From a virus (Duplodnaviria > Heunggongvirae > Uroviricota > Caudoviricetes), in IMG/VR virus record IMGVR_UViG_2558860473_000005, positions 1 to 41,949 of that record: a stretch of 41,949 nt of DNA. One strand, 5' to 3'. Each line of letters opens with the position of its first letter. Position 1 is the stretch's first letter. The notes under the pieces were generated by a model. That model worked only from the letters and a program-made list of their open reading frames with translations. It did not search any database and was not told where the DNA came from. Both the position numbers and the translations under genes were made by a program. Positions 1-41,949 of this stretch are shown here, piece by piece.

Positions 1-1248
1 ATGGCACTGAATATTCCATTCAGAAATGCGTACTATCGTTTTGCATCCAGTTACTCATTTCTCTTTTTTATTTCCTGGTCGCTGTGGTGGTCGTTATACG
101 CTATTTGGCTGAAAGGACATCTAGGGTTGACAGGGACGGAATTAGGTACACTTTATTCGGTCAACCAGTTTACCAGCATTCTATTTATGATGTTCTACGG
201 CATCGTTCAGGATAAACTCGGTCTGAAGAAACCGCTCATCTGGTGTATGAGTTTCATCCTGGTCTTGACCGGACCGTTTATGATTTACGTTTATGAACCG
301 TTACTGCAAAGCAATTTTTCTGTAGGTCTAATTCTGGGGGCGCTATTTTTTGGCTTGGGGTATCTGGCGGGATGCGGTTTGCTTGATAGCTTCACCGAAA
401 AAATGGCGCGAAATTTTCATTTCGAATATGGAACAGCGCGCGCCTGGGGATCTTTTGGCTATGCTATTGGCGCGTTCTTTGCCGGCATATTTTTTAGTAT
501 CAGTCCCCATATCAACTTCTGGTTGGTCTCGCTATTTGGCGCTGTATTTATGATGATCAACATGCGTTTTAAAGATAAGGATCACCAGTGCGTAGCGGCA
601 GATGCGGGAGGGGTAAAAAAAGAGGATTTTATCGCAGTTTTCAAGGATCGAAACTTCTGGGTTTTCGTCATATTTATTGTGGGGACGTGGTCTTTCTATA
701 ACATTTTTGATCAACAACTTTTTCCTGTCTTTTATTCAGGTTTATTCGAATCACACGATGTAGGAACGCGCCTGTATGGTTATCTCAACTCATTCCAGGT
801 GGTACTCGAAGCGCTGTGCATGGCGATTATTCCTTTCTTTGTGAATCGGGTAGGGCCAAAAAATGCATTACTTATCGGAGTTGTGATTATGGCGTTGCGT
901 ATCCTTTCCTGCGCGCTGTTCGTTAACCCCTGGATTATTTCATTAGTGAAGTTGTTACATGCCATTGAGGTTCCACTTTGTGTCATATCCGTCTTCAAAT
1001 ACAGCGTGGCAAACTTTGATAAGCGCCTGTCGTCGACGATCTTTCTGATTGGTTTTCAAATTGCCAGTTCGCTTGGGATTGTGCTGCTTTCAACGCCGAC
1101 TGGGATACTCTTTGACCACGCAGGCTACCAGACAGTTTTCTTCGCAATTTCGGGTATTGTCTGCCTGATGTTGCTATTTGGCATTTTCTTCTTGAGTAAA
1201 AAACGCGAGCAAATAGTTATGGAAACGCCTGTACCTTCAGCAATATAG
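1..1248 (+). CDS. cscB: LacY-family sucrose:H+ symporter (CscB-like), 415 aa
   Basis: Full-length ORF from window position 1; strongly hydrophobic multi-TM protein whose sequence I recall as E. coli CscB sucrose permease; host gene outside the prophage. Confidence 0.85.
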   Translation: MALNIPFRNAYYRFASSYSFLFFISWSLWWSLYAIWLKGHLGLTGTELGTLYSVNQFTSILFMMFYGIVQDKLGLKKPLIWCMSFILVLTGPFMIYVYEPLLQSNFSVGLILGALFFGLGYLAGCGLLDSFTEKMARNFHFEYGTARAWGSFGYAIGAFFAGIFFSISPHINFWLVSLFGAVFMMINMRFKDKDHQCVAADAGGVKKEDFIAVFKDRNFWVFVIFIVGTWSFYNIFDQQLFPVFYSGLFESHDVGTRLYGYLNSFQVVLEALCMAIIPFFVNRVGPKNALLIGVVIMALRILSCALFVNPWIISLVKLLHAIEVPLCVISVFKYSVANFDKRLSSTIFLIGFQIASSLGIVLLSTPTGILFDHAGYQTVFFAISGIVCLMLLFGIFFLSKKREQIVMETPVPSAI

Positions 1249-1260
1249 ACGTAAACTTTT

Positions 1261-1298
1261 TCCGGTTGTTGTCGATAGCTCTATATCCCTCAACCGGA
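1261..1298 (+). terminator. Inverted repeat downstream of cscB (TCCGGTTG ... CAACCGGA), possible transcription stop
   Basis: 8-bp perfect inverted repeat with a 22-nt loop, 13 bp after the cscB stop; no clean U-run, so weak. Confidence 0.3.
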
Positions 1299-1689
1299 AA
1301 ATAATAATAGTAAAATGCTTAGCCCTGCTAATAATCGCCTAATCCAAACGCCTCATTCATGTTCTGGTACAGTCGCTCAAATGTACTTCAGATGCGCGGT
1401 TCGCTGATTTCCAGGACATTGTCGTCATTCAGTGACCTGTCCCGTGTATCACGGTCCTGCGAATTCATCAAGGAATGCATTGCGGAGTGAAGTATCGAGT
1501 CACGCCATATTTCGCTATCAGGATTCTGTGTGATGGTTACATCGCCCGGCCCAGGGCTGTTTAGTCATCAGCGCTTTCTGACAGTGCTGAGATTTCAACC
1601 TGTTGCAGTAAAAATGAGTAGATATAAGGCAAGTGTGCTGCCAAACCCATCTTTTACGGGGTGAAGGTAGATTTCGTTTGAAGGGTATC

Positions 1690-1704
1690 TGGTGTCCCCT
1701 GCAG
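1690..1704 (-). other. 15-nt copy of the tRNA-Arg (argW) 3' end incl. CCA (TGGTGTCCCCTGCAG on + strand); putative prophage attachment core (distal junction)
   Basis: Matches the reverse complement of the argW 3' terminus as I recall it; sits between the host cscB side and the excisionase gene. Confidence 0.55.
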
Positions 1705-1777
1705 ACATCTACTTGAGGCAGCAGGGGATTGATTGGAATGGTGTTTTTTAGATGTGAAAAATATTTTACCCGCTATT

Positions 1778-1978
1778 TTACCCATTGGCGCGGCTTAAGA
1801 GCTTATTTTTGAATTCACAATGGTCACGATATAACCATCTTGCTCGCCCGTGGATAACTTTGGCTTTTGGCAGGTCTCCGGACTTAATCCGGTCATAGAT
1901 GAAGGTCTTACCGAAGCCAGTATCGGCCATGATGAATTTCAAATCAACCAGGGAATCAGGCTGTAGTTCGTGTTGCAT
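1778..1978 (-). CDS. torI: AlpA-family excisionase / recombination directionality factor (TorI-like), 66 aa
   Basis: Sequence MQHELQPDSLVDLKFIMADTGFGKTFIYDRIKSGDLP... recalled as TorI/AlpA family; lies just inside the att fragment, at the opposite prophage end from int. Confidence 0.8.
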   Translation of the reverse strand: MQHELQPDSLVDLKFIMADTGFGKTFIYDRIKSGDLPKAKVIHGRARWLYRDHCEFKNKLLSRANG

Positions 1979-1997
1979 GAGTGCTATCTCCGAATAG

Positions 1998-2013
1998 GGA
2001 ATCGAACCTGCAA
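1998..2013 (-). other. Second tRNA-Arg fragment (T-arm region, GGAATCGAACCTGCAA), not a complete tRNA
   Basis: 16-nt match to the reverse complement of the argW T-arm; flanking sequence is not tRNA-like. Confidence 0.5.
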
Positions 2014-2020
2014 ATCAGGC

Positions 2021-2043
2021 AATAAAAAACCGCATTGATGCGG
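2021..2043 (-). terminator. Rho-independent terminator at the end of the leftward early operon
   Basis: Hairpin CCGCAT-loop-ATGCGG followed by a U-run on the minus strand, just downstream of the 2103 stop. Confidence 0.5.
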
Positions 2044-2102
2044 CGATGGTAGGTCTGGATATCTTGAGAAATGAACTGGCCTCATCGAGTGTGAGGCTGT
2101 GG

Positions 2103-2447
2103 TTAGTCCTTGCGTAACTCGCTAATTCTTCTGTAAGTCTCTGGTGCTTTGTTTCCGTGTATCTTCATTTCAGACTTCAACAGAGCAACGAGGGAATCCC
2201 ATTCGTTGAGGATGCCTTTGAATGCCGGAACGCGCTTTGCAACCTTGTCGAATGAATCCCTGATTTCTGGAATCTGCTCAACAAGTGCAACGCATCGTCG
2301 GAAATCGGCTGCGTCATGTGGAGCGCCGAAGTGATGACCATAGATATTCTTTTTCAGTCCACATGCGATTGAGGCAAGAGTTGCGCTACTGATGCCGACA
2401 TCGCCAGTCGATTGCCATTTCAAAACCTTCATAGCCAAATCTGACAT
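2103..2447 (-). CDS. Hypothetical phage protein (114 aa from the internal start; track ORF extends to 2474)
   Basis: ORF track 2103..2474; GGAGA RBS 6 nt upstream of the ATG at 2447, whereas the 2474 start lies inside an upstream terminator hairpin. Confidence 0.55.
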   Translation of the reverse strand: MSDLAMKVLKWQSTGDVGISSATLASIACGLKKNIYGHHFGAPHDAADFRRCVALVEQIPEIRDSFDKVAKRVPAFKGILNEWDSLVALLKSEMKIHGNKAPETYRRISELRKD

Positions 2448-2460
2448 TTCTTGTCTCCAA

Positions 2461-2482
2461 TAAAAAACCGCCATCAGGCGGC
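2461..2482 (-). terminator. Rho-independent terminator between the zinc-ribbon gene and the 114-aa gene
   Basis: Hairpin CCGCC-atca-GGCGG followed by a U-run on the minus strand. Confidence 0.5.
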
Positions 2483-2547
2483 TTGGTGTTCTTTCAGTTC
2501 TTCAATTCGAATATTGGTTACATTGTTTTCATATATGAATAAATAAA

Positions 2548-2727
2548 TTAGCTTTTTTCGTTGCCTTCGCGATCTTTATTAATTTTGACAAACTCGTTTT
2601 TACCACGCTCTCCAAATGCGTCTTTAGAGTCGTTGTATCCGCAATCGCAGCACACATAATCACCAGACCATCCACGCATTGTTTTTTCTTTTGCAATATT
2701 TCCAGAACCGCATTTTGGACAAGACAT
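2548..2727 (-). CDS. Small zinc-ribbon protein (CPKCG ... CCDCG), 59 aa
   Basis: Two CxxC pairs; GGAGG RBS 7 nt upstream of the ATG at 2727 (track ORF 2548..2760 starts at a TTG). Confidence 0.55.
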   Translation of the reverse strand: MSCPKCGSGNIAKEKTMRGWSGDYVCCDCGYNDSKDAFGERGKNEFVKINKDREGNEKS

Positions 2728-2823
2728 ATCACTACCTCCAAAGCATGAGTGAGATGACAACGTAACATTGATTGGAGATTAACAATAGATTGCTGATGTA
2801 AAAGATATGTATAAGCTTCGCTT

Positions 2824-3603
2824 TCAAAGTGGAGGCTCTGGTAGCGGCATCCAGTGAGTCATTTCATGGGCAAGGATATCTGAGTTAAGTTCCGTCCAAC
2901 TATTCCAATACCCAGATTCATCCCACCATTTAACCTCGACATGCTCGCCGTCTGTCACTAACACATCAGCATACCCTTTCGGCATTCGCTCACTACAGCT
3001 TATCCAACCATCCGGAGTTACCGGAGAGTTGCCAGACAGTGCGTTCTGCAATCGTTCCAGCTTAACGTATTCCTGAACCCTGTTTCCGTCGCACGCCTGA
3101 AGCCATTGCACAGCCTTTTGCGCATCAGTGTGAAAGGTACAAGTGCGACCGTCATCAAATTGCATTTCGTAGAGGTCAGCAACCTGTTTAAACTGCGTTT
3201 GTGGCAACTTGTAAGCCTGGCTTGCATGTACGGCACCATAGAGCATGGCTGCACGGCAGGCGTTCCATCCGACAGCTTTTCCGTGTTCAAACGCGCTGTC
3301 AAAGTCATCATCCATTTCCATCGCATCAGGCACAGATACCGTCTCTGGAGGGGCGGCGTAAAGCGGAGTTACGGTAATTTCGTACTCGTTTATATCCTCG
3401 TCGCTGATATTTGCGAAATAGCGAAGGATGCCTTTCTCTCCACGACTACGAGCGTCAGAGTCCTGAATGATATACGCCACAGGCTCTGCTTCCAGCGATG
3501 CCAGCGCAATCCGTGCCAGTTCCATTTGTTCACCACGGGTAAGCCCGTTTTCAAGCGGATTTTTAATGAACAATTCAATACGTTCTTTGGTAATAGTGGC
3601 CAT
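2824..3603 (-). CDS. Phage protein with C-terminal DUF551-like domain, 259 aa
   Basis: C-terminal segment DGWISCSERMPKGYADVLVTDGEHV...WMPLPEPP resembles DUF551 of lambdoid early-region proteins. Confidence 0.6.
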   Translation of the reverse strand: MATITKERIELFIKNPLENGLTRGEQMELARIALASLEAEPVAYIIQDSDARSRGEKGILRYFANISDEDINEYEITVTPLYAAPPETVSVPDAMEMDDDFDSAFEHGKAVGWNACRAAMLYGAVHASQAYKLPQTQFKQVADLYEMQFDDGRTCTFHTDAQKAVQWLQACDGNRVQEYVKLERLQNALSGNSPVTPDGWISCSERMPKGYADVLVTDGEHVEVKWWDESGYWNSWTELNSDILAHEMTHWMPLPEPPL

Positions 3604-3605
3604 GG

Positions 3606-3797
3606 CTATTTCACCTTAATCTCAACATTTCGCAGTTTTAGCTCCACTGGCAGGTCTGACTTTCCGGTTAAAGCTAATGCGAGATTTTCTGGAGTAATGA
3701 GAGCTGTTATTGTTTTCCCCATCGCCAGACGAATAATCATTCGTATTTCGCGATCGTCACATGCTCCTGGTCGAACAATTGATATCTGTCCGTTCAT
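3606..3797 (-). CDS. Small hypothetical phage protein, 63 aa
   Basis: AGGAG RBS immediately upstream of the ATG at 3797; start sits 1 nt after the stop of the upstream Ea22-like gene (translational coupling). Confidence 0.5.
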   Translation of the reverse strand: MNGQISIVRPGACDDREIRMIIRLAMGKTITALITPENLALALTGKSDLPVELKLRNVEIKVK

Positions 3798-3798
3798 C

Positions 3799-5049
3799 TC
3801 ACTCTCCTTTGATGCGAATGCCAGCGGCGCGGATTGCATCGATGACTTCAGAAACTTTGTATGCCATTACCGTTTGGTAATCATCGTGAAAATCTGTTCG
3901 ATGAAGCATGCTGCTACGTTCCGGGAGCAGTATTTCCCGCGCTTCCAGTTCAGCAATCCGCTTCTCTGCTGCTTCCAGCTCATCCAGCAGCGCGTTATCT
4001 TCATCCTCTCTCAACACCACTGTGTCGAAGCTTTCGGCCTGCTTTTTGATTTTTGCAATCAGCGCCTGTTTGTTGATGTTGCTCATTTGGCGGACTCCTG
4101 TGCTCCAAGTTTTGCCCCATACTTCAAGGCTGTTATGCGAAATCAGCGCTTCGCGAACGCATGGCCTGTAGTAGTGATGGAAAGCGAAGGTCAGGCCGAG
4201 TTTTGTCGGGCGATCGTGTTTGCCAAGCAATCCCAGGCGAATACAGATAGTCGTTGCCGTGTAGCCAGAGTGATAGCCAGCAGCACGCTTCATAACTGTT
4301 TCTGCCAGAATGGTGCGGAAATCAGTGCGCCCGAAATTGGTACCTTCGAAAGCGGCGTTAACCACTTCGTCTGTAAGATGTGAATCATCAACTATGCTCA
4401 TACCGCTTCCCCCCTGACGAAGCTGGGCGGCGAACTCGTCGCATACGTGCGTTAAAGAGCAAATCTGGATAGCAGGATGCTCGCGCAACAATTCAACACC
4501 CTGCGCCCGCACTTCAGCCAGGAAGGCGTCGGTGGCTGGGTGCTCTGTCTGGCTATGCATTGCCCATTCAGATAAGTACTCGAAGCAACGGCGAAACTCC
4601 TGCCAATCACTGCACATGTTTAGGTTTCCGCCTTTACACTCGAACTGGTAATTCTCTAAACGGTCTGCAAACGCTCTGCCATTCTCTATGGCACCAAGTG
4701 GAGTTTCAGACTTCAGCCAAGCATTCTCCGCAGCCAGCGCCGCGAGATTAGTCTCAAGCTCTGCAATTCGACACATAGCATCAATATTTGTGTCCTCCAG
4801 GCGCTTAATTTCACCAAGCAGCTCCAGTGCAACCTTTGGGTTGAACGCGGCAACATGACGAGCGTTGTTCTCTGCATTTTTCTGTCCATCAAAGCCGGTC
4901 CATTTGATAACGTCTTCACATCGTTCATCACCGGGCGTGTGCACCGCATAAGTACCAGTATCCGTCGAAATAAATGCGACCCATTCGTCTGGTGTTGCCT
5001 TTTCTGCCGCCTCACGCAGTACCTGATAGTCAATTGTCATTCTCGCCAT
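3799..5049 (-). CDS. Ea22-like (ead/Ea22 family) early-region protein, 416 aa
   Basis: N-terminal IDYQVLREAAEKATPDEW motif typical of Ea22-like proteins; coiled-coil-rich. Confidence 0.7.
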   Translation of the reverse strand: MARMTIDYQVLREAAEKATPDEWVAFISTDTGTYAVHTPGDERCEDVIKWTGFDGQKNAENNARHVAAFNPKVALELLGEIKRLEDTNIDAMCRIAELETNLAALAAENAWLKSETPLGAIENGRAFADRLENYQFECKGGNLNMCSDWQEFRRCFEYLSEWAMHSQTEHPATDAFLAEVRAQGVELLREHPAIQICSLTHVCDEFAAQLRQGGSGMSIVDDSHLTDEVVNAAFEGTNFGRTDFRTILAETVMKRAAGYHSGYTATTICIRLGLLGKHDRPTKLGLTFAFHHYYRPCVREALISHNSLEVWGKTWSTGVRQMSNINKQALIAKIKKQAESFDTVVLREDEDNALLDELEAAEKRIAELEAREILLPERSSMLHRTDFHDDYQTVMAYKVSEVIDAIRAAGIRIKGE

Positions 5050-5702
5050 CCTTCACAGTTGTAATCACTACAGCCTTCAAAATCATATGGGCTGTACTGC
5101 CAGGTTATTTTTCCGCAATGCGGACAATTCCAACGCACCTTCCCGCTTCGCGACTTCTTTCTTCTGTTCTGCTCTTTCAACCAGTCAGGCATGACCAAAC
5201 CTGCGCCCTGAACCATTGTTCTGCGGTTAAATTTATTGATATTGAACGTCCGGCGCTTTGCTGCATCAGCAATGGAAAATGGCAACCAAACTATTCCTGG
5301 TTCGTTTTTGTTGGCGACGCTAAAGATGGTAGCTTTACTGAAGTCATCTGTTGGCAATCCACCGTGTTGAAGCCAGTAAACATCGTTGCCGTTCCAGCTA
5401 CCTTTTTTGTAGGCCACATACGCAGTGCAATCTGACTTAATCAGGCTTTCTGTAGGGATGTACTGGCAATCAACGTGCCACACTGCCATTGCATCCACGC
5501 TATCAGCGCAAACAGGCTGATCGATATCTCGCCCACAATTCCAGGCTTTTTGGGCTTTTTCCAGCGTGTAAACATGAGCGCGATCGATATCAGAACTGTA
5601 ACCATTGCCGTTATGGCAATGGAATGAAGCGTTATTGCCCACAGTTTCACGCGAGCACATCATGTAAAAACGGTTAGTCACTGGCTGCCTCCTTTGCGCC
5701 AC
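5037..5702 (-). CDS. Hypothetical protein with C-terminal CxxC...CxxC zinc-finger motif, 221 aa
   Basis: ORF in the leftward early operon; C-terminal NCPHCGK...CSDYNCEGW. Confidence 0.55.
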
Positions 5703-5841
5703 ATCGCATTCAGATATTTGTTTTCATTCACTGATGGAAAAGAATTTCTCTTAAGCAATTCCTCTCTCGATGGCATTGGCTTTACGCGTTGGCGAATAAT
5801 CATTTCTGCCGGAAGAATGCCGGGATTGTATGCAAGTCCTC

Positions 5842-6123
5842 TCATGATTTACTCTCCACGAACTGGTCAATAGCCATGCTAAGTGACACACCTAAAGTCT
5901 CGATATGCTGCTGAATATCCTGTAGCGTCTGCGCCTGAGATAACAGGATTTCACGGTTGCATAATTCTTTAACCAGATGCTCAAACTTGCTGTAATAACC
6001 GATACGGCTTAGTGTTTCTTTCCCTGCATTCTCGCCTTCTTTGATAATTCCTCTTTCACTAAGAATCAGGTCGTGTTTGGTTCCGGTAATAACGTATTTT
6101 CCGAGGTCGATGTTTAGCTTCAT
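5842..6123 (-). CDS. Hypothetical phage protein, 93 aa
   Basis: ORF in the leftward operon with consistent spacing to neighbours. Confidence 0.5.
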
Positions 6124-6139
6124 TGTTAATTATTCCATG

Positions 6140-6454
6140 TTAATTTATTCGTATGCCTGCTCTTTCTTCATCGAGTTTTTTTAGCTTGTATCGCATAGCT
6201 CTTACTGAATAAATTGAGCGGCAGGTTGCAATTGCTATTTCTTCTGCGGAGAACTTACCGAAAAGTGATACTTCGGCTCTTGTCCATCGTCTTCCACGAA
6301 GTCGGCTAACAATGTCAGCGCCAATCCTTGTTGCTTTCGCCATTACTGCTTTTTCAGTCCTTTCCAGTTTTTCAGCGATAACTTCAACTGGCATTGTTGC
6401 CGCTACTTCGCGCAAGAAATCGACTTCCCATTTCTCCCAAGGAGTCTTTTTCAT
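6140..6454 (-). CDS. Hypothetical protein, possibly a tandem Myb/SANT-like DNA-binding fold, 104 aa
   Basis: Two repeated W/R-rich helical segments; inference only. Confidence 0.45.
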   Translation of the reverse strand: MKKTPWEKWEVDFLREVAATMPVEVIAEKLERTEKAVMAKATRIGADIVSRLRGRRWTRAEVSLFGKFSAEEIAIATCRSIYSVRAMRYKLKKLDEERAGIRIN

Positions 6455-6465
6455 AGGCGATACCG

Positions 6466-6954
6466 TTATTTGATAAGAAGTGAAGGTTTCCCAACTTTGA
6501 GTTGAGCGCCGGGGATATTTATTCCTGCTTTTAGTTGGTGTTTGATTGCCAGTTTGTCGGCTTTAATTGTCGTTTCAAACTCAACGTATTCAGGAGGAAG
6601 GGCGCTTGAGTCGATTATTTCTACAATTTCTGATGGTTTGCGGATTGTTACCTGGTGAATACCTGCTCGAATCTTTTTCTTGCCAACCATTTCAAGCGAT
6701 GAGGCTATATATGCCATAATGCTATCAATCTTATTTTGAATTACTGCTGCTCGTTCATTCAGTGACTTTGCCTCGTCCTTGAGGCGTTCAGCATAACCAG
6801 ATTCATTTTTAATAATGGCAAGAAGTTGCTCTATTTTATCGGTAAATTCTCCTTCCATGCCTTCTATTGTGTCAGCAATCATCTCTGGTTCTAAATCTGA
6901 ATCCATCAATTTTGCGTATTCATTGGCTATTTCATATAGTTTGCTCACTGGCAA
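6466..6954 (-). CDS. Siphovirus Gp157-family protein (companion of RecT-type recombinases), 162 aa
   Basis: Recalled family similarity; overlaps the RecT gene stop as in phage recombination modules. Confidence 0.65.
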   Translation of the reverse strand: MPVSKLYEIANEYAKLMDSDLEPEMIADTIEGMEGEFTDKIEQLLAIIKNESGYAERLKDEAKSLNERAAVIQNKIDSIMAYIASSLEMVGKKKIRAGIHQVTIRKPSEIVEIIDSSALPPEYVEFETTIKADKLAIKHQLKAGINIPGAQLKVGKPSLLIK

Positions 6955-7834
6955 CCTCCAGTTTCGCTTTGCATTCTATGTAAATGGCTTGTACGTTCTG
7001 CTGCAATTTCATTCCAGATGTCAGGCGATATGCTTCTGCAAAATATCGCTTCAAATCATCCATGTTTTCTGCCTGAGCCATTTCATCACAAAGAAGTTGT
7101 GCTTTTTCCATAATTTCCTGCTGGCGTTTCCGTTCATCTTCGCGGATATCTTCCTCTGATTTGTGCGGCATAACTGGTTCCTGATGCATACCTTCATCCT
7201 CGTTAAGCAGGTGAATGGCATTATCCAGTCGCTGGGCTTTAGGCCAGTATTTGCTGGCGCGTTTAACTATTGTTTTACGCGCCATCTCTTCCCAGAATGT
7301 TTTCCACGGTCCATTCTTTGCCTTGCTCGTTGCTTCCACAGCTTTAATTTCTGCCAGACTCATTTCTTCAGTCAGGTAGTCACCATCTGCTGTTTTAACC
7401 GTGCAATAACCTCCAACAATAGAGCCTCGCTCACCAAATGCGTTGTATTTGTGGGTTGGTGCTGAATCAAGGCCATTTGATTCATAGGTGTCGTTTGAGT
7501 ACACCAGTTTGCATTGCCCCCACTTAATTGATCCTGTCGATTGCGCAAGATGAAGTAATCCCATGTAACTGATATCAAGGCACACCATGCCGTCGCGAGG
7601 AACCAGATAAGCCAGTTTGCTGGCCGGGTTTAAGGTGATGCCGATCGCCGCAACATTGATGATGGCGTTCTGTGCGCTGGTTGGATTTGCCAGTGCCGTT
7701 TTAGCCAGGTAATCATTTTTCTGGAAATACTGAATTGCAAACTGGCTTTCCTTAGCCCATGTCACCGTCTGTTCAGTCAATGCTCCGCAGAATAACTGCT
7801 CCTGCTGTTTAACGAATTCAACGATATTGCTCAT
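6932..7834 (-). CDS. recT: RecT-family single-strand annealing recombinase, 300 aa
   Basis: Conserved RecT-like core (LAYLVPRDG...); position matches lambdoid recombination modules. Confidence 0.8.
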   Translation of the reverse strand: MSNIVEFVKQQEQLFCGALTEQTVTWAKESQFAIQYFQKNDYLAKTALANPTSAQNAIINVAAIGITLNPASKLAYLVPRDGMVCLDISYMGLLHLAQSTGSIKWGQCKLVYSNDTYESNGLDSAPTHKYNAFGERGSIVGGYCTVKTADGDYLTEEMSLAEIKAVEATSKAKNGPWKTFWEEMARKTIVKRASKYWPKAQRLDNAIHLLNEDEGMHQEPVMPHKSEEDIREDERKRQQEIMEKAQLLCDEMAQAENMDDLKRYFAEAYRLTSGMKLQQNVQAIYIECKAKLEVASEQTI

Positions 7835-8142
7835 GCAGCTTCTCCATAAATATGTCTGCGTTTGAATATTGCGAAGGCATATTCAGCCTTAACTCTTTCG
7901 GTTATTGCATCCCAGAACCATTCAGCGGCTTTTTCCTGATAGTTACAGTCATCATCTTCCAGCCAGTCGATAGCGTCCTTAGTGTGTTCATCTGGTTTAT
8001 ATGAGCGAAGCATTTCGCTTATTGGGTCGCAACGTTTGCAGAGGCGATCAACTTCACTGTTGATTCGTTCGTAATCTTCATCAGTAAAACTTGCGATGAT
8101 TTGCGATATTTCACGCTTATCATTCAGAGTCAGAATCATCAT
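7831..8142 (-). CDS. Hypothetical early protein, 103 aa
   Basis: ORF overlapping the RecT start by 4 bp. Confidence 0.5.
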   Translation of the reverse strand: MMILTLNDKREISQIIASFTDEDYERINSEVDRLCKRCDPISEMLRSYKPDEHTKDAIDWLEDDDCNYQEKAAEWFWDAITERVKAEYAFAIFKRRHIYGEAA

Positions 8143-8227
8143 CTTTCTCCTGTTCTTTGTGCTGATTGAGCATTTTGTTCATCTGACGAATGAATTCTTC
8201 GTCTGACCAGCTATCTGTAAAACTCAT
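8120..8227 (-). CDS. Small ORF, 35 aa (MSFTDSWSDEEFIRQMNKMLNQHKEQEKDDDSDSE), acidic C-terminus
   Basis: Hand-translated; ATGA overlap with the cIII-like stop and overlaps the next gene start; below the ORF-track size cut-off. Confidence 0.3.
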   Translation of the reverse strand: MSFTDSWSDEEFIRQMNKMLNQHKEQEKDDDSDSE

Positions 8228-8394
8228 GGACGGCCTTGTTGTTTCAAAATATCCCAAAGCTTTTCGAGCAAACTTTTCATTCTTGGTTGTTTAAAGTCTG
8301 CTCCGGTTAAAATATTTTTTCGTGAATGCTGTACCGATAAAATCGGGTTGAAAGGGCGAACCGATGCCGCCCCTGCAATAGCGAACTGTTGCAT
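8224..8394 (-). CDS. cIII: CIII-like protein (FtsH inhibitor family), 56 aa
   Basis: AAGGAG RBS 6 nt upstream of the ATG at 8394; FAIAG motif and LLEKLWDILKQ segment resemble lambda CIII; the track ORF 8224..8499 is an over-extension. Confidence 0.5.
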   Translation of the reverse strand: MQQFAIAGAASVRPFNPILSVQHSRKNILTGADFKQPRMKSLLEKLWDILKQQGRP

Positions 8395-8458
8395 AGGATG
8401 CTCCTTCTGTTTGATTGCATAACGAAAACGCCTCAAGTGAAGCGTTATTGGTATGCAT

Positions 8459-8484
8459 ATAAAAAAGCCCTCACATTGGAGGGC
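8459..8484 (-). terminator. Rho-independent terminator upstream of the cIII-like gene
   Basis: Hairpin GCCCTC-acattg-GAGGGC followed by a U-run on the minus strand. Confidence 0.45.
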
Positions 8485-8577
8485 AAAGAAGATTTCCAAT
8501 AATCAGAACAAGTCGGCTCCTGTTTAGTTACGAGCGACATTGCTCACATAGCAGACTCGTAAATCTGCTATAGGCGC

Positions 8578-8739
8578 TTATTCGCATCGCATGACAACAT
8601 CAAATTTTTCGAGATTACTTTGTCGCAACAATCCTTCTTCTACGCGGTCAGCTTTTCTATAATTATCAAATTCGAAATGTTTAATTACTTCTTTTGTTTC
8701 TCGCTCTATAACTTCAACAATGTATTTCTTATTCATCAT
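8578..8739 (-). CDS. Small hypothetical protein, 53 aa (MMNKKYIVEVIERETKEV...)
   Basis: Hand-translated; ATGA overlap with the upstream gene stop; AT-rich. Confidence 0.35.
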   Translation of the reverse strand: MMNKKYIVEVIERETKEVIKHFEFDNYRKADRVEEGLLRQSNLEKFDVVMRCE

Positions 8740-9032
8740 TCTTCCCCAAGAGCTTTTCTTATTGCTGCGAGACCTTTATTAACAGCTCCATACCATTCTG
8801 GATATGTTGTCGTTGTTCTATTTTTGGTTTGCTTAAGTAATAACTGAAGTGCTTCGAGAAGGTCAGGTGCTGCCGCTATTAGATTGGCATCTTCAATGCA
8901 TTGAACTTCCTCACAGATTGCAATATACGAACGCCAGCCTGCGCCATTTTCAAGTGAGTCTGCCTGGATGATTTTAATCTCATCGCCATCCATCATTATT
9001 TCCCACTTACCTTCAGTACCTTTAAATTCCAT
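8736..9032 (-). CDS. Hypothetical early protein, 98 aa
   Basis: ORF in the leftward N-dependent operon. Confidence 0.5.
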   Translation of the reverse strand: MEFKGTEGKWEIMMDGDEIKIIQADSLENGAGWRSYIAICEEVQCIEDANLIAAAPDLLEALQLLLKQTKNRTTTTYPEWYGAVNKGLAAIRKALGEE

Positions 9033-9050
9033 GTTAGCCTCTGTTGTTTA

Positions 9051-9083
9051 TGCCAAAAATAAAGGCCACCATCAGGCAGCCTT
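9051..9083 (-). terminator. Imperfect hairpin plus U-run (tL1-like)
   Basis: Hairpin AAGGCCACC-atca-GGCAGCCTT with two mismatches, followed by a U-run on the minus strand; overlaps the stop of the 9072..9323 gene. Confidence 0.3.
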
Positions 9084-9323
9084 GTTGTAAATGTTGCAGG
9101 TATCAAGTAAGTAATTAGATGGAGCGCCATAAATTATGAATTCATCGTTTGTCGGGTCCATCTCCATCTCTTGGCCTATTGCCATTCTTGCGTCAGTGTC
9201 GTCAGCGGCGAAGCATAAAACAGCCCACGCCCCCATTGTTTTAAAAAGAACTGCAATTGGCTGTGGTTTTACTGAATTTGCGTTAGCGCGAAAATCACAA
9301 ATCGCACTTTCATGAAACTCCAT
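9072..9323 (-). CDS. Hypothetical early protein, 83 aa
   Basis: ORF immediately downstream of N. Confidence 0.5.
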   Translation of the reverse strand: MEFHESAICDFRANANSVKPQPIAVLFKTMGAWAVLCFAADDTDARMAIGQEMEMDPTNDEFIIYGAPSNYLLDTCNIYNKAA

Positions 9324-9331
9324 ATCTCACC

Positions 9332-9658
9332 TCAAATAAGTGGTTTGCTGCCTAATTTCATTTTCTGGCGACCAACACAAGTCACACCCATTTCACTGCG
9401 TGGCTTGCTGTACCATGTGCGCTGATTCTTGCGCTCAATACGTTGCAGGTTGCTTTCAATCTGTTCGTGGTATTCAGCCAGCACCGTAAGGTCTATCGGA
9501 TTCAGTGCGCTTTCTACTCGTGATTTCGGTTTGCGATTCAGCGAGAGAATAGGGCGGTTAACTGGTTTTGCGCTTACCCCAACCAACAGGGGATTTGCTG
9601 CTTTCCATTGAGCCTGTTTCTCTGCGCGACGTTCGCGGCGGCGTGTTTGTGCATCCAT
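9332..9658 (-). CDS. N: Antitermination protein N (lambda-type), 108 aa
   Basis: Begins MDAQTRRRERRAEKQAQWKAANPLLVG (arginine-rich boxB-binding motif); essentially lambda N by recall; start set at the internal Met of the track ORF. Confidence 0.9.
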   Translation of the reverse strand: MDAQTRRRERRAEKQAQWKAANPLLVGVSAKPVNRPILSLNRKPKSRVESALNPIDLTVLAEYHEQIESNLQRIERKNQRTWYSKPRSEMGVTCVGRQKMKLGSKPLI

Positions 9659-9768
9659 CTGGATTCTCCTGTCAGTTAGCTTTGAGTAACGCGCCGTGAT
9701 GCTTATCTCCACGGTTGCTGTCTTGCAGCTGCATTTCGCGCTACTCAAAGCTTTCTGCTTTGAATGCT

Positions 9769-9799
9769 GCCCTTCTTCAGGGCTTAATTTTTAAGAGCG
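9769..9799 (-). promoter_or_regulatory. nutL (boxA CGCTCTTAA, boxB GCCCTGAAGAAGGGC)
   Basis: Reverse complement reads CGCTCTTAAAAATTAAGCCCTGAAGAAGGGC, the canonical lambda nutL. Confidence 0.85.
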
Positions 9800-9828
9800 T
9801 CACCTTCATGGTGGTTAGTGCGTCCTGC

Positions 9829-9870
9829 TGATGGCTAAATAGTACGATTTGTACTTTATCGAGTCAATAC
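9829..9870 (-). promoter_or_regulatory. Putative PL promoter with OL-type dyad AGTACgatttGTACT
   Basis: On the minus strand: -35 TTGACT, 17-bp spacer, -10 TACTAT, overlapping a perfect 15-bp palindrome that shares the GTAC half-site with the OR sites. Confidence 0.5.
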
Positions 9871-9930
9871 AAAATGTTCTAAATATAATTAGTTTTTTAT
9901 AACGCTTTGTATTTAATGGGTTTATATTTT

Positions 9931-9960
9931 GGAAAAAGAAAACCCGACGCTAAGGTCGGG
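9931..9960 (-). terminator. Rho-independent terminator downstream of cI
   Basis: Hairpin CCCGAC-gctaag-GTCGGG followed by a U-run on the minus strand, about 30 bp after the cI stop. Confidence 0.6.
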
Positions 9961-9992
9961 TTATTGTTGTGTGTTTTAGAGTGGTGAGGCTG

Positions 9993-10652
9993 TTAACTAA
10001 ATGTCTCTTCAGGCCACTGGCTGGCGATAACTTTCCCTACTACGGAACAGCTATCATTGCATGGAATCATTGGATATTGCGGGTTTAGTGGCTGTAGGAA
10101 CACCTGACCGCTATCCCTGATCAGTTTCTTGAAGGTAAACTCGTCACCACCAAGTCTGGCTATGCAGAAATCACCTGGCTCAACAGCCTGATCAGGGTCA
10201 ACGAGAATTAACATCCCGTCAGGAAAGCTTGGCTTGGATCCTGTTGGCGCGGTCATGGAATTACCTTCAACTTCAAGCCAAAACGCACAATCACTGGCTT
10301 TTTTGGTTGTGCTGACCCATCTCTCCGCATCACCTTTGGTAAAGGTTCTAAGCTCAGGCGAGAACATCCCGGCCTGAACATGAGAAAAAACAGGGTACTC
10401 ATATTGTTTTTTAACGGGGGCAGATGAGTATTCGCCAACAGGTGAAAATGTACCGTCGTGGTTGAATGAGACGTTATCAATACCAAGGTATTTAAACACC
10501 ACACCAATCTCGTCAAGAGATGGATGACGAGATCCGCGCAACCAGTGACCAATTCCACCCTGCGTCATACCAAGCTCTTCAGCTAACTTCTCTTGAGTTA
10601 TGCCGAGCTCTTTCATTCTGGATCTAGCCAGTTCATACCATTTCATTTTCAT
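9993..10652 (-). CDS. cI: CI-type prophage repressor (HTH N-terminal domain plus S24/LexA-like C-terminal domain), about 219 aa
   Basis: C-terminal half ([37 protein letters not shown]...) is near-identical to lambda CI by recall; N-terminal DNA-binding domain is different; start taken at MKMKWYEL (10652) or two codons later (10646). Confidence 0.85.
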
Positions 10653-10763
10653 ACCCCTATTATTACGCTCTGTACTAAAACCATCCATGCACAAGATGTA
10701 TTTTTTGTTTGCATTCTAAAAGTACATATCGTATTATTGTTTCATGGTTACTATGGAGGGCAT
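10653..10763 (+). promoter_or_regulatory. OR/PR/PRM region: two GTAC dyads (ATTACgctctGTACT 10662-10676; AGTACatatcGTATT 10721-10735) and putative PR (-35 TTGCAT 10709-10714, -10 TATTAT 10732-10737)
   Basis: Divergent cI-cro intergenic region; the dyads share half-sites with the OL dyad; PR has a 17-bp spacer and is overlapped by the second dyad. Confidence 0.5.
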
Positions 10764-10979
10764 ATGAGCAACCTACGAAAATATCGAGAGTCACTGAATA
10801 TCTCTCAAACAACACTTGCTAAGGCAGTTGGATGCACACAGGGAGCTATCGGACATTGGGAATCTGGTCGTCGCTTCCCAGACCTTAAAACATGCCGTGC
10901 TCTTGTTGAGTGCCTAAACAAGTTAGGCGCAAAAGTCAGTCTTGATGACGTGTTCCCGCCGGAACACAAAGCCGCTTAA
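10764..10979 (+). CDS. cro: Cro-like HTH (XRE-family) regulator, 71 aa
   Basis: GGAGGG RBS upstream of ATG; helix-turn-helix segment ISQTTLAKAVGCTQGAIGHWESG; divergent from cI; not lambda Cro. Confidence 0.8.
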   Translation: MSNLRKYRESLNISQTTLAKAVGCTQGAIGHWESGRRFPDLKTCRALVECLNKLGAKVSLDDVFPPEHKAA

Positions 10980-10988
10980 GACATTCCA

Positions 10989-11019
10989 GCTCTTACACAT
11001 CCCAGCCCTGAAAAAGGGC
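10989..11019 (+). promoter_or_regulatory. nutR (boxA GCTCTTACA, boxB GCCCTGAAAAAGGGC)
   Basis: Matches lambda nutR by recall; the tR1 region follows before cII. Confidence 0.8.
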
Positions 11020-11098
11020 ATCAAATTAAACCACACCTATGGTGTATGCATTTATTTGCATACATTCAATCAATTGTTATCTAAGGAAATACTTACAT

Positions 11099-11392
11099 AT
11101 GGTTCGTGCAAACAAACGCAACGAGGCTCTACGAATCGAGAGTGCGTTGCTTAACAAAATCGCAATGCTTGGAACTGAGAAGACAGCGGAAGCTGTGGGC
11201 GTTGATAAGTCGCAGATCAGCAGGTGGAAGAGGGACTGGATTCCAAAGTTCTCAATGCTGCTTGCTGTTCTTGAATGGGGTGTTGTCGACGACGACATGG
11301 CTCGATTGGCACGACAAGTTGCTTCGATTCTCACCAATAAAAAACGCCCGGCGGCAACCGAGCGTTCTGATCAAATACAAATGGAATTTTAA
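11099..11392 (+). CDS. cII: Transcriptional activator CII (lambda-type), 97 aa
   Basis: MVRANKRNEALRIESALLNKIAMLGTEKTAEAVGVDKSQISRWKRDWIPKF... near-identical to lambda CII by recall. Confidence 0.9.
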   Translation: MVRANKRNEALRIESALLNKIAMLGTEKTAEAVGVDKSQISRWKRDWIPKFSMLLAVLEWGVVDDDMARLARQVASILTNKKRPAATERSDQIQMEF

Positions 11393-11414
11393 CAACATCC
11401 AACGAGGTAATTAT

Positions 11415-11687
11415 ATGCGAAACAAAGGCTTTAATCCACCTGATACACACAAAGAAGCTAAGCGTTTGCGCTTCCTTCGTTCCATTGATGAAAGAACTCA
11501 AATCTCTTTTGTGAAAGTTGCCAGAACTGAGCTTCTGAAGGCTGAGGCGAGGGCGTTGCTCTCGTCTCTACCAAAAGAGGAGGGATATACGTTCATTCCA
11601 AACGCATTTCTGGAAAAGCTTCTCAAAGAAGACATATCCGTAAGTCAGTTTAACGATGTTCTTAAGGTCTTTCGTCAAGGCAGGTAG
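11415..11687 (+). CDS. Hypothetical protein between cII and the replication initiator, 90 aa
   Basis: GAGGT RBS upstream of ATG; occupies a position where lambda has no gene. Confidence 0.5.
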   Translation: MRNKGFNPPDTHKEAKRLRFLRSIDERTQISFVKVARTELLKAEARALLSSLPKEEGYTFIPNAFLEKLLKEDISVSQFNDVLKVFRQGR

Positions 11688-11689
11688 TT

Positions 11690-12637
11690 ATGAGCAATAC
11701 AGCAAAAATCTACGATTTCAGCGCCGCACACGAGCGCAGGAGCAACAGGATGGAGAACCAGAAAACTGGTTACATTCCGTTGTACCGGAGCATTCTGAAA
11801 CAGTCATGGGCGAAAGATGTTTATCTTCGCACCCTGTGGGAAAACCTTCTCCTGAATGCCGCCAGAAAGCCATACAAAGCGAATTTCAAAGGTCATGAAT
11901 GGCATCTGCAACCCGGTCAACTGGTTGTGACAGCAGCTGATTTAGGTCTTCAGTTATGCGACAGACATGGCAAGCCAGCAAGCCGTGATCAGGTTGAGCG
12001 GATGCTTCAGGTTTTTGTGAAAGAGGGGATGATCTCCATTGATGGAGAGAAGCAAAAAGGTCGTGTGATAACCATCACAAATTACCATGAATATGCTCAA
12101 AAAATGGACAATTTACCCGCACATGAAGCCGCACAAACAACCGCACATGATGCCGCACATGACGAAGACAGTAATGGCGCGGCTTTCAGCGCACATGCCG
12201 CACATGAAAGCGCACATGAAGCCGCACAAACAACCGCACATCATGAACAAGAAGGTATTAACAAGAATATAAATAATACCCCCCTACCCCCCAATGGGGG
12301 AGGCGATGGGCAGGTTAAACCTGAACGTCGCAAGGCAGAACGAATCGACTACGAATCCTTCCTGAACGCCTACAACACCGAAGTCGGTGACAGACTGCCA
12401 CACGCTGTTGCGGTCAACGAGAAACGCAAACGCCGCCTGAAGAAAATCATCCCACAACTGAAAACGCCAAACGTGGACGGTTTCAGAGCGTATGTCAGGG
12501 CGTTTGTGCATCAGGCTAAGCCGTTTTACTTCGGAGACAACGACACGGGCTGGACGGCAGATTTTGATTACCTGTTGAGGGAAGATTCGTTAACGGGAGT
12601 ACGGGAAGGGAAGTTTGCAGACAGGGGGATTGCATGA
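11690..12637 (+). CDS. Replication initiator (O-like / P22 gp18-like replisome organiser), 315 aa
   Basis: N-terminal O-like DNA-binding domain; internal [10 protein letters not shown] repeat encoded by the iteron array; position between cII and the helicase. Confidence 0.7.
12117..12245 (+). repeat. Iteron-like direct repeats inside the O-like gene (putative origin), followed by an AT-rich stretch and a GC-rich palindrome
   Basis: 31-bp perfect direct repeat CGCACATGAAGCCGCACAAACAACCGCACAT at about 12118 and 12211 plus at least 7 copies of the CGCACATG core; AT-rich about 12246-12282; CCCCCAATGGGGG palindrome about 12290. Confidence 0.5.
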
Positions 12638-14010
12638 GACAGGATATCGAAGCGAGCGTTATCGGTGGCCTGCTGATTGGTGGATTAACTCCAACCGCCA
12701 GTGACGTTCTGGCAACGCTTGAGCCGGAAGCGTTTTCAATTCCGCTCTACAGGAAAGCCTTCGAAGTTATCCGTAAGCAGGCGAGAAACAGAAACCTAAT
12801 CGACGCGCTGATGGTTGCCGAGGCGTGCGGAGAGGAGCATTTCACGTCAATCCTGATGACCAGTAAGAACTGCCCGAGTGCCGCAAACCTGAAGGGATAT
12901 GCCGGAATGGTCGCGGATAACTATCACCGCCGTCTGGTGCTGGAAATCATGGATGAAATGCGTGAACCAATTCAGAGCGGAACCATCGATACATCGAGTC
13001 AGGCGATGGACGAGCTTGTAAAGCGTCTTTCAGCCATCAGAAAGCCCCGTGACGAGGTTAAACCTGTACGGTTAGGGGAAATCATCACTGACTACACTGA
13101 CACGCTTGACAGGCGTCTGAGGAACGGAGAAGAGTCCGATACCCTGAAGACCGGAATCGAAGAACTTGATGCCATCACCGGAGGGATGAACGCAGAAGAC
13201 CTGGTGATAATCGCTGCTCGTCCTGGTATGGGGAAAACCGAACTGGCGCTGAAGATTGCCGAAGGCGTTGCAAGCCGCGTTATTCCTGGTTCTGACGTCC
13301 GGCGCGGGGTATTGATTTTCTCAATGGAAATGAGCGCATTGCAGATTGCAGAGCGAAGCATTGCCAACGCCGGGAGGATGTCGGTTAGCGTACTGCGAAA
13401 TCCTGCATCGATGGATGACGAAGGCTGGGCGCGTGTTGCTAACGGCATGAGTCAGCTTGCAGATTTGGATGTATGGGTAGTCGATGCCTCGCGGTTATCG
13501 GTCGAAGAAATACGCTCAATCGCAGAACGGCATAAACAGGAAAATCCAAACCTCTCGCTCATCATGGTGGATTATCTTGGCCTGATTGAGAAGCCGAAAG
13601 CAGACCGCAACGACCTCGCAATTGCTCACATCTCCGGAAGCCTGAAGGCGATGGCGAAAGACCTGAAAACACCGGTTATCTCCCTGAGTCAGCTTTCGCG
13701 CGATGTTGAGAAGCGACCAAACAAACGCCCGACAAACGCAGATTTGCGTGATTCAGGAAGCATTGAACAGGATGCAGACTCAATCATCATGCTCTATCGG
13801 GAAGCGGTATATGACGAGAACAGTAGCGCCGCACCATTTGCTGAAATCATTGTGACGAAAAACCGTTTTGGCTCGCTTGGTACGGTTTACCAGCGGTTCT
13901 GCAACGGACACTTTGTTGCATGTGACCAGGATGAAGCCAGACATATTTGCACAACATCAAATGCACCTGCTGCGCGTGGCAGACGATATGCACAAGGGGC
14001 TGACGTATGA
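12634..14010 (+). CDS. Replicative DNA helicase (DnaB family, P22 gp12-like), 458 aa
   Basis: Walker A GMGKTE context, DnaB N- and C-terminal domain architecture; overlaps the O-like stop. Confidence 0.85.
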
Positions 14011-14082
14011 CCATCTACATCACTGAGCTAATAACAGGCCTGCTGGTAATCGCAGGCCTTTTTATTTGGGGGAGAGTAAATC

Positions 14083-14289
14083 GTGGCTGAGTTAATTTTC
14101 TCTGCATTGAGGCTTCTCGGTGCTCTGTGGATGGTGGCGACGTTCATTGTGGTTGCTGTCTGTTTTGTCCGGTTGGTAGGCGAAGGTAAAGACCTGGCGG
14201 GTGTGCTTTTCGGTAGCATTCTCATGTGGGTGATTATCGGTGTTGCGCCTGTCGCTGTAGCAAAAATGGCGTGGTGTTTTGTGAGTTGA
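14083..14289 (+). CDS. Small hydrophobic (probably 2-TM) membrane protein, 68 aa
   Basis: GGGAGAG RBS; GTG start per ORF track; largely hydrophobic sequence. Confidence 0.5.
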   Translation: MAELIFSALRLLGALWMVATFIVVAVCFVRLVGEGKDLAGVLFGSILMWVIIGVAPVAVAKMAWCFVS

Positions 14290-14306
14290 ACTGAGGGTAA
14301 GTATCG

Positions 14307-14621
14307 ATGGACGAATCAAGAAAGCAGTTTGAGGAATACGTTGCCAAAAAATTGAGATTACCATTCGAGATGATAACCGAGGCAAGAAATGGTGATAGGT
14401 ACTTTGCATTTTCAAGCATGGATATTCGTCACTCCTTAAATGAGTGGTGGGCTTTATGGCAGGCATCGCGAGCAGCTATTGAAATAACCGCGCCAAAGTT
14501 TATCGACAGCAGAGAAGCATTAGCCAAAGGGTTTACTGTTGATTATTCCAATGGCTTCGGTGATGCAATGGATGCTTATGAGGAAAACATCCGCGCTGCT
14601 GGAGTCAAAGTGAAGGAGTAA
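14307..14621 (+). CDS. Hypothetical nin-region protein, 104 aa
   Basis: GAGGG RBS upstream of ATG; tightly packed before ninB. Confidence 0.5.
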   Translation: MDESRKQFEEYVAKKLRLPFEMITEARNGDRYFAFSSMDIRHSLNEWWALWQASRAAIEITAPKFIDSREALAKGFTVDYSNGFGDAMDAYEENIRAAGVKVKE

Positions 14622-14623
14622 CG

Positions 14624-15034
14624 ATGAAGCAAACAATCTTCCTCCGAACTAAGCAACAACAGCAAGCCGCAATCAACGCCATCCTCGAAACTCCTCTCGA
14701 TAAAGACAAGCCAGTCACCATCCGCATTACTGACTACAAGCGCAACCTTAACCAGAACGCAAAATTTCACGCGATGCTGGCGGATATCGCACGTCAGGTT
14801 CAATGGTGCGGAAAATGGTTAAAACCGGAACAATGGAAGGTTTTGTTGATCAGCGGTCATGCAGTGGCAACAAAACAGGAAGCTGATGTTTTACCCGGGC
14901 TTGAAGGCGAATACGTCAACATTCGCGAAAGCAGCGCGCAGATGAGCGTGAAGCGTATGGCAAGTCTGATCGAGTACACAACAGCCTGGGCTATTGGTCA
15001 GGGTGTCAGATTTACCGACAGGAGGTACGAATGA
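14624..15034 (+). CDS. ninB: NinB (Orf-family recombination mediator), 136 aa
   Basis: Similarity to lambda NinB by recall; position at the start of the nin region. Confidence 0.75.
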
Positions 15035-15213
15035 GACGACAGCGACGAAATATCACCGACATCATCTGCGAAAACTGCAAATACCTTCCAACGAAACGCT
15101 CAAGAAATAAACGCAAGCCAATCCCAAAAGAATCTGACGTAAAAACCTTCAATTACACGGCTCACCTGTGGGATATCCGGTGGCTTAGAGAACGTGCGAG
15201 GAAAACAAGGTGA
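15031..15213 (+). CDS. ninE: NinE, 60 aa
   Basis: [30 protein letters not shown]... near-identical to lambda NinE by recall. Confidence 0.85.
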
Positions 15214-15380
15214 TTGACCAAAATCGAAGTTACGAACAAGAAAGCGTCGAGCGGGCTTTAACGTGCGCTAACTGCGGTCAGAAGCTGCATGTGCTGGAAG
15301 TTCACGTGTGTGAGCACTGCTGCGCAGAACTGATGAGCGATCCGAATAGCTCAATGTACGAGGAAGAAGACGATGAATGA
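15210..15380 (+). CDS. ninF: NinF, 56 aa (GTG start)
   Basis: Hand-translated [44 protein letters not shown]... matches lambda NinF by recall; overlaps ninE stop and the next gene start. Confidence 0.75.
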
Positions 15381-16095
15381 GTTAATAAATGGCAATGCCA
15401 TCAAAATGACAAGCATTGAAATCGCTGAGTTGGTGGGTAAGCGTCATGACAATGTGAAACGTACCATCGAAACGCTGGCTAAAAATGGTGTTATCCGGCT
15501 TCCTCAAATTGAGGTTTCCGAAAGAATCAATAACTTAGGGTTCAGTGTTCAGTACGAGCATTACGTCTTCGAGGGCGAACAAGGTAAGCGAGACAGTATT
15601 GTCGTTGTTGCCCAGTTGTCGCCAGAGTTCACCGCTCGTCTTGTTGACCGTTGGCGAGAGCTTGAAGAAACTGCGGTTAATATCCCAAAAACGTTACCGG
15701 AAGCGTTGCGCCTTGCTGCTGATCTTGCTGAGCAGAAAATGCAACTGGAAAACCAGCTCGCAATTGCCGCACCTAAAGTTGAGTTTGCCGATCGCGTTGG
15801 CGAGGCCAGCGGAATTTTGATTGGAAACTTTGCAAAGGTTGTTGGTATTGGTCCAAACAAACTGTTTGCGTGGATGCGCGATCACAAAATCCTTATTGCT
15901 TCAGGTTCCCGGCGCAATGTGCCAATGCAGGAATATATGGATCGCGGCTATTTCACAGTGAAAGAAACAGCGGTCAACACAAATCACGGAATACAGATAT
16001 CGTTCACCACAAAAATCACCGGGCGTGGTCAACAGTGGCTGACCAGAAAGCTGCTCGATAACGGAATGCTGAAAGTAACCGGGGAGGCTGCTTAA
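15373..16095 (+). CDS. Rha-family phage regulatory protein / antirepressor-like, 240 aa
   Basis: N-terminal Rha-type motif MTSIEIAELVGKRHDNVKRTIETL; C-terminal antirepressor-like domain. Confidence 0.65.
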   Translation: MNELINGNAIKMTSIEIAELVGKRHDNVKRTIETLAKNGVIRLPQIEVSERINNLGFSVQYEHYVFEGEQGKRDSIVVVAQLSPEFTARLVDRWRELEETAVNIPKTLPEALRLAADLAEQKMQLENQLAIAAPKVEFADRVGEASGILIGNFAKVVGIGPNKLFAWMRDHKILIASGSRRNVPMQEYMDRGYFTVKETAVNTNHGIQISFTTKITGRGQQWLTRKLLDNGMLKVTGEAA

Positions 16096-16385
16096 TGGCT
16101 AACCTACGCAAAGAAGCACGCGGCAGAGAATGCCAGGTACGTATTTACGGCGTATGCAATGGCAACCCTGAAACTACAGTTCTGGCACATTACCGGATGG
16201 CTGGAATTTGCGGAACGGGAATGAAACCTGACGACCTGATCGGCGCATGGGCTTGTAGCGCGTGTCACGATGAAATCGACCGACGCACCCATAACCTCGA
16301 CAACAAAGACGCCAGACTTTACCACCTGGAAGGCGTGATCAGGACGCAGGCGATACTGCTGAAGGAGGGGAAGATTAAGCCATGA
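16095..16385 (+). CDS. YbcO-like DUF1364 protein (putative nuclease), 96 aa
   Basis: Cys-rich motifs ECQVRIYGVCNGNPETTVLAH and ACSACHDEIDRR resembling DLP12 YbcO. Confidence 0.65.
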   Translation: MANLRKEARGRECQVRIYGVCNGNPETTVLAHYRMAGICGTGMKPDDLIGAWACSACHDEIDRRTHNLDNKDARLYHLEGVIRTQAILLKEGKIKP

Positions 16386-16744
16386 ACGAATATCAGTTTG
16401 TGCTTCCATACCCGCCGTCGGTGAACACCTACTGGCGAAGACGGGGAAGCCAATACTACATCAGCGATAAAGGCCAGAAATACCGAAAAGACGTTCAGCA
16501 AATCATCCGCCAACTCAAGTTAGACATTTTCACCAAATCACGACTCCGCATCAAAGTCATCGCAGACGTTCCAGACTCCCGCCGCCGCGACCTCGATAAC
16601 ATCCTGAAAGGTTTACTCGATTCCCTTATCCACGCCGGATTTGCGGAAGACGACGAGCAATTCGATGACATTCGCGTAATTCGTGGTGTGAAAGTACCAG
16701 GCGGACGGCTTGGAATAAAAATCACCGAACTGGAGAACGCATGA
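16382..16744 (+). CDS. rusA: RusA Holliday-junction resolvase, 120 aa
   Basis: RusA-family size and conserved acidic residues; typical nin-region position. Confidence 0.8.
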   Translation: MNEYQFVLPYPPSVNTYWRRRGSQYYISDKGQKYRKDVQQIIRQLKLDIFTKSRLRIKVIADVPDSRRRDLDNILKGLLDSLIHAGFAEDDEQFDDIRVIRGVKVPGGRLGIKITELENA

Positions 16745-16929
16745 ACGCCACAATTCAAACGATACCAGAGCTTCTTATCCAGACACGAGGCAATCAGACC
16801 GAGGTGGCGAGGATGCTTTCCTGTGCAAGAGGAACAGTGCTCAAGTACAACCGAGACAGCAAAGGTGAGCGTCACGTAATAGTTAACGGCGTCCTGATGG
16901 TCAAACAGGGCAAGAGGGGTAGACCATGA
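16741..16929 (+). CDS. ninH: NinH, 62 aa
   Basis: GNQTEVARMLSCARGTVLKY motif matches lambda NinH by recall. Confidence 0.75.
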   Translation: MNATIQTIPELLIQTRGNQTEVARMLSCARGTVLKYNRDSKGERHVIVNGVLMVKQGKRGRP

Positions 16930-17549
16930 GACTCGAAAGTGTAGCTAAATTTCATTCGCCAAAAAGCCCGATGATGAGCGACTCACCACGGGCTACGGCT
17001 TCTGACTCTCTTTCCGGTACTGATGTGATGGCTGCTATGGGGATGGCGCAATCACAAGCCGGATTCGGAATGGCTGCATTCTGCGGTAAGCATGAACTCA
17101 GCCAGAACGACAAACAAAAGGCTATCAACTATCTGATGCAATTTGCACACAAGGTATCGGGGAAATACCGTGGTGTGGCAAAGCTTGAAGGAAATACTAA
17201 GGCAAAGGTACTGCAAGTGCTCGCAACATTCGCTTATGCGGATTATTGCCGTAGTGCCGCGACGCCGGGCGCAAGATGCAGAGATTGCCACGGTACAGGC
17301 CGTGCGGTTGATATAGCAAAAACAGAGCAGTGGGGGAGAGTTGTTGAGAAAGAGTGCGGAAGATGCAAAGGTGTCGGCTATTCAAGGATGCCAGCAAGCG
17401 CCGCATATCGCGCTGTGACGATGCTAATCCCAAATCTTACCCAACCAACCTGGTCACGCACTGTTAAGCCGCTGTATGACGCTCTGGTGGTGCAATGCCA
17501 CAAGGAAGAGTCAATCGCAGACAACATTTTGAATGCGGTCACACGTTAG
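16926..17549 (+). CDS. Q: Late-gene antiterminator Q (lambda-type), 207 aa
   Basis: Sequence essentially lambda Q by recall, including the zinc-binding cysteines. Confidence 0.9.
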   Translation: MRLESVAKFHSPKSPMMSDSPRATASDSLSGTDVMAAMGMAQSQAGFGMAAFCGKHELSQNDKQKAINYLMQFAHKVSGKYRGVAKLEGNTKAKVLQVLATFAYADYCRSAATPGARCRDCHGTGRAVDIAKTEQWGRVVEKECGRCKGVGYSRMPASAAYRAVTMLIPNLTQPTWSRTVKPLYDALVVQCHKEESIADNILNAVTR

Positions 17550-17591
17550 CAGCATGATTGCCACGGATGGCAACATATTAACGGCATAATA

Positions 17592-17626
17592 TTGACTTTT
17601 TGAATAAAGTTGGGTAAATTTGACTC
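17592..17626 (+). promoter_or_regulatory. Late promoter PR' (-35 TTGACT, -10 TAAATT) with qut region
   Basis: Matches the lambda PR' region by recall; 17-bp spacer. Confidence 0.8.
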
Positions 17627-17820
17627 AACGATGGGTTAATTCGCTCGTTGTTGTAGTGAGATGAAAAGAGGCGGCGCTTACTACCGATTCCGCCTAGTTG
17701 GTCACTTCGACGTATCGTCTGGAACTCCAACCATCGCAGGCTGAGAGGTCTGTAAAATGCAATCCCGAAACAGTTCGCAGGTAATAGTTAGAGCCTGCAT
17801 AACGGTTTCGGGATTTTTTA
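17627..17820 (+). ncRNA. 6S RNA-like PR' leader transcript ending at tR'
   Basis: About 194 nt from the predicted start to the tR' hairpin (ATCCCGAAAC ... GTTTCGGGAT + U-run at 17762-17820), as in lambda. Confidence 0.6.
17762..17820 (+). terminator. tR' intrinsic terminator (Q target)
   Basis: 10-bp stem followed by TTTTTT. Confidence 0.8.
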
Positions 17821-17828
17821 TATCTGTG

Positions 17829-18330
17829 TAACAGGTAAGAGCATTCTCCCTTATGGGGCTTGGCTTAAATGCACCGAGTGCTCTTAGCGTTGTGGCAGCA
17901 CAACGATAGTTTTCGTCAGAGTTGGCGACTTTGCGGTTTTTTAGAAACTGACCACAAAGATAAATGCAAACGATGATGTTGTTCTGATGGCGGCGTAATA
18001 GCCTGTAAGTCAGCAAGGTCTTCCGACTCCTTGTAAACAAATTCGGCGCACTGGCCCGGTGTGATTAATAATGGGCACACAACAGGTAAGAGCATTAAAG
18101 AACTGGCAAAGAGCTTAACGGTCTGCGAAAGCATTTCTTAGTGGCACAACTGGCCGGTACAACTGAGTGCTCTTTCCGGTGTGGTGAATGCGCAGGCTGA
18201 TGCGCGCAGGAGAGCTTCGGAAGAACAAGGTGCCTGTATACAAGCCGGAGATCAGCGCCGGCCACCACAGCCAAATCCACCCAGAGTAAAACCGTTGTTC
18301 ATCCTTACCATTCCCTCAGTATTTTGGGCT
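17829..18330 (+). repeat. Tandemly duplicated, diverged ~250-bp unit in the late leader, marked by AACAGGTAAGAGCATT direct repeats (17830-17845, 18081-18096)
   Basis: 16-bp perfect direct repeat 251 bp apart; each unit carries a GAGTGCTCTT...GTTGTG-like segment. Confidence 0.5.
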
Positions 18331-18427
18331 ACAACCCTCAGCCCATTTTTTAAAGCGTACTTCCACCAAGAACCAGACCTAACCAACTCATTGCTGACAC
18401 TCTGTTGATACGGTGGTCTAGTGCGCT

Positions 18428-18460
18428 TTAAAAAAAGAAAACCCAGCATCAATGGCTGGG
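18428..18460 (-). terminator. Minus-strand intrinsic terminator-like hairpin in the late leader
   Basis: CCCAGC-atcaatg-GCTGGG preceded on the + strand by an A-run, i.e. hairpin plus U-run on the minus strand. Confidence 0.4.
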
Positions 18461-18623
18461 CTTCGTGATATGAGCGGCATGTATTGTTGGCGCAATCCAC
18501 GCCTGATTTGCTCATGAATGCGGTCACGAACAAACCCGTTACAAATCAACCGTAACCCGGATTTGTTCAAGCGACCATATCCATAATTCCTAATTTGAAC
18601 AGATCCCCTTCTGGGGGTAAGAC

Positions 18624-18947
18624 ATGAAGATGCCAGAAAAAAATGACCTGTTAGCCGCCATTCTCGCGGCAAAGGAACAAGGCATCGGGGCAATCCTTGC
18701 GTTTGCAATGGCGTACCTTCGCGGCAGATATAATGGCGGTGCGTTTACAAAAACAGTAATCGACGCAACGATGTGCGCCATTATCGCCTGGTTCATTCGT
18801 GACCTTCTCGACTTCGCCGGACTAAGTAGCAATCTCGCTTATATAACGAGCGTGTTCATCGGCTACATCGGTACTGACTCGATTGGTTCGCTTATCAAAC
18901 GCTTCGCTGCTAAAAAAGCCGGAGTAGAAGATGGTGGAAATCAATAA
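18624..18947 (+). CDS. S: Holin S (lambda S107/S105), 107 aa
   Basis: [39 protein letters not shown]... essentially lambda S by recall, incl. dual-start motif. Confidence 0.9.
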
Positions 18948-19407
18948 TCAACGTAAGGCGTTCCTCGATATGCTGGCGTGGTCAGAGGGAACTGATAACG
19001 GACGTCAAAAAACCAGAAATCATGGTTATGACGTCATTGTTGGCGGAGAGCTATTCACTGATTACTCCGATCACCCTCGCAAACTTGTCACGCTAAACCC
19101 CAAACTCAAATCAACAGCAGCCGGACGTTACCAGCTTCTTTCCCGTTGGTGGGATGCCTATCGTAAGCAGCTTGGCCTGAAAGACTTCTCTCCGAAAAGT
19201 CAGGACGCTGTGGCACTGCAACAGATTAAAGAGCGTGGCGCTTTACCGATGATTGATCGCGGTGATATTCGTCAGGCTATCGACCGTTGCAGCAATATCT
19301 GGGCTTCACTGCCGGGGGCTGGTTATGGTCAGTTCGAGCATAAGGCTGACAGCCTGATTGCAAAATTCAAAGAGGCTGGCGGAACGGTCAGAGAGATTGA
19401 GGTATGA
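18931..19407 (+). CDS. R: Endolysin R (lytic transglycosylase), 158 aa
   Basis: Near-identical to lambda R by recall. Confidence 0.9.
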
Positions 19408-19841
19408 GCAGAGTCACCGCGATTATCTCCGCTCTGGTTATCTGCATCATCGTCTGTCTGTCATGGGCTGTTAATCATTACCGTGATAACGCCATGACCT
19501 ACAAAGAGCAGCGCGATAAAGCCACATCCATCATCGCTGATATGCAGAAGCGTCAACGTGATGTAGCAGAACTCGACGCAAGATACACAAAGGAGCTTGC
19601 TGATGCTAACGCGACTATCGAAAGCCTCCGTGCTGATGTTTCTGCTGGTCGTAAGCGCCTGCAAGTCGCCGCCACCTGTGCAAAGTCAACGACCGGAGCC
19701 AGCAGCATGGGCGATGGAGAAAGCCCAAGACTTACAGCAGATGCTGAACTCAATTATTACCGTCTCCGAAGCGGAATCGACAGGATAACCGCGCAGGTTA
19801 ACTACCTGCAGGAATACATCAGGACGCAATGCCTTCGATGA
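19404..19841 (+). CDS. Rz: Spanin inner-membrane subunit Rz, 145 aa
   Basis: N-terminal TM segment and coiled-coil periplasmic domain; N-terminus matches lambda Rz. Confidence 0.85.
19597..19788 (+). CDS. Rz1: Spanin outer-membrane lipoprotein Rz1, embedded in the +1 frame of Rz, 63 aa
   Basis: Lipobox LVVSAC followed by a proline-rich segment; entirely inside Rz. Confidence 0.8.
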
Positions 19842-20280
19842 TAGCGATAATTCTACTCATCATCCTTCACATCTGGCTCTGTAGACAGGGTGGTGATCAC
19901 TTCTGGAGTGAATCCAGATTAAACATCTCATTGCTGATGCTTGAAGTTAAGCATATGGCGCGCGGCAAGGGGCTGCGTTGAGATAAGAGCCAGTTCATTA
20001 CAAAGCCTATCTACGGGTGGGCTTGATAATGAAACCGGAATTTATTCTGGGTAACCAGTTACGGCAGTACAGCGAAACAACCCAAGCCAGAAAGTGGGGA
20101 AATAACACTGGCAGCCACTGAAAGATGAACCTCCAGCCTTATGGCAAAAAAGATTCTTTGTGGTGGCGGACTGATGGAAAGACATCGGATAGAATAAAAC
20201 AGTGGCTAGGGTAGCTGCCGAAAAGCGGAATCGTCACCGCCTGCCACTGAATCTATGACGAACAACTAGACGAGGTTGTG

Positions 20281-20442
20281 ATGAAAAAGTTTATGCAGGC
20301 ATTGGCTATTATCTTAGGAGTTGATACTGCTAGAAATAGTGTCGCTGAGGATGTGATTCTTTCTGAATTGGAAAGAGAATACCGCCTTAACACCTTACAA
20401 ATTAAAATTCTTAAAGATATTTCAACTTTTGGTCGCTACTAG
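20281..20442 (+). CDS. Small hypothetical protein, 53 aa (MKKFMQALAIILGVDTARN...)
   Basis: Hand-translated; GAGG-type RBS upstream; AT-rich; below the ORF-track size cut-off. Confidence 0.4.
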   Translation: MKKFMQALAIILGVDTARNSVAEDVILSELEREYRLNTLQIKILKDISTFGRY

Positions 20443-20452
20443 AGTTTGGATT

Positions 20453-20617
20453 ATGAGTAAAGATCCGAAGGAAGGTGTTGAATACATCACTGGTGCTGAT
20501 GGTGTGAAAAGGCCAATGGCTTATTACAAAGCGGCTGAAGAGAGGGCAAGAATGGAAAATACCCCCAAATGCGGATCATTTTTCGACATGCTGAACCTTC
20601 AACAATGCAAGTTGTGA
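20453..20617 (+). CDS. Small hypothetical protein, 54 aa (MSKDPKEGVEYITGADGVKRP...)
   Basis: Internal ATG of track ORF 20429..20617, 10 nt after the upstream ORF stop; followed by a terminator. Confidence 0.4.
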   Translation: MSKDPKEGVEYITGADGVKRPMAYYKAAEERARMENTPKCGSFFDMLNLQQCKL

Positions 20618-20625
20618 ACAACTAA

Positions 20626-20650
20626 CAGGTCGCTCAGGCGGCCTTTTTTA
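20626..20650 (+). terminator. Rho-independent terminator after the two-gene mini-cassette
   Basis: Hairpin GGTCGC-tcag-GCGGCC followed by TTTTTTATT. Confidence 0.5.
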
Positions 20651-20756
20651 TTGCCATCACAAAAGCCATTCCCTACAGAGTGGCTTTGATAATGGCTTAT
20701 ACCCTACACGGGATAACTTAACTGATATCCCTTTTAACGGATAAATGGAGCCAACA

Positions 20757-20999
20757 ATGGCAGAGATTATTCCCATGACTGAAGAACAGAAATTCCAGTT
20801 AGAGATTTACAAACTGGTCATGAACCAGAACGCAGCCGCAGAAGAAGCATTTCAGTTCATTGGCACTGACGAGCTGAAGCTTGAGCTATTCAAAATTCAC
20901 TTCCAGTCAGGCGGCGCTAATTCAGATATCACGACCCGCACAATCGAAGCGGTGCGTAAATCGAAGGAAGCGTTAGACCTGTTCACTACCGGAGCATAA
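20757..20999 (+). CDS. Hypothetical protein upstream of the terminase genes, 80 aa
   Basis: GGAG RBS 6 nt upstream of the ATG at 20757 (track ORF starts at 20745). Confidence 0.5.
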   Translation: MAEIIPMTEEQKFQLEIYKLVMNQNAAAEEAFQFIGTDELKLELFKIHFQSGGANSDITTRTIEAVRKSKEALDLFTTGA

Positions 21000-21001
21000 A
21001 C

Positions 21002-21442
21002 ATGGCGCGCCCAACGAAGTATCAAGAGGCGTATGCCGAACAGGCACGCAAACTGTGCTTGCTGGGCTATACAGACGCCGAACTCGCGGACTTCTTTGAA
21101 GTTAGCGAGGCAACAATCAACAATTGGAAATTGGAATATCCGGAGTTTTTAGAGTCCATAAAAAAGGGTAAGGCCGTCGCTGATGCAGAAGTTAGTGATC
21201 GTCTTTATCAACGCGCTATGGGCTTCGTGGCTCCAGACATCGATATTCGTGTTATTGAAAACAGAATTGTCGAAACTCCGCTTGAGAAGTATTACCCGCC
21301 TGATACAACCGCCGCCATCTTCTGGCTTAAGAACCGACAGAAGGATAAATGGCGCGACAAGGTTGATCACGAGCTAACAGGCAAAGACGGCGGCGCAATT
21401 CAGATTGAAACATCACCGATGAGCACTCTATTCGGAAAATGA
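21002..21442 (+). CDS. Terminase small subunit (Sf6 gp1-like), 146 aa
   Basis: C-terminal GKDGGAIQIETSPMSTLFGK matches the Sf6 small terminase by recall; directly precedes the large subunit. Confidence 0.8.
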   Translation: MARPTKYQEAYAEQARKLCLLGYTDAELADFFEVSEATINNWKLEYPEFLESIKKGKAVADAEVSDRLYQRAMGFVAPDIDIRVIENRIVETPLEKYYPPDTTAAIFWLKNRQKDKWRDKVDHELTGKDGGAIQIETSPMSTLFGK

Positions 21443-22854
21443 CCTCGATTAATCCTATCTTTGAACCGTTCATTGAGGCGCATCGCTACAAAGTTGCCAA
21501 AGGCGGTCGAGGTAGCGGTAAGTCATGGGCAATTGCGAGGCTGCTTGTTGAAGCGGCGCGTCGGCAGCCTGTGCGTATTCTCTGCGCTCGTGAACTGCAA
21601 AACAGTATCAGCGATTCGGTAATCCGGTTGCTTGAAGATACCATCGAGCGTGAAGGGTATTCGGCTGAGTTTGAAATTCAGCGTTCAATGATTCGTCATC
21701 TCGGAACGAATGCTGAATTCATGTTCTACGGCATCAAAAACAACCCGACGAAGATTAAATCGCTCGAAGGTATTGATATCTGCTGGGTGGAAGAAGCGGA
21801 GGCGGTAACGAAGGAATCATGGGATATCCTGATACCAACCATCCGTAAGCCGTTCTCTGAAATATGGGTGAGCTTTAACCCGAAGAACATCCTCGACGAT
21901 ACCTATCAGCGATTCGTCGTAAATCCTCCTGATGATATTTGTCTGCTGACGGTGAACTACACCGACAACCCGCACTTTCCTGAAGTTCTCCGTCTGGAGA
22001 TGGAAGAGTGCAAACGCAGAAATCCGACACTGTATCGTCACATCTGGCTTGGTGAGCCGGTAAGCGCAAGTGATATGGCAATCATCAAACGTGAATGGCT
22101 TGAAGCCGCAACCGATGCGCACAAGAAACTCGGATGGAAAGCGAAAGGCGCTGTTGTCTCTGCGCATGACCCATCAGATACAGGGCCAGATGCTAAAGGT
22201 TATGCATCGCGTCACGGTTCGGTAGTTAAGCGCATTGCCGAAGGTCTGCTGATGGACATCAACGAGGGTGCTGACTGGGCTACTTCGCTGGCGATTGAAG
22301 ACGGCGCTGACCATTACCTGTGGGATGGTGATGGTGTTGGTGCCGGGCTACGCAGACAGACAACGGAAGCGTTCTCCGGCAAGAAAATCACCGCCACGAT
22401 GTTCAAAGGCAGTGAATCGCCATTCGATGAAGATGCGCCGTATCAGACCGGAGCATGGGCTGATGAAGTCGTACAGGGCGACAACGTTCGCACTATTGGT
22501 GATGTGTTCCGCAATAAGCGAGCGCAATTCTATTACGCGCTGGCTGACAGGCTGTATCTGACATATCGGGCGGTTGTTCACGGTGAGTATGCAGACCCCG
22601 ACGACATGCTGAGCTTCGATAAAGAAGCGATAGGCGAGAAGATGCTGGAGAAGCTGTTTGCAGAACTGACGCAGATTCAGCGCAAATTCAATAACAACGG
22701 GAAGCTGGAGCTTATGACTAAGGTCGAAATGAAGCAGAAGCTCGGTATTCCATCTCCTAACCTGGCTGATGCGCTGATGATGTGCATGCATTGCCCGGAG
22801 TCGGCTGCGCAACCCGACTATTCCAGTTACTCAATTCCTTGTGGTGTAGGTTGA
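21439..22854 (+). CDS. Terminase large subunit (headful-packaging type, Sf6 gp2-like), 471 aa
   Basis: Walker A KGGRGSGKS, ATPase and nuclease domains; overlaps the small subunit stop. Confidence 0.9.
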   Translation: MTSINPIFEPFIEAHRYKVAKGGRGSGKSWAIARLLVEAARRQPVRILCARELQNSISDSVIRLLEDTIEREGYSAEFEIQRSMIRHLGTNAEFMFYGIKNNPTKIKSLEGIDICWVEEAEAVTKESWDILIPTIRKPFSEIWVSFNPKNILDDTYQRFVVNPPDDICLLTVNYTDNPHFPEVLRLEMEECKRRNPTLYRHIWLGEPVSASDMAIIKREWLEAATDAHKKLGWKAKGAVVSAHDPSDTGPDAKGYASRHGSVVKRIAEGLLMDINEGADWATSLAIEDGADHYLWDGDGVGAGLRRQTTEAFSGKKITATMFKGSESPFDEDAPYQTGAWADEVVQGDNVRTIGDVFRNKRAQFYYALADRLYLTYRAVVHGEYADPDDMLSFDKEAIGEKMLEKLFAELTQIQRKFNNNGKLELMTKVEMKQKLGIPSPNLADALMMCMHCPESAAQPDYSSYSIPCGVG

Positions 22855-22855
22855 T

Positions 22856-25054
22856 ATGGCAGAAAAAAAGATGAATGACTGGCATCGCAAGGTGCTGTGC
22901 AACTTTGATAATGCCTGGTCAGCAACGCAGGATATGCGTGAGCAGATTATTGAGGCTCAACGTTTCGTCCGGGTATCCGGCGCACAGTGGGAAGGCAGCA
23001 CAAACGCTGGTTACTCATTTGATGAAGGCAGGTTTGAGCATTATCCGCGCTTTGAGCTGAATAAGATTGCCCGTGAATGTGATCGCATCATTGGCGAGTA
23101 TCGACAGAATCGCATAAGCGTTAAATTCAGGCCGAAGGACGATAAGGCATCGGAAGCTTTAGCCGAAAAGATGAACGGCAAATTCCGCGCTGACTATCAG
23201 GAAACATCCGGTGGCGAAGCGTGTGATAACGCATTTGATGATGCTGTAACGGGCGGATTCGGTTGTTTCCGCATGTGTGCCGATTACGAAGATGAAATGG
23301 ACCCAAGTAACGAGCAGCGACGCATCAGCCTTCTTCCTGTTTACGACCCGGCGACATGCGTCTTCTTCGATCAGGACAGCAAACAATATGACCGCTCTGA
23401 TGCTATGTGGGCTATGGAAATGTTCTCCATGACGCCTAAAGCGTTCGAGGCTGAATACCCTGATTCCATCGCGGCAAGCCTTTCTCGTGATGACACTGGT
23501 ACTCAGTATGACTGGTCAACGCCTGACGCCATCTATGTTGGACGCTACTACGAAGTCCGCATAGAGAAGGTGAAGCTCACAGCATGGCGTAACCCTGTCA
23601 GCGGAGAAACGGCAATCTATGATGAAGAGCAAATCAAAGATATTGTCGACGAGCTGACCGATGGTGCATTCGAACTGATTGGCGAGCGAACGGTGAAGAA
23701 ACGCCGAGTTTATTGCGGTCTTCTGTCTGGCGCTGAATGGCTGGAAGAACCGAAGCGTATTCCGGGCGAACATATTCCTCTCATCCCGGTATATGGGCGT
23801 CGTTCATTTGTTGATAATCAGGAGCGAATCGAAGGCCACGCAGCAAAAGCGATGGATGCACAGCGTCTTGAGAACCTGATGGTTTCCATGATTGCAGATA
23901 ACGCTACTCAGGCTGGCGGCGATGGCATTCCTATCGTGGATGTTGATTTCATTCCCGGTCCATTAATGAATCACTGGGCAGAGAGGAATAAGAAAAGACC
24001 TGCAGTTCTTCCCATGACCAGCAAGAAGGACAAAAACGGAACGGTCATTTCAGAGGCTCAGGTTGCTGGCTGGACACCTCCGACACAAATGCCTCCTGCT
24101 CTTGCTGGGCTACTGCAGTACACCGGAACGGCTATTCAGCAAATTACAGGTGCGTCGCAGCTTGAGAACATGCCGAGCAACGTCGCTACCGATACCGTTG
24201 ATAGCATCTTTAACCGGATGGACACGCAGTCCTATATCTACATGGACAACATGGCTAAATCCATGCGCCGTGCTGGCGTCGTGTGGCTTTCTATGGCTCG
24301 TGAAGTCTATGGCAGCGATACGCCAATGCGCATCGTTAATGAGGATGGCAGCGATGACGTGGCGCTGATGACTGGTGAAGTGGTTGACCGTCAGACAGGG
24401 AAGGTTATCGCGCTTAACGACCTTTCGCAGGGTAACTATGAAGTGACTGTCGATGTCGGTCAGTCGTTCGCTACTCGCCGTGATGCAACGGTTAAGTCGT
24501 TGCTTTCCATGCTGGCACTTATCCCGCCAGGAACGCCGAAGCATGACCTTGTATCGTCGATGATTCTCGACAATATGGACGGCGAAGGGATGGACGACCT
24601 TAAAGAATACAACCGCAATCAGTTGCTTCTGTCTGGCGTTATTAAGCCGAGAACACCAGAAGAACAGCAAATGGTTGAGCAGGCGAAACAACAACAGGCC
24701 AGTCAGCCAGATCCGGCTATGGTTGCTGCGCAAGGTCAGCTTCTTGCTGGTCAGGCTGAATTGCAGAAAGCGCAGAACGAACAGGCAGCCATTCAGGTTA
24801 AAGCATTCCAGGCACAGACTGATGCTCAGGTTGCAGCGGCAAATGTTGTGAAAATCCTCGCATCTGCCGATAGCCAGCAGAAATCTGATATCCGCGAGGC
24901 TCTGAAACTGCTCGGACAGTTCCAGCAACAGCAAGGAGACAATGCCCGTGCTGATGCAGAGCTTGTCCTGAAAAGTCAGGCACAGGGCCATGCGCAGCAC
25001 ATGGACATCAGCAGCATCCTGCAAAAATCAACTCAGCAACAACCACAGCAGTAA
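22856..25054 (+). CDS. Portal protein (P22 gp1-like), 732 aa
   Basis: Size and conserved segments (GEHIPLIPVYGRRSFVD..., Q/A-rich C-terminal barrel) matching the P22 portal. Confidence 0.9.
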   Translation: MAEKKMNDWHRKVLCNFDNAWSATQDMREQIIEAQRFVRVSGAQWEGSTNAGYSFDEGRFEHYPRFELNKIARECDRIIGEYRQNRISVKFRPKDDKASEALAEKMNGKFRADYQETSGGEACDNAFDDAVTGGFGCFRMCADYEDEMDPSNEQRRISLLPVYDPATCVFFDQDSKQYDRSDAMWAMEMFSMTPKAFEAEYPDSIAASLSRDDTGTQYDWSTPDAIYVGRYYEVRIEKVKLTAWRNPVSGETAIYDEEQIKDIVDELTDGAFELIGERTVKKRRVYCGLLSGAEWLEEPKRIPGEHIPLIPVYGRRSFVDNQERIEGHAAKAMDAQRLENLMVSMIADNATQAGGDGIPIVDVDFIPGPLMNHWAERNKKRPAVLPMTSKKDKNGTVISEAQVAGWTPPTQMPPALAGLLQYTGTAIQQITGASQLENMPSNVATDTVDSIFNRMDTQSYIYMDNMAKSMRRAGVVWLSMAREVYGSDTPMRIVNEDGSDDVALMTGEVVDRQTGKVIALNDLSQGNYEVTVDVGQSFATRRDATVKSLLSMLALIPPGTPKHDLVSSMILDNMDGEGMDDLKEYNRNQLLLSGVIKPRTPEEQQMVEQAKQQQASQPDPAMVAAQGQLLAGQAELQKAQNEQAAIQVKAFQAQTDAQVAAANVVKILASADSQQKSDIREALKLLGQFQQQQGDNARADAELVLKSQAQGHAQHMDISSILQKSTQQQPQQ

Positions 25055-25144
25055 TTAACCCATAACGTGCAATGGCTGTCTTTATGAGGCCTGGCACCCT
25101 ATTGCCTTCCGATGGGCTGAACATCGAGTAAACAGGGGTAACAA

Positions 25145-26038
25145 ATGGACCAGATGGCAGAAAACACACCAGAAGTTGAAATCGAACCCGACGCGTCAGA
25201 GCAGATTCCTGATGATGTCGAACTGGCTGAAGAAGTCGAAAAAGCAGATGGCAGTGAGTCCTCAGGAAATGATGCAGAGGAAGCTACTGACACTGATGAC
25301 GACGAATCAGAACAGGAATTCTACTTTGGTGACGAAAAGCTGGATTCGCCAACCAGCGAAGATAGCGCAGAGCATGGACTGGTAAAACACCTGCGCAAGA
25401 CGATTAAAGAGAAAGACCGTGAGCTGAAAGAGCTGATGCGTCAGTCTCAGAAACCCGTCGAGCAGCAGCCGGTAATCACTCAACCACCGCGAATGCCAAA
25501 ACTGGATGATGAGGACATCGGTTTCGATGAAGAAATCTACCAGCAACGCATGGCTAAGTGGGCAGAGGATAACGGCAAGTACCAGCAACAGGAGATGGCT
25601 CGCAAGCAGAAGGAGCAGGAGCTTCAGGCTGCCTATCAAGAGCGATTATCCAAATATCAGCAACGTGTTAAGGCTCTCAAAGTTCCTGGCTATCAGGAAG
25701 CTGAGCAGGCCGTACTCGAGGAAATCCCCATCGAGACACAAAACGCGATCCTGTTTGAGTCAGAGAAGCCGGAAATCGTTGTTCTGGCACTCGGTCGCAA
25801 CGCTGAACTGCGCAAGCAACTGGCAGAAGCTACCAACCCCGTAGCAATTGGTCGTCTGCTGGAACGTATCGAATCGAAGGCCAGAATCATGCCAAAAGCA
25901 AAAACCACGGCAGCCACAACCCCGACAGTTAAGGGGAGCAACGGCGCAGTAATCAACAACCTCGGCAAATTGAAAGCCAAGGCGCTGGAAACTGGTGACT
26001 GGACGCCGTATTTCGCCGCTAAAAAGGCAAAAAAATAA
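25145..26038 (+). CDS. Scaffolding protein (P22 gp8-like), 297 aa
   Basis: Acidic N-terminus, helical Q/K/E-rich body, position between portal and coat. Confidence 0.8.
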   Translation: MDQMAENTPEVEIEPDASEQIPDDVELAEEVEKADGSESSGNDAEEATDTDDDESEQEFYFGDEKLDSPTSEDSAEHGLVKHLRKTIKEKDRELKELMRQSQKPVEQQPVITQPPRMPKLDDEDIGFDEEIYQQRMAKWAEDNGKYQQQEMARKQKEQELQAAYQERLSKYQQRVKALKVPGYQEAEQAVLEEIPIETQNAILFESEKPEIVVLALGRNAELRKQLAEATNPVAIGRLLERIESKARIMPKAKTTAATTPTVKGSNGAVINNLGKLKAKALETGDWTPYFAAKKAKK

Positions 26039-26056
26039 CCTATCGGAGCATTAAGC

Positions 26057-27310
26057 ATGGCTAACCAATTAGCAAAAGACCTTGAAATCATGTTCGAAAA
26101 CTACGTTGAAGGCTTTGAGGCCGCCTGCGTAGTTTCCCGTAACGCTAAAAAATTCCGTCCCGGTGATACAGCAATGCAGCGAGCAGGTGATGTTCTGTAT
26201 CGTCCGCAGCATTACCACATGAACATTGAGGAAGGCCTAGACCTCAGCGGCAAAACGCCAACAGCACTGGTTCAGCGCCTTGTTCCTTCTGTGTTCAAGG
26301 AACCGAAAAACATTCTGTACACTCTGGATGCGCGTGAAATGCGTGACCCGGAACATAAAACTGAAGCTGGTCGCGCCGCAGGTATGCGCCTTGCTGCACA
26401 GATTGACTCTGACCTGATTTCCATGGTTACGCAGCGTGCTACTAACGTGATCACGATGGCTGACTCAACCACTGGTTCACAGGGCCGTGATTTGTGGAAC
26501 TGTGCGGCAGGTATTGATGCCACCATGACGGCGATTGGTGTACCGCAGGGTATCAACCGTCGCTCTTTCTGGAACCCCTTCAACTACAAAGACCTTGCTG
26601 GCGAGCTTGGTCACCGTGCCTACGCTCAGGGCGCAACCCTGACAGCATACGAAAAAGCGCAGATCCCTCCGGTTGCTTCCTTTGATAGCTACAAGACTGA
26701 TATTTCTGGTCGTGTTCCGAAAGGGACAGCAACTTCCATTACGCTGGCAGCAGCACCTGCGCACAAAGTTGAAGCGAAAGATGCTAACGATATGCCAGTT
26801 GATAACCGACAGGGGACCATTACGGTATCTACTGAAGGTTTGCAGGTTGGCGATGCGTTTACCATTGCAGGGGTGAATTCTGTACACCAGATCACCAAAG
26901 ATACCACCGGGCAGCCGCAGGTATTCCGCGTTCTGGCAGTAAGCGGAACGACAGTAACTATCTCCCCGAAAATTCTGCCGCCTGACAACGCGGATGTCGC
27001 CAGCCGTCCATATGCAAACGTTGATGCTAATGCGGCAAGTAGCGCAGCAATCACCATTCTCAACAAAAATTCCGCACCGGCTAACCTGTTCTGGGCTGAT
27101 GGTTCTGTTGAACTGATGTACGGCAAACTGGCGTTCCCGACTGGTCAGGGTCCACAGGTAATGACAGCAACCACCGAGCAGGGCGCTACGCTGATCATGT
27201 CTTACGCCTTCGACCACATCAAAGGCGTAACCACTGCGCGTTTCACCACTCTGTACGGTTGCTCTGTACTGGTTCCTGAATATACGGGCATCGTTATTGC
27301 CGGGCAGTAA
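26057..27310 (+). CDS. Major coat protein (P22 gp5-like), 417 aa
   Basis: Size, position and similarity to P22/Sf6 coat proteins by recall. Confidence 0.85.
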   Translation: MANQLAKDLEIMFENYVEGFEAACVVSRNAKKFRPGDTAMQRAGDVLYRPQHYHMNIEEGLDLSGKTPTALVQRLVPSVFKEPKNILYTLDAREMRDPEHKTEAGRAAGMRLAAQIDSDLISMVTQRATNVITMADSTTGSQGRDLWNCAAGIDATMTAIGVPQGINRRSFWNPFNYKDLAGELGHRAYAQGATLTAYEKAQIPPVASFDSYKTDISGRVPKGTATSITLAAAPAHKVEAKDANDMPVDNRQGTITVSTEGLQVGDAFTIAGVNSVHQITKDTTGQPQVFRVLAVSGTTVTISPKILPPDNADVASRPYANVDANAASSAAITILNKNSAPANLFWADGSVELMYGKLAFPTGQGPQVMTATTEQGATLIMSYAFDHIKGVTTARFTTLYGCSVLVPEYTGIVIAGQ

Positions 27311-27315
27311 TTTAG

Positions 27316-27340
27316 GTGGGGCTTCGGCCCCATTTTTATT
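27316..27340 (+). terminator. Rho-independent terminator after the coat gene
   Basis: Hairpin GGGGC-ttcg-GCCCC followed by ATTTTTATT. Confidence 0.7.
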
Positions 27341-27351
27341 GGGAGAAGACA

Positions 27352-27540
27352 ATGGCACGAACAATGCTCTATAAGCCGGGCAACATGATCACCTGTGGTC
27401 AGTTTGCTGTCGATTACATCATTGTTGATGACGAAGAAGTTAAATCTCACCTGAAAAAAGGCTGGGTAAAAACTCCTGAAGAAACCGCAACGAAGCAAAA
27501 AGTGGCTAAGGCGGAAGAAGATGGCGAAAACGAAGGGTGA
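27352..27540 (+). CDS. Small hypothetical protein between coat and gp4-like genes, 62 aa
   Basis: GGAGAAG RBS; start at the internal Met (MARTMLYKPG) of track ORF 27316..27540. Confidence 0.5.
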   Translation: MARTMLYKPGNMITCGQFAVDYIIVDDEEVKSHLKKGWVKTPEETATKQKVAKAEEDGENEG

Positions 27541-27982
27541 TCTCGTTCTTAAGGCTTTACGAAAAGCCGGGCTGTATTCCAATGCCACGTTGACAGATGC
27601 TGACCCTCAGGCAATTGAAGATGCCATTAATGACCTCGAAGACATGATGGCAGCATGGCAGGCAAAAGGTATCGAGCTTGGGTATCAGTTTGCTGATACA
27701 GAAAACGGCATCATGCCGTTACCTGACGATGATTCAGGTATCCCTGCATGGGCAAATGATGGCGTCGCTTTGAAACTCGCTGTGCAAGTGTGCATGGATA
27801 ACGTCATTCAGCCGTCAGACGCTCTCCTTACCGCTGCTGACAGTGCATATCAGACAATCTGTATCGCTTTAACCAAAATACCACCACTTGAGCGGAGAAA
27901 TGACATGCCTCGCGGTAGTGGTAACAAAAGCGCGTTTACGTGGAATCGGTTTTACATCGAGAAAGATGATCCGAGTACGTGA
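27521..27982 (+). CDS. Head completion / tail-hub accessory protein (P22 gp4-like), 153 aa
   Basis: Gene order after coat mirrors P22 (4, 10, 26); size comparable. Confidence 0.65.
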   Translation: MAKTKGDLVLKALRKAGLYSNATLTDADPQAIEDAINDLEDMMAAWQAKGIELGYQFADTENGIMPLPDDDSGIPAWANDGVALKLAVQVCMDNVIQPSDALLTAADSAYQTICIALTKIPPLERRNDMPRGSGNKSAFTWNRFYIEKDDPST

Positions 27983-27991
27983 GGTGAATAA

Positions 27992-29410
27992 ATGCCGATT
28001 CAGCAACTTCCGCTTATGAAAGGTGTCGGCAAAGACTTTAGAAACGCCGACTATATCGACTATCTGCCAGTGAATATGTTGGCTACACCCAAAGAAATAC
28101 TCAACAGCAGCGGATATCTTCGCTCATTCCCGGGCATTGCCAAACGTTCTGATGTGAACGGTGTATCGCGCGGTGTCGAGTACAACATGGCGCAGAGTGC
28201 TGTTTATCGCGTGTGTGGCGGCAAGCTGTACAAAGGCGAAAGCGAAGTCGGTGACGTCGCCGGAAGTGGTCGCGTATCAATGGCGCATGGTCGAACATCT
28301 CAGGCGGTAGGCGTTAATGGTCAACTGGTCGAGTATCGCTATGATGGCACGGTTAAAACAGTCTCAAACTGGCCTACAGACAGCGGATTCACTCAGTATG
28401 AGTTAGGTTCGGTTCGTGACATTACGCGCTTACGTGGGCGTTATGCGTGGTCAAAAGACGGAACTGATTCATGGTTCATCACTGACCTTGAAGACGAATC
28501 ACATCCTGACCGCTACAGCGCACAATATCGTGCCGAGTCTCAGCCTGACGGTATCATCGGCATCGGAACATGGCGAGACTTCATTGTCTGCTTTGGTTCA
28601 TCGACGATTGAATATTTTTCCATGACTGGTGCAACCACCGTTGGTGCCGCTTTGTATGTCGCACAGCCATCACTGATGGTGCAGAAAGGTATTGCCGGGA
28701 CTTACTGCAAAACGCCGTTTGCTGATTCCTATGCGTTCATCAGCAATCCGGCAACAGGTGCGCCGTCTGTGTACATCATCGGTTCCGGTCAGGTATCACC
28801 AATCGCCAGCGCGAGCATTGAGAAAATACTACGCTCCTACACTGCTGATGAACTGGCTGATGGCGTGATGGAGTCTCTGCGATTTGATGCGCATGAGCTG
28901 CTGATTATCCACCTTCCTCGCCATGTTCTCGTGTACGACGCATCTTCAAGCGCCAATGGTCCGCAATGGTGCGTACTGAAAACAGGACTGTATGACGATG
29001 TGTACCGCGCTATCGACTTCATTTACGAAGGCAATCAGATAACGTGCGGCGATAAGCTGGAATCCGTGACCGGGAAACTGCAATTCGATATCAGCAGCCA
29101 GTATGACAAGCAGCAGGAACACCTGCTGTTTACTCCACTCTTCAAAGCAGATAACGCCAGATGCTTTGATCTGGAGGTGGAATCATCGACGGGTGTTGCT
29201 CAGTACGCTGACCGCCTTTTTCTCTCTGCAACCACTGACGGCATAAATTACGGTCGTGAGCAGATGATTGAGCAGAATGAACCGTTCGTTTACGACAAAC
29301 GCGTTTTGTGGAAGAAAGTAGGGCGCATCAGGAAAAACATTGGTTTCAAATTGCGCGTTATCACGAAGTCACCTGTCACTCTGTCTGGCGCTCAGATAAG
29401 GATTGAGTAA
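27992..29410 (+). CDS. Head completion / packaged-DNA stabilisation protein (P22 gp10-like), 472 aa
   Basis: Same length as P22 gp10 and conserved synteny. Confidence 0.75.
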
Positions 29411-30363
29411 TGGCGGATTCGAATCTCAATGTTCCGGTAATCATTCAGGCTACACGGCTCGACACATCAGTCCTTCCACGCAATATCTTCTCGCAGTCGT
29501 ATCTGCTTTACGTTATCGCACAGGGCACTGATGTTGGTAACGTGGCTAACAAAGCCAACGAGGCCGGACAGGGCGCTTATGATGCGCAGGTCAGGAACGA
29601 TGAGCAGGATGTCACCCTTGCAGACCATGAATCCAGAATTGAAGCTGCTGAAGCAACTCTCATCAATCATGAACATAGAATTGCAGCAGCGGAAAGCACT
29701 CTTGCAGATCATGAAACAAGGATTACGGCTGCTGAAACAGAGCTGGCTGATCACGAGACGCGAATTGCTGCCAATGAATCTGAGTTAGCAAACCATGATG
29801 CGCGCATAACTCAGAATACAACCGATATCGACGCACTTGATACCAGGCTCACAGCGGCAGAGGGAAGTATTTCGACGCTACAAAGCACAGTTGGTGATCA
29901 CTCAACAAGAATATCTGCGCTTGAGTATGCCACCACGCGCAAGAAATCAGAGGTTGTTTACTCAGGGGTATCGGTAACAATTCCGACAGCGCCTACCAAC
30001 CTTGTTAGCCTGCTGAAAACGCTCACGCCGTCATCCGGCACGTTGGCACCATTCTTCGACACCGTTAACAACAAGATGGTTGTGTTCAACGAGAACAAAA
30101 CCCTGTTCTTCAAGCTGTCGATTGTCGGGACGTGGCCCAGTGGAACCGCCAACAGGTCAATGCAGCTAACCTTTTCCGGCTCTGTTCCTGACACACTGGT
30201 AAGCAGTCGCAACTCGGCGACAACGACCGATAACATCCTGTTAGCTACGTTCTTCAGCGTGGATAAAGACGGCTTTCTTGCCACAAATGGCAGCACGTTA
30301 ACCATTCAGTCGAATGGTGCGTCGTTTACTGCCACAACCATCAAGATAATCGCGGAGCAGTAA
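29410..30363 (+). CDS. Tail needle protein (P22 gp26-like) with heptad-repeat coiled coil and C-terminal knob, 317 aa
   Basis: Repeated [10 protein letters not shown] heptads in the middle; conserved N-terminal tip; extended C-terminal domain. Confidence 0.75.
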
Positions 30364-30818
30364 TGATTCAGTTCAAACCAACGCGAAACATCGACCTGAT
30401 AGAAGCCGTGGGAAATCACCCCGACATTATCACCGGGAGCAACAACGGTGATGGATACGACTACAAGCCTGAATGCCGTTACTTCGAGGTGAACGTGCAC
30501 GGGCAGTTCGGCGGAATTGTTTACTATCAGGAGATTCAGCCGCTTACATTCGATTGCCACGCCATGTACCTGCCAGAGGTTCGTGGATTCAGCAAGGAAA
30601 TCGGGATGGCGTTCTGGCGATACATTCTTACTAACACCACCGTTCAGTGCGTCACATCGTTCGCTGCACGCAAATTCCGCCACGGTCAGATGTACTGCGC
30701 AATGATTGGCCTTAAGCGTGTAGGAACCATCAAGAAATACTTCAAAGGCGTGGATGACGTGACGTTTTACAGCGCCACACGCGAAGAACTAATCGACTTC
30801 CTGAATCACGGGAGATAG
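30363..30818 (+). CDS. Head assembly protein (P22 gp14-like), 151 aa
   Basis: Position and size in the conserved 26-14-7-20-16 order. Confidence 0.6.
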   Translation: MIQFKPTRNIDLIEAVGNHPDIITGSNNGDGYDYKPECRYFEVNVHGQFGGIVYYQEIQPLTFDCHAMYLPEVRGFSKEIGMAFWRYILTNTTVQCVTSFAARKFRHGQMYCAMIGLKRVGTIKKYFKGVDDVTFYSATREELIDFLNHGR

Positions 30819-30820
30819 CC

Positions 30821-31513
30821 ATGTTATATGCATTTAAGCTGGGCAGAAAACTGCGCGGAGAGGAACCTTATTGCCCTGAAAAAGGCGGGAAAGGTGGCAG
30901 TTCTGATAAAAGTGCAAAGTATGCCGCAGAAGCTCAGAAGTATGCCGCAGACCTGCAAAATCAGCAGTGGCAGACGATCATGAAAAACCTTGCTCCGTTC
31001 ACGCCTCTTGCGGAGCAGTATGTTAACCAGCTTCAGAACCTTTCCAGTTTAGAAGGTCAGGGGCAGGCACTTAATCAGTATTACAACTCTCAGCAGTATA
31101 AAGACCTTGCAGGTCAGGCTCGTTACCAGAGTCTGGCGGCAGCGGAAGCAACAGGTGGATTGGGTTCCACTGCAACCGGTAATCAGTTAGCAACAATCGC
31201 ACCAACGCTTGGTCAGCAATGGCTATCTGGTCAGATGAACAACTACCAGAATCTGGCAAATATTGGTCTTGGCGCACTGCAAGGTCAGGCAAACGCCGGG
31301 CAGACATATGCCAACAATATGAGTCAGATTTCGCAGCAAAGTGCGGCTCTTGCAGCGGCAAATGCCAACAGACCATCAGCAATGCAATCTGCTATTGGCG
31401 GAGGTGCGTCTGGTGCTATTGCTGGGGCCGGACTTGCGAAATTAATTGGTTCATCAACTCCGTGGGGGGCTGCGATCGGCGGCGGTCTTGGTCTGCTTGG
31501 CTCGTTGTTTTAA
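30821..31513 (+). CDS. Ejection (DNA transfer) protein, P22 gp7-like, 230 aa
   Basis: Size, synteny, Gly/Ala-rich C-terminus. Confidence 0.7.
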   Translation: MLYAFKLGRKLRGEEPYCPEKGGKGGSSDKSAKYAAEAQKYAADLQNQQWQTIMKNLAPFTPLAEQYVNQLQNLSSLEGQGQALNQYYNSQQYKDLAGQARYQSLAAAEATGGLGSTATGNQLATIAPTLGQQWLSGQMNNYQNLANIGLGALQGQANAGQTYANNMSQISQQSAALAAANANRPSAMQSAIGGGASGAIAGAGLAKLIGSSTPWGAAIGGGLGLLGSLF

Positions 31514-31523
31514 GGGGTAATCA

Positions 31524-32855
31524 ATGGCTACGTGGCAACAGGGTATTAATTCTGGTGGTTTTCTGGCTGGAATTGGTGCGCAAAATGAGAATGCGCCAAA
31601 GGCAAGCGACATTAACGCAACGCTTGGTCTGATTCGCGAAAACAATGAACTGGCTCGCTCAGGTGCAAATAACGTTGGTCTGACCGCGTTACGTGGTCTG
31701 GCTGGAGTTGCTGATATTTACAATCAGGAACAGCAACAGAAAGCTATTAGTGCGTTCAATAAGGTTCACGCTGATGCATGGGCTTCTGGTGATCCATCGG
31801 GACTATTTAAGTTTGCCCGGGAAAATCCAGCGTTTGTTGCACAGGCACAACAGGCGTTTTCCGGTCTTAATGAGCAGCAACGCAACGATATGGGCGATTT
31901 AGCCATGAGGGCTAACGTCGCTCTTTCTCAGGGACCGGAAGCCTACAGTAAATTCATTACTGACAACAAGGACAGGTTAAATCGCGTTGGTGCTAATGCT
32001 GACTGGATGATTCAGACAGGTATCCAGAATCCAGAGCAGCTATCACACATGCTGACTACTATGACGCTAGGGGCTGTTGGTCCGGATAAAATGCTGGATT
32101 ATCAGGATAAGATGGTTGGTCGCCAACTTGAGAAAGGGCGATTGGATGAAAGCATCCGTCAGGCTGACATGGAGAACGCGAGAGGATGGGCAAATATCCA
32201 AAACGCTCAACTAGACAGGGCTCAGCGGGCACAAATGCATAATGATAACGTAGCCCTGAAGTTGCAGGAATTAGGGATGAAACAACAGGAAAGCGGAAAG
32301 ATTGACCCAAAACTTGTTCGAGATCTGAATAGTGATATTAATGGGTTCTCAAAGAATTATTCTGCAATGCGCAGTGCTTCTGACAACCTACAAGCCCTTG
32401 GGAAGCGCAACACTCCAGCCGCGCAGTTGGGAATGATTTTCAACTATATGAAATCGCTGGATCCGCAATCTGTGGTACGCGAAGGTGAGCAAGTGCAGGT
32501 AAAACGCACTGATGGAATATTTGGCACACTTGGTAACTATGTTAGCCAATTATCTAACGGCAAGATGCTGAATAATGAGCAAGTCCAAGACTTAATCAAC
32601 ACCTCAAAACTGATGGCAAATACTGAAGGCGAAAAGTTTAACCAGCAAATGGATGATTATCTTTCAACTTATGGAGATTCTCTCCCCAGCGGACTAACTA
32701 AGCAATTGCAATCCAGAAAAGCCAAGCTGTATGAAGATATTCAGCAGCCTGCGCAACAACAGAGCAATAACCAACAACCGACAAATACCCAACAGCAGCA
32801 GAGTCAATCCGGATCATATACCTCAAAATCAGGCATTCAATTTACGGTGGAATGA
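31524..32855 (+). CDS. Ejection protein, P22 gp20-like, 443 aa
   Basis: Size and synteny; Q/N-rich low-complexity segments. Confidence 0.7.
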
Positions 32856-34978
32856 TGAAAGTAACTGCAAACGGAAAGACATTTACCTTCCCTGATGGTA
32901 CGAGCACGGAAGATATTGGCACCGCCATTGATGAGTATTTTGCTGGTCAGGCTGTTCAGCAACAAACAGTTAATCAGGCCAATAATGAACCAGCGCGTGA
33001 AGAACCATCATTGATGCAACAAGCTGGCGATTGGCTCACTGGTGGTCAAAGTGCAGGGCAAATTGCAGAACAGGCTGGTCGTGGTCTGGTAAACATACCA
33101 TTTGACGTATTGCAGGGTGGCGCAAGTCTGATTAATGCAATCAGTCAGGGGCTTGGTGGGCCAAAAGTATTGGATGATGTCTATCGTCCAGTCGATCGAC
33201 CGACAGACCCTTACGCGCAAGCCGGTGAAACAATTGGTGGGTATCTCCTGCCAATTGGCACAGCGGCAAAAGCTGCTGGAGCGCCAGCAAAGCTCGCTGG
33301 AGATATCGGTTCCGCAGGAAACATGATTGCAGGTTCTCTTGCTGATGCTGCAAATCAGGAGGGCGATTTTGCACAAAATGCTGCCATTAACGGTGGTATC
33401 AATATTGGTGCTCAAGGCGTTCTTTCAGGTGTCGGGCGCGTTATTGCGCCAAGGGTTTCACAGGCTCTTGGTGGTGCAGCACTGAATTCTGCTAATGATG
33501 TTTCCAGGATGGCAAAGTCAGGTGCTGGGCGTCAGTCAATTGCCAGTCAGGCCGCTAATGTGTCCGAAGATGTAGCAAAAGCGGCTGAGTCTGCTGGAAT
33601 TGATATAAACGCATTAACACCAGGAATGCGATCTGGAAGTCGTGGAATTGCACAAGCCGAAGGCGCATTGGCATCAACACCAGGAATCGTTCAGGACGCC
33701 CATCAGGCAGCATTTAACGAAATATCATCAAAGTTAAGTCGAAACCTTGATGAATTTGGGGCCGCATCTGGAACGGCATCAGAAAAAAGTGCGGCTATAA
33801 AACAAAGGATTCTTCAAAATCTTGATCAGATGAAGGATGCCGAGCGCGCGGCATGGGATGACGTGCGGTCAACAATGCCAAATCAAAAATCAAGAATGCT
33901 AAATGGTAATGCCGTTATTCAGGCAGAGCGATCTGCTGGCATACCGCTTACTCCTGAAATGAAACAGTTTGTTCAGGCAAACAATCAAGGTGGAGTAACA
34001 TTTGATGGCATGAAAGCATGGAGAGCGAAATTTGCTGATGCGGAGCAAAAATATAAGCGTAGCGGAGAGGCAAATGCGGCAAGGAGAGCAGGGGAAATAC
34101 GCCGGGCAATTACTGATGATATGCGCACAATGGCGGAAAACGGCGGATTTCTTGATGACTGGCAAAAAGCTAATGATCTGTCTAAAGCGAGGTTATCAGC
34201 ACAAGAGAGTGCAGAGTCTGTTTTCGGGCGTGATTTGGCAACAGATGCACTGATTACGAATGGAGTAAAATCCCTTCAATCATCGTCAGCTAAAGGTCTT
34301 AATGGTCCTGCTGGATTCCATTCTATGATCCGCGCGCTGCCAGAATCAGAGCGTGTTCCTGCTATATCATCAATGTTGCAAGATGCTATCTCGCATGGTG
34401 TACGTGGTGGCAAAGCTGATGCAGCAGGAATTAACCATATCGCAGAGATACTCACTCCACAAAATGTAAAAGCCATTAGCCGATATTCCTCAGAGCTTGG
34501 AAGAATTGCAGATGCATATGGCACTCTTGCAAGAGCAGCAGTGAAACCTCAGCAGTATATTGAAAGAACAGGGAGAACTGCCAATGTACTACGCGATCTG
34601 GATGCTGGTTTATCCAACGTCACATCAACAGTGTTAAATGCAATTGCTAACTCAACATCAGGTGCCATTGTTGGTGGAGCAGGAGGGGGCATTGCAGGCG
34701 CTGCCGCAGGTGCTTTAGTTGGCGCTGGGTTAAAAGGCGCTGTATCTAAAATTGCCACCACACGTAGTGGTCGATATGCGATAGAGAAAGCTGTTCAGGA
34801 AGCCACCAAAGCAGTAAGAGCAGGCGGAAGCAAAGAAGCATTACTGGCGGCGGAACGCAGATTTATGGCAAATAAGGCCGCCGTAAAAGCAATACGTGAT
34901 ACAGTCGGAAACGAAGAGTTTCAGCGCTTAGCGAGGGCTGGTATTGTGGCATCGCTAAGCGGAATGGCACGGGAGTAA
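32852..34978 (+). CDS. Ejection protein, P22 gp16-like, 708 aa
   Basis: Size and synteny; Ala/Gly-rich. Confidence 0.7.
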
Positions 34979-35311
34979 TTAATCATCCATGGATGGATTG
35001 AGCTTATCTCGTGTTGATGTGGCGGTTTTCCCTACATTCCTAAGCCAAGCTTTCAAATCCTTGATATTGTCATTGATTTCATGAATATCTTCCTTTTTTA
35101 ATCTGTCAATATTATTTTCAATAATTTCAATGGATTGCTCAATATCAGATATAGTGAATGATAGTTTGCTCTTCTCATCTGTTATTGAGTTTTTAAGTAC
35201 TTCGTTCTCAGTCTTGAGGTCAGATATCTTTTGCTTTAAAGATGCCAGTTGGCACTGAACCACAATGAGTGCGATAGCTATCACGACAAATGTTGCATAC
35301 ACGCTAACCAC
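34979..35311 (-). CDS. Membrane-anchored coiled-coil protein (N-terminal TM helix then coiled coil), 110 aa; cassette gene C
   Basis: Hydrophobic YATFVVIAIALIVVQ segment followed by heptad-like K/E-rich sequence; GTG start; AT-rich by eye. Confidence 0.55.
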   Translation of the reverse strand: MVSVYATFVVIAIALIVVQCQLASLKQKISDLKTENEVLKNSITDEKSKLSFTISDIEQSIEIIENNIDRLKKEDIHEINDNIKDLKAWLRNVGKTATSTRDKLNPSMDD

Positions 35312-35322
35312 CTTGGTTTTAT

Positions 35323-35676
35323 CTACTTGAGGACTAATCCGTTAAGTGCATCAAGGATTTTAGATACGTAACTACCGAAAATGTAGGTGCAAAAAGCAAA
35401 AACAACCGTGACGACAGCACCGATAGCCTTAATGGTTGTTTTCATTGTGGTGATACTAGTTTCAATACTGCTAAGCCTGGTGTCAATTGACTTCACGTCT
35501 TTTTGAATGATCTCAATGTCACGCTTGATATAGCTGACATCAGACTCTAACTTTGCGACCCTTGATTCCATGCCATCACCTCCTTCGCCTCCAGACCTGT
35601 TCTTATCCTTTGTGTTCTCAGGATGGATACGAGATATGTTTTTTTCACTAATTGATGTTTCAATTATATCAAGCAT
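35323..35676 (-). CDS. Tail-anchored coiled-coil membrane protein (XhlA-like architecture), 117 aa, or 82 aa from the internal start at 35571; cassette gene B
   Basis: Coiled-coil segment then C-terminal hydrophobic helix AIGAVVTVVFAFCTYIFGSYV; strong GGAGG RBS before the internal Met; 8-bp overlap with gene A if the long start is used. Confidence 0.55.
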   Translation of the reverse strand: MLDIIETSISEKNISRIHPENTKDKNRSGGEGGDGMESRVAKLESDVSYIKRDIEIIQKDVKSIDTRLSSIETSITTMKTTIKAIGAVVTVVFAFCTYIFGSYVSKILDALNGLVLK

Positions 35677-36079
35677 CTTTCACATGACTCACGGAAAAGT
35701 AGGCTTGCGCAGAATGCACTAGAGTGTTGTCTTTGCTGATGGATACTCGAATTAAGTAATCCCCGTCAGCATCAAGTTTGCATTTATCGAAATGCATAGA
35801 CATCGATGTTGCCAAGGTGTTCCTGATCTCATTGTGTCCTTTTGCCTTAATCCATACGCCTTTATCACCGCTTACACTGATTTCTAACTCATTCTCGATT
35901 CTATAGAGACAAGCTGAAACCCAATATGGTGTATCATGAATTAAACCGAGAAAGTGAACCTGAAAATCAAGGTCAGTAGTCACAGGTAACTCATCTGTCT
36001 CCATGATTAACATGGGTGATTTTTCATCATTTTCAGACTTATGGTAAGGAAAAAGGAATGCTATTTTTTCAGTGTTCAT
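35669..36079 (-). CDS. Hypothetical soluble protein, 136 aa; cassette gene A
   Basis: Start overlaps the mnt stop by 4 bp (translational coupling); no recognisable family. Confidence 0.55.
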   Translation of the reverse strand: MNTEKIAFLFPYHKSENDEKSPMLIMETDELPVTTDLDFQVHFLGLIHDTPYWVSACLYRIENELEISVSGDKGVWIKAKGHNEIRNTLATSMSMHFDKCKLDADGDYLIRVSISKDNTLVHSAQAYFSVSHVKDA

Positions 36080-36318
36080 TTCCCATCCCTTAAACGTTTA
36101 AGTACATTGATGGTTACATCAAGAGCCTCTTGCTCTGACTTTGCCAGTTGCTGACTGCTTAATGGTATAACCTGCTCTTTATGCATTTTTATCCACAACT
36201 GGATAGCAGCAATAATCTCAGCATTGATAGAGCGTCGATTAGTGGCAGCAATATGCGTAAGTTGCTGTTTTATCTCATCTGGCATTCTTACGTTGAATTG
36301 CGGATCATTTCTAGCCAC
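36076..36318 (-). CDS. mnt: Mnt-like ribbon-helix-helix repressor, 80 aa
   Basis: MARNDPQFNVRMPDEIKQQL... resembles P22 Mnt; divergent from arc; GTG start with GGAGA RBS. Confidence 0.75.
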   Translation of the reverse strand: MARNDPQFNVRMPDEIKQQLTHIAATNRRSINAEIIAAIQLWIKMHKEQVIPLSSQQLAKSEQEALDVTINVLKRLRDGK

Positions 36319-36411
36319 GTCATTCTCCTTTTATTTATTGACATGCTAGAACGGTAGTAGTACGCTTTCAATAGTAGTACGGTGCTATCATTTGATGAAA
36401 TGGAGGTGAAT
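36319..36411 (+). promoter_or_regulatory. immI-like divergent promoter/operator region (Pant-like -35 TTGACA 36338-36343; direct repeats TAGTAGTAC at about 36355 and 36373)
   Basis: Intergenic region between divergent mnt and arc; candidate -35/-10 elements on both strands overlapped by two 9-bp direct repeats. Confidence 0.45.
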
Positions 36412-36573
36412 ATGCAAGGTGCAAGAAAAATGCCGCAGTTCAATTTGCGGTGGCCTAAAGAAGTATTGGATTTGGTACGCAAGGTGGCGGAAGAGAATGG
36501 TCGGTCTGTTAATTCTGAGATTTATCAGCGAGTAATGGAAAGCTTTAAGAAGGAAGGGCGCATTGGTGCGTAA
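36412..36573 (+). CDS. arc: Arc repressor (ribbon-helix-helix), 53 aa
   Basis: [53 protein letters not shown] is near-identical to P22 Arc by recall; GGAGGTG RBS. Confidence 0.9.
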
Positions 36574-36577
36574 AGTT

Positions 36578-36609
36578 GAAGCCCCAACTGCTGGAACAGT
36601 CAGGGCTTC
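36578..36609 (+). promoter_or_regulatory. Extended hairpin in the arc-ant intercistronic region
   Basis: GAAGCCC...GGGCTTC with inner ACTG/CAGT stem; no U-run on either strand. Confidence 0.35.
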
Positions 36610-36641
36610 GGTATCAACAAAACTTACGAGGTATTATTGAT

Positions 36642-37532
36642 ATGTCAAGCTTAGCAAAGTCAACTGTAAATTGCACTAATAGCATCATCATTTCTGACGT
36701 CAAGATTCATATGGATTCAGAGGGGCGTTACTCGCTTAATGACCTTCATGTAGCGTCTGGGAAGGAGGAAAAACATCAGCCAGCTTTCTTCATGCGTAGA
36801 AATGAAACTATTGAATTAATTAATGAAATTTTTAATTCTGCGGATATGCAGAATAAGAATCCCGTCCTTTCTAAGAAAGGTCGATATGGTGGAACCTACG
36901 TGTGCAAGGAGCTTGTTTACTCCTACGCCATGTGGATTAGTGCATCCTTTGCGCTGAAGGTTATCCGTGCATATGACGCAATGGTTACTGCCACACAAGA
37001 TAGGAAGGCTATTGGAGGTAAAACTTCAGTAGCTGAACGCACACCGCTACGAGATGCAGTAAACATGCTGGTAGGAAAGAAAGGACTTCGCTATGACGAT
37101 GCATACAATATGGTTCATCAGCGTTTTGGTATTGACAGCATTGATGAACTTTCAATTGAACAAATCCCGCTGGCCGTAGAGTACATCCACAGGGTAGTGC
37201 TTGAAGGTGAGTTCATTGGCAAACAAGAGAAGAAAACCAACGAGCTTTCTGCAAAAGAAGCAAACAGCCTTGTATGGTTATGGGATTATGCCAACCGTTC
37301 ACAGGCATTATTCCGCGAACTGTATCCGGCGCTAAAACAAATTCAATCGAACTATTCCGGCAGATGCTACGACTACGGTCATGAGTTCTCGTATGTTATC
37401 GGAATGGCGAGAGACGTTTTAATAAACCACACACGAGATGTTGATATTAATGAGCCAGACGGACCAACGAATCTTTCCGCATGGATGAGACTTAAGAATA
37501 AAGAATTACCTCCTTCAGTACATAACTACTGA
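36642..37532 (+). CDS. ant: Antirepressor Ant (KilA-N domain N-terminus), 296 aa
   Basis: KilA-N-like segment ([24 protein letters not shown]...); downstream of arc as in P22 immI; GAGGT RBS. Confidence 0.8.
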
Positions 37533-37570
37533 CAGATAACCAACGCAACGACCCAGCTTCGGCTGGGTTT

Positions 37571-37593
37571 TTTTATGCCCAAAATTCACCGTA
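37571..37593 (+). terminator. Rho-independent terminator after ant
   Basis: Hairpin CCCAGC-ttcg-GCTGGG followed by TTTTTTT. Confidence 0.75.
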
Positions 37594-37632
37594 GCCATGC
37601 TGCGGCGATTCCTTGTATCTGGAGCAAATTAA

Positions 37633-39441
37633 ATGACAGATTCAATAAATGCCAATGTTGTAGTGAGCATGCCATCGCAACTCTTCACTATGGCTCGTTC
37701 TTTTAAAGCCGTAGCCAATGGCAAAATTTATATCGGTAAAATTGACACTGACCCGGTAAATCCTGAAAACCAGATTCAGGTTTATGTAGAGAACGAAGAC
37801 GGCTCTCACGTTCCTGTTTCTCAACCAATCATCATTAACGCTGCTGGTTACCCAGTATATAACGGACAGATTGCCAAGTTTGTAACCGTGCAAGGCCATT
37901 CTATGGCTGTTTATGATGCGTATGGTGCACAGCAGTTTTATTTTCCTAATGTGCTGAAGTATGACCCTGATCAGTTTGGTCCAGACTTCAAAGAGCAGTT
38001 ATCTCAATCAGGGGAATACATTAATGATGATTCAAAAGGTGATGCATTAATTGGCGTAAGACAGCCCGTTGCCGGGTCGGTAGCTATCACACAGCATGAT
38101 AAAAACGCACAAATAATCAACTTAAAAGATTTTGGTGCTAAGTGCGATGGTGTAACTGATGACACAGTGGCAATTCAGGCTGCTGTAGCTGCTGCGCATA
38201 CTGGTGTCCGTATAGTTCAACCTGCAGGGGTTTGCCTTACATCTCAGCCGTTGTCATTCACTAGTCCTGCATTTTGGTATGGAGATGATGGCGCTCGCAT
38301 TAAGCTCATTAGTGGCAGTCATGACTATGTTATGGAAATTGATCTTCGCGGGCCTAGTGGTTCGTTCTGGGGTTATGGGTCACATATTGAAAACATTATC
38401 TTTGATGGTGGTGGTCACGCAAAAGATGGCCTTTCATTGCGTGGTGTTATCGGAGGTATATTCAAAAATATTCGTGGGACAAATATATCAAGGACCGCTA
38501 TTCATGAATGGTGGACCCAACTTTGCCACTATGAAAATATTCAATGCAGTAATAATATTGAAGCATTCCAAACAACCCCTATTCACGGAATCTTATCTGA
38601 TTGTGAGTTTGGAACTGGTAATGATCGTGGGTCTTCTGCAAATACTTACATGAATACCACTATTGAACATACCTCTGGTAGTGGGATTTGTGGGGTGTTT
38701 ATGTCTAATTGTACATTTATAAATGGCACATCAGAAGGTAACGATATTGGCATTGAGTTTGGTCACGCTACTGATGATAGAAACCAATCAGTTGGGAATT
38801 CAGTTATTGGCATGGATCTTGAAGTTAATTCTTTAACTGATGTGTTATTACATAAAACAACATATGCAAATGACTTTATTGGTCTAAAAGCTGGTTATTC
38901 ATCTCCAGCCATTCAGGTGCAAGGCTCATATGCTAATAGCTTTATTGGTGGAGTAAGCAGTGGTATAGATTTTGACTCATCATCGCATGATAATAAAGTA
39001 ATAGGTATGAATCTTTTAGGCAACGATTCTATCATCGTAGATAACGGGTTAAGAAATTCATATGAGAATATTTTCAATATTTCATCTGGAGCTAAAAAAG
39101 AAAGCACTAACCCTTATCCATCGCGTAGCAACAATATAATTTCATCAAATGGTACTGTGCAAATTAACCCATTTTTATCATCATACTGTGTTGTGTCGGC
39201 TACTGGTTCACCAATTAATGTTACGTCTGTAGCAAAAAAATTAGACGGTGCGACTATTGATATGACTATTCATAACATTTCTGGATCTGATGAATTAATA
39301 GTAAACTGGTCTTCTGACTTCAGAGTTTCTGGATGGACAAGCCCGGCAACAGGGCGCCACCGGTCTATAAGATTTGCTTATGATGCAAACTACGGATACT
39401 GGACTGCTATATCTATGAGTCAGTCAGATATTCTGAACTAA
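37633..39441 (+). CDS. Tailspike protein: P22-type N-terminal head-binding domain plus divergent beta-helix receptor-binding domain, 602 aa
   Basis: First ~115 residues match the P22/Sf6 tailspike N-terminus by recall; the rest has repetitive G/N/S/T-rich strands typical of parallel beta-helix depolymerases. Confidence 0.85.
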
Positions 39442-39453
39442 GATTTATGCTGT

Positions 39454-39476
39454 GGGGGGGATTATTCCCCCTGTTT
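39454..39476 (+). terminator. Terminator between the convergent tailspike and acyltransferase genes
   Basis: Hairpin GGGGGG-attatt-CCCCC followed by TGTTTTACTTT; overlaps the acyltransferase stop. Confidence 0.55.
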
Positions 39477-40595
39477 TACTTTCCTCATATCCACCAGTTT
39501 ACCAGGGATGCTCATAAATATCTTATTTCTAATCTTGTTAGTAAGTATCACTTCAATATATTTATGCGAAAGAAATGCAATAAAAATTGATAAAATTAGT
39601 AAAATAGTGAACCCGTATACATTGTGCATCACACCTGGATTATTAGCCTCAACCTGCCATGAAATGTAACTACCTACCTGGTTATGAAGCAGATACCATG
39701 AGAAGGAAATATCACCAAGCATTACAAAAAATGATGGTGTAATTTTTGTTATAACTTCATCATTTATTACGAACGCCACTAAGAGGAAGTATGCAATGAT
39801 GCCTGTCTTTAAATTATAACCTTCAATAGAACCATTGAAGACTGCAGTCATAAAAATTAATGCCGATATAGCAGTGAATGAGTATTTTAATCTATTGCTC
39901 CATGATTTTGCTGAACGCACTGTGTGCCCAGCAAGGATGCCTAAAGCAAATTCAATTACTATCGGATTTGTTAAAAAGCTAAGTTCTGGAGTACCAGTTT
40001 TATAACCTGAAGTGGATAATGTTACATTTCCAGTCAACATATATCCTACAAGGATAGTTGTCATTATCCATACGACTATGCCAGAGGTTCTTTTATTGAA
40101 TAATAAACAAAGTGCGAATACAAGATAGAAGTATAATTCATAGTTAAGCGTCCATCTAATAACAAATATACCACCAGCATCAACATACAAAGGAGGGTAC
40201 GCATCCGTAAAAGGAGAGAATGTTAAAGCACTCAGTAAGTTTTCCACCTTAGCTTGGTCAACGAAGATTCCAACTTCCCATGTAAAGTAGAAAGCTGTAA
40301 AGAGAGCAATAAAATATGTAGGAAAAATCCTTGTGAGTCTTTCTACGGAAAAGAATATAGCAGACTTTATACCAGATGGCTTACGGCTAGTGATATGCAT
40401 CATAATAAAACCACTTATTACGAAGAACAAATCAACACCAGCAGAACCCCAAGATAAATATTTATTAGGGATAGTTAAATCTCCATACAATGGTGATAAC
40501 CAAAATCTGTAGTGAAAAAGAACTACAGACAATGCAGCTAATCCTCTAAGTATCTGTACTGAGCTAAGTTTATTGTTCATTATTAAACCGATCAC
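39462..40595 (-). CDS. Acyltransferase family 3 (OafA/Oac-like) integral membrane O-acetyltransferase, 377 aa
   Basis: Multi-TM protein with acyltransferase-3-like N-terminal motif (ILRGLAALSVVLFHY); very AT-rich by eye; between tailspike and int, as oac is in Sf6. Confidence 0.75.
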   Translation of the reverse strand: MIGLIMNNKLSSVQILRGLAALSVVLFHYRFWLSPLYGDLTIPNKYLSWGSAGVDLFFVISGFIMMHITSRKPSGIKSAIFFSVERLTRIFPTYFIALFTAFYFTWEVGIFVDQAKVENLLSALTFSPFTDAYPPLYVDAGGIFVIRWTLNYELYFYLVFALCLLFNKRTSGIVVWIMTTILVGYMLTGNVTLSTSGYKTGTPELSFLTNPIVIEFALGILAGHTVRSAKSWSNRLKYSFTAISALIFMTAVFNGSIEGYNLKTGIIAYFLLVAFVINDEVITKITPSFFVMLGDISFSWYLLHNQVGSYISWQVEANNPGVMHNVYGFTILLILSIFIAFLSHKYIEVILTNKIRNKIFMSIPGKLVDMRKVKQGE

Positions 40596-40791
40596 TTTCT
40601 GTAAATGTCATTCACATGATTATGCGATAAAATCCATAGTAATCCATTATAAATTTTTCTATATGAAACATAAGAAAAATTCACTGAGTTGTTGAATTGA
40701 TACATCTCATCTTTCAACGACAATGTCTACAAAACACACAAAGCTTTGCACTGGATTGCAATGATTTGTGTCATTCGATAGTTAATGTGGA

Positions 40792-41949
40792 TCACTCCAC
40801 CTTTTCATCAAGCCAGTCCGCCCACCATTGCATCATTTCTCTGCGCTTATCGAGATACTGAGCATGGTTGTAAATCCCGCGCACAGAACCGCCGTTGGCA
40901 TGTGCCAGCTGCACTTCAATAGCGTCAGCAGGCCATTCGTGCTCGTTCATAATCGTGCTGAATTCATGCCTGAATCCGTGACCGCTTTCCAGACCTTCAT
41001 AGCCGATTTGTTTGATCACAAGCAATACCGCGTTCTCGCAGATTGGCTTCTTCTTATCGTTGCGCCCGGCAAAAACAAACTCTGAGACTGGTTTGGTGAT
41101 TGAGCTTAGCGTAGTGAGAAGTTCAACTACCTGGTCTGACATAGGAACCACATGAATTTTGCGTCCCTTCATCACGCTGGCGTCGATGGTGATAATCCTG
41201 TTTTCAAAATCGACGTTCTTCCATAGCATAGAACGAAGCTCTTTCGTTCTTAGGGCTGTGTAGCGTAAAACTTTGGTCGCAATGAGCGATACGATACTTC
41301 CTGAAAATGTTGCCAGTGCTTTGTTGAATGCCGGGATCTGGTCTGCAGGAAGAAACGGGAAGTTCTTCTTGCGGTATCCTTTCATGGCGTCAGCAAGGTC
41401 AGGTGCCGGGTTATATTTAGCCCTGCCGGTGACAATAGCGTAACGGAAAACCTCGCCGCATCTTCTGCGGGCTTTATTGGCTCGTTCCATTGCACCGCGA
41501 TCTTCAAATCTGCGGATTACTTCCAGCAGTTGCATTGGCTCAATATCCTGAATTTCAAGGCCGCCGATGATAGGTAAAATGTCGTCATCAAACATTTTTG
41601 CAAGTTCAGTCGCATACCCTACTGACCATACTTGCTTCTTGTGCTCGTACCATTCCTTGTAAATCGCACTAAAGGAATTGTTGTTAGACGAAGCCTTTTT
41701 CGCCTTTACCGGATCGATGCCAACCGAGATGTCTTTCCTCGCGGTCCATGCCTTATCCCTTGCCTCCTGCAAAGTCATAAGCGGATATTTTCCTACGGTC
41801 AGTATTTTTTCCTTACCGTCAATCTTGTAGCGAAGCTGCCATACCTTTTTCCCGGATACAGGGACATAAAGGTACAGGCCATTACCATCGAGAAGGCGGT
41901 ATGGTTTTTCTTTCGGCTTTGCTGCTTCAATCTGCTTAACGGTGAGCAT
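40792..41949 (-). CDS. intS: Tyrosine integrase (P4-type phage integrase family; IntS/Sf6 Int-like), 385 aa
   Basis: N-terminal SAM-like domain and C-terminal catalytic domain with conserved R...HGFRH...Y residues; start codon at the last 3 nt of the window. Confidence 0.85.
   Translation of the reverse strand: MLTVKQIEAAKPKEKPYRLLDGNGLYLYVPVSGKKVWQLRYKIDGKEKILTVGKYPLMTLQEARDKAWTARKDISVGIDPVKAKKASSNNNSFSAIYKEWYEHKKQVWSVGYATELAKMFDDDILPIIGGLEIQDIEPMQLLEVIRRFEDRGAMERANKARRRCGEVFRYAIVTGRAKYNPAPDLADAMKGYRKKNFPFLPADQIPAFNKALATFSGSIVSLIATKVLRYTALRTKELRSMLWKNVDFENRIITIDASVMKGRKIHVVPMSDQVVELLTTLSSITKPVSEFVFAGRNDKKKPICENAVLLVIKQIGYEGLESGHGFRHEFSTIMNEHEWPADAIEVQLAHANGGSVRGIYNHAQYLDKRREMMQWWADWLDEKVE

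Follow-up and report, generated by a model that had tools for sequence, protein, structure and literature searches.

Arc and Mnt are textbook models of DNA recognition by a beta-sheet. The operator of Arc covers 21 bp between the -35 and -10 hexamers of Pant and is built from two inverted half-sites of the TAGA type. Base-contacting residues distinguish Arc from Mnt in Salmonella phage P22, where His6 of Mnt, going by work of the Sauer laboratory, presumably contacts bases, and the two P22 operators have little in common. Secondary sources state that the N-terminal arm of Arc contributes to operator binding and that swapping N-terminal residues between Arc and Mnt changes specificity. According to the literature, the P22 version of immI is the only one studied so far (PMC2629481), and its antisense RNA sar was detected by RNA-seq during infection (PMC13397905). 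The related E. coli phage Kapi1 has an immI layout different from that of the locus described here, and no mnt transcripts were found in its lysogens (PMC12922286). Judged by title and abstract, none of the papers found that mention Salmonella phage vB_SemP_Emek appears to treat the immI of this phage.

We analysed a control region in a window of 41,949 nucleotides (41.9 kb), by which the whole stretch of DNA under study is meant. To judge by its sequence, this region is a homologue of P22 immI in a P22-like prophage of E. coli. We regard as highly probable the account given below as a whole, i.e. a P22-type immI core comprising the promoters Pant and Pmnt, the operators O_arc and O_mnt, and a sar RNA antisense to the ribosome-binding site (RBS) of ant.

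Locus, proteins and promoters

Between positions 36076 and 37532, the list of open reading frames contains a leftward ORF of 80 aa, a rightward ORF of 53 aa and then one of 296 aa. The genes, the terminator behind them and the two divergent promoters are as follows:

36076..36318, minus strand: mnt-like repressor gene, 80 aa, GTG start, N-terminus ARNDPQFNVRMP (ORF list)
36412..36573, plus strand: arc, 53 aa (Pfam Arc PF03869, E 8e-31)
36642..37532, plus strand: ant antirepressor gene, KilA-N N-terminal and P22_AR_C C-terminal domains (Pfam PF04383, PF10548; PHROG anti-repressor families)
37550..37569, plus strand: intrinsic terminator after ant, 8-bp stem followed by TTTTTAT (terminator scan)
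36338..36366, plus strand: Pant-equivalent promoter, TTGACA 36338-36343, 17 bp, TACGCT 36361-36366 (read from the sequence)
36343..36371, minus strand: Pmnt-equivalent promoter, TTGAAA 36371-36366, 17 bp, TAGCAT 36348-36343 (promoter scan, 9/12)

By Pfam, the divergent mnt and arc-ant genes code for two ribbon-helix-helix repressors of the Arc family and an antirepressor, and their order is that of P22, with mnt followed by arc-ant in the opposite direction. A preliminary description of this DNA had placed an immI-type control region between divergent mnt and arc, which is borne out by an alignment that follows P22 column for column and by the Pfam Arc matches of both small proteins.

The product of mnt (PF03869, E 5e-13; closest solved structure 1mnt) is 83% identical to Mnt of phage Emek and 31% identical to P22 Mnt, from which it also differs by its GTG start and, in the alignment, by Gln at the position of His6. 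The strands of both local repressors, PQFNLRW in Arc and PQFNVRM in Mnt, share the Gln/Asn/Arg triad that marks the base-contact positions of P22 Arc; identical triads in both proteins were found only here among the two-operator immI types sampled. The arc product is matched by the solved Arc structures 1arq, 1par and 1bdt at approximately 100 bits and equals P22 Arc save for the N-terminal arm (MQGARK vs. MKGMSK, i.e. QGAR here and KGMS in P22) and one Lys/Arg change. At the DNA level, codons 7-54 of arc are 98% identical to P22 and codons 1-6 67%. As its body is 98% identical to that of P22 Arc, the protein is presumably a working repressor. Ant differs from its P22 counterpart in having a KilA-N domain at its N-terminus, and at the position homologous to 37550..37569 a terminator is annotated in the records of both P22 and Emek.

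Near-identical DNA (99.5%) is carried by a prophage of E. coli 266917_2, and the full 601-bp control region is present in 25 of 5426 complete E. coli genomes as well as in phage Emek and the Escherichia phages N7 and HZ41. These three phages and the approximately 25 E. coli prophages have the same Mnt type, the same Arc arm and the same operator block, the latter being identical or different in one to three bases. Emek also has the same sar and the same 5' end of ant, with an extra ORF between arc and sar, whereas Escherichia phage N7 carries a P22-type sar 5' half and ant, unlike the present locus. Annotation of operators or of sar was absent from every related record opened, those of Emek and N7 included. 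A defence system downstream of mnt was considered and dropped, as the PADLOC matches of the ORFs there are weak coiled-coil matches and were disregarded.

The two promoters overlap and diverge in the register of P22, where they occupy the same alignment columns as the annotated arc/ant and mnt promoters. Both had been proposed in the preliminary description and are found where it put them, with the 17-bp spacers that P22 has as well. A consensus scan of positions 36000-37700 returned Pmnt as its only promoter-like site; Pant was missed because its -10 hexamer TACGCT matches the consensus in 3 of 6 positions. This hexamer is also weaker than the TATATT of P22. From their placement, both promoters would be active in the present phage.

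Operators and the direct repeat

Two 21-bp operators are predicted from the P22 alignment, and a repeat search located two copies of a 10-bp direct repeat that overlap them:

36343..36363, no strand: mnt-proximal operator (P22 O_arc position), ATGCTAGAAC-G-GTAGTAGTAC, centre G36353 (predicted)
36371..36391, no strand: arc-proximal operator (P22 O_mnt position), ATAGTAGTAC-G-GTGCTATCAT, centre G36381 (predicted)
36355..36364, plus strand: first copy of the direct repeat, TAGTAGTACG, within the right half of the O_arc position and overlapping the -10 of Pant
36372..36381, plus strand: second copy of the direct repeat, TAGTAGTACG, which takes in the centre G and the left half of the O_mnt position

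The mnt-proximal operator aligns column for column with the annotated O_arc of P22. The arc-proximal one, a palindrome over the Pant start, shares its centre column with the annotated O_mnt, and the two centres lie 28 bp apart as they do in P22. All two-operator immI types sampled have in common the order of a -35 hexamer, a 21-bp operator, a 7-bp spacer and a second 21-bp operator, with the -35 hexamer overlapping the mnt-proximal operator and the spacer holding the -35 of Pmnt. With these positions kept, approximately half of the operator bases are identical to P22 (about 12/21 for O_arc and 11/21 for O_mnt by our own count; 59% over 36338-36391), which agrees with the earlier suggestion of operators analogous to those of P22 but different in sequence, at which Arc and Mnt would bind. 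Sharing of operator sequences with P22, as in immI homoimmunity, is not seen, and because of this difference the locus would represent a different specificity class, presumably heteroimmune, that is common to Emek and N7. Across approximately 30 related loci with variable flanks the operator block is nearly invariant. The right half of O_mnt is variable among relatives (GTGCTATCAT, GTACTATCAA and GTAATACCAT), and the O_mnt position is perfectly palindromic in some, namely over the core TAGTAC-G-GTACTA in Emek and over all 21 bp in locus L123.

Both operators are of a TAGNAC type, which again sets them apart from P22. Four such half-sites, each centred on TA and spaced by 11, 17 and 11 bp, cluster in 36347-36387: TAGAAC at 36347, TAGTAC at 36358, TAGTAC at 36375, and TAGCAC on the other strand at 36382-36387. 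Since the 41.9-kb window holds 22 occurrences of TAGNAC in total, four within 41 bp are far from chance expectation (P ~2e-7 for four sites in 93 bp), a value to be read with the pattern having been picked after seeing the data. The mnt-proximal operator also fits TAGNACNGTNCTA with one mismatch, and a search for this pattern with at most one mismatch gave matches at the two operators only.

Compared with the TAGA-type pattern of Arc operators, the first operator keeps the position, the centre and the left TAGAA, but its right half is GTAGTAGTAC where P22 has ACTCTACTAT. This right half carries its TAG on the top strand, and is thus of opposite polarity to that of P22, and is quasi-palindromic about T36358/A36359. 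Written as GTAG-TA-GTAC, the half-site is nearly palindromic about its own TA and has its TAG on the strand of the first half-site, whereas P22 and locus L030 have an inverted CTAC. An Arc tetramer would therefore need to accept a flipped or quasi-palindromic half-site. By analogy, a symmetric dimer centred on the TA step of GTAG-TA-GTAC could accept either polarity, and such binding is plausible since ribbon-helix-helix proteins of the ParG type bind direct as well as inverted boxes and since distant immI-like modules have direct TAG(T/C)AC repeats 11 bp apart. The symmetric dimer of ParG from TP228 reads a short major-groove box in direct or inverted polarity, and binding is cooperative between adjacent dimers spaced by about one turn of the helix (PMC3413123). 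ParG and its boxes differ from those of immI, and its centromeres and operators contain multiple boxes; it may serve as an analogy for the same-polarity half-site and for nothing beyond that.

The direct repeat had been listed as two copies of 9 bp and left uninterpreted; two copies are indeed present, with a length of 10 bp (TAGTAGTACG twice). They start 17 bp apart and are the only exact copies in the window. By their position, the repeats are most simply half-sites, copy 1 on the right of the first operator position and copy 2 on the left of the second, and no separate element. Both are present in nearly all of the approximately 30 related loci, with a single C in copy 2 of one locus (L023/L115). 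The copies vary independently, L023 and L123 each altering one copy only, and as they do not evolve together they would be independent sites rather than a repeat unit. These changes also ruled out an iteron-like unit, for which identical copies would be needed. The resemblance of the copies may be explained by the Gln that replaces His6 in Mnt and thereby gives this protein the Gln/Asn/Arg triad of Arc.

It is scarcely credible that the repeat matches by chance, or is left over from a 17-bp duplication, and has no function of its own. A repeat of at least 10 bp did arise in 23 of 5000 shuffles (0.5%) of the 93-bp AT-rich intergenic region, and the 17-bp period would suit a local duplication, but both copies are kept in the approximately 30 loci while the flanking leaders vary, each coincides exactly with the place of a half-site in the P22 layout, and the strong enrichment of TAGNAC, with its post hoc P of ~2e-7, speaks against chance as well.

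Pairing of repressors and sites among related loci

Nearly every Mnt-like gene is accompanied by an arc-proximal palindrome whose half-site follows the N-terminal strand of Mnt:

Mnt strand PHFNFR: half-site AGGTCCAC
Mnt strand PQFKLR: half-site TGAACCAC
Mnt strand PVFNLR: half-site AACCCCAC
Mnt strand PHFRLR: half-site TGACGCAC
Mnt strand PQxNxR: half-site TAGTAC

Next to unrelated Mnt-like genes whose strand is PQxNxR, the core TAGTAC-G-GTRCTA is found again (Acinetobacter L007, L057, L065 and L128/L139). The mnt-proximal operator, for its part, follows the Arc arm: the arms KGMS, KGAS and KGMSKN are accompanied by three different operators, and QGAR likewise has its own, at an unaltered Mnt and O_mnt. 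Divergence from P22 extends over a block from the mnt leader through codon 6 of arc. Since arc codons 1-6 diverge along with the operators and codons 7-54 are 98% identical, the arm of Arc appears to belong to the swapped specificity block. In the sequences compared, the operator type travels with the N-terminal arm of Arc; it also travels with the type of Mnt in all examined loci but one. A prophage of E. coli HNSQ2209 (L104) has the present Mnt type joined to P22-type operators and an Arc with the arm KGMS; the crossover site is the mnt start codon, a place with 89% identity between the two types, and no other genome of the 5426 has this junction. Viral contigs, scanned for exact patterns, revealed no natural hybrids that combine the present O_arc with another O_mnt or the reverse, and further exact-pattern matches were chance matches inside genes, except for L123 and the modules L128/L139/L143. 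With the strand residues being identical in Arc and Mnt, it is solely position and co-inheritance that suggest which protein takes which site.

The identity of the strand residues leads to a reading in which both copies of TAGTAGTACG are half-sites of Mnt, and Mnt or higher oligomers thereof on three to four TAGNAC sites (36347-36387) repress both promoters, with Arc being of minor importance or acting on the same sites. The mnt-proximal operator agrees in about 15/20 positions with the half-site consensus of Mnt (about 3/10 per half-site in P22, by our own count), neither operator departs from TAGNACNGTNCTA by more than one mismatch, and distant immI-like modules have three direct TAG(T/C)AC adjoining an Mnt-like gene. 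All of this would suit binding of Mnt throughout, but across the types the mnt-proximal operator follows the arm of Arc and not Mnt, in L104 the operators go with the Arc arm and are separated from the present Mnt, the repeat copies do not change together (one copy each in L023 and L123), and the body of Arc, 98% identical to P22 Arc, points to a working repressor. We therefore consider this reading quite improbable. Under it, the two operators would not be protein-specific, unlike those of P22. We also hold it somewhat unlikely that Arc and Mnt share strand and TAGNAC vocabulary and are told apart by arm and site geometry, or else cross-bind; if true, cross-binding between Arc and Mnt would rewire the switch. 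As regards geometry, one operator has two half-sites of the same polarity 11 bp apart and the other an inverted pair.

The antisense RNA and the proposed switch

The minus strand of 36574-36640 matches Rfam family RF00262, one of two Rfam families in the whole window, with 66.3 bits (gathering threshold 43). The match is full-length (model positions 1-68/68) and includes both stem-loops; stem-loop 1 is off the consensus in sequence, with its stem kept by compensatory changes, and this sar is an ordinary member of the family with a variant 5' stem-loop. The P22 record, GenBank BK000583, annotates sar, its terminator and its promoter at homologous coordinates. The corresponding features are:

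36572..36641, minus strand: sar RNA, ~70 nt, ends by homology with the P22 annotation (Rfam RF00262)
36578..36609, minus strand: sar stem-loop 2, the terminator and the long hairpin of the preliminary description, arms 36578-36590 and 36597-36609 (inverted-repeat search)
36613..36641, minus strand: sar stem-loop 1, 8-bp outer stem AUCAAUAA/UUGUUGAU whose arms enclose the anti-Shine-Dalgarno CCUC (folds)
36628..36631, plus strand: Shine-Dalgarno GAGG of ant, target of the sar CCUC (read from the sequence)
36648..36676, minus strand: Psar-equivalent promoter inside ant codons 3-12, GTGCAA, 17 bp, TAAGCT (homology with the annotated P22 Psar)

At one end the RNA reaches the arc stop codon, at the other the base that precedes the ATG of ant, and, as in P22, it is antisense to the RBS of ant, with its promoter in the first ant codons. 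It has a 5' stem-loop with an anti-Shine-Dalgarno, partly paired in a weak 2-bp inner helix in the predicted fold, and a 3' terminator hairpin. Folding of the minus-strand RNA 36572-36641 (-29.2 kcal/mol, z -6.6) gave two hairpins, the second being an unbroken 14-bp stem followed by CAACUUU. The plus-strand RNA of the same segment (-20.3 kcal/mol, z -2.9) forms an outer stem of about 8-9 bp and an inner one of 4 bp without a U-run, owing to two wobble positions that pair as G·U in the minus-strand RNA but are mismatched as C·A in the plus-strand RNA. The hairpin reported in the preliminary description is thus present, but its two separate stems and missing U-run hold for the plus strand only, which is the strand that had been read. 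Its further suggestion of a possible antisense RNA or processing structure that differs in sequence from P22 needs to be divided: the RF00262 match at 66.3 bits argues for an encoded antisense RNA and not for a processing structure, and a different sequence applies to the 5' half of sar but not to the hairpin.

Identity to P22 is 95% in hairpin 2 and falls to 33% in 36612-36641, i.e. the 5' part of sar and the RBS region of ant, which are unrelated to P22 in sequence; the 5' part is identical to that of Emek. To follow the structure, the hairpin was gathered from Mnt-related and reference loci (approximately 70 of 96 loci, 41 distinct sar sequences). Across 25 distinct sar sequences, hairpin 2 retains 14/14 pairs; compensatory double changes are seen at 5 of the pairs, and 20-21 of the 25 sequences preserve the two wobble pairs as wobbles. 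The retention of pairs, compensatory changes and G·U wobbles indicates that the hairpin structure is selected on the minus strand. Stem 1 folds from nucleotide 1 in all 25 variants (5-8 bp), its levels 1, 4 and 5 showing several kinds of pair, and the minus strand is always more stable than the plus strand. This was judged from 5'-anchored minimum-energy folds of each sequence, a procedure biased towards pairing, which was used because in the alignment the stem of the P22 type and that of the window type were offset by one column.

A function of the hairpin in the plus-strand arc-ant mRNA, as attenuator, processing site or stabiliser, and not in an antisense RNA, would be conceivable from its position in the arc-ant spacer of the Pant transcript and from the ability of the plus-strand RNA to fold (-20.3 kcal/mol, z -2.9). 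We rate this as very improbable, as the plus strand has no U-run after the hairpin, the wobbles are G·U on the minus and C·A on the plus strand and kept so in most of the 25 variants, the Rfam sar match on the minus strand is full-length, and P22 annotates the hairpin as the sar terminator. A plus-strand terminator or attenuator in particular was ruled out by the absent U-run, the C·A mismatches and the minus-strand Rfam match. The hairpin may have a secondary role in a duplex with sar.

The hexamers of the putative Psar match the consensus in 3/6 and 3/6 positions, a weak match that the consensus scan did not report. Among approximately 20 different ant 5' ends, a -10 of the form TAnnCT (mostly TATACT) and a -35 beginning (G/T)TG occur in nearly all, always 17 bp apart. 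This conservation of position in coding DNA despite differing peptides argues for a promoter, from which sar would be transcribed in the present phage.

In the reading that we prefer, i.e. with Arc at the mnt-proximal and Mnt at the arc-proximal operator, the switch would operate as follows. By homology, an Arc tetramer on 36343-36363, between the -35 and -10 of Pant, would shut Pant as well as Pmnt. Mnt on 36371-36391, over the start region of Pant, would keep ant off in the lysogen and leave Pmnt free. sar would be transcribed from a weak promoter within codons 3-12 of ant as far as the stop codon of arc, its 3' stem-loop serving as terminator, and the CCUC of its 5' stem-loop would pair with the ant RBS. 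Since CCUC is complementary to this RBS, the pairing should block translation of ant.

The switch is probably ordinary in kind and would differ from that of P22 mainly in the DNA sequences that the repressors should recognise; current understanding is not overturned by any finding made here. Base-level positions can now be assigned to sar, Psar, Pant, Pmnt and both operators in phages of the Emek/N7 type and in approximately 25 complete E. coli genomes, whereby an unannotated regulatory region gains annotation. The joint between conserved and variable DNA falls between the two sar hairpins, and with the terminator hairpin being invariant, this hairpin may act as the junction at which ant modules are exchanged. 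Itself near-invariant but bordered by ant modules that are unrelated to one another, the sar terminator hairpin would represent a recombination joint for the exchange of ant alleles. The matched sets of strand or arm and operator, with the Arc arms KGMS, KGAS and QGAR each having its own operator, form a natural specificity series that includes one natural mismatch recombinant (L104) and bears on how heteroimmunity at immI evolves.

Mosaic boundaries within sar and at the mnt start

The mosaic joint between the window and P22 is at positions 36609-36613, inside sar, and separates hairpin 2, the terminator hairpin of the antisense RNA, from stem-loop 1, its 5' half opposite the ant ribosome-binding site. 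Identity to P22 is 95% for hairpin 2 and 33% for stem-loop 1, and the terminator hairpin is near-invariant over loci in which the 5' end of ant comes in five or more unrelated forms and the upstream genes are of several kinds. A scan of the whole window against Rfam gave only one family besides sar:

20199-20261, plus strand, int-alpA RNA (RF02996), score 41.1 bits (gathering score 35.8)

The start of mnt differs between the two immI types, as it is ATG in the P22 type but GTG throughout the loci of the window type (the window, L017-L029 and L097-L103), which may lower the translation of Mnt.

36316-36318, minus strand, GTG start codon of mnt

A natural recombinant was found in E. coli HNSQ2209 (NZ_CP137737; locus L104, recombinant stretch at 500-640 of that locus), with a junction at the mnt start codon that was present in one of 5426 complete E. 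coli genomes. Here a window/Emek-type Mnt (Gln6) with an ATG start is joined to O_arc and O_mnt of the P22 type, the Arc arm is the P22-type KGMS, and the -35 element of Pant reads TTGGCA. The Mnt of this prophage is predicted to be mismatched to its own operator.

Variant and distant immI loci

In a diverged relative (L123, IMGVR_UViG_3300011769_000077), the mnt-proximal operator is identical to that of the window, but the arc-proximal one forms a palindrome without mismatches over all 21 bp, ATGGTAGTAC-G-GTACTACCAT, with the N-termini ARTDPQFNVRMP for Mnt and MQGARKLPQFNLRW for Arc. In some members of the window type, namely phage Emek (L002, positions 1185-1406 of the locus), L100, L101 and L103, arc is separated from the sar hairpin by an additional short ORF of 58-73 aa, and in these loci the end of arc is altered (…REGITV). 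Among solved structures, the window Arc matches chain G of PDB 9pio at 97.7 bits; this chain has 79 residues, was deposited recently and is named 'Arc family DNA-binding protein'.

Distant immI-like modules were also observed in three environmental viral contigs (L128, L139 and L143). In each, a Mnt-like gene (MAR[ST]DPQVNIRMP) is transcribed away from two others, one Arc-like (MKGAR[SA]MPGVLVKMP) and one ant-like, and the intergenic region holds three copies of TAG(T/C)AC, all on the same strand and spaced by 16 and 11 bp.

Genes downstream of mnt

Three ORFs follow mnt in the window:

34979-36079, minus strand, ORFs of 136, 117 and 110 aa

Because the 136-aa ORF overlaps the mnt stop and the 117-aa ORF overlaps the first, mnt and at least the first two following ORFs look as if they would be co-transcribed from Pmnt in the lysogen. 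The three ORFs fall into PHROG families 5893, 6136 and 5962, all of unknown function, and gave no match above thresholds in Pfam or PADLOC; one of them weakly resembles XhlA, coiled-coil or membrane proteins. As their location is the variable 'ant moron' region, where P22 also has sieA and orf59a, they are candidate lysogenic-conversion or exclusion genes.

Follow-up and report, generated by a model that had tools for sequence, protein, structure and literature searches.

Which host glycan does the tailspike of this P22-like prophage recognize, and how did its receptor-binding part come to stand on a conserved anchor? The tailspike gene lies at positions 37633 to 39441 (plus strand) of the window, which is the whole 41,949-nucleotide stretch of DNA analyzed here (IMG/VR record IMGVR_UViG_2558860473_000005). 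It is an open reading frame with an ATG start and encodes 602 amino acids. Mosaic tailspikes of the P22 type are an ordinary kind of object, and this one is uncharacterized. The new elements reported here are a prediction that its substrate is the O15 O-antigen, a finer mosaic map of the gene, and evidence that the receptor domain and a probable O-antigen acetylase form a cassette found across genera.

Source of the DNA and prophage context

Window positions 31633-41949 were 100% identical to contig AHHP01000003.1. The contigs AHHP01000001..107 come from the bovine mastitis isolate E. coli P4-NR, which has serotype O15:H21/H54 (Leimbach 2017 supplement; Vet Res 2020;51:77, PMC7294653). The paper on P4-NR and P4-96 makes no mention of this prophage. 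The tailspike is exactly the protein WP_023568677.1 / EST72719.1, which is encoded on the same contig, and phrog_18522 ('tail protein') matched it over its full length with 1052 bits. The gene order is Inj_translocase, P22_gp16, Arc, Arc, Ant (KilA-N + P22_AR_C), tailspike, and then int. The integrase gene (40792..41949, minus strand), recognized by Pfam and encoding a protein 99% identical to Sf6 Int, marks the end of the prophage next to the tailspike and conversion module. On the P4-NR contig, the next called gene past the integrase belongs to the formate/nitrite-transporter family. In the prophage of E. coli QML220601, which is related to that of P4-NR (97-98.7% identity), intS is followed by tRNA-Arg and yfdC. 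The two prophages apparently occupy the same insertion locus, with yfdC adjoining in both.

The other end of the window (1-1248, plus strand) carries a complete gene for a 415-aa LacY-family sugar symporter (PF01306, E 2e-193), and this gene probably belongs to the bacterial flank. In that case, the window would comprise host DNA followed by the prophage as far as the beginning of int, and not the genome of a free phage. The LacY-family gene is also present in some deposited 'phage' records, under the annotation sucrose permease. Three small ORFs (107, 117, and 136 aa) were located at 34979-36079 (minus strand), in a low-GC patch (about 0.39) flanked by the gp16 ejection gene and the Arc-family genes. 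The three matched only the unknown-function PHROGs 5962, 6136, and 5893 and no Pfam family above the cut-off, and the QML220601 prophage has different genes in their place. Morons or exclusion genes are possible identities for them. At 37550-37569 (plus strand), right after the antirepressor gene and 64 nt 5' of the tailspike start codon, there is also a strong hairpin with a T run that resembles a terminator. Late expression of the tailspike would need read-through or antitermination, as is likewise the case for P22 gene 9.

The anchor domain and base composition of the tailspike gene

The original prediction took residues 1 to about 115 for the conserved tailspike N-terminus of P22-like phages, and the searches confirmed this. 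Segment 1, the head-binding (tail-attachment) domain (residues 1-115; 37633..37977, plus strand), matched HK620 at the DNA level and the solved structures of Sf6 gp14N and P22 gp9N, and Pfam PF09008 (Head_binding) covered residues 4-114 with an E-value of 2.4e-65 and 218 bits against a cut-off of 24. At the DNA level, deposited phages matched the tailspike gene only over nt 1-344 (HK620, 95.6%) or nt 20-377 (Sf6, 88%). The divergence foreseen after about residue 115, into a sequence rich in G, N, S, and T, was equally evident. These four residues make up 37.0% of residues 116-602 versus 23.5% of residues 1-115. Sequence matches in the PDB ended at residue 123 (P22) and residue 188 (Sf6 gp14), and a PDB search with residues 201-602 alone matched no solved structure. 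By its PF09008 domain, its position in the gene order, and the predicted right-handed parallel beta-helix described below, the tailspike gene is P22-like (Lederbergvirus-type).

The 3' half of the gene had been thought AT-richer than the 5' part. This was correct (GC 0.364 versus 0.431, with a window mean of 0.466), although the boundary needed refining. In 900-bp windows, the upstream 37.6 kb had a mean GC of 0.475 (sd 0.035, minimum 0.387), and the 3' half of the tailspike gene fell below all of them. The fall starts near residue 300, not at a domain junction, and continues through the following acyltransferase gene (GC 0.345). The AT-rich 3' part of the tailspike gene thus forms the 5' edge of a foreign block of low GC reaching approximately position 40770.

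Predicted fold and three-part mosaic structure

The structure was predicted as an AlphaFold2 monomer from a 37-sequence alignment, with a mean pLDDT of 84. The predicted fold consists of a small beta dome at residues 30-107, a low-confidence linker at 109-134 (pLDDT < 50), cap helices followed by many short strands of the kind that make up a right-handed parallel beta-helix at about 160-490, and a C-terminal beta domain (beta-sandwich) at about 498-602. The model bears out the expected beta-helix receptor domain; the fold does not indicate the substrate.

Sliding-window identity showed that the gene is a mosaic of three parts, with junctions near residues 115-134 and 200-225. The proposed mosaic of conserved anchor and divergent receptor domain therefore stands, but not as a two-part structure. 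Segment 2 (residues 116-200; 37978..38232, plus strand) comprises the flexible linker, the cap helices, and the first rung of the beta-helix. Counted from the alignment, it is about 55-60% identical to Sf6. Tailspike residues 101-200 were 92-100% identical to protein P0010, which is of the P22 type, and residues 151-200 were 96-100% identical to protein P0012. The remaining body of both proteins is of a second type (type B), only 53% identical to that of the window, and segment 2 is thus common to tailspikes bearing a different receptor domain.

Segment 3 (residues 201-602; 38233..39441, plus strand) is the type-A receptor-binding body, with the beta-helix, a conserved ladder of acidic residues, and the C-terminal beta-sandwich. 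Type-A bodies (from residue ~201 or 226 to 602) were found at 72-100% identity on other anchors. The anchors that carry the receptor module are several and mutually unrelated. The module occurred on P22-type PF09008 anchors in proteins of 592-602 aa from E. coli, Salmonella, and Citrobacter, and on a phiV10-type (Uetakevirus-type) anchor in proteins of 691/692 aa, the first 219 residues of which are 79% identical to the phiV10 tail fiber. It also occurred on PF18668-type spikes (604-609 aa), in larger Kuttervirus TSP2 proteins, and, in one protein, on a T7-tail-fibre domain. In most proteins, the region common to different anchors starts at residues 131-135. Residues 151-200 are nearly identical in type-A and type-B spikes from P22-type and phiV10-type prophages, and this stretch is therefore a plausible site of homologous exchange.

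The acyltransferase gene and the shared block

Convergent with the tailspike gene is a gene for an Acyl_transf_3 membrane acyltransferase (39462..40580, minus strand; 372 aa from the ATG, with the ORF reaching a GTG at 40595). PF01757 matched residues 12-342 (E 6e-23), and phrog_3333 'O-acetyltransferase' matched with an E-value of 2e-89. We regard the product as a putative O-antigen O-acetyltransferase and the gene as a putative lysogenic-conversion gene. It was not found in any of 5426 complete E. coli genomes. Between the two convergent genes lies a terminator-like G+C-rich hairpin with a T run (39452..39474, plus strand). This hairpin is retained in the QML220601 prophage, whose match to the window extends to 39486.

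A contiguous block of 2538 bp (38034..40571) was common to the window and to a phiV10-type prophage (L009, 8669-11204; blastn, 97.7% identity), in which the N-terminus of the tailspike shares 79% identity with the phiV10 tail fiber. The block has a GC content of 0.374 and contains the tailspike gene from about residue 134 onward, the terminator, and the acyltransferase gene to within a few codons of its start. No other blastn match between the two loci was found outside it. Because this contiguous block is 97.7% identical in an otherwise unrelated phiV10-type prophage, the data indicate that the receptor domain and the acyltransferase move as one cassette.

Relatives at other loci were compared with the window over body residues 201-602 and over the acyltransferase. 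An E. coli locus with a P22-type spike (L014) was 99.3% and 99.5% identical, respectively, and the E. coli locus with the phiV10-type spike (L009) was 99.5% and 97.8% identical. A Salmonella prophage remnant (L011) had a body of 88% and an acyltransferase of 78% identity. At the locus with a type-B body on a phiV10-type spike (L015), the values were 53.6% and 25%, the latter acyltransferase being of an unrelated lineage. The type-A body is thus paired with the type-A acyltransferase in four contexts, with parallel divergence in Salmonella (88%, 78%), and the type-B body is paired with an unrelated acyltransferase. A convergent acyltransferase gene directly 3' of the tailspike gene is also the arrangement in Sf6, phiV10, L009, L011, L014, and L015. 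In the Salmonella enterica loci L011/L012 (6792-10030), the spike with the 88% body lies in a degraded prophage remnant. Two different Acyl_transf_3 genes come after it, one a relative of the window gene (78%) and the other, judged from N-terminal sequences only, resembling the partner of the type-B body at L015.

Compared with the window, the QML220601 prophage lacks a segment of 1288 bp that carries the acyltransferase gene (39487..40774, blastn junctions; GC 0.337). According to its annotation (L001), the tailspike gene is followed directly by intS, with no acyltransferase. A further prophage (L008) also has such a spike without any acyltransferase. Because of these two prophages, we consider the spike-acyltransferase pair to be frequent but not obligatory.

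The same two prophages leave room for a different reading, in which the acyltransferase is an unrelated moron at a permissive insertion spot, with no functional tie to the receptor of the spike. The tailspike-int interval is a known site of morons and conversion genes, as in Sf6, and the presence of two different acyltransferases at the Salmonella locus would also fit. However, the shared block has one end where the receptor domain begins and the other at the opening codons of the acyltransferase gene, and the pairing by type extends over four contexts, in two genera of phages and two of hosts, with the two partners diverging in parallel. We therefore think it rather unlikely that the acyltransferase is a mere passenger. 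A stronger statement of the cassette hypothesis, to which we give almost but not quite an even chance, is that the two genes form a mobile 'recognize and then mask' cassette that moves as a unit between Lederbergvirus-type and Uetakevirus-type podoviruses and between E. coli and Salmonella, its two members co-diverging.

The O15 O-antigen as the likely substrate

Searches with megablast and blastn found the receptor domain in only one of 5426 complete E. coli genomes, that of QML220601. Its O-antigen locus contains 'O15 family' wzx and wzy genes, fnlA, wbjC, and wecB (L-FucNAc), and two glycosyltransferase genes; no uronic-acid genes were found inside this O15 gene cluster. The O15 unit was reportedly described by Perepelov in 2011 as a neutral trisaccharide of Gal, L-FucNAc, and GlcNAc, and the gene content of the QML220601 cluster fits such a unit. 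In the QML220601 chromosome, galF and the O15 wzx gene are separated by an ISAs1-family transposase gene (L005, 11467-12603).

The O15 wzy gene was present in 100 of the 5426 complete genomes (1.8%), some of which are named O15, and the receptor domain was carried by only one of these 100 O15 genomes. Besides P4-NR and QML220601, one member of the phiV10-type cluster was recorded from 'Escherichia coli O15:H16'. All three typed hosts were therefore O15 against a background of 1.8%, although this is a small sample that includes two related prophages. Spikes of P22-like and phiV10-like prophages usually track the O serogroup of the host (PMC10408124). On the evidence of these O15 lysogens, the likely substrate of the tailspike is the E. 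coli O15 O-antigen. Some reservations apply to this reading. P4-NR and QML220601 may not be independent O15 cases, and the O-antigen of a lysogen may differ from the phage receptor if conversion has changed it. The acyltransferase, at 26% identity to Sf6 Oac and without BLASTP similarity to phiV10 Oac, could also act on another glycan.

It could be argued that the tailspike is functional but directed at a capsule or K antigen, colanic acid, ECA, or a non-O15 O-antigen, and that the O15 hosts are a coincidence of lineage. The similar prophages of P4-NR and QML220601, apparently at the same locus as judged by yfdC, may count as one event, and the closest tested relative of the receptor domain targets Citrobacter sedlakii. 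Beta-helix spikes of this fold include capsule depolymerases, and one PHROG matching the N-terminal part of the tailspike is annotated as colanic-acid degrading, but that match covers residues 2-230 only, which is the shared anchor. An independent phage type whose spike body is 99.5% identical was also recorded from an O15 strain (O15:H16). The background frequency of O15 is low, and, as noted above, these spikes usually agree with the host serogroup. We consider coincidence unlikely and retain the O15 O-antigen as the likely substrate.

Candidate active site

PF12708 (pectate-lyase-like) matched tailspike residues 161-219 only, which correspond to the first rung. Membership of glycosyl hydrolase family GH28 was considered and rejected; the NCBIfam galacturonidase models, whose cut-offs are 800 and 500 bits, scored 20.6 and 17.9. 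The NCBI name 'glycosyl hydrolase family 28-related' given to the phiV10-type copy is likewise not backed by model scores. The tailspike shares a fold superfamily with GH28 but is not a member of it.

Seven acidic residues (D258, E310, E345, E368, D395, E397, and D403) were invariant among 37 homologues down to 25% identity. In the predicted model, several of these carboxylates are at strand ends of successive rungs (343-345, 366-368, and 395-397). Acidic residues on successive rungs are the pattern of the catalytic carboxylates in the P22, Sf6, and HK620 spikes. The conservation and the model suggest that the invariant carboxylates of the receptor domain are a candidate active site. Catalytic residues could not be transferred from Sf6, as the hhalign alignment of the family with the Sf6 spike ends at approximately residue 288. 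If the O15 polymer is neutral, as reported, hydrolysis is favored over lyase chemistry. That the receptor domain merely binds the glycan, or acts by other chemistry (lyase or deacetylase) and not as an endoglycosidase, is quite improbable given the invariance of the seven acidic residues, their placement as in the P22, Sf6, and HK620 spikes, and an O15 gene cluster that offers no uronic acid for beta-elimination.

Proposed mechanism and significance

Taken together, we believe it probable, though well short of certain, that this is a Lederbergvirus-type prophage tailspike that cleaves the O15 O-antigen, and that its receptor part was acquired as a cassette with a protective, O-acetylating acyltransferase. 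The N-terminal dome (residues 1 to ~110) would fix the presumed trimer to the phage tail. The beta-helix and the C-terminal beta-sandwich would bind the O-antigen chains of the host and most probably hydrolyze them, so that the virion could reach the outer membrane. Recombination would have brought in the receptor part and the convergent acyltransferase gene downstream of it as a single cassette. The acyltransferase made by the lysogen would most probably O-acetylate the same O-antigen and thereby exclude phages with this spike. The result would be superinfection immunity, like that demonstrated for Sf6 Oac and phiV10 Oac.

The principle of a spike paired with an acetylase is already established for Sf6 and phiV10, and our finding extends known biology and does not change it. 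Co-transfer of a receptor domain and an O-antigen acyltransferase would mean that functions of attack and self-protection travel together, which is testable. If the cassette pattern is general, the acyltransferase beside a prophage tailspike would reveal the glycan read by the spike, and the reverse. Among the E. coli lineages of O15 are widespread extraintestinal and animal-pathogenic ones. No O15-specific tailspike was found in the literature searched, in deposited phage genomes, or in the PDB. Once validated, an O15 depolymerase would thus make a useful module for typing and engineering. Engineering use is conceivable because a swap of the homologous SPTD1 domain has already succeeded. If the proposal is true, the cassette would supply the first O15-specific depolymerase together with a matching O15-modifying enzyme.

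Comparison with known systems

HK620 resembles the window in the 5' 344 nt of the tailspike gene (95.6% identical), and much of the remaining prophage is about 96% identical to HK620-like phages. The likeness to Sf6 lies in the anchor and in the arrangement of the locus. The head-binding domain is about 92% identical to Sf6 gp14 in the solved N-terminal chains, and the alignment continues to residue 200 at 75%. As in the window, the Sf6 tailspike gene (plus strand) is followed by the oac acyltransferase gene (minus strand) and int (minus strand), with an annotated terminator between the convergent genes, and the integrases are nearly identical (99%). In contrast, Sf6 has no sequence similarity to the window spike past residue 200, where structural alignments give 15-17% identity, and its spike is an endorhamnosidase for the S. 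flexneri O-antigen. The window acyltransferase is only 26% identical to Sf6 Oac, which is an O-antigen acetylase.

The Uetakevirus phiV10 likewise has a tail fiber gene with a convergent oac gene, and its record annotates O-antigen acetylation for superinfection immunity. However, its own receptor domain targets O157, its anchor is unrelated to PF09008, and phiV10 Oac has no BLASTP similarity to the window acyltransferase. As judged by family matches and identities, the window acyltransferase shares its Pfam family with Sf6 Oac and phiV10 Oac but is of a separate lineage. Among deposited phage genomes, the receptor domain was matched best by tailspikes of the Escherichia siphophages hz69 and vB_EcoS_GZMU_E2010, with 57% identity over 99% of its length. 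They differ in their siphovirus context, and the N-termini of related proteins are of the PF18668 type or unassigned. As this identity is similar to that of the type-B homologues, they may well have another specificity.

The original prediction would have lost its novelty if the receptor domain had full-length identity to a characterized tailspike, and no such identity was found. The best, and only, experimentally tested relative is TSP2 of the Kuttervirus SPTD1 (PhiSH19-type; WBL99284.1), with 47% identity over about 92% of the receptor domain. It differs in belonging to the branched TSP complex of a lytic myovirus of the Ackermannviridae, with the anchor of that complex, and at 47% identity a shared glycan cannot be assumed. 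In the paper on Ackermannviridae TSP subtypes, SH19-type TSP2 is given no receptor. When the C-terminal region of SPTD1 TSP2 was moved into phage CBA120, the host range shifted to Citrobacter sedlakii (PMC9965104). Because this swap moved the host range, we regard the receptor-module family to which the window tailspike belongs as a transferable determinant of host range.

Follow-up and report, generated by a model that had tools for sequence, protein, structure and literature searches.

The receptor-binding part of a phage tailspike and the acyltransferase-3 (AT3) gene that converges on it appear, from comparison of sequences, to be co-inherited as a block of about 2.5 kb that recurs on several phage backbones and in three bacterial genera. 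We consider it probable, on this comparative evidence, that the AT3 enzyme acetylates the O-antigen recognised by the co-encoded tailspike, which would give superinfection immunity and a serotype change. The window, by which we mean the whole stretch of 41,949 nucleotides that was analysed, is a P22-like temperate phage (Lederbergvirus type), with a backbone that shares 95-96% identity with CUS-3 and Kapi1 across 69-77% of a 24-kb query and an integrase 99% identical to Sf6 Int. An orthologous integrase abuts tRNA-Arg (argW) and yfdC in E. coli QML220601. The locus is laid out as follows:

37633..38033, plus strand: N-terminal head-binding adaptor of the tailspike (PF09008 Head_binding, E 2e-65)
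38034..39441, plus strand: receptor-binding part of the tailspike, with a pectate-lyase-like beta-helix start (PF12708 at residues 161-219)
39452..39474, no strand assigned: G/C hairpin, terminator of the tailspike gene (terminator scan)
39462..40580, minus strand: AT3-only acyltransferase gene, alternative GTG start at 40595 (PF01757, phrog_3333)
40581..40666, minus strand: conserved 5' leader of the AT3 gene (read from sequence)
39487..40776, no strand assigned: 1,290-bp segment absent from E. coli QML220601 (alignment, blastn, 3' junction alignment)
40792..41949, minus strand: IntS-type tyrosine integrase, argW tRNA-Arg site (Pfam integrase domains)

The tailspike gene (37633..39441, plus strand) and the AT3 gene (minus strand) are convergent and meet at the hairpin, where a terminator scan returned 7 overlapping calls against 0.7 expected by chance. 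A T-run follows the hairpin (39452-39474) on the plus strand, and the AT3 stop codon (39462-39464) lies inside the loop, an arrangement that is kept in the E. coli, Salmonella, Citrobacter and siphovirus-type copies with changes that preserve the stem. An earlier, sequence-only reading of this DNA had described the two genes as convergent and as sharing the terminator hairpin. Their convergence stands and the sharing extends to the stop codon in the loop, but no T-run follows the hairpin on the AT3 strand, and by sequence it is therefore a canonical terminator only for the tailspike. A 211-bp spacer separates AT3 from the integrase, and between tailspike and integrase AT3 is the sole open reading frame with a family match, the others being short overlapping frames. 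The promoter presumably lies in the 5' leader, which holds two -10-like hexamers, CATAAT (40619-40624), invariant in an alignment of 5 lineages, and TATAAT (40646-40651); a scan for consensus sigma-70 promoters upstream of AT3 on its own strand called none. Phase variation of the Dam/OxyR type was considered for AT3 and rejected, as GATC occurs just twice, at a spacing of about 200 nt, and neither site is conserved in other lineages.

The AT3 open reading frame runs from 40595 down to 39462 on the minus strand (39462..40595) and encodes 377 aa from a GTG start. Near-identical public proteins (P0001, 99% identity) are annotated from an ATG at 40580, giving 372 aa, and the 5-residue difference does not matter. 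The protein matches PF01757 Acyl_transf_3 (E 6e-23; 81.9 bits, where the cut-off is 31; positions 3-323 of the 326 in the model) and, over its full length, phrog_3333 'O-acetyltransferase' (E 2.3e-89), while a search of NCBIfam found no model that names it. PF01757 is the single Pfam domain in the 372-aa protein, whose C-terminus lies about 30 residues past it, and neither Pfam nor an AlphaFold model reveals an SGNH domain or an 11th helix; the protein is therefore an AT3-only enzyme like Oac, and unlike OafA or OafB. Hydropathy peaks and the AlphaFold model (built on an alignment of 59 homologues; pLDDT 85.6, pTM 0.86) give it a polytopic membrane character; the model is nearly all helix and predicts the approximately ten transmembrane helices of the AT3/TmAT fold. 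The 377-aa polytopic acyltransferase-3 protein of the sequence-only reading is thus borne out by PF01757, phrog_3333, hydropathy and the all-helical model. In a Foldseek search of the model against the PDB, the best 10 matches were all human HGSNAT, an acetyl-CoA transmembrane acetyltransferase, with probability 1.0 and TM-scores of 0.40-0.50 but E-values of only 1e-3 to 2e-2. A TmAT superfamily has reportedly been proposed, and the predicted fold would fit it. A PDB search by sequence returned no match, and no AT3 protein proper is present there by sequence.

The catalytic motifs are all present. Pearson et al. describe R/K-X10-H in TMH1, FFXISG in TMH2 and RXXR as the motifs of bacterial AT3 carbohydrate acetyltransferases, in which the His and both Arg are essential (PMC7448272). 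In the window protein, these correspond to R12...H23 (ATG numbering; R17/H28 from the GTG), F52-F53-V-I55-S56-G57 (FFVISG) and R81-L-T-R84 (RLTR), and in an alignment of 59 homologues at 35-79% identity, R12, H23, F52, F53, I55, S56, G57, R81 and R84 do not vary. As the homologue alignment shows, the tail GKLVDMRKVxQG at the C-terminus belongs to the gene family itself. Among the names given to homologues in their sources, one is OpgC and others are ExoZ.

At 34.5% GC, the AT3 open reading frame stands apart from the integrase (47.8%) and the rest of the window (47.4%), which confirms the AT-richness previously noticed by eye; at third codon positions, AT3 and tailspike are alike (GC3 0.298 and 0.299). 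The gene is intact: an IMG/VR contig encodes a 100% identical protein, and the gene is therefore not the frameshifted remnant that would have spoken against the sequence-only reading. The AT3 gene appears to be functional and under strong purifying selection, to judge from a dN/dS of 0.05-0.12 between lineages with synonymous sites near saturation; the value for the receptor-binding part is 0.11-0.12. Its 90%-identity cluster comprises 40 member sequences, of which the listed members lie on up to 55 contigs. Near-identical DNA was found in none of 50,697 phage records, and for the AT3 part in none of 5,426 complete RefSeq E. coli genomes.

The mobile block is seen in an E. coli prophage of the phiV10/TL-2011b type (Uetakevirus), here L118, in which positions 38034-40571 of the window recur at 97.7% DNA identity. 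Window and L118 share this DNA alone, made up of the receptor-binding part, the hairpin and the coding sequence of AT3. In L118, the receptor-binding part (99% identical) sits on a 691-aa tailspike (P0186) with another N-terminus, followed by an AT3 protein at 98%; the flanks are 89-93% identical to phiV10 and TL-2011b, and the tail fibre and oac pair of phiV10 is replaced by the window block. Its sister L119 has the same backbone with a receptor-binding part that is 59% identical and an unrelated AT3 protein (25% identity); homology of the backbone is lost over about the last 175 codons of the tailspike gene and returns with the holin gene. The head-binding adaptor (37633..38033) appears, from these comparisons, to be specific to the P22-like backbone and to lie outside the mobile block.

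The pair also travels within P22-like phages and beyond them. Two E. coli P22-like prophages at ybhB-bioA (L002, L003) match the window from 37200 or 37618 to 40875 at 98.8-98.9%, with AT3 in the same block, which carries along an 84-nt stub of the 3' end of IntS. In P22-like remnants at argW of Salmonella enterica (L004-L008, L115-L117), the receptor-binding part is 88% and the head-binding part 66% identical in amino acids, and the convergent AT3 is 78% identical. A siphovirus-type prophage (L009), recognised by a GpJ-like tail tip and a Tail_spike_N adaptor, has the receptor-binding part and AT3 at 79% each, on a tailspike whose N-terminus is unrelated to that of the window. Its host is a non-E. 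coli enterobacterium, probably Citrobacter: its genes next to the prophage share 78% identity with E. coli, and members of the cluster carry the name Citrobacter. In Citrobacter meridianamericanus (L020), the tailspike is a truncated, frameshifted remnant (residues 294-602) next to an intact AT3 gene at 78%. Identity of the block in the Salmonella and Citrobacter prophages is 77-80%, and of the 2 IMG/VR contigs that hold the receptor-binding part, both have AT3. Between window and Salmonella, dS is 1.44 for AT3 and 0.56 for the receptor-binding part, and the two have therefore not always shared one history.

Among phage contigs with members of the AT3 family, 32 of 42 loci have a convergent downstream neighbour, and in at least 18 of the 42 the downstream neighbour is a tail-fibre, tail-fibre-assembly/chaperone or tailspike gene, with the domains Caudo_TAP (10), Phage_fiber_2 (6), Head_binding (2) and others. 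The broader proposition that AT3 family members generally lie beside receptor-binding genes holds only for phage-borne members and fails for chromosomal homologues. At 62-63% identity, the closest relatives outside phages stand as singletons on chromosomes, away from any phage genes, and in 41 species-representative genomes the homologues at 29-47% identity have heterogeneous neighbours, most of them not lying beside phage receptor-binding genes. The end of the late operon is, moreover, a general hot spot for cargo genes, and adjacency of AT3 and tailspike alone is weak evidence. We tentatively suggest, with somewhat more doubt than conviction, that the receptor-binding part and AT3 form a 'recognise-and-mask' cassette of about 2.5 kb (38034-40571), joined by the shared hairpin that holds the stop codon, which would be exchanged among P22-like, phiV10/epsilon15-like and siphovirus types across E. 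coli, Salmonella and Citrobacter and would follow one O-antigen chemotype, that of E. coli O15 and its relatives among the Salmonella and Citrobacter antigens.

E. coli QML220601, an O15 strain, carries the same tailspike (99%) followed directly by intS. It is without the segment 39487-40776 (1,290 bp), with 2-bp microhomology at the junction, and 25 nt from the very end of the AT3 coding region survive in the scar, encoding the tail …DMRKVKQGE. Both this tail and the stop codon in the hairpin are conserved in the Salmonella, Citrobacter and siphovirus-type copies; the QML220601 ancestor therefore had AT3 and later lost it. The opposite scenario, in which QML220601 represents the empty site and AT3 a 1,290-bp insertion with a chimeric C-terminus, is ruled out by the conservation of tail and hairpin.

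Which glycan does the pair address? With Sf6 gp14 and the P22 tailspike, the window tailspike has similarity in residues 1-188 alone, and among solved structures it has no sequence match beyond these N-terminal 188 residues, so that no specificity can be read from structures. Transfer of specificity from lytic phages was also rejected, the best matches of the receptor-binding part being too distant at 57% (hz69, GZMU_E2010) and 46% (Kuttervirus TSP2). Host genomes give some indication. QML220601 carries O15-family wzx and wzy, fnlA/wbjC/wecB of the L-FucNAc pathway and two glycosyltransferases. Salmonella GCA_005450625.1 combines the tailspike-AT3 pair with a wzy that is 51% identical to O15 wzy and flanked by a GT2 gene and gnd, a link that was found via the tailspike look-up; in other Salmonella with O15-like wzy, the gene set equals that of E. 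coli O15. Four look-ups of O15 Wzy homologues against AT3-bearing assemblies yielded no shared assembly. The O15 repeat is Gal-L-FucNAc-GlcNAc and is common to a Salmonella arizonae O59 and a Citrobacter O-antigen; one paper, by its title, is said to link the O-antigen structures of Salmonella O59 and E. coli O15. An O15-type target of AT3 is a lead from these sequences that rests on two genomes, one without AT3 and the other with a wzy only 51% identical.

How might the enzyme act? AT3 would be an inner-membrane O-acyltransferase, most likely an acetyltransferase, expressed from the prophage, possibly via the conserved leader with CATAAT at 40619-40624. The acyl group would come from cytoplasmic acyl-CoA, pass through the transmembrane pore of AT3 and be placed, on the periplasmic side, on a sugar of the host O-antigen repeat, probably of the E. 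coli O15 type. The co-encoded tailspike may then cease to bind or cut the acylated O-antigen efficiently, which would make the lysogen immune to superinfection by phages with the same receptor-binding domain and change its serotype. We infer the acyl donor, the acceptor sugar, the expression in the lysogen and the exclusion phenotype. Modification of the O-antigen or another surface glycan had already been put forward in the sequence-only reading, and slot, motifs, selection and co-inheritance with the receptor-binding part now lend it comparative support.

Other readings of the locus have to be weighed against this one. AT3 might acylate a different envelope glycan, such as ECA (as WecH), capsule or colanic acid, or osmoregulated periplasmic glucans (as OpgC), and its place next to the tailspike would then merely reflect the cargo hot spot. 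AT3-only proteins act on many glycans (PMC9558356), homologues bear the names OpgC (one) and ExoZ, more distant homologues on chromosomes are not linked to phage receptor-binding genes, and the receptor-binding part has no solved relative. Nonetheless, we regard this reading as unlikely: AT3 swaps with the receptor-binding part on a constant backbone (L118 versus L119) and stays with it when the backbone changes, a pan-enterobacterial target (ECA, OPG) would not need such serotype-like pairing, and in Sf6 and phiV10 it is proven O-antigen acetylases that occupy this slot. Those two precedents, both of which give self-immunity, also bear on a somewhat less likely alternative, in which AT3 modifies the O-antigen without blocking its own tailspike and would instead exclude other phages, vary the host antigen or even create the epitope of the tailspike. 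That AT3 is paired with one receptor-binding type is accounted for most simply if it acts on the ligand of that domain. On the other hand, AT3 is intact beside the truncated, frameshifted tailspike of C. meridianamericanus and in degraded Salmonella remnants, and QML220601 retains the prophage after losing AT3. The persistence of AT3 beside decayed tailspikes suggests that selection acts on the host irrespective of the phage, and that AT3 benefits the host as well.

It is very improbable that AT3 is AT-rich cargo, silent or in decay, that serves no function at present. Its GC content (34.5%), the absence of a called consensus promoter, its absence from the 5,426 complete RefSeq E. coli genomes and its deletion in QML220601 could be read in this way, but cargo in decay is hard to reconcile with a full-length family match and all catalytic motifs, a dN/dS of 0.05-0.12 across near-saturated lineages, a conserved 5' leader and a 90%-identity cluster with 40 members, the listed ones on up to 55 contigs. 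Acetylation of the O-antigen that the co-encoded tailspike recognises is the reading that we prefer.

Phage-borne O-antigen acetylases alter serotype, vaccine epitopes and phage susceptibility, and AT3 would be a candidate for modifying the E. coli O15-type antigen, one that, as far as can be ascertained, is uncharacterised. If the cassette proposal is true, the AT3 partner could predict the specificity of the tailspike, and vice versa. Such a pairing rule could predict the glycan of an orphan acyltransferase, and which prophages exclude which therapeutic phages. QML220601 offers a ready-made natural deletion control.

Among known systems, Sf6 is the closest in layout. Its order is tailspike (plus), terminator, oac (minus), oac promoter and IntS (minus), with attP upstream of int. 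Order and orientation are the same in the window, and its slot is therefore the classical oac slot; the Sf6-like position recognised in the sequence-only reading holds, with an integrase that is 99% identical. Sf6 Oac is an AT3-only O-antigen O-acetyltransferase that converts serotype Y to 3b, and its action blocks the Sf6 endorhamnosidase (PMC9558356). It shares with the window AT3 the AT3-only architecture, the catalytic motifs, the slot and the orientation, but is only 26% identical, over the N-terminal 190 residues only, and has 333 aa compared with 372 aa. The Sf6 endorhamnosidase is likewise unrelated to the window tailspike beyond residue 188, and the host glycans differ, being S. flexneri Y for Sf6 and probably E. 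coli O15 type for the window.

In phiV10 and TL-2011b (Uetakevirus, epsilon15-like), a convergent AT3 gene directly follows the receptor-binding protein gene, as in the window, and phiV10 Oac acetylates the O157 O-antigen and gives superinfection immunity (PMC9558356; phiV10 annotation). The backbone differs, however, phiV10 Oac has no significant pairwise similarity to the window AT3 (E 2.6), and the equivalent protein of TL-2011b is 25.6% identical. Oac of Pseudomonas phage D3 (orf28) is another phage-borne, AT3-only O-antigen acetylase that takes part in serotype conversion, 27% identical over 77% of the query, but it is not adjacent to a tailspike and belongs to another host genus. D3 Oac is part of a three-gene conversion module. 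Salmonella OafA and OafB (GtrC family II) have an AT3 domain with R/K-X10-H, FFXISG and RXXR, and OafB is associated with a prophage remnant; they are, however, like OatA, AT3-SGNH fusions, whereas the window AT3 is without the SGNH domain and the 11th helix. P22 gtrABC resembles the window as a lysogenic-conversion module near the tailspike and the att end that changes the phage's own O-antigen receptor. It differs in consisting of three genes and in glucosylating through Und-P-Glc, and no gtr genes (GtrA flippase, GtrB bactoprenol glucosyltransferase) lie between the window tailspike and integrase. A caution comes with hyp24, which lies at the same position in Kapi1, a close relative at argW, and is an acyltransferase-like gene whose overexpression brought no visible change to the LPS ladder; Kapi1 is absent from the tblastn matches of the window AT3, and hyp24 is not a detectable homologue. 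O-acetylation need not shift an LPS ladder.

The window AT3 thus matches the known sequences in family and motifs, as anticipated, but not as an ortholog of Oac, OafA or GtrC; for Oac, the comparison took in the proteins of Sf6, D3 and phiV10. From sequence, it appears to be an analogue within the AT3 family, in another subfamily than Oac, OafA and GtrC. It is an AT3-only protein of a temperate phage, encoded beside a receptor-binding gene and the att/int end. A study of Klebsiella prophages finds acetyltransferases associated with capsule type (PMC13123978), and the general idea is therefore current rather than new. While phage AT3 O-antigen acetylases in the slot between tailspike and int, or between tailspike and lysis genes, are already known, the present comparison adds an apparently mobile two-gene cassette, a natural deletion strain in QML220601 and a candidate O15-type target.

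The E. coli P22-like prophages that lie beside ybhB-bioA (L002 and L003) retain a stub of the 3′ end of the IntS integrase gene, and their block of tailspike and acyltransferase-3 (AT3) gene is therefore derived from an argW-type phage resembling that of the window.

L002/L003 7702-7790, upstream of AT3: 84-nt stub of the IntS 3′ end

Synonymous divergence is unequal across the cassette's two halves, as the comparison of window 38050-40580 with a Salmonella P22-like remnant at argW (L004) gives a dS of 1.44 for AT3 and of 0.56 for the receptor-binding part of the tailspike. This inequality could stem from recombination within the cassette, or from differing mutational or codon constraints.

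At the Salmonella argW locus, in L004 and in the related remnants L115-L117, a fragment of an integrase gene separates two dissimilar tandem AT3 genes, followed by a resolvase-like HTH gene and then by an IntS gene that is intact. Of the two AT3 proteins, the second (363 aa) shares only 26% identity with the window AT3 and 65% with that of L119, a phiV10-like E. coli prophage. The arrangement looks like stacked prophage ends. In Citrobacter meridianamericanus (L020), the AT3 is intact, at 78% identity, and the adjoining tailspike is truncated and frameshifted, with residues 294-602 alone remaining; here the acyltransferase has outlived the phage.

L004 5952-7043 and 8001-9188: two AT3 genes at the Salmonella argW locus, likewise present in L115-L117
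L020 5808-8085: intact AT3 and tailspike remnant

A short upstream ORF lies within the conserved leader of AT3; a 1-nt difference in the Salmonella leader brings this ORF in frame, giving annotated proteins of 395-408 aa. Because of this, the N-terminal extension of the Salmonella annotations is probably not real, and AT3 probably starts at the ATG or GTG of the MNNK/VNNK position.

Window 40596-40666, minus strand: short upstream ORF (MDYYGFYRIIM, then stop)

In E. coli QML220601, the O15 strain that has lost AT3, an ISAs1-family transposase gene stands at the head of the O-antigen cluster and might affect O-antigen expression.

L014 6467-7603, between galF and wzx: ISAs1-family transposase gene

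Elsewhere in the window, three small ORFs flanked by a gp16-like ejection protein gene and arc/mnt-like regulators match solely PHROGs of unknown function. They are possibly a further cargo or exclusion cluster; the corresponding gp16 to arc-mnt region of P22 is the location of sieA.

Window 34979-36079, minus strand: ORFs of 110, 117 and 136 aa, GC 0.37-0.40

Finally, start codons occupy both extremes of the window (bases 1 and 41949), from which it follows that the window is a provirus cut back to gene boundaries.

Window base 1: start codon of the phrog_17800 ORF
Window 41949, minus strand: ATG of the integrase

The attP region falls outside the window; in Sf6, which has oac in the same slot as AT3 here, it lies upstream of int.
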